A stretch of DNA of 28,790 bases from Candidatus Methylomirabilales bacterium (GTDB lineage Bacteria > Methylomirabilota > Methylomirabilia > Methylomirabilales > CSP1-5). Below the pieces are notes generated by a model. It saw only the letters and a list, made by a program, of their open reading frames with translations. It had not been told where the DNA came from and did no database searches. Of the stretch, positions 1 to 28,790 are shown piece by piece (position 1 is the stretch's first letter; each line of letters starts with the position of its first letter). The stretch lies in assembly GCA_046758505.1 (NCBI GenBank), contig JBHIAH010000025.1, forward strand, positions 1 to 28,790. The letters are read 5' to 3'. The translations under genes and the position numbers were made by a program.

Positions 1-198
1 CAGGGGGAGACGGTCAAGGGGGCGCTGGAGACGCTCGGGTTTGCCGGTGTGCGGGATGTCCGCATTGGCAAGTTTCTGGTGATCACCCTCAACGATGTGG
101 GTCGTGAAGAGGCGAGGAGGCGCGTGGAGGCGATGTGCCAAAAGCTCCTGGCCAATCCGGTGATCGAGGACTACCGTTTCGAGCTGGAGGACGCCTAG
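1..198 (+). CDS. purS: Phosphoribosylformylglycinamidine synthase subunit PurS (5'-truncated by window edge)
   Basis: Frame 1 reads QGETVKGALETLGF...VRIGK...MCQKLLANPVIEDYRFELEDA*. LLANPVIEDY is the PurS C-terminal motif. Its TAG abuts the purQ GTG. Not in the ORF track. Confidence 0.95.
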   Translation, partial: QGETVKGALETLGFAGVRDVRIGKFLVITLNDVGREEARRRVEAMCQKLLANPVIEDYRFELEDA

Positions 199-909
199 GT
201 GCGATTCGGGATCATCGTCTTTCCCGGGTCCAACTGCGAGCTGGATTGTCAGTGGGTGCTCCGGAGCGTCCTGGGACAGGAGGCGGAGCTCATCTGGCAT
301 ACAAGGCAGACGCTGGACGATTTCGATTGCCTGGTCCTGCCGGGGGGCTTTGCCCACGGCGATTATCTCCGGACGGGCGCCATTGCGCGCTTTTCGCCGA
401 TCATGGCGGCGGTCGAGGATCACGCGCGACGGGGCGGCTTGGTCCTGGGGATCTGTAACGGATTTCAGATTCTCTGCGAGGCCGGGCTGTTACCGGGCGT
501 TCTTCTCAGGAACACCACGCTCCACTTTATCTGTCGTCAGGTGCACATGCGGGTGGAAACGATCGAAACGCCCTTTACGTCGGTGTGCACCGCGGGGCAG
601 GTGCTCCGAATCCCCATCAACCACAATGAGGGGCGCTACTATTGTGACCCCGAGACCTTGGCGCGTCTCCGAGACAACGACCAGGTGGTCTTCCGGTATG
701 TGACTCCGGGAGGGGAGGCCACCGATGAGGCGAACCCCAATGGGTCGCTGGACAGTATCGCTGGCGTCTGTAACGAACGGAAAAACGTCCTCGGCCTGAT
801 GCCGCATCCCGAGCGCGCGGCAGAGGCGCCGCTCGGGTCCACGAGCGGCCTCGTCCTGTTCCGGTCGATGCTGAGTTCTGGGCGCGCGGTCTCCTCCACC
901 CATCGGTAA
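199..909 (+). CDS. purQ: FGAM synthase glutaminase subunit PurQ
   Basis: [25 protein letters not shown] (catalytic Cys), NPNGS and MPHPER motifs; lies between purS and purL. Confidence 0.98.
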
Positions 910-913
910 TCCC

Positions 914-3139
914 ATGCCAGAGCCCGTCATTACCGCAGAGATGATTGCGGCACACCAGTTGACAGGGGAGGAGTACCAGCAGGTTTTGGCGATCCTGGGG
1001 CGGGAGCCCACGCTGACAGAGCTGGGGATCTTTGCGGTGATGTGGTCGGAGCACTGTAGCTACAAGAGCTCGAAGGTCCACCTCCAGACGTTCCCCGCGT
1101 CCGGGCCCAGGGTCCTGCAGGGACCGGGGGAAAACGCGGGGGCGGTCGACCTGGGCGACGGCCTGGCCGCGGTCTTCAAGGTGGAGAGCCATAATCATCC
1201 CTCCTATATCGAGCCCTACCAGGGGGCCGCCACCGGGGTGGGGGGGATTATCCGAGATATCTTCACCATGGGGGCCCGCCCAGTCGCCCTGCTGGATTCC
1301 CTCCGTTTCGGTCCCCTGACCGAGGCCCGGAACCGGTATCTGATGGGTGGAGTGGTGGCGGGGATCTCGGGGTACGGCAATGCCGTGGGAGTTCCGACCG
1401 TCGGGGGCGAAGTCGGCTTTGCCGAATGCTACAGCCATAACCCGCTCGTCAACGTCCTCTGTCTGGGGATCGCCCCCATCGAGAGGCTCTTTTTCGGCCG
1501 GGCGGGAGGGATCGGCAACCCCGTGATCTATGTGGGGGCCAAGACGGGTCGCGACGGAATCCACGGGGCGACGATGGCCTCGGAGGCCTTTGACGAGAAG
1601 AGCGAGGAGCGCCGGCCCACGGTGCAGGTGGGGGATCCCTTTCGGGAGAAGCTGTTGATCGAGGCCTGCCTGGACCTGATGCGGACCGATGCGCTGGTCG
1701 GTATTCAGGACATGGGGGCTGCCGGCCTTACCTGTTCGAGCTGCGAGATGGCCAGCCGGGCAGGGACGGGGGTAGAGATCGACATCGGGCTCGTCCCGCG
1801 CCGGGAAGCGGGGATGACCCCGTACGAGGTGATGTTGTCTGAATCCCAGGAGCGGATGCTGCTGGTCGCACGACAGGGGGCCGAGGCGACTGTTCGGAAA
1901 ATCTTTGCCGGGTACGACCTGGACGCCGTGGTTGTGGGGCGGGTGACCGGGGATGGGATGATGCGGGTGCGGGACGGGGAGCGCGTCGTGGCAGAGATTC
2001 CGGTCAAGGCGCTCGTGGCGGATGCCCCCGTCTATCGCCGACCCGTGAGCCGGCCCGCCTGGCAGGACGAGGTGCAGCACCTCGCCGTGGACGCGGTTCC
2101 CCTTCCGCACGACTATGGGGACATCCTCCTCCGGCTGCTGGCGTCCCCCGTCATCGCCTGCAAGGCGATGATCTGGGAACGGTACGACCACATGCTCTTC
2201 TTGAACACGGTGGTGGGGCCGGGGGCCGATGCCGTGGTGCTCCGCCTCAAGGGGACCGAAAAGGGTATCGCCCTTGCCACGGACGGGAACGGGCGGTATA
2301 GCTTTCTGGACCCGTTTACCGGGGGGATGGTTGCTGTCGCCGAGGCGGCCCGGAACGTGGTGGCGTGCGGTGCGGAGCCGGTCGCGATCACCAACTGCCT
2401 CAACTTTGGTGATCCGACGCGTCCCGAGATCATGTGGCAGTTTGCCGAGGCGGTCCGTGGGATGGCGGCCGCCTGCCACGCCTTGCAGACGCCGGTGACG
2501 GGCGGCAACGTGAGCTTCTATAACGAGACCATGGGAAACGCCATCTTCCCGACGCCGATCGTGGGGATGCTGGGGGTCTTGGATCACATTTCCCATGCCA
2601 TGACCCAGGGCTGGAAGGAGGCGGGGGACATGGTGGTCCTGGTGGGGGAGACGCGGGAAGAGTTGGGAGGGAGCGAGTACCTGAAGGTCTGTCACGGCGT
2701 GGTCCAGGGTCGGCCCCCGGCAATGGACCTGGATCTGGAGCGACGCGTCCAGCGATGCTGTCTGGAGGCGATTCGGGCCGGGGTGGTTCGATCCGCGCAC
2801 GACTGTGCCGAGGGGGGGATGGCGGTGGCCCTCGCCGAATGCTGCATCAGTGGTCCTGACCGGTCGATCGGCGTCGACGTGAACCTTTCGGAAACCGTGC
2901 GTCCCGATGCCCTCCTCTTCGGCGAGAGCCAGTCCCGAATGATCCTCTCCCTCCGGGAAGCCGATCTGGGCAGGCTGCACGGGATCGCCGGCCGGCACGG
3001 CCTCGTGGTGACACCCTTAGGACGAACGGGCGGTTCCCGACTGATCTGCAGGGGCCGAACGTTTCACATCGATCTCCCGCTGACCGCCGTGGATCGGGCC
3101 TGGCGGGATTCCCTTCCCGCTGTGTTGGGCCAGGGATGA
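914..3139 (+). CDS. purL: FGAM synthase subunit PurL (small form)
   Basis: [46 protein letters not shown] and GGNVSFYN motifs; 741 aa. Confidence 0.98.
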
Positions 3140-3149
3140 GCGAGGGAGC

Positions 3150-4448
3150 ATGAACACGATCAACGTTGGCCTGGTGGGCTTTGGGACGGTCGGAACGGGC
3201 GTTGTCAAGCTCCTGACCGAGGAGGCGCCCCTCTTGGAGCGTCGCGTGGCGGCACGGGTCCGGCTCACGCGGATTGCCGACATCGATCTTACGAGGGCGC
3301 GGGAGGTGCAGGTTGACCCCACAATCCTCACCACGGATGCGCGAGCGGTCACCGAGGATGCGGCCATCGATATCGTCATCGAGCTGATCGGCGGCACGAC
3401 GGTGGCCCGAGAGGTCAGCCTGGCCGCGTTGCGGAATGGCAAACACCTGGTCACCGCCAACAAAGCCCTGCTGGCGACCCACGGCCCCGAGTTGTTCAGG
3501 GCGGCAGCAGAGCGGCGCGTCGATCTGGGGTTTGAGGCCAGTGTCTGCGGAGGGATCCCGATCATCCGGGCCGTCCGCGAGGGTCTGGTGGCCAACCGGA
3601 TCCAATCCATTCACGGGATTGTGAACGGGACGTGCAACTACATCCTCACGAAGATGACAGAACTGGGGATCCCGTTTGCAGAGGTCCTGAAAGAGGCGCA
3701 GGCCAAAGGCTACGCCGAGGCCGATCCGTCCCTGGATATCGACGGTGTCGATGCCGCCCACAAACTCCAGATCCTCGCTTCCATCGCCTACGGAGGCTCG
3801 GTCGACTTCAACACCATCCACATCGAAGGGATCCGGGGCATTGATCCCGCCGATATTCAGTATGCGAGGGAGCTGGGGTACGGGGTCAAGCTGTTGGCCA
3901 TTGCCAAGGAGGCCGACGGGAAGATTGAAGCGCGGGTCCATCCCACCTTGATTCTTGAGGACCACCTCCTCGCCTCGGTCGGTGGGGTCTATAACGCCGT
4001 CTATATCGTGGGGAACGCCACCGGGTCGCTGATGTTTTACGGCAAGGGGGCGGGACAGATGCCGACGGCCAGCGCCGTGGTGAGCGACATCGTCGAGACC
4101 GCGCAGCACATCCTCCATCGGCGTCCGTCGAGGCCGTGGCCGATCCCGACAATGGCGGACATGGGGCTCCGGACCAAGGCGATGGATGACGTGCGGACCC
4201 GCTACTACCTGCGGGTGATGGCCGTGGACAAGCCCGGGGTCCTCTCCAAGATCTCGGGGATCCTCGGGGCGCACGAGATTTCTATCGCCTCGGTGATCCA
4301 GAAGGGTCGGCATGCCCGGGCGAGTGTCCCCATCGTGATGATGACCCATGAGGCGCTCGAGGGGGCGATGCGGAAGGCGCTCGCCGAGATTGATGCCATC
4401 GACGTGGTGGGGGAGAAGACCACTTGCCTCCGGGTCGAAGAATCCTAG
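3150..4448 (+). CDS. hom: Homoserine dehydrogenase with C-terminal ACT domain
   Basis: GFGTVG Rossmann motif, VTANK, EASVCGGIP, NGTCNYIL, GYAEADP, DAAHK; ACT-like DKPGVLSKIS; SD GAGGGAG. Confidence 0.97.
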   Translation: MNTINVGLVGFGTVGTGVVKLLTEEAPLLERRVAARVRLTRIADIDLTRAREVQVDPTILTTDARAVTEDAAIDIVIELIGGTTVAREVSLAALRNGKHLVTANKALLATHGPELFRAAAERRVDLGFEASVCGGIPIIRAVREGLVANRIQSIHGIVNGTCNYILTKMTELGIPFAEVLKEAQAKGYAEADPSLDIDGVDAAHKLQILASIAYGGSVDFNTIHIEGIRGIDPADIQYARELGYGVKLLAIAKEADGKIEARVHPTLILEDHLLASVGGVYNAVYIVGNATGSLMFYGKGAGQMPTASAVVSDIVETAQHILHRRPSRPWPIPTMADMGLRTKAMDDVRTRYYLRVMAVDKPGVLSKISGILGAHEISIASVIQKGRHARASVPIVMMTHEALEGAMRKALAEIDAIDVVGEKTTCLRVEES

Positions 4449-4451
4449 ATA

Positions 4452-4561
4452 GTTCATGGTTCATAGTTCAGAGTTCATGGAAAGGACAAAAGATTCCCAT
4501 CTCGATCTCTCAACCATGAACCGTGAACCCTGGACCGTTCTGTGAACCATGAACCCTGAAC
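4452..4561. repeat. Heptamer tandem-repeat palindrome: (GTTCATG-like)x4, spacer, (CATGAAC-like)x6-7
   Basis: GTTCATG GTTCATA GTTCAGA GTTCATG at 4452-4479; CATGAAC CGTGAAC CCTGGAC, then TGTGAAC CATGAAC CCTGAAC at 4515-4561 (reverse-complement units). Confidence 0.9.
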
Positions 4562-4574
4562 GGGTTTGTTTATC

Positions 4575-5630
4575 ATGTGGCGCGGTGTGATACACGAGTA
4601 TCGAGACTTCCTGCCGGTGACGGAAAAGACGCCCGTGATCACCCTGCACGAGGGGAACACCCCTTTGATCCGGGCGGATCGGCTCCGGGAGACCCTCGAT
4701 GCGCCGGTTGAGCTTTTTGTGAAGTACGAGGGGGCCAACCCCACGGGGTCCTTCAAGGATCGGGGGATGACGGTGGCGCTCAGCAAGGCGCTCGAGGAAG
4801 GGGCGACCGCGGTCATCTGTGCCTCGACTGGGAACACCTCGGCGTCGGCGGCCGCGTATGCCGCCCGGGCCGGGTGCCGCGCCGTCGTCGTGGTTCCCAA
4901 GGGAAACGTGGCCCTGGGAAAGCTGTCGCAGGCCGTCATGCACGGGGCGCTGCTCATCGAGCTGGAGGGCAACTTTGACGAAGCCCTCGAGATCGTGAAA
5001 GGCGTGTCGGAGAAGTTCCCGGTCGCCCTGGTCAATTCCGTGAATCCCTTCCGGATCGAGGGGCAGAAGACGGCCGCCTTTGAGGTCTGTGAGCAACTGG
5101 GGACAACCCCCGACTTTGTGTTTATCCCGGTTGGAAATGCCGGGAACATCAGTGCGTACTGGAAGGGCTTCCGCGAGTACCGCGAGGCGGGAAAGGTGAG
5201 CGGCCTCCCCCGCATGATGGGCTGGCAGGCCGAAGGGGCAGCCCCCCTGGTGCGTGGCCGGGTCGTGAAGCACCCCGAGACGGTGGCGTCGGCCATCCGC
5301 ATCGGAAACCCGGCCAACTGGAAGCCGGCTTTGGCGGCGGTCGAGGAGTCCCAGGGGGAGATCGGCACCGTATCGGATGCGGAGATCCTCAGCGCGTACC
5401 GACAGGTGGCTGAGCTCGAGGGGGTCTATTGCGAGCCCGCCTCGGCGGCCGCGGTGGCTGGACTCATCAAAACCCATCGGGATCGGAAAATCCCGCCCGG
5501 CGCCCGAGTCGTCTGCATCCTCACCGGACATGGGCTGAAGGACCCGGAAAGGGCCCTGGCACTTGCGCCACCGCTCAAGGTGGTGGAGGCGAATCTGGAG
5601 GCGGTCGTCCAGGCCATGGGCCTCGGCTAA
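4575..5630 (+). CDS. thrC: Threonine synthase
   Basis: [13 protein letters not shown]-lysine motif, [35 protein letters not shown]. Start placed at ATG 4575 (MWRGVI). Confidence 0.97.
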
Positions 5631-5639
5631 AAAACAAAA

Positions 5640-5669
5640 CAATGGGGTCAAGTCTTTTGTTGACAAATT
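5640..5669 (+). repeat. Left terminal inverted repeat
   Basis: CAATGGGGTCAAGTCTTTTGTTGACAAATT; the reverse complement of 6632-6661 is CAATGGGGTCAAGTCTTTTGTTGACTAATT. Confidence 0.95.
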
Positions 5670-5687
5670 CGGCTGCGACGGTAGTCT
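5660..5687 (+). promoter_or_regulatory. Candidate sigma70 promoter for the transposase (predicts a leaderless mRNA)
   Basis: TTGACA (5660-5665, inside the TIR)-N16-TAGTCT (5682-5687). The GTG start is 7 nt after the -10 and has no SD. Confidence 0.6.
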
Positions 5688-5693
5688 CTGAAC

Positions 5694-6653
5694 GTGGCCC
5701 GGCCACTCCGAATCGAATACCCAGGCGCCATCTATCACGTCCTGAACCGGGGGACCGCCCGCCAGCGCGTGTTCCGCGACGCGCGTGACTACCAACGGTT
5801 CTTGCACGGCGTGACAGAGGTGCATGCACGTTGGGGGGTAGAGGTCTTTGCGTACTGTCTCCTTGGCACCCACTACCATCTCTGTTTACGCACCCCCAGG
5901 GGCAACCTCGGCCGGGTCATGCGCCATATCGATGGGGTGTATACCCAGCACTTCAACCGGGCACATGGACGCGACGGCCCCTTATTTCGGGGCCGGTATC
6001 GGGCTATCCTTATGGAGGCGGAGAGCTATCTCAGCGCGGTGGTGCGGTACATTCACCGGAATCCAGTCGCGGCAGGCCTCGAACACACCCCCGAGGCGTA
6101 CCCCTGGAGTAGCCATTACGCCTACCTCGCTCCTCATAAGGCACCCCATTGGCTGAACATCGCCCAGGTACTCGGCGCGTTCCCCGGCCCCAAAGCCTTT
6201 CACCGCTTCGTCCTGAGCGGGGATGAGCCTCAGCTCGAGCAGTTCTACGCGCGGAGGAGACAGCAGCCGATCCTCGGGGAGGAGCGCTTCCGGGCGTGGG
6301 TCCGGAGGAGAATCAAGGCCCTCGACCGGGAGCACCCCCGGGCGGAACGCCGCCTCCTCCGCCCGCCCGAGGCCGCGGTGGTGGCTCGGGTAGCCGCGGA
6401 ATACGGGATACCCCCTGCCACCCTTTGGGAGGGGCGGCGGGGCTCGGAGAACGAACCACGCAAGGTCGCCATGTACCTGGTCCAGCGCCTCTGCGACCTT
6501 ACGTTAAACGAAACGGCAGCCAGGTTTGGGGTAAGGAGCTATGGAGCAGTTGGCTGGGCCTGCAGCCAGGTGCGCTACCGCCTCGACAGGGACAGACGGT
6601 TCCGGGCGCGGATCGAGGGGCTCGAAGCAACAATTAGTCAACAAAAGACTTGA
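5694..6653 (+). CDS. REP-associated-type tyrosine (HUH Y1) transposase with DnaA-C-terminal-like HTH domain
   Basis: MARPLR..PGAIYHV.NRG N-terminus, HUH motif HYH (AYCLLGTHYHL), G.LF.GRY, catalytic Tyr in RYIHRNPV, YPWSS. The C-terminal PRKVAMYL..RLCDLTL.E.A.RFG..SY.AV resembles DnaA domain IV. The stop codon lies inside the right TIR. Confidence 0.9.
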   Translation: MARPLRIEYPGAIYHVLNRGTARQRVFRDARDYQRFLHGVTEVHARWGVEVFAYCLLGTHYHLCLRTPRGNLGRVMRHIDGVYTQHFNRAHGRDGPLFRGRYRAILMEAESYLSAVVRYIHRNPVAAGLEHTPEAYPWSSHYAYLAPHKAPHWLNIAQVLGAFPGPKAFHRFVLSGDEPQLEQFYARRRQQPILGEERFRAWVRRRIKALDREHPRAERRLLRPPEAAVVARVAAEYGIPPATLWEGRRGSENEPRKVAMYLVQRLCDLTLNETAARFGVRSYGAVGWACSQVRYRLDRDRRFRARIEGLEATISQQKT

Positions 6654-6661
6654 CCCCATTG
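6632..6661 (-). repeat. Right terminal inverted repeat
   Basis: AATTAGTCAACAAAAGACTTGACCCCATTG; encodes the last codons (ISQQKT) and the TGA of the transposase. Confidence 0.95.
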
Positions 6662-6933
6662 CCCTCGGATGAGGATGGGCGGCCGGATGGCCTGGAGGTC
6701 AGGCTTGGAACGTATGCTTTAGGATGGGCCGAAGCGCCGCAGGCTCCTCACCCCGCCGCCGCTCGCCAGCTGTGCCCCCTGGGTAAGCGTGATGCTGGTA
6801 ACGGGCATCACCACATCGGGCATGGAGGTCCGGCTGCGCTAGCCGCCCGGGCCGCTTAGCGGAGGAGGTCCCGGAAGATGGTGGCGTATGGTACCCGGCA
6901 CGTGGGCGACTCAGATCTCCAACAACAAAGGGC

Positions 6934-6963
6934 TTGACTGTTGGGGGGGGGCGGCAGTATTGT
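6934..6963 (+). promoter_or_regulatory. Candidate sigma70 promoter of the tRNA operon
   Basis: TTGACT (6934-6939)-N18-TATTGT (6958-6963), about 50 nt upstream of tRNA-Gly. Confidence 0.55.
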
Positions 6964-7013
6964 ATAAGTTGCCTGGATTCCAGGCCGTTTTTATCTCCTG
7001 GTGTCTTTTCCGG

Positions 7014-7088
7014 GCGGGAATAGCTCAGTGGTAGAGCATCGCCTTGCCAAGGCGAGGGTCGCGGGTTCAAATCCCGTTTCCCGCTCCA
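7014..7088 (+). tRNA. tRNA-Gly (GCC)
   Basis: Acceptor GCGGGAA/TTCCCGC + T-CCA; anticodon stem TCGCC/GGCGA with loop TTGCCAA; T-loop GTTCAAA. Confidence 0.98.
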
Positions 7089-7098
7089 GCGGGACGTC

Positions 7099-7174
7099 GG
7101 CGGCGTAGCCAAGTGGCTAAGGCAGAGGTCTGCAAAACCTTTATTCCCGGGTTCGAGTCCCGGCGCCGCCTCCA
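7099..7174 (+). tRNA. tRNA-Cys (GCA)
   Basis: Acceptor GGCGGCG/CGCCGCC + T-CCA; anticodon loop CTGCAAA; GTTCGAG T-loop. Confidence 0.97.
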
Positions 7175-7180
7175 AAGATC

Positions 7181-7245
7181 GTTCATGGTTCATGGTGAAT
7201 GGTTCATGGGTGTCGAGCCGTGAACAAGGCACCACGGACCCATGA
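7181..7245. repeat. Heptamer-repeat palindrome in the tRNA-Cys/tRNA-Leu spacer
   Basis: GTTCATG GTTCATG GTGAATG GTTCATG (7181-7208), then a degenerate inverted arm CGTGAAC...CACGGAC CCATGA (7219-7245). Confidence 0.8.
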
Positions 7246-7315
7246 GGGCGAGCTAGCGGTGGTGGTCTGCGTGGGCGGTCATCGGTCATCGACGCACCGC
7301 CTTTGGCGGTGTAGG

Positions 7316-7403
7316 GCCGGGGTGGCGGAATGGGCAGACGCAAGGGACTTAAAATCCCTCGGGCCTAAGGTCCGTGCGGGTTCGAGTCCCGCCCTCGGCA
7401 CCA
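7316..7403 (+). tRNA. tRNA-Leu (TAA)
   Basis: Acceptor GCCGGGG/CCTCGGC + A-CCA; anticodon stem AGGGA/TCCCT with loop CTTAAAA; long variable arm. The Gly-Cys-Leu order matches the conserved glyW-cysT-leuZ type cluster. Confidence 0.97.
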
Positions 7404-7504
7404 GCCGTTCCGTACGGAGGGTTCACCGGTAACTGGATTACAGGGTGGGGAGGTGCCGGGACCAGGTGTCGGCGCGCCGTGAAGAGTGAACGGTGAACCG
7501 CGGG

Positions 7505-7579
7505 AGGCACGTAGCTCAGGGGGAGAGCGCTTGCTTGACACGCAAGAGGTCGGCGGTTCAAGACCGCCCGTGCCTACCA
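7505..7579 (+). tRNA. tRNA-Val (GAC)
   Basis: Acceptor AGGCACG/CGTGCCT + A-CCA; anticodon stem CTTGC/GCAAG with loop TTGACAC; GTTCAAG T-loop. Confidence 0.97.
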
Positions 7580-7617
7580 TCCCCGCCCTCATGTATCCTT
7601 CGTGGATTCGGTACAGC

Positions 7618-7650
7618 GGTATCGCGGAGGAGTCCGTGATACCTTTTTTG
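7618..7650 (+). terminator. Intrinsic terminator-like hairpin after the tRNA cluster
   Basis: GGTATCGCGGA-GGAG-TCCGTGATACC (11 bp, one G-U) followed by TTTTTTG. Confidence 0.75.
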
Positions 7651-7672
7651 TTGTGCGCGGGGTAGAAGCGGC

Positions 7673-9673
7673 ATGGGCCAGGTGGACGTGGTTCTTCCCG
7701 ACGGAGAGGTCAGGCAGCTGGAGGCGGGTCTTCCCCTCGCGGAACTGCTCTCTCGCATCGATGCAAACCTGCAAGCACGGGTGGTGGCGGCGCATCTCGA
7801 CGGGATGCCGGTGGATCTCTCCACGGTGCCGCCTGCTGGGGCGAAGGTGGAACTGGTGACGATGGATTCTCCCGAGGGACTGTCGATCCTCCGCCACAGC
7901 ACCGCCCACCTCATGGCCGCCGCGGTGCAAGAGCTGTACCCCGAGGCTAAATTCGCCATTGGCCCTCCGGTGGCGGACGGCTTTTACTACGATATCGACC
8001 TGCCCCGGCCGATACCCGTCGAGGACCTCCCGGCCATCGAAGCAAAGATGCGAGACCTTCAAGCCGAGCGCCTCCCGTATGTCCGGACGGAGATGCCGGT
8101 CGAGGAAGCCTTGAGGCTCATGGAGGCCCGGGGGCAGACTTACAAGGTGGAGATCCTGGAGACGATCCGCCAGTATGGAACCTCGAGGCCCGATGCGGCG
8201 GAAGAGCTCACGGGGGAGGCCGGGGCGGGCGGGGTGGTGAGCTTCTATCGGACCCGGTCTTTCCTTGACCTGTGCCGGGGCCCCCACGTACCCGACACCT
8301 CTTTTCTCCGGGCCTTCAAGTTGACCCACATCGCGGGGGCCTACTGGCGTGGAAATGAAAAGAACCAAATGCTGACGAGGATTTACGGGACCGCTTTCCC
8401 CACCGAGGAGGCCCTTGAAGCGCACCTGTACCGGCTCGAGGAGGCGAGACGGCGCGATCACCGGCGACTGGGTCGGGAGCTTGACCTGTTCAGCATCGAG
8501 GAAGAGATTGGTCCGGGTCTGGTCCTGTGGCATCCCAAAGGTGCCCTGGTCCGCGAGGTGATCGAGGCCTTCTGGCGGAGGGAACACCGTTGCCGGGGAT
8601 ATCGGCTCGTGTATACCCCCCATGTGGCCCGTGCCCACCTGTGGGACGTGAGCGGCCATTTGAGCTGGTATCGTGACAACATGTTCTCGGGAATGGAGGT
8701 CGAGGGGCAGGAGTACCTGGTGAAGCCCATGAATTGTCCCTTTCACATCCTGATCTATCGCGGGCACACGCGGAGCTACCGGGATCTTCCCCTCCGGCTA
8801 GGGGAGCTGGGGACCGTCTACCGCTACGAACGGTCAGGGGTCCTTCATGGGCTGCTCAGGGTCCGGGGGTTCACACAGGACGACGCCCACATCTTCTGTC
8901 GGCCGGAGCAGCTTGAGGGGGAGGTCGCCGATGTCCTGGAATTGGCCCTGGCCATGCTCCGGGCCTTCGGATTTACTGAACACCACCTGGTTCTCTCGGT
9001 GAGTGATCCAGGCCACATGGCCAAGTACGCCGGAAGCGAGACAGAGTGGCGGAGGACCGAGTCGGCCCTTGAAGCGGTCCTGGAGAAGAGCGGAATGGTC
9101 TTCGAGCGCGTCAAGGGAGAAGCGGCCTTTTACGGGCCCAAGATTGATGTGTCCCTTGTCGACGTCCTGGGGCGTCAGTGGCAGTGTGCGACGATCCAGG
9201 TCGATTTTAACATGCCGGACCGGTTCGACCTGGAATACGTCGGCGAGGACGGAAGAGCGCATCGGCCACTGATGGTCCATCGGGCGCTCCTGGGCTCGCT
9301 GGAGCGATTCTTTGGCATCATGATCGAGCACCATGGAGGGGCTTTCCCCCTCTGGCTGGCCCCGGTGCAGGTGGTGGTCCTGCCGCTCACCGACCGGCAT
9401 GAGCCGTACGCCCAGCAGGTGGCGAGACGCCTCGCGCAAACCGGGGTGCGGGTCGAGGTCGATGACCGGAACGAGAAGGTGGGGTATCGGATCCGGCAGG
9501 GAGAGGTGGCGAAGGTACCGTACATCCTCGTGGTGGGGGACCGGGAGGTAGAAGGAGGCTTGGTTTCTGTGCGAGAGCGGGGTCGTCGCGATCGGGGGGC
9601 GATGCCGCTCGATTCACTGATCGATGAGCTTCGGGAGGCGGCCCATCCCCCGGTGACTGGGTCCGCGCTGTGA
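7673..9673 (+). CDS. thrS: Threonine--tRNA ligase
   Basis: TGS domain; editing motifs HSTAHL and DLCRGPH; DHRRLG, KPMNCP, RVRGFTQDDAH, AFYGPK, HRALLGSLERF; anticodon-binding domain. Confidence 0.99.
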   Translation: MGQVDVVLPDGEVRQLEAGLPLAELLSRIDANLQARVVAAHLDGMPVDLSTVPPAGAKVELVTMDSPEGLSILRHSTAHLMAAAVQELYPEAKFAIGPPVADGFYYDIDLPRPIPVEDLPAIEAKMRDLQAERLPYVRTEMPVEEALRLMEARGQTYKVEILETIRQYGTSRPDAAEELTGEAGAGGVVSFYRTRSFLDLCRGPHVPDTSFLRAFKLTHIAGAYWRGNEKNQMLTRIYGTAFPTEEALEAHLYRLEEARRRDHRRLGRELDLFSIEEEIGPGLVLWHPKGALVREVIEAFWRREHRCRGYRLVYTPHVARAHLWDVSGHLSWYRDNMFSGMEVEGQEYLVKPMNCPFHILIYRGHTRSYRDLPLRLGELGTVYRYERSGVLHGLLRVRGFTQDDAHIFCRPEQLEGEVADVLELALAMLRAFGFTEHHLVLSVSDPGHMAKYAGSETEWRRTESALEAVLEKSGMVFERVKGEAAFYGPKIDVSLVDVLGRQWQCATIQVDFNMPDRFDLEYVGEDGRAHRPLMVHRALLGSLERFFGIMIEHHGGAFPLWLAPVQVVVLPLTDRHEPYAQQVARRLAQTGVRVEVDDRNEKVGYRIRQGEVAKVPYILVVGDREVEGGLVSVRERGRRDRGAMPLDSLIDELREAAHPPVTGSAL

Positions 9674-9687
9674 GGAGGTGAGGCGGG

Positions 9688-10245
9688 ATCGAAAAGGGCC
9701 TGCGAGTTAACGAGCGGATCCGGGTTCGGGAGATCCGGGTCATCGGTGCCGATGGAGTCCAGCTCGGGATTCTGTCGCCGGAGGAGGCGCTCGAAAAGGC
9801 CAGGAGCGCGGGGCTCGATTTGGTGGAGGTTGCCCCGACCGCAAAGCCGCCGGTCTGCCGGATCATGGACTACGGCAAGTACCGGTACGAGCAGTCGAAG
9901 AAGGCGAGAGAGGCCAAAAAGAAACAATCGATCATTCAGCTCAAGGAGATCAAGCTGCGGCCTAAGACCGATGAGCACGACTTTCAGTTCAAGGCGCGCC
10001 ACGTGGATCGGTTCCTCCGGTCCGGGCATAAGGCCAAGGTGACCATGATGTTCCGAGGCCGGGAAATGGTGCATACCGACTTGGGGAAGCGACTGTTAGA
10101 CCGCTTGGCCAATGCCCTCAAGGACGTTGGGCAGGTGGAGCAGTCGCCGAAGCTCGAGGGGCGAAACATGACCATGGTGCTCGCCCCGAGGCCGGATCTG
10201 AAGGCGGGGGCAGGGAAAGAGGTCGAGGGAACGGCCAAGGAGTAA
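9688..10245 (+). CDS. infC: Translation initiation factor IF-3 (non-canonical AUC start)
   Basis: The frame reads IEKGLRVNERIRVREIRVIG...GLDLVEVAP...PVCRIMDYGKY...KEIKLRP. An in-frame TGA at 9679-9681 limits the start. SD AGGAGGTGA (9673-9681) precedes ATC at 9688. The ORF track misses the N-terminal 44 codons. Confidence 0.93.
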   Translation: MEKGLRVNERIRVREIRVIGADGVQLGILSPEEALEKARSAGLDLVEVAPTAKPPVCRIMDYGKYRYEQSKKAREAKKKQSIIQLKEIKLRPKTDEHDFQFKARHVDRFLRSGHKAKVTMMFRGREMVHTDLGKRLLDRLANALKDVGQVEQSPKLEGRNMTMVLAPRPDLKAGAGKEVEGTAKE

Positions 10246-10248
10246 GCA

Positions 10249-10446
10249 ATGCCGAAGCTCAAGACCCACCGAGGAGCGGCGAAGCGGCTCAAAGTGACCG
10301 GGAGTGGGAAGGTCCGCCGGCGGAAGGGCTTCAAGAGTCACCTGCTGACTGGGAAGGGGGCGGATCGGCGCCGGCGGCTCCGGAAAGCGGATCTGATCCA
10401 TCCAACCAACGTCAAGCGGGTCCGTCGATTGATTCCGTACCTGTAA
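10249..10446 (+). CDS. rpmI: 50S ribosomal protein L35
   Basis: [13 protein letters not shown]...HLL...; position between infC and rplT. Confidence 0.98.
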
Positions 10447-10485
10447 CGGGAAGGGGGCAGCGGCGGGAAAAGAGGAGAGGGAAGG

Positions 10486-10845
10486 ATGGCGAGGGTCAAA
10501 GGAGGATACGTTACCCGGCGTCGGCGCAACCGGGTACTGAAGCAGGCTGAAGGGTTCTGGGGAAAGCGAAAGTCGAGCTTCCGCACCGCGCAGGAGGCGG
10601 TGGACCGGTCGTTGCGGTATGCCTACCGGGACCGCCGGACGCGCAAGCGTGAGTTCCGCAGGCTCTGGGTCACGCGCATCGGCGCGGCGGCCCGCTTACA
10701 CGGTCTCTCGTACAGCCAGTTGATGGGAGGCCTCAGGAAAGGCGGGGTGGCGCTCGATCGAAAGACGCTTGCCGAGCTAGCGGTGACCGATGCAGCCGCT
10801 TTCAGCCGCCTGGCGGCCGTGGCCAAGGGGTCGGTGGGCGCCTAG
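10486..10845 (+). CDS. rplT: 50S ribosomal protein L20
   Basis: MARVKGG...[23 protein letters not shown]...DRK.LAELA. Confidence 0.98.
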
Positions 10846-10989
10846 CCAGTGTCCCTCCAACTTACTCCTCGTAAGGACCTCAAGCGTCCGCGAGGGGCAC
10901 TGAGGGGTTGTAGGGGAGAGGCTCTCCTGCGCCTCGGGGGTGCTCAGCGAGGCGAACGCTGCGCGCCGAAGGGGGGCCTGCCCCCCTAG

Positions 10990-12147
<1,158 letters not shown>

Positions 12148-12279
12148 CGCCGCACCCTGCCCATCGGGTAATGTTGGCTCTCAGCCCACCGGCTCGGGAA
12201 GGCTTCCTTTGTCGGCGGAAAATTTTATGAGGTGCCCTCGCGGAAGTTCTACATTACGCGCCGAGCGGGTCGTGCAGCG
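12148..12279 (+). other. Candidate structured RNA (multi-branch fold) immediately after the pheS stop
   Basis: Nested pairings CGCCGCAC/GTGCAGCG, TCGG/CCGA, GTAATGT/ACATTAC, CCGGC/GTCGG, GGGAA/TTCCT and GAGG/CCTC. Wobble pairs favour the plus strand. Confidence 0.4.
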
Positions 12280-12393
12280 TCAGGACGGCCGCCCCCACCT
12301 GCGCTGCGCTCCGGTGGCGGGACCCCGGCCGCCCGCAAACCAGCTTCCGTCTCCTCAGGATCTGCTTCCCTCGCCGGTTCGCGATTGGCGCCA

Positions 12394-12519
12394 GTCATCG
12401 ACCGACGACAAACGACAGGCGATGGGTTTTCGGACGGTCATCGGACTTCGGCGAGCCCAGTCGAGCCGTCACCGGTCATCGGTCGTCGAACTATGAACCA
12501 TGAACTATCAACCATGAAC
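12394..12519. repeat. Composite heptamer repeats (CGACGAC/GTCATCG family followed by CATGAAC family)
   Basis: CGACGAC AAACGAC AGGCGAT (12403-12423); GTCATCG GACTTCG (12437-12450); GTCACCG GTCATCG GTCGTCG (12468-12488); TATGAAC CATGAAC TATCAAC CATGAAC (12492-12519). Confidence 0.8.
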
Positions 12520-12984
12520 CAGGACGAGGGTGCGGATCGCGTCGCCCGATGGATGGCCGAGCGGGGCATCGCTGGGGAGCTGGTCTGCCCGGGGGAACCC
12601 ACCCCGACGGTCGAGACCGCTGCCGCTGCCTTGGGTGTTCGACCCGAGCAAGTCGTAAAATCCCTCCTCTTTCTCGTCGATGGAGATCCCTATCTCGTGA
12701 TTGTGCGGGGGACGGCCCGGGTGAACACAAAAAAGCTTCTCAGTTGGGTCGGGGGGAAGAAGGCCCGCATCGCGACTCGTGAGGAGGTAGAGGATATCAC
12801 CGGGTTTCCTGTGGGCGGGACACCCCCGTTCGGCCATCGACGACCGCTGCCGGTCCTCATTGATCAGGGCGTTCTAGAGCTCGAAGAAATCTATGCCGGC
12901 GGCGGCGACACCGACGTCATGCTGCGCATCCGGACTGCCCATCTCCTGGAGGGCACTCACGGGAGGGTCGTGGACGTCACCTGA
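12514..12984 (+). CDS. YbaK/EbsC/ProX-family aminoacyl-tRNA deacylase (trans-editing INS superfamily)
   Basis: T.T...AAAALG....QVVKSLLF (conserved Lys), TGFPVGGTPPFG (GxxxP loop), VLID, YAGGG; about 156 aa. The 94 upstream codons in the ORF track translate repeats and hairpins. Confidence 0.9.
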   Translation: MNQDEGADRVARWMAERGIAGELVCPGEPTPTVETAAAALGVRPEQVVKSLLFLVDGDPYLVIVRGTARVNTKKLLSWVGGKKARIATREEVEDITGFPVGGTPPFGHRRPLPVLIDQGVLELEEIYAGGGDTDVMLRIRTAHLLEGTHGRVVDVT

Positions 12985-12994
12985 CGTAGGCTAT

Positions 12995-13017
12995 GGGCCC
13001 CTGGAGCCTCCGGGCCC
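12995..13017. terminator. GC hairpin between convergent genes
   Basis: GGGCCC-CT-GGA-GCC-TCC-GGGCCC. There is no U-tract, so function is uncertain. Confidence 0.3.
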
Positions 13018-14160
13018 TCAGCGACGGGGGCCTTGAGCCGCCGGGCGGAGTGGCAGACCGGTGACCTGGCAGATCTGGTGCATGTCCTTCCAGTCGTAGT
13101 TGGGCAGGAGCTTGACGGACTTCCCATCCAGTGTGGCCGCCAGGGATTTCAGCCGCGCGACGCGATCCCCGGTGCTCGGATGCGAGGATATATAGGTAAG
13201 AAATTCCGGGGTCCCCTTTCCCTCTTTTTTGAGTGACTCGAAAAAGGCGATCATCCCTGCGGGATCGATCCGTGCCTCCGCAAGCATTCGCATCCCCTCC
13301 GCATCCGCCTCCTCCTCATGATGGCGGTTGTACCGGAGCATCCCAAGGGTGCGGGCACCTTCCAGCCCGAAGGCCGCCGGGTCACCTCCGCTTCCCGTGA
13401 GGGCGGCCAGCAGAAGCCGGGTCGACGCGTGCTGAATCAGCATGCGGGTGGCGTGACGCCTCAGGATGTGCTGGAGTTCATGGGCGAGCACACCGGCGAG
13501 CTCCTCGGCGGCTTCGGTCCGCTCGAGTAACCCCCGGAACACCACGATGTATCCGCCAGGAGCCGCAAAGGCGTTCACGGTGGGCGTGTTGACCACCGTC
13601 ACCTCAAAGGTATAGGGAGAATCGGGGAGCGTGCTGGTGAGGGTCGTCATGATATCCTCGATGGCCTGGAGGCGGATGGGGTCTGTGCATCGCCTCGAGG
13701 GAGGGGCGAGCTGTGTGATCACGGCCTCACCGAGGTGCTCCTCCCACGAGACGGGGACGCGGGACGCCGCAAGCCCGGCAATAGCCGGGATGCCCCACAG
13801 GTAGAGGGCCGTCGTCATCCCAATCACGGCGAGGGCGGCGAGGAGGGTGAGCTTGGCCCGGACCCGGCGACGGGCAGGGTGGTGGAATCGGGTTGCCATC
13901 TCGGGTGCGACCCGGTGGAGTTCGGCCAGGAAGGCCGCGTCCGAAACCAGGAGCACCTCCGGAATCTCGTCGCCTCGCTCCAGACGGACCACTTCCCCCG
14001 CATAGAAACCCTGGGTTTGGGAGATCTGCGGATACGGCCACCAGAGTGCGCTCCCGTTTTCCGGGGTGACCTCGAGGCCGCCGCGCATCAGGCGAATCGT
14101 CGCCCGGCGGCGCGCGGCGGTCTGTCCGTCGAGATAGTGTCCTTGCCAGTCAGTCTTCAC
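13018..14160 (-). CDS. M48-family zinc metallopeptidase with N-terminal domain and one TM helix
   Basis: VNAFAAPGGYIVVFRGLL, HExxH (AHELQH), EEEAD third ligand, SHP; TM segment LTLLAALAVIGMTTALYLWGIP. Likely start is GTG 14160 (VKTDWQGHYLDG); ATG 14208 is possible. Confidence 0.9.
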   Translation of the reverse strand: MKTDWQGHYLDGQTAARRRATIRLMRGGLEVTPENGSALWWPYPQISQTQGFYAGEVVRLERGDEIPEVLLVSDAAFLAELHRVAPEMATRFHHPARRRVRAKLTLLAALAVIGMTTALYLWGIPAIAGLAASRVPVSWEEHLGEAVITQLAPPSRRCTDPIRLQAIEDIMTTLTSTLPDSPYTFEVTVVNTPTVNAFAAPGGYIVVFRGLLERTEAAEELAGVLAHELQHILRRHATRMLIQHASTRLLLAALTGSGGDPAAFGLEGARTLGMLRYNRHHEEEADAEGMRMLAEARIDPAGMIAFFESLKKEGKGTPEFLTYISSHPSTGDRVARLKSLAATLDGKSVKLLPNYDWKDMHQICQVTGLPLRPAAQGPRR

Positions 14161-14277
14161 GGTCGTCGGTCGTATCCTTTTGCGAGCTGTTTGCCTCGCA
14201 GACGACACGGCATGGTCCGAGCGACGAGTCGCGGGCCTTGGCAGAGGCGGATGAGGGCGCGGGAGGCCGAATCGGGT

Positions 14278-15504
14278 TTACCCGAAGTTGAAGCCCGTGT
14301 CCAGATCCAGGAAGCTGGCGAGCCCTTCCCCCGTGGTCGAGGCGAACTGGGCTTCCTGCTTGACCTCGTGCAGATCCAGGGAGCCCTCGAGAGTCAAGTA
14401 CCGGAACGCAAACCGGGCGTTTCGGACCAGCACCCATGGCCAGCCCAGACCTAAAGTCACCACCATCAGGAGCACGTTGCCCAGCGTCAACAAGAAGAGG
14501 GCCCCCCCCGTGACGGTGGAGCGAAAGCGGGCCGCGCCGAAGCTGGTGTGTTCCCAGAAGTACCGGTGCTTCTTGGCTTGAAACCAGAACCAGTGCAGTC
14601 CCAGGGTTGGGATATGGAGCAGCAGAGCCAAGAGAAAGCTCCCGAAAAGATCCCGTCCCCGTCCGTCAAAGTCGAATTCTTGGTCGCCGAAGTAGGAATG
14701 GGATACCATGAAGGCGTGTCGCTTGGTATCGAAGAAGGGGTAGTACAGGCCCAGCGTGATCCCGGTCAGCAGCGAGCCCCCCACGAAGAGCTTGATGAAG
14801 TCCATCACGGCGCCGCGAAACGAGAAACGGATCCCCCGGTACGAGGTCCGGCTGAGGCGATAGCGGCGTGCGCCGACCATGGCGAGGGGGAGGACGACGA
14901 GGATCATACCGTAGGCGAGCAGGGTTGCGATGACCTTGACCACGGCACCCGCGCCCAGGAGGTCCGGTCCGATGAACAAGGCGCCGAGCGGGAGGCCGAA
15001 GAGGAACACGGCCTTCAGAAAGCCCGTGAACAACTCCTTGCCCGTTCCGTGGTACGCGAACCGATCACCGGCAAGCTCGGTCTGGCTCAACAGGTAGCTC
15101 CGGACCCGCACCTTTCCCCAGAAGAAGTAGATGCCGAGCGTGAGGATCGTCAGGAAGATGTTCACGATGTGAATCCCAAAAAGCGATCCACCCGTGCCAT
15201 TGAAAGAGAGCCAGTGGATCTGGTCTGTTGGCTCAAAGTGGATGGAATCCCCGGGGGGCATATAGGGAGGCCCCTGCTGGGTCATGGAGGGGGCCCGCTC
15301 CTGCGCCGGGGATGCTGGTCCCCCGCCGGTCCTGTAGATGGGGCCCGCCGTGGCCAGCGGTGGGGGAGCGATCGGCGGGAACGCGGACGGCTCGGCGGGG
15401 GTATGGTGGGGCGGCGCCGGTCCGTTTAAGTGCGTGCCGCAGGATTTACAGGTCGGCCGGGCCATCTGCATCAAGCCACACTTGTGACATTTCACGCCGA
15501 TCAT
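14278..15504 (-). CDS. YjgN/DUF898 family membrane protein with N-terminal CxxC...CxxC zinc ribbon and Pro-rich linker
   Basis: F.GTGGSLFGI.IVN.FLTILTLGIY.FW.KVR.R.Y....T...G.RF.YHGTG.ELF.G, plus repeated TLGL units and T.YRGIRF.F.G. N-terminus CHKC...CKSC. SD GGAGG 8 nt upstream. Confidence 0.88.
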   Translation of the reverse strand: MIGVKCHKCGLMQMARPTCKSCGTHLNGPAPPHHTPAEPSAFPPIAPPPLATAGPIYRTGGGPASPAQERAPSMTQQGPPYMPPGDSIHFEPTDQIHWLSFNGTGGSLFGIHIVNIFLTILTLGIYFFWGKVRVRSYLLSQTELAGDRFAYHGTGKELFTGFLKAVFLFGLPLGALFIGPDLLGAGAVVKVIATLLAYGMILVVLPLAMVGARRYRLSRTSYRGIRFSFRGAVMDFIKLFVGGSLLTGITLGLYYPFFDTKRHAFMVSHSYFGDQEFDFDGRGRDLFGSFLLALLLHIPTLGLHWFWFQAKKHRYFWEHTSFGAARFRSTVTGGALFLLTLGNVLLMVVTLGLGWPWVLVRNARFAFRYLTLEGSLDLHEVKQEAQFASTTGEGLASFLDLDTGFNFG

Positions 15505-15639
15505 GTTGGGTGCCTCCCTCTCCCGTCGTCGTGGGTTGCTGCAGGCGGCCGGCTGGTCCCGGAGCCCTCTGCGACGGCCTTTTCCATGCCCCTTTCTCCC
15601 TGCCGACCACCGCCGGTCTCACCTGTCTTCGTGCATATT

Positions 15640-15656
15640 TGCAAGAATCGGTCCAG
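15640..15656 (-). promoter_or_regulatory. Candidate sigma54 (-24/-12) promoter for DUF898-M48
   Basis: The minus strand reads CTGG-ACCG-ATTC-TTGCA: exact GG-N10-GC spacing against consensus YTGGCACG-N4-TTGCW. Confidence 0.5.
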
Positions 15657-15782
15657 TGCTGCCGGCAAAAGCCTCCTCAAGGGGGGTGAGACAGCGGCCC
15701 ACGGATGGGCAAAGGGCCTGGTCGCGTGTGGGGCTGGGCATCCGCGCCGCCGGGGCGTGCCGGCGAACGGCTGATTAACAGC

Positions 15783-15812
15783 TTGACACGTGAACTTGGC
15801 CCGTGCGATTTT
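15783..15812 (+). promoter_or_regulatory. Candidate sigma70 promoter for pheT
   Basis: TTGACA (15783-15788)-N18-GATTTT with a preceding TGn; the -10 is weak. SD GGAGGGG follows. Confidence 0.45.
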
Positions 15813-15836
15813 CTGCACGGGAGGGGATTTCAACCG

Positions 15837-18236
15837 ATGAAGGTGAGCTTCAATTGGCTGCGGGAGCTCGTCGAGATTCCTCTGAGCCCCCCGGAGCTGG
15901 CCGAGCGCCTCACCATGGCTGGCATCGAGGTGGAGAGCGTCGAAGAGATCCGCCCCGCCTTCGAAAAAGTGGTCGTAGGGCGCATTACGGCCGTCCATTC
16001 TCCTCCGCTGGGGGAGGGGCTCCGCCTCTGTCATGTCGATGTGGGAGGATCGGTCCTCCCGATCGTCTGTGGCGCCCAAAACGCCTCCGCCGGTGCCCGG
16101 GTTCCCGTGGCCCTGGCGGGGGCGCACCTGGCGAACGGACGGCAGATCCAGGAGGCATTGATCCGGGGGGAGCGATCGGCCGGAATGCTTTGCTCTGAAG
16201 CGGAGTTAGGGCTTGGAGAGGATTCCACAGGCATCCTCATTCTCGACGAGGATGCGACGCCGGGGGTCGATCTCGCCCAGGCCTTGAGGCTTCATGATCA
16301 CCTCTTCGAGGTTGCCATCACCCCGAATCGGGGGGACTGTCTCTCCCACTGGGGGATCGCCAGGGAGGTGGCTGCCCTGACGGGGGGGACCCTTCGTCTC
16401 AAATCGACCAGGCCCCGGGAGGCAGCAACCCCGATCCAGCGCCTCACCTCGGTGGCTGTCCAGGCACGCGATCTCTGCCCCCGGTACGCCGCCCGGGTGA
16501 TTCAGGGGGTGCGTATCGGTCCCTCCCCGTACGGGCTCAGGCGGCGACTTGAGCTCTTAGGGCTCCGCTCCATCAATAACGTGGTCGATGCCACAAACTA
16601 TGTCCTCTTGGAGATGGGTCAGCCCCTTCATGCCTTCGACCATGGGCGGCTCGAGGAAGGACGGATCGTGGTGCGGAGGGCGGGGACAGGGGAGCGGATC
16701 GTGACGCTGGACGGCCTGGAACGCACCCTTCAGCCGGGGATGCTGGTGATCGCCGATGCGGTGAGGCCGGTCGCCGTCGCCGGGGTCATGGGAGGTGCCG
16801 CAACAGAGGTGACGGGCGAGACCCAAGGTCTCCTCTTGGAGAGCGCCCTGTTCGAGCCGGTCAGCGTCCGTCGAACCGCCAAGGCCCTGGGGCTCAATAC
16901 CGAGGCCGCGTATCGGTTCGAGCGGGGGGTCGATCCGGGCGGGGTCGTCCGGGCGCTGGACCGGGTGGCCCAGCTCATCGCTGAGCTCGCCGGGGGGCGG
17001 GTGGCCCGGGGCCTTATCGACCGCCAGGGCAAACGACGGGGGCCCGCGCCCGTCGTACTCCGCATCGAGCGGGTCGGGCAGATCTTGGGCACGGGCATCA
17101 GTCGGGCGGAGATCAGTGGGTTGCTCAAGGGGATCCGGTGCCGGGTGACGCGCCACGGGACGACGAGCCTCGCGGTCTCGGCCCCGAGCCACCGCCTGGA
17201 TCTCAGCCGGGAGATCGACCTGGTTGAGGAGGTGGCCCGCCTGAGAGGCTTTGATCAGATCCCCACGACCCGCCCGATGGGGGAGGTTCGACCGGCGCGG
17301 CTGACCCCCTTTGAGGGGATAGAACGGGAGATGCGTCGACTGCTCAGCGCTTGGGGCTTCCAAGAGACGGTCAATTTTAGCTTTACACGCACAGAACTTC
17401 TTGATAAATTGCGGCTGGCAGTAGATGACCCCCGGCGTGCAGTGGTACAGATTCGCAACCCGTTAGGGGGGGAGGCAGCTTTACGGAGTTTTCTCCTGCC
17501 CTCTCTCCTTGAGAATCTGGTTTTAAACGAAAGTCGGGGGGGCCGGGATATACAGCTCTTTGAAATCGCCCGGATTTTTCGCCCCCGGCCCGGGGGAGCT
17601 GAACCCGTCGAAGGTCGAAGAGCAGCACTCCTTGCCACAGGCGATTGGCATCCCGCGTGGTGGGGCACGACGGGGAAGAGGGTCGACTTTTACGATCTGA
17701 AAGGGATCCTGGAGGCCCTCGAGGGGATCCTTGGTGCTTCCATACCTCTCAGGGCGGGGGCGGAAATTCCGTATCTGCATCCCGGCCGGCAGGCATCACT
17801 GACGGTCGGGGGGCAGATGGCGGGGTGGATCGGTGAGCTCCATCCGGACGTGGTCCGGAATTTCGATCTCAAAACGGGTGGTGTCGCGATGGAGATCGAT
17901 CTGGAGCTCCTCGACCGGCATCGGAAGCCGGCGGCGAGGTACAGCCCGCTGCCCAGGTATCCTGCGGTCTTCCGGGACATGGCGGTGGTTGTCCCGGAGA
18001 GTGTGCCGGCCGCAGCGGTGGAGGCAGCCATCCGCCGGACGGGGGGGGTACTGGTGGAGGCGGTGGGGCTCTTCGATGTGTATCGGGGGGAGCCGGTTCC
18101 TGAAGGAAAAAAGAGTCTGGCGTTTTCCATCGAGTATCGATCCGCGGATCGGACCCTCACCGACGAGGAAGTCACAACGGTTCACGGAGCGATCCAACAG
18201 ACGGTAACGAGGGAGTTGGGGGGCGCCCTGCGATGA
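15837..18236 (+). CDS. pheT: Phenylalanine--tRNA ligase beta subunit
   Basis: MKVSFNWLRE, IVCGA.N, GMLCS..ELG, ITPNRGDCLS, INNVVDATNY..LE.GQPLHAFD, RFERGVD, DLVEEVAR..G, FDX-ACB C-terminus (GKKSLAF...RTLTDEEV). Confidence 0.98.
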   Translation: MKVSFNWLRELVEIPLSPPELAERLTMAGIEVESVEEIRPAFEKVVVGRITAVHSPPLGEGLRLCHVDVGGSVLPIVCGAQNASAGARVPVALAGAHLANGRQIQEALIRGERSAGMLCSEAELGLGEDSTGILILDEDATPGVDLAQALRLHDHLFEVAITPNRGDCLSHWGIAREVAALTGGTLRLKSTRPREAATPIQRLTSVAVQARDLCPRYAARVIQGVRIGPSPYGLRRRLELLGLRSINNVVDATNYVLLEMGQPLHAFDHGRLEEGRIVVRRAGTGERIVTLDGLERTLQPGMLVIADAVRPVAVAGVMGGAATEVTGETQGLLLESALFEPVSVRRTAKALGLNTEAAYRFERGVDPGGVVRALDRVAQLIAELAGGRVARGLIDRQGKRRGPAPVVLRIERVGQILGTGISRAEISGLLKGIRCRVTRHGTTSLAVSAPSHRLDLSREIDLVEEVARLRGFDQIPTTRPMGEVRPARLTPFEGIEREMRRLLSAWGFQETVNFSFTRTELLDKLRLAVDDPRRAVVQIRNPLGGEAALRSFLLPSLLENLVLNESRGGRDIQLFEIARIFRPRPGGAEPVEGRRAALLATGDWHPAWWGTTGKRVDFYDLKGILEALEGILGASIPLRAGAEIPYLHPGRQASLTVGGQMAGWIGELHPDVVRNFDLKTGGVAMEIDLELLDRHRKPAARYSPLPRYPAVFRDMAVVVPESVPAAAVEAAIRRTGGVLVEAVGLFDVYRGEPVPEGKKSLAFSIEYRSADRTLTDEEVTTVHGAIQQTVTRELGGALR
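17382..17410 (+). promoter_or_regulatory. Candidate internal sigma70 promoter within pheT
   Basis: TTTACA-N17-TAAATT with an extended -10 TG (17402-17403), in a locally AT-rich patch. Confidence 0.45.
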
Positions 18237-18496
18237 TCCTCGAAAGGCTTCACGACCTGGAAGGGAAGGTCCGGGAAGTGGTCTCGCTGCTCCATCAGTG
18301 TGAATCGGAGAAGCAGGCGGTGGAGAGTCGGGTGGGAGCTTTGGAGGAGGACCTGAAGAAGGCGCAGACGGAGACGACGACGCTCAAAAAGACTGTCGAG
18401 CGACTGGAGACAGAGCGGCAAGAGATCCGGGGCCGGGTGGATGAGCTTCTCGGGGAGGTGTCCCGGGTGGAGGCCACGCTGCAAGAGCGGAGATGA
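18233..18496 (+). CDS. zapB: ZapB-like coiled-coil cell division protein
   Basis: 87-aa heptad coiled coil (LE.KV..VV..L...; E...IR.RVD.LL); ATGA overlaps with pheT and zapA; conserved position upstream of zapA. Confidence 0.7.
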   Translation: MILERLHDLEGKVREVVSLLHQCESEKQAVESRVGALEEDLKKAQTETTTLKKTVERLETERQEIRGRVDELLGEVSRVEATLQERR

Positions 18497-18816
18497 CCGA
18501 TCAGGGCGATCTCGTGCAGGTAGAAATTTTTGGTGAGCGGTACACCCTGCGGGGGCTTGGGGGGGAAGATTCTGCGTACACGCAACGGGTTGCCCAGTAC
18601 GTTGATCAGCAGATCCACGAAGTGGCGGGCGGGACGGCCGTCCTTTCGGTCAAACTGGCGGTCCTGGCCTCCCTGAACATTGCGGATGATTTTCTGAAAC
18701 TGGACGGGTGGGTGAAGAAGGAGGAGACCGCAGCGGCGGCAAAGATCCAAGAGCTGGAAGCGGAGCTGGATGAAGTGATCGCGCGGAAGCCCTCGGCTGG
18801 AGGGCCTGTACAGTGA
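18493..18816 (+). CDS. zapA: Cell division protein ZapA
   Basis: V.VEIFG..Y.L, Y..RVA.YVD..I, LAVLASLNIADD motif; followed by 6S RNA. Confidence 0.93.
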   Translation: MTDQGDLVQVEIFGERYTLRGLGGEDSAYTQRVAQYVDQQIHEVAGGTAVLSVKLAVLASLNIADDFLKLDGWVKKEETAAAAKIQELEAELDEVIARKPSAGGPVQ

Positions 18817-18824
18817 TGATCGAG

Positions 18825-19032
18825 ACCCCCTGCCGTGTTCGTGATGGGGTAGGTTTCCTTGAGCCATTGGAGAACGACCGGGAGCCCTTACAATTGCGTC
18901 GTGTGCACGCCCCGAGCCTGGCAAAGGGGCATACCCCGAGCCTGTCGAGGGGAAGCCTGAAGCGCATGCGGGGCACCCACCTGCGAGGACAGGTTCATAA
19001 GGAAACCCCCACACGGCACCGAGGTGGGGGGT
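18825..19032 (+). ncRNA. ssrS: 6S RNA
   Basis: Canonical zapA-6S-5FCL synteny. Rod fold ACCCCCTGCCGTGT/ACACGGCA..GGGGGGT, GGTTTCCTT/AAGGAAACC, TGAGCC/GGTTCA; GGGAGCC and GGCACCCACCT flank the central bubble. Ends approximate. Confidence 0.88.
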
Positions 19033-19042
19033 TTTTGTTTTT
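19003..19042 (+). terminator. Terminator-like hairpin overlapping the 6S RNA 3' end
   Basis: AAACCCCCAC...GTGGGGGGTTT followed by TTGTTTTT. Confidence 0.55.
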
Positions 19043-19143
19043 CCGCTTCCACGCCGCCCTCCCCAATCCTGGGTCCCCGCCGGCCTGACCGGCCGTCACG
19101 GGGTCCGCTTCTCCTCCCCGCCTACCGGGCCTGGACCCGGCCT

Positions 19144-19749
19144 ATGACTTCGAAAGGTGCTGTGCGTACAGAGATGCGTCGGCTGAGGCAAGGGCTTGCC
19201 CCTGCCGATCGTGCGGAGCGGAGCCGTCGGATTACGGAGCGGCTCTGGAACCTCGACGTCTTTGTACGCGCGCGGTGTGTTCTCTTCTATGCCGCCGGAG
19301 GGGGTGAGGTGGAAACGCTCCCGCTTCTCGAGCGATGGATCGAGGGGGGACGGAAAGTCATCCTCCCTCGGGTGGAAGGAGACGCCATGACCTTGGTGGA
19401 GGTGAACGGGCTCGAAGACCTGAGCTCAGGGTACCGGGGACTCCTCGAGCCCGGATCCGACAGGGGACGGGTGGTCCCCTCGGAGACTATCGAGGTGGCG
19501 TTGGTACCGGGGTTGGCCTTTGACCTGCGGGGCAATCGGTTGGGCCGCGGGGGTGGACACTACGATCGAGCCCTTGCCGGGCTCGGCCGGACGTCCCTCA
19601 AGATCGGCCTGGCCTATGATTTTCAGGTGGTGGACCGTCTTCCCGTGGAGGCGCGCGACGTTCCGGTCGATCTCGTGGTAACCGAGACCCGGATCATCAA
19701 CGCGGGAAAGGCGAAAACGGGTCCCACGGCGGGACCCCTGAGGAGGTGA
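19144..19749 (+). CDS. 5-formyltetrahydrofolate cyclo-ligase
   Basis: K..VR..M...R N-terminus, [43 protein letters not shown]. Start placed at ATG 19144. Confidence 0.95.
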
Positions 19750-19756
19750 GGGAACC

Positions 19757-21322
19757 GTGGAGATCACGGGTGGAAGCTGGCTCATCGTGATTGGTGTCGC
19801 CATCGTCTCCCTCGCCGTGGGCTTTGTGGCCCGGAGCATCCTGGCACGCTACCGGATTGCCGGGGCCGAGGAGCGGGCCCGAGCGATCGTGGCAGACGCC
19901 GGGAAAGAGGGTGAACGAAGGCGGAAGGAGGCGGAGCTCGAGCTCAAGGACATGATCTTCCGGGCCAAGGCGGACCTGGAAAACGAGGCCCGGGAACGTC
20001 GCGGCGAACTCCAGGGCTTGGAACGGCGCCTCCTCCAGCGGGAGGAGTCCCTGGAGCGAAAACTGGATCTCTTGGATCGTCGGGAGCAGCATATCGGTGG
20101 GAAGGAAACGGAACTCGACCGGCGCGAGGAGTCACTTCGCGACAGTGAACGGAAGGTCCAGGCGTTGCTCGCGGAAGAGCGGCAGAACCTCGAACGTATT
20201 TCCGGGATGACCGCAGAGGAGGCCAAGCGGGTCCTCATACGGCACATGGAGGGTGAGGCCCGGCTGGAAGCCATGGCCCTCATCAGGCGCGTGGAGGATG
20301 AGGCGAAGGAAACGGCGGACCGAAAGGCCAAAGAGATCTTGGCCATCGCCATCGATCGGTGCGCCTCCGACTTCGTCGCCGAGGCCACGGTTTCGGTGGT
20401 GGATCTGCCCAGTGATGATATGAAGGGCCGGATCATTGGCCGGGAGGGGCGGAACATCCGTGCCTTCGAGAAGGCAACCGGGATTGATGTCATCGTCGAC
20501 GATACACCGGAGGCGGTGATCCTCTCGGGCTTCGATTCGGTCCGGCGCGAAGTGGCGCGGATCGCCATGGAGCGGCTCATTGTCGACGGCCGCATCCATC
20601 CAGCCCGGATCGAAGAAGTGGTGGAAAAGGTGAAGAAGGAAATTGACGAGAAGATTCGGGAAGCGGGTGAGCAGGTCACCTTCGAGCTGGGGGTGACGGG
20701 ACTGCACGCGGAGCTGGTCCGGCTGATCGGCCGCCTCCGGTACCGGACAAGTTACTCCCAGAATCAGCTTCACCACACGAGGGAGGTGGCGCAGTTGGCG
20801 GCTATGGTCGCCACCGAGATGGGATTAGACCCTGCCCTGGTGAAGCGGGCCGCGCTCCTGCATGATATCGGCAAATCGGTGGATGGCTATCATGAGGGGA
20901 CGCACACCCAGATTGCCGCGGAGTTTGCCAAAAAATACGGGGAACATCCCCATGTCGTGAATGCGATCGCCGCCCACCATGAGGATGAGGAACCGAACTG
21001 CCTTGAGGCGATCATCCTTCAGGCGGCGGATTCCCTCTCTGCCGCCCGCCCTGGGGCCCGTCGAGAGATCTTGGAGTCATACGTCAAGCGCCTGGAAAAG
21101 CTGGAAAAAATTGCTGACTCCTTTAAGGGGGTCTCCAAGTCCTACGCGGTGCAGGCCGGCCGGGAGATTCGGATCATCGTGGAAAGCGGCCATGTCACCG
21201 ATACCGATGCCCAGCAGATGGCCCGGGACATCGCCAGGCGGATCGAGCAGGAGTTGGAGTACCCCGGCCACGTGAAAGTCACGGTGATCCGAGAGACTCG
21301 GGCCGTCGAGTACGCCAAATGA
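19757..21322 (+). CDS. rny: Ribonuclease Y
   Basis: N-terminal TM, coiled coil, KH ([14 protein letters not shown]), HD (LLHDIGK), [24 protein letters not shown]. Confidence 0.98.
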
Positions 21323-21426
21323 GACCAGAAACGGGAGACTGGAGGCCCGCGGCGGCCACAGGTACATTGCGTAGTCCATCTCTCCGGTGACCGGTCTCTG
21401 GTCTGAGGTCTCAGGACTGAGGTCTG
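21321..21426. repeat. Heptamer-repeat palindrome, GAGACCA/TGGTCTC family
   Basis: GAGACCA GAAACGG GAGACTG GAGGCCC (21321-21348), then CGGTGAC CGGTCTC TGGTCTG AGGTCTC AGGACTG AGGTCTG (21385-21426). Confidence 0.8.
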
Positions 21427-21427
21427 C

Positions 21428-22222
21428 ATGAAAGTCCTGTTCATTGGGGACATCGTCGGAAAGCCGGGGCGAGAGGCGGTCATTGCCCATCTGTCGGGCC
21501 TTCAGCGGGAGTACGGGATTGTCCTGACGATTGCGAATGCCGAGAATGCGGCCGGTGGATTTGGCCTGACTCCCTCGATAGCCGAGGAACTGTTTCGAGC
21601 AGGCATTGATCTGTTGACCTCGGGCAACCATATCTGGGACAAAAAAGAGGCAGAGCTCTACATCGCCGCCGAGCGGCGTCTCCTCCGTCCCGCCAACTAT
21701 CCGGAGCCCGTCCCGGGTCACGGGGTGGCGCTGTGGGAGCAGGGAGCGCAGCGCGTCGGCGTGGTGAATTTGCAGGGCCGGGTCTTCATGCCGAGCATTG
21801 ACTGCCCCTTTCGGGTCGGGGAGCAAAAGATCGCCCTCCTCAAGGAGGCGACCGACCTCATCATCGTCGACTTCCATGCCGAGGCCACCTCGGAGAAGCA
21901 GGCGTTTGCCCGGTTCGTCGACGGTCGGGTTTCGGCCGTGGTGGGAACCCACACCCATGTCCAGACCGCCGACGAGCAAATCCTGCCTGCCGGCACCGCC
22001 TATATCTCCGATGTGGGGATGACAGGCGCCAGCGATTCGGTCATCGGGATGGAGTCCTCCGACGTCATCCATCGCTTTCTCACCCAGACACCCTCCAAGT
22101 TCCGGGTGGCAAAGGGGACGCCGATCCTGTCGGCGGTCGTCCTGCATCTCGAGGAGGAAAGTGGCAGGGTGAAGGCCATCACTCGGCTCCAGCGTCGCGA
22201 CACCGACGGAGAGGCGCGGTAG
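21428..22222 (+). CDS. ymdB: YmdB-family (TIGR00282) metallophosphoesterase
   Basis: GDIVG, NAENAAGGFG, GNH, RPANYP, DFHAEATSEK, GTHTHV, DVGMTG; follows rny as usual. Confidence 0.95.
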   Translation: MKVLFIGDIVGKPGREAVIAHLSGLQREYGIVLTIANAENAAGGFGLTPSIAEELFRAGIDLLTSGNHIWDKKEAELYIAAERRLLRPANYPEPVPGHGVALWEQGAQRVGVVNLQGRVFMPSIDCPFRVGEQKIALLKEATDLIIVDFHAEATSEKQAFARFVDGRVSAVVGTHTHVQTADEQILPAGTAYISDVGMTGASDSVIGMESSDVIHRFLTQTPSKFRVAKGTPILSAVVLHLEEESGRVKAITRLQRRDTDGEAR

Positions 22223-22230
22223 GGGGAAGG

Positions 22231-23097
22231 ATGCCGGCCCAGGTGGTGGACGGAAGAGCGATTGCTGCCGACATCCGCCGAGAGGTGCGGGGTGAGGTGC
22301 GGGCCTTGTCCGGGGCGCAGGGCCGCCCGCCCGGCCTGGCGGTGATCCTCGTGGGAGAAGATCCCGCCTCGGCAACCTATGTGCGGAATAAAGGGAAAGC
22401 GTGTGAGGAGGTAGGGATCAGATCGGTCCAGATTCAGCGTCCCGCCACCGTCTCGCGCGAGGAGTTGCTCGACATCCTGTATGGCCTAAACAAGGATGAA
22501 ACAATCGATGGGATCTTGGTTCAGCTTCCCCTCCCCCCCCACATCGGGGATCGGTCGGTTCTGGAGGCCGTGGACCCCGCCAAGGATGTGGACGGTTTTC
22601 ACCCGTCAAACCTGGGCGGGCTCCTCACGGGCCATCCCCTCTTTGTGGCCTCGACGCCGTTGGGGATCATGGAGGTCCTGGACCGTTTCCAGGTCGCCAT
22701 TGAGGGGAGAGATGCGGTCGTGGTGGGATGGAGCACCATCGTTGGGAAGCCAACCGCCTTCCTCCTGCTCGAGCGCCGGGCCACGGTGACGGTCTGCCAA
22801 AAATGGACGCGGGACCTCGATCGGCACACACGCCAGGCCGATATCCTCGTGGTGGCCGCGGGGAAGCCTGGCCTGGTGAAGGGCGACATGGTGAAGGAAG
22901 GGGCGGTCGTGATTGACGTCGGAATCAACCGAACTGAGGGAGGGGTGGTCGGGGATGTGGACTTTGCCTCGGTCTCCCCCAAGGTCTCCCTGATTAGCCC
23001 GGTCCCCGGCGGCGTCGGTCCCCTGACCGTCGCCATGCTGCTGAAGAACACCCTTGCCTCCTATAGGGCACGAATGTCGCTCCCGAAGCACCCGTGA
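22231..23097 (+). CDS. folD: Methylenetetrahydrofolate dehydrogenase/cyclohydrolase FolD
   Basis: PGLAVILVG..PAS..YV..K, GILVQLPLP, KDVDGFHP, VIDVGINR, GDVDF, PVPGGVGPLT. Confidence 0.96.
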   Translation: MPAQVVDGRAIAADIRREVRGEVRALSGAQGRPPGLAVILVGEDPASATYVRNKGKACEEVGIRSVQIQRPATVSREELLDILYGLNKDETIDGILVQLPLPPHIGDRSVLEAVDPAKDVDGFHPSNLGGLLTGHPLFVASTPLGIMEVLDRFQVAIEGRDAVVVGWSTIVGKPTAFLLLERRATVTVCQKWTRDLDRHTRQADILVVAAGKPGLVKGDMVKEGAVVIDVGINRTEGGVVGDVDFASVSPKVSLISPVPGGVGPLTVAMLLKNTLASYRARMSLPKHP

Positions 23098-23603
23098 GGT
23101 CGACCGTGGAGATCGTGGAGCACTGCATGCACGCCAATGAAGACTATGCCCGGACCTTTGGAGAGCAGGGGCAGATGGATAAGCACCCGGCCAAGCACCT
23201 GGCGGTGTTGGCCTGCATGGATTGTCGCATTGAGGTCGAGAAGATGCTCGGTCTCGCACCAGGCGATGCGCACATCCTTCGGAACGCCGGTGGGATTGTT
23301 ACCGACGACGTGATCCGCTCGTTGATCCTCTCGTACCGCTTCCTCGGGATTCGGGAGATTCTGGTGATCAACCATACGGGGTGTGGCCTCTTGGGTCTTT
23401 TTGATGACCAACTCCGGAAGGAACTCGCGCTGGAGACCGGGAAAGACACGAGTGCTTTACAGTTTCACGGTTTTCGGGACCTCGAGAACAACCTGGTCAG
23501 TCAAGTCCAGACGATCAAGGCATCTCCCTATATCCCGCACGAGATCGCCGTTCACGGTCTCATCTACGATGTCAAGACCGGGCGCCTCCGTAAGGTGGTG
23601 TAG
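23094..23603 (+). CDS. Beta-class carbonic anhydrase (clade D-like)
   Basis: CxDxR (ACMDCRI), RNAGG, HxxC (HTGCG), G.IYDV.TG.L; GTGA overlap with folD. Confidence 0.9.
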   Translation: MRSTVEIVEHCMHANEDYARTFGEQGQMDKHPAKHLAVLACMDCRIEVEKMLGLAPGDAHILRNAGGIVTDDVIRSLILSYRFLGIREILVINHTGCGLLGLFDDQLRKELALETGKDTSALQFHGFRDLENNLVSQVQTIKASPYIPHEIAVHGLIYDVKTGRLRKVV

Positions 23604-23848
23604 TGGCCGACGATCTGGCTTTGCTCGTCGAGGCGGAGGACTTCATCGAGGCCGACTTTATCGTCTCGCTGCTGCACGCCTACGATATCCCGTACCTGGT
23701 GAAGCGGGAGAACCCGTACGCCGTGGATGCCCGGTATACCATTGGACCGTTGGCGAGGCATCAGATCTTCGTGAAGGCGGCGGACGTGGAGCGGGCCAGA
23801 GAAATCCTGGAGGCAGAACCCGATCCGCGGGACATTCCGGGCGGCTGA
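23603..23848 (+). CDS. DUF2007-like small putative signal-transducing protein
   Basis: EA..I.SLL....IP..V..E...; I.V...D.ERA.EIL pattern; TAGTG overlap with the upstream gene. Confidence 0.7.
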   Translation: MADDLALLVEAEDFIEADFIVSLLHAYDIPYLVKRENPYAVDARYTIGPLARHQIFVKAADVERAREILEAEPDPRDIPGG

Positions 23849-23921
23849 GACCGGCCACGGTGAGCTGGTCCCCGTTGGGCGCGCGCCCCGTCACCAGGGG
23901 GGACGCCATCCTCCGGTGTGG

Positions 23922-26216
23922 TCACCGTGGCGGGAACGTCGGGCGGGTCTGAGGGGTGAGGGGGCGCGGTGCCGAAACGGGGGGGAACAGTGTCGGTTGG
24001 ACCTGGACCGGCCGCGGTTCGGTCCCCCGGATGAAGTATTCCTGGATCCCGTCGGGATCGTCGGGCGTGGTCGGCTCTCCGGTTTCATGATTGACATACA
24101 TCGAGACGACCCCGTCGGGCACCGGAAAATGCTCCACCGGTGTTCCCTGCAGGATGACCCGCATGAAGTCTATCCAAATCGGAACGGCCAGGTGGGCGCT
24201 GGTTGCGTAAGGGCCCAGCGACCGCTTGATGTCATAGCCGATCCATACCCCGACCACCAGAGACGGGGTGTAGCCGATGAACCAGACATCGGTCGACCTG
24301 TCGGTCGTCCCGGTTTTTGCCGCGAGCGGCCGCTCGAGGACCTTGGCTCGCCTCCCGGTCCCCCGTTCGACCACCCCCTGCAAGACGTGCGTGAGGACAA
24401 AGGCGGTCTCGGGCCGGAGCACCAGCTGAGGCTGCGGGAACCGCTCCTCGAGGATTCCTCCCCTGCTATCCAGAACCTTCTTGATCGTGTAGGGCTCGAC
24501 CCGGTACCCGTTTGTGGCGAAGACCCCGTAGGCCGAGACCATCTCTAGGAGGCTCACTTCCGAAACACCCAGGGCCAAGGCGTACTCCGGGCGGAGGTGG
24601 CTCTTGATCCCGAGACGGTGGGCCATGCGGATGACCGGATTGATCCCGATCTGTTCGATCAGCTTGACGGCAATGATGTTGATGGACTGTTCCAGACCCT
24701 GACGAAGCGTGACGGGCCCGCGGTACTGCTTGTCGTAGTTTTCGGGACTCCATTCGGCGGTTTGTCCGTTGATGATCGTTTCATAGCTGACCGGGCTGTC
24801 GTCCAGGATGGTGGCGGGGGTGAGGCCCATGTCGAACGCGGCGACATAGACGAAGGGCTTGAAGGCTGACCCCGGCTGCCGCCTGGCCTGAATCGCGCGG
24901 TTGAACTTGCTTCGGCGGAAATCGTATCCCCCGACCATAGCCTTGATGGCTCCCTCGCGGGGATTGAGAACCAGGAAGCCCCCTTCGAGCTCAGGCTCTG
25001 GAGCGAGGGCGACCTTGATCTGTTTCTTATCCCGTGTGAGCACGTGCACGAGGATCTGGTCACCGGGCTTGATCGTCTTCTCGAGAGCGGCGAGCCCGAG
25101 CTTTTCGAACGCCCGAAGGGGGACGGTGGTCTCGAAGGCACCCACGTGCATGTGCAGGCGATCGCCGGTACGGCCTGTGACGGTGGCCGCGACGGTTTCC
25201 CCGATGTGGGGCTGTTGCCGGCCGGGCGGTCCGCTCCGGGGAGGCACGGCCCTCAACCGAAGGCCCTTCTCCTTTCCGAGCTTGAGGAGTCCGCGCTTGA
25301 GCGCATACTCTGCCGCCTCTTGCATTTTGAGGTTGAGGGTGGTGTAGACCTTGAGTCCCCTGTGGTACACGGCGTAGGTTCCGTATTTTTCCTCCAGGTA
25401 CCGGCGGGCGTTTTCAACGAAGTACGAGGCGACCTCCTTGGCTTGGGCGAACGCGGCCGTGCTGAAGGGAATGGCCGAGGCGGCCTGGACCTGCTCCGCC
25501 GTGATGAATTTCTCTTGCGCCATGCGCTCCAAGACATGGCGCCGTCGCCTTCGGGCTCGCTCGGGATCGAGGATTGGGGAGTAAAAGTTCGGCGCCCGGG
25601 GGAGGCCAGCGAGCATGGCTGCTTCGGCCAGGTTGAGTTCCCCCACCGACTTCTTGAAGTAGGTCTGGGCCGCGGCCTCGATGCCGTACGCCCCGTGGCC
25701 GAAGTAGATCTGGTTGAAGTAGAGCTCGAGGATCTTGTCCTTCGTGTACTTCCGCTCGATCTTCAGGGTGAGCAAGGCCTCCTTCAGCTTCCGGGAGAGG
25801 CTCTTTTTCGGAGTAAAGAAGAGGACCTTGGCGAGTTGCTGGGTAATCGTGCTCCCTCCCTCGGCGAGGCAGAGGCACTTGAGGTTGGTCCAGAGCGCCC
25901 GGATGATCCCCAGGGGATCCAGGCCGTAGTGCTCGTAGAAACGGCTATCCTCTACGGCAATCAGCGCCTCGCGAAGGTACCGGGGAATCTTGGCCAGGGG
26001 GACGAGAATTCGCCGCTGCTCGTAAAAGGTTGCAAACGGCTTCCCCTGATCGTCGTACAGGGTGGTGACGAGGCTCGGTTGGTACTCCTCGAGGATGTCA
26101 AGGGGTGGCAGGTCTCGAACGTAGGCGGCCACCACGCCCCCGAGGATTCCCGTCGCGGCGACGGCGACCACAGCGATCGTTACGATCAGCCCCCGAGGGA
26201 ATCGTCCGCGCATCAT
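23922..26216 (-). CDS. mrcA: Class A penicillin-binding protein 1A
   Basis: N-terminal TM; transglycosylase EDSRFYEH.G, GGSTITQQLAK, RKLKE; transpeptidase SxxK (PGSAFK), SxN (SIN), KTG. Confidence 0.96.
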   Translation of the reverse strand: MMRGRFPRGLIVTIAVVAVAATGILGGVVAAYVRDLPPLDILEEYQPSLVTTLYDDQGKPFATFYEQRRILVPLAKIPRYLREALIAVEDSRFYEHYGLDPLGIIRALWTNLKCLCLAEGGSTITQQLAKVLFFTPKKSLSRKLKEALLTLKIERKYTKDKILELYFNQIYFGHGAYGIEAAAQTYFKKSVGELNLAEAAMLAGLPRAPNFYSPILDPERARRRRRHVLERMAQEKFITAEQVQAASAIPFSTAAFAQAKEVASYFVENARRYLEEKYGTYAVYHRGLKVYTTLNLKMQEAAEYALKRGLLKLGKEKGLRLRAVPPRSGPPGRQQPHIGETVAATVTGRTGDRLHMHVGAFETTVPLRAFEKLGLAALEKTIKPGDQILVHVLTRDKKQIKVALAPEPELEGGFLVLNPREGAIKAMVGGYDFRRSKFNRAIQARRQPGSAFKPFVYVAAFDMGLTPATILDDSPVSYETIINGQTAEWSPENYDKQYRGPVTLRQGLEQSINIIAVKLIEQIGINPVIRMAHRLGIKSHLRPEYALALGVSEVSLLEMVSAYGVFATNGYRVEPYTIKKVLDSRGGILEERFPQPQLVLRPETAFVLTHVLQGVVERGTGRRAKVLERPLAAKTGTTDRSTDVWFIGYTPSLVVGVWIGYDIKRSLGPYATSAHLAVPIWIDFMRVILQGTPVEHFPVPDGVVSMYVNHETGEPTTPDDPDGIQEYFIRGTEPRPVQVQPTLFPPVSAPRPLTPQTRPTFPPR

Positions 26217-26231
26217 CCTCCATCATCCCCC

Positions 26232-26264
26232 TTGGAAAGGAGCAAGTTGGGAGGTATTATAACA
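26232..26264. promoter_or_regulatory. Candidate bidirectional promoter for tyrS (+) and PBP1A (-)
   Basis: Plus: TTGGAA-N17-TATTAT (26232-26260). Minus: extended -10 TG-T-TATAAT (26264-26256). The two -10 hexamers overlap. Confidence 0.6.
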
Positions 26265-26361
26265 GAGCGAAATTGGCTTCGGCAGGGGTTTTTTCGTTTC
26301 CGGCGAGGTGAGCGGATGGGGAGAAAGCCTGCGCATTCTCCGAGGCATTGAGGGGAGGGCC

Positions 26362-27576
26362 ATGAGAGCGAAGCGCGCCCTGGACGAACAACTGGCCATT
26401 CTCACATCGCGGACCGTTGAGGTGATCAGCCGTGAGGAGCTTCTCCGGAAGCTCACGGAGGGCGGACGCCCCCTTCGGGTGAAACTGGGGATGGATCCCA
26501 CGGCTCCGGATCTGCACCTGGGCCACACGGTTGTCCTGCATAAGCTCCGTCAGTTCCAAGAGCTCGGTCACGAGGTCATCTTCTTGATTGGGGACTTTAC
26601 CGGGATGATCGGGGATCCTTCGGGCCGCTCCGAGACGCGTAAGCCCTTATCGGCTGAGGATGTTGCCCGCAACGCGGCGACGTACCAGGGCCAGCTTTTT
26701 AAGATTCTGGACCCGGAGAAAACGCGTATCGAGTTCAACAGTAAATGGATGGGAGCCATGTCAGGCCAGGGGTTGATTGACCTGGCCTCGAGGTATACGG
26801 TGGCCAGAATGCTCGAGCGGGATGATTTCCAGAACCGGCACCGCGAGGGACTTCCCATTAGCATCCATGAGTTTCTGTACCCCCTGATCCAAGGGTACGA
26901 CTCGGTGGTGCTTCAGGCGGATGTGGAGTTGGGCGGGACCGATCAGAAGTTCAATCTGCTCGTCGGACGGGAACTCCAGAGGGCTTTCGGCCAGGAGCCC
27001 CAGGTGGTTATGACGGTGCCGATCCTCGAAGGATTGGACGGGGTCCATAAGATGTCCAAGAGCTTAGGGAACGCCATCGGCCTGGAAGACAGGCCCCAAG
27101 AGATGTTCGGCAAGGTGATGTCGATCCCGGACACCCTGCTCCTGCGCTACTACGAGCTGACGACGCCCCTGCCTCTGGGCGAGATTACCCGGATCCGCGA
27201 GGGGCTTGAGCAGGGGACCCTGCACCCGCGGGAGGTGAAAGCGAATCTGGGGAAGATCCTGGTGGGTCTCTACCATTCGCCTGAGGCGGCGGGGGTTGCC
27301 GCGCAGGAATTTGATCGGGTCTTTCGGGACCACCAGCTCCCGGAGGAGATTGAGACTGTCGAAATTCCCTCTGCGAGCGGGATCTTCCTGCTTCCCCAGG
27401 TCCTCACGGCGTCCGGTCTAACCACTTCGAACTCCGAGGCGAGGCGTCTCATCCGGCAGGGAGCGGTCGAAGTCGATGGGGACCGGATCTCTGATGAGAA
27501 CCAGGAGCTGCCGACCAACCGCGAGTACCTGATCCGAGTGGGGAAGCGGCGCTTCAAGAAGGTCGCATTTTACTGA
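26362..27576 (+). CDS. tyrS: Tyrosine--tRNA ligase
   Basis: [12 protein letters not shown] (HIGH), IGDPSG, YPL.QGYDS, GGTDQ.FN, KMSKS, C-terminal S4 domain. Start ATG 26362 with SD GGGGAGGG. Confidence 0.98.
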
Positions 27577-27584
27577 AAAAAAGC

Positions 27585-27613
27585 TTGACATTGTCAAGAA
27601 GTACCTGTATATC
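27585..27613 (+). promoter_or_regulatory. Candidate rrn promoter P1
   Basis: A-tract, then TTGACA-N17-TATATC. Confidence 0.55.
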
Positions 27614-27649
27614 TAGCGTTCTTGGCTGGTACATTCTGCCAGCCCCCCC

Positions 27650-27678
27650 TTGACAGGGGGGGGAATCCAGGCTAAATT
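27650..27678 (+). promoter_or_regulatory. Candidate rrn promoter P2
   Basis: TTGACA-N17-TAAATT. Confidence 0.7.
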
Positions 27679-27750
27679 CTATACTAGGGATATTACTAGG
27701 GATATTGGGCCTCGGGAGCACATCCGGGCCTCCTGCCTTTTTCTCTCTCT

Positions 27751-27763
27751 CGCTCTTTGACAA
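27751..27763 (+). promoter_or_regulatory. rrn antitermination boxA
   Basis: CGCTCTTTGACAA against consensus TGCTCTTTAACA; about 85 nt upstream of 16S and preceded by a GC hairpin. Confidence 0.8.
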
Positions 27764-27845
27764 CAGAATATCGCGTTACCGGCCTACGGGCGGATGGTTC
27801 GTTTCACACGGACCGATTCAGTTTGCCCGTAAGGGCAAGCCGTTC

Positions 27846-28790
<945 letters not shown>

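Follow-up and report, generated by a model that had tools for sequence, protein, structure and literature searches.

The window, the whole stretch of 28,790 nucleotides analysed here, carries between a threonine synthase-like gene and a cluster of four tRNA genes a compact element made up of one transposase gene enclosed by two terminal inverted repeats (Table 1). The left neighbour is presumably thrC, a name based on motifs and gene order. The element consists of 1014 bp between the outer Gs of its two GGGG motifs, to which either end adds a CAAT tail of 4 nt. The original prediction described 30-bp repeats around a single ORF, and both their coordinates and their identity were reproduced: the arms are complementary at 29 of 30 positions and perfectly so over the first 25, the sole mismatch, at 5665, falling on the final A of the left-arm TTGACA. 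When the window was shuffled 30 times in local dinucleotide blocks, perfect inverted matches reached at most 14–20 nt. The only longer one in the window itself is a perfect 28-nt self-palindrome (11062–11089) at the start of a pheS-like gene, and the ORF translations suggest a second, similar copy shortly upstream. The predicted position of the stop codon inside the right repeat also held, the TGA at 6651–6653 being that of TGACCCC in the right arm. As predicted, REP hairpins of the GTAG type do not flank the gene: within 300 nt of the ORF none of −4 kcal/mol or better was found, and the only hairpin matches there were four weak folds preceded by GTGG (−4.1 to −5.8 kcal/mol). The bases outside the two arms differ, so that the window element shows no target duplication.

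Table 1. Features of the element and of its immediate surroundings, in window coordinates
Feature	Position	Strand	Remarks
Threonine synthase-like host gene (thrC), left neighbour	4566..5630	+	Conserved in relatives
Low-complexity A/C junction filler, thrC to left repeat	5629..5639	+	Congeners diverge after 5628
Whole TIRtron	5640..6661	+	1022 bp; tail length inferred from relatives
Left terminal inverted repeat	5640..5669	+	Tail CAAT 5640–5643; conserved core GGGGTCA 5644–5650
Candidate sigma-70 promoter, leaderless transposase mRNA	5660..5687	+	Sequence and family pattern
TIRYT transposase gene	5694..6653	+	319 aa, GTG start
HUH/Y1 catalytic domain, residues 1–185	5694..6248	+	Invariant residues; model match to 4ER8
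DnaA domain IV-like helix-turn-helix, residues 224–319	6363..6650	+	Pfam Bac_DnaA_C; model match to 3PVP
Right terminal inverted repeat	6632..6661	-	Core ends 6657; tail 6658–6661; overlaps last codons and stop
tRNA-Gly, -Cys, -Leu, -Val cluster, right neighbour	7014..7579	+	After a spacer of ~350 bp

The entire stretch was also found on one contig, with zero differences, in each of four public DNA runs (X1–X4) of a single study, which is possibly the source of this DNA; because of this identity across four runs, the element is not an artefact of one assembly. Congeners part from the window after 5628, where the thrC stop codon begins, and the A/C filler that follows may have arisen as a junction stutter. 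A dehydrogenase gene (isocitrate/isopropylmalate) lies between thrC and the tRNA cluster at three loci of relatives (L002:2573-3661 in G010, L005 and L008), and dehydrogenase-matching sequence follows thrC in relatives within runs X1–X4; it is missing at the window site, and a remnant is present in G005 and G007. Loss of this gene may have been caused by the element, against which counts that eight congeners without the element likewise lack an intact dehydrogenase gene. The right spacer at 6666–6731 had no match in its own genome or in the fetched loci, and matched a 968-nt contig of run X4 at ~85%. Degenerate arrays of a 7-nt repeat (TTCATGG or ATGAACC type), some in inverted pairs, sit in spacers and at a gene start (4448–4480, 4502–4569, 7178–7209 and 12488–12524).

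The transposase matched two Pfam families above their curated cut-offs, Y1_Tnp (residues 13–123) and Bac_DnaA_C (residues 229–293). H60-Y-H62 is encoded at 5871–5879 and the predicted catalytic Y119 at 6048–6050; both histidines and the tyrosine were invariant in an alignment of 62 sequences, and a W138-S-S motif is also present. A structure model built from the alignment reached a pLDDT of 89, and a single-sequence model (pLDDT 42) was discarded. Residues 1–185 of the model superposed on the TnpA-REP structure 4ER8 (Z 17.3, rmsd 2.2, 156 aligned) and residues 224–319 on DnaA domain IV, 3PVP (Z 15.2, rmsd 1.8, 95 aligned); Foldseek matched the model to the HUH/Y1 fold of the IS200/IS605 type with E-values of 2e-4 to 1e-3. 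The transposase looks intact.

Among known classes, the element almost certainly belongs to the TIRtrons, whose genes are termed TIRYTs, and so to a class already named rather than to an unrecognised system; its protein motifs and C-terminal tail match TnpA-Y1 subclass 2.1. Di Nocera, De Gregorio and Rocco (2013) introduced both names for units in which the gene is flanked by long inverted repeats instead of REPs, the repeat overlapping the 3′ end of the gene; they describe a GGGGWSAS motif in some, not all, TIRtrons, and further repeats, single or in pairs, scattered over the host genome (PMC3733652). Quentin et al. (2018) placed 20 of the 26 Di Nocera TIRYTs in subclass 2.1, all with the HTH tail, and reported the subclass in about 15% of the strains surveyed; in its available text, their paper does not treat subclass 2.1 as typical insertion sequences and takes no position on recognition of the repeats by the HTH tail (PMC6006769). 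Subgroup 2.1.2 corresponds to RAYT group 1 of Bertels et al. (2017), which has the top duplicate rate (6.3%) among the true RAYT groups (PMC5581495). Our element combines an IS200-type tyrosine transposase with an HUH motif and long terminal repeats, not REPs, flanking the gene. Its repeat motif, GGGGTCAA, agrees with GGGGWSAS at seven of eight positions, the eighth base being A and not C or G; among 212 family ends, 89 fit all eight positions, 129 fit GGGGWSA and 40 are GGGGTCAA. The protein motifs THYH, YIHRNP and PWSS stand against NH[YF]H, Y[IV]HLNP and SS in subclass 2.1, with one substitution in each of the first two, and the C-terminal Bac_DnaA_C/HTH tail of the subclass is present.

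Other assignments fit less well. REPtrons and RAYTs (groups 2.2 and 2.5) carry GTAG-tagged REPs, which are lacking here, and the protein scored 67.6 bits against the curated RAYT model NF047646 (REP_Tyr_transpos), below its cut-off of 80. IS200/IS605 transposases consist of a core of ~150 aa with a Y---Q motif, as opposed to 319 aa and YIHRN in our protein, and their elements have subterminal hairpins and no terminal repeats, whereas here repeats are present and the internal fold reaches only −2.3 kcal/mol; the absence of target duplication is shared with them by the window element and its family. As for DDE elements, both protein domains are accounted for by the HUH and DnaA-IV folds, and the fixed-length target duplication of such elements was seen in none of 106 repeat pairs. 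In a literature search that covered subscription journals thinly, the names TIRYT and TIRtron were found only in Di Nocera 2013 and Quentin 2018, and work on TIRtron mechanism or biochemistry was not found, judged on titles and the openings of abstracts. The passages of PMC3733652 on TIRtrons give no exact ends, empty sites, promoter, stutters or mechanism. The locus is a further intact TIRtron, of a class that is named but mechanistically untested in print. The idea of an uncharacterised system survives in that we found no published mechanism, but not in the sense of a new class, as this one is already named (PMC3733652, PMC6006769) and very widespread.

The family was surveyed from 207 homologue sources: the best 80 of 508 matches, 79 loci from the best 80 of 545, 30 from one search of relatives, seven loci fetched from relatives, one viral locus and ten paralogue regions of the element's own genome. 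Fifty sources were left out (24 with short flanks, 16 truncated, eight broken or short and two without the N-terminus), and the 157 intact sources with enough flank formed 124 clusters at 85% identity. A repeat pair was found in 106 of the 124 clusters of these best-scoring matches, with detection anchored on a GGTC-like motif, so that conservation of the core is partly built in; homologues of the transposase thus do carry terminal repeats, and 18 clusters were without a pair. Among the elements with pairs, the HUH motif is kept in 104/106 and the Tyr motif in 99/106, and the repeats are specific to each HUH gene. The own genome holds 12 paralogue matches at 33–50% identity, 11 of them with a repeat pair of their own. 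Occurrence on plasmids (one record) and on viral contigs (one locus) is rare. Some family members are stationary, since one cluster of eight loci in which no repeat pair was detected (L053, L057, L059–L061, L063, L066 and L220) shares its locus and downstream flank; this lineage has possibly been immobilised.

The family very probably moves autonomously. In 11 of 13 congeners thrC and tRNA-Gly lie on one contig, and the element was absent from that site in all 11, eight having spacers of 147–269 bp and three the isocitrate/isopropylmalate dehydrogenase gene; among 29 thrC loci, neither transposase nor repeat was found. The proposed search for element-free sites in relatives therefore showed that the element is not fixed in the lineage. 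An exact empty site for the window copy was not found, the closest congener having a thrC only 83% identical and intergenic DNA that could not be aligned. A whole element 73% identical to that of the window lies at another locus in G012. The closed chromosome G042 carries three full copies of an element whose protein is 42% identical to the window transposase; these copies differ from one another at 4–6 positions per 1033 nt (99.4–99.6% identity) and have unrelated flanks. The only exact simple-insertion empty site in the whole set was provided by L074 and L264 (86–88% identity), where the element splits a run of T; nothing was duplicated, and the left junction bears a filler of 9 nt. Sequence identity between element copies stops at the repeats. 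With its anatomy, its catalytic residues and the recent copies in relatives, the window element bears out the description of an intact, minimal member of a mobile family.

Searching the genome with the terminal repeat, as had been suggested, uncovered related solo repeats but no second copy of the window element. The solo repeats lie at C11:20403, C5:41295, C15:252, C131:67, C93:550 and 2206, C20:10553 and C50:448, and several are stuttered; those of C15 and C131 have 72 nt in common, starting 5 nt outside GGGG, and the two on C93 point outward around 1.65 kb. No partner or transposase remnant was found in the sequence inward of the solo repeats, up to 1.3 kb. Gene-less mini-elements of 60–200 bp with paired or stacked repeats of the L074 type, several with a CAAT tail, were seen in G041 (L306–L311). 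Joints indicating excision, inversion or a circle of the window copy were absent from the contigs of runs X1–X4, in which rare variants are dropped, and no cointegrate or circle was observed in the family. One variable island, compared between L143 (G027:C5), L144 (G036) and L145 (G030), has a constant element and neighbours that change on both sides, with a run of small toxin–antitoxin-like genes beside the element in L143. What we take, judging by motifs, to be a truncated rlmKL-like gene and an IS630-like remnant adjoin the two repeats in L144; the labels IS3 and IS91-like are presumed on the same basis.

The outer limits of the element were examined in repeat coordinates counted from the first G of GGGG (+1), with negative positions outside. 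Identity between left and right repeats was 0.86–1.0 over +2 to +19 and reached background by +29; at −1 to −4 it was 0.65, 0.58, 0.42 and 0.42, against 0.40, 0.37, 0.35 and 0.27 expected. Complementarity extended at least 4 nt outward in 18 of 106 pairs (2.9 expected), and left and right tails were identical in only 18/106 pairs. The three G042 copies have exactly 4 nt in common beyond GGGG at each end, as have L112 and L113, a pair rejected as independent insertions and read as one island with differing neighbours. In L031 the 4-nt tail is followed directly by sequence from within a multicopy repeat, whose middle it adjoins, and L177, compared with L031 (97%), has 5 nt in common on the right and 3 on the left. 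The element thus likely terminates 4 nt outside GGGG, CAAT being its tail here. As copies carry exactly 4 nt outside GGGGTCA, positions 5640 and 6661 are probably the true ends, and the end coordinates originally proposed are probably exact. More distant relatives in runs X2–X4 diverge from the window directly after 6657, which would follow from tails that vary from element to element.

Many junctions are untidy. Stutters, defined as exact duplications of at least 9 nt touching the outer junction, occurred at 51 of 212 ends, compared with 1.1% at 60–100 nt further out and 3/212 at the inner edge. The duplicated run ended at +6 to +9 in 30 of the 51 (mode +7). In 35 perfect single tandems, 20/35 of the inner breakpoint weight lay at +6 to +8, and the outer breakpoint peaked at −4/−5 and again at −8 to −11. 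By eye, five of the six ends of the recent G042 copies are stuttered, each differently, starting at −4/−5 with a variable inner stop, and behind one of the copies lies a partial copy of 426 nt in tandem. The window copy has no qualifying stutter, only its short A/C filler. The uninterrupted sequence was known for four sets of junctions; one is a simple insertion, and in the other three the neighbour breaks off where the repeat begins, the fillers there measuring 0, 2 and about 16 nt. The original claim that target-site duplication is lacking extends to the family: none of the 106 element pairs, the window's included, showed a duplication of 5–9 nt at any boundary offset from 0 to 6, and long direct repeats in the flanks occurred at only 3/106 loci. 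An echo of the 3′ end of thrC in the right flank, considered as a degenerate duplication, was not significant (score 7, p 0.75). A preference for terminators as targets was not supported (5/212 ends against 7/609 controls), L074 and L111 being the two clear cases. At L111 (G012:C160) the element is bracketed by a 66-nt direct repeat of 83% identity, comprising a gene end and a terminator, which stems either from a long duplication of old date or from a tandem paralogue that has been truncated. Four different elements (L071, L096, L110 and L231) abut, on one flank each, a near-identical 17-nt sequence of the CTTAACTAAGTGCCATT type, which suggests a recurring target or a common neighbour.

The C-terminal domain probably reads the inner part of the repeat, to judge by how the two vary together. 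In pairwise comparisons, how alike two inner right repeats are (+8 to +24) was correlated with identity of the HTH once the rest of the protein was controlled for (partial r 0.31, and 0.37 for residues 270–297), compared with 0.09 for the catalytic core; in a sliding window the correlation peaked at residues 267–308 (0.29–0.37). As these values come from non-independent pairs of kin, they amount to a hint. The element-specific inner part of the left repeat, to about 5669, is thus the likely, predicted HTH binding site. Two substrates had been put forward at the outset, and this covariation favours HTH binding of the repeats as double-stranded DNA, whereas pairing of the repeats as single strands is less favoured. 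The left repeat likely also holds the −35 box of a leaderless promoter beneath the putative HTH site. The candidate comprises TTGACA (5660–5665), a 16-nt spacer and TAGTCT (5682–5687), with the start codon 6 nt later; a consensus promoter scanner did not flag it (−10 box 3/6). Across the 106 pairs TTGAC was present in 55 left and 28 right arms (discordant pairs 29 vs 2), a TA...T −10 box followed 16–18 nt after it in 17/55 left and 0/28 right arms, and it lay 34–38 nt upstream of the start codon in 46 of the 55. A REP- or IS200-like hairpin inside each repeat was rejected as weak, the family median z being about 0.

In the reading that we prefer, the HTH would grip the inner part of each repeat as double-stranded DNA, and the HUH/tyrosine centre would nick one strand per terminus, 4 nt outside GGGGTCA. 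The enzyme would remain on the 5′ end of the element at both ends, on opposite strands; the element ends would be joined to a free 3′-OH at the target, and host replication would copy the element in. Aborted joins, or copying that restarts at the terminus, would give stutters, intramolecular events would delete flanking DNA, and the protein may repress its own leaderless promoter in the left repeat. HUH enzymes form a 5′-phosphotyrosine linkage that any 3′-OH can resolve, as described in PMC8266576. A terminal nick with copy-in is the simplest reading because the ends are symmetric, the tail travels with the element, partial copies start at the terminus, no fixed duplication is made and flanking DNA is lost. 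We regard the chances as even that the cut lies at the −4/−5 terminus and is followed by replicative copy-in, each step of which we infer. Against it count the single window copy, tail identity in no more than 18/106 pairs, the one exact empty site, the 18/124 clusters without a repeat pair, and an inner stutter breakpoint that in the broad set is more fixed than the outer one, a pattern that a cut after GGGGTCA would explain no less well. That last point belongs to a rival in which the strand that reads into the element is nicked immediately behind GGGGTCA (+7), the 3′-OH of the flank primes rolling-circle-like displacement synthesis and slipping back of that end produces the stutters. The end of 30/51 duplicated runs at +6 to +9 and the 20/35 breakpoint weight at +6 to +8 speak for it, as does a binding site beside a conserved nick site, which is the layout of Rep and relaxase origins. 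We consider it unlikely, as it leaves by itself unexplained the 4-nt tail that travels with independent copies, and in the copies of most recent date it is the outer breakpoint that stays fixed.

Similarly doubtful is single-strand peel-and-paste as in IS200/IS605, in which repeats on the lagging strand would pair, or fold GTCAA/TTGAC hairpins, and a single-stranded circle would be pasted without duplication. The characterised relatives all act on single-stranded DNA, according to PMC6006769 and PMC8266576; the absence of target duplication agrees with this, the two arms are predicted to pair at −32.7 kcal/mol, and a TGAC complementary to positions +4 to +7 was seen again in 48 left and 26 right arms out of 106, where about 5.5 would be expected. 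However, the internal hairpin has little stability, and its TTGAC half, which left arms retain and right arms have lost, makes better sense as a −35 box; the HTH resembles binders of double-stranded DNA and tracks the repeat sequence, and a precise version of this route predicts no fillers, stutters or flank loss. Far less probable still is domestication of a RAYT-like gene with no mobility of its own, the repeats serving only as operators or as targets of spreading mini-elements and patchiness due to horizontal transfer and loss. REP-associated RAYTs reportedly do not copy themselves (bioRxiv 10.1101/2021.07.10.451892), the window copy is single with paralogues only 33–50% identical, solo repeats and mini-elements exist and one cluster is fixed at its locus. 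Opposed to this are the three near-identical full G042 copies at unrelated sites, the exact empty site, the end of identity at the repeats and, in RAYT group 1, a duplicate rate of 6.3%, the highest of the true RAYT groups (PMC5581495). It is extremely improbable that an unrelated transposase mobilises the repeats in trans as ends of the DDE type, with the HUH gene as cargo: DDE elements typically have terminal inverted repeats (PMC4810608), but target duplications are absent, each HUH gene has its own specific repeats, which covary with its HTH, and the HUH and Tyr motifs are kept in 104/106 and 99/106.

Extended to the class, copy-in from a terminal nick would make TIRtrons a large, active IS family with an undescribed pathway, in which a DnaA-type HTH steers an HUH enzyme to symmetric double-stranded ends; we put this forward tentatively, at just short of an even chance. 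With the same reserve, 5′ ends would be joined to a 3′-OH, a mirror image of DDE copy-in, and restarts would write terminus tandems and delete neighbours. The class matters more than the locus, which is ordinary and one of very many. If the inferred route is true, HUH transposases also work on ends other than single-strand hairpins, and one common origin of trimmed islands and of short tandem repeats at gene junctions would be accounted for. Defined ends, candidate cut sites (−5/−4 versus +7/+8) and a candidate recognition helix make the mechanism directly testable.

Compared with known systems, the window element is of the same kind as the TIRtrons described in PMC3733652 and differs only in the eighth base of its motif. 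Subclass 2.1.2, or RAYT group 1, is like it in the HuH, Tyr and SS motifs, the Bac_DnaA_C tail, the lack of REPs in the published accounts, GGGG[AT][CG]A repeats and a patchy spread. In contrast to the treatment of subclass 2.1 in the available text of Quentin et al. (PMC6006769), our data favour recognition by the HTH and real transposition. TnpA-REP/RAYT proteins (E. coli, Stenotrophomonas and Marinomonas; 2.2 and 2.5) provide the closest solved fold, 4ER8, and the same predicted phosphotyrosine chemistry; unlike our protein, they bind GTAG-tagged single-stranded hairpins, cut at CT or CA, are described without an HTH (PMC8266576) and reportedly do not copy the gene that encodes them. IS200/IS605 TnpA (IS608 and ISDra2; subclass 1.1) and ISC share with the window element the HUH/Y1 fold, the absence of target duplication and the importance of 4-nt junction sequences, whereas IS200/IS605 elements are described with proteins of ~150 aa, asymmetric subterminal hairpins, no terminal repeats, precise single-strand excision and fixed targets (PMC4810608). 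The GTCA termini of ISC were rejected as a sign of kinship and are a resemblance only, ISC elements having no terminal inverted repeats. In layout, TIRtrons can be likened to IS26, IS1 and Tn3, with terminal repeats that are likely read by an HTH, a probable promoter in the left repeat, a stop codon in the right repeat and adjacent deletions. Those DDE copy-in elements transpose replicatively. TIRtrons differ from them in having no RNase H/DDE domain, no fixed target duplication, a predicted tyrosine intermediate and stuttered ends.
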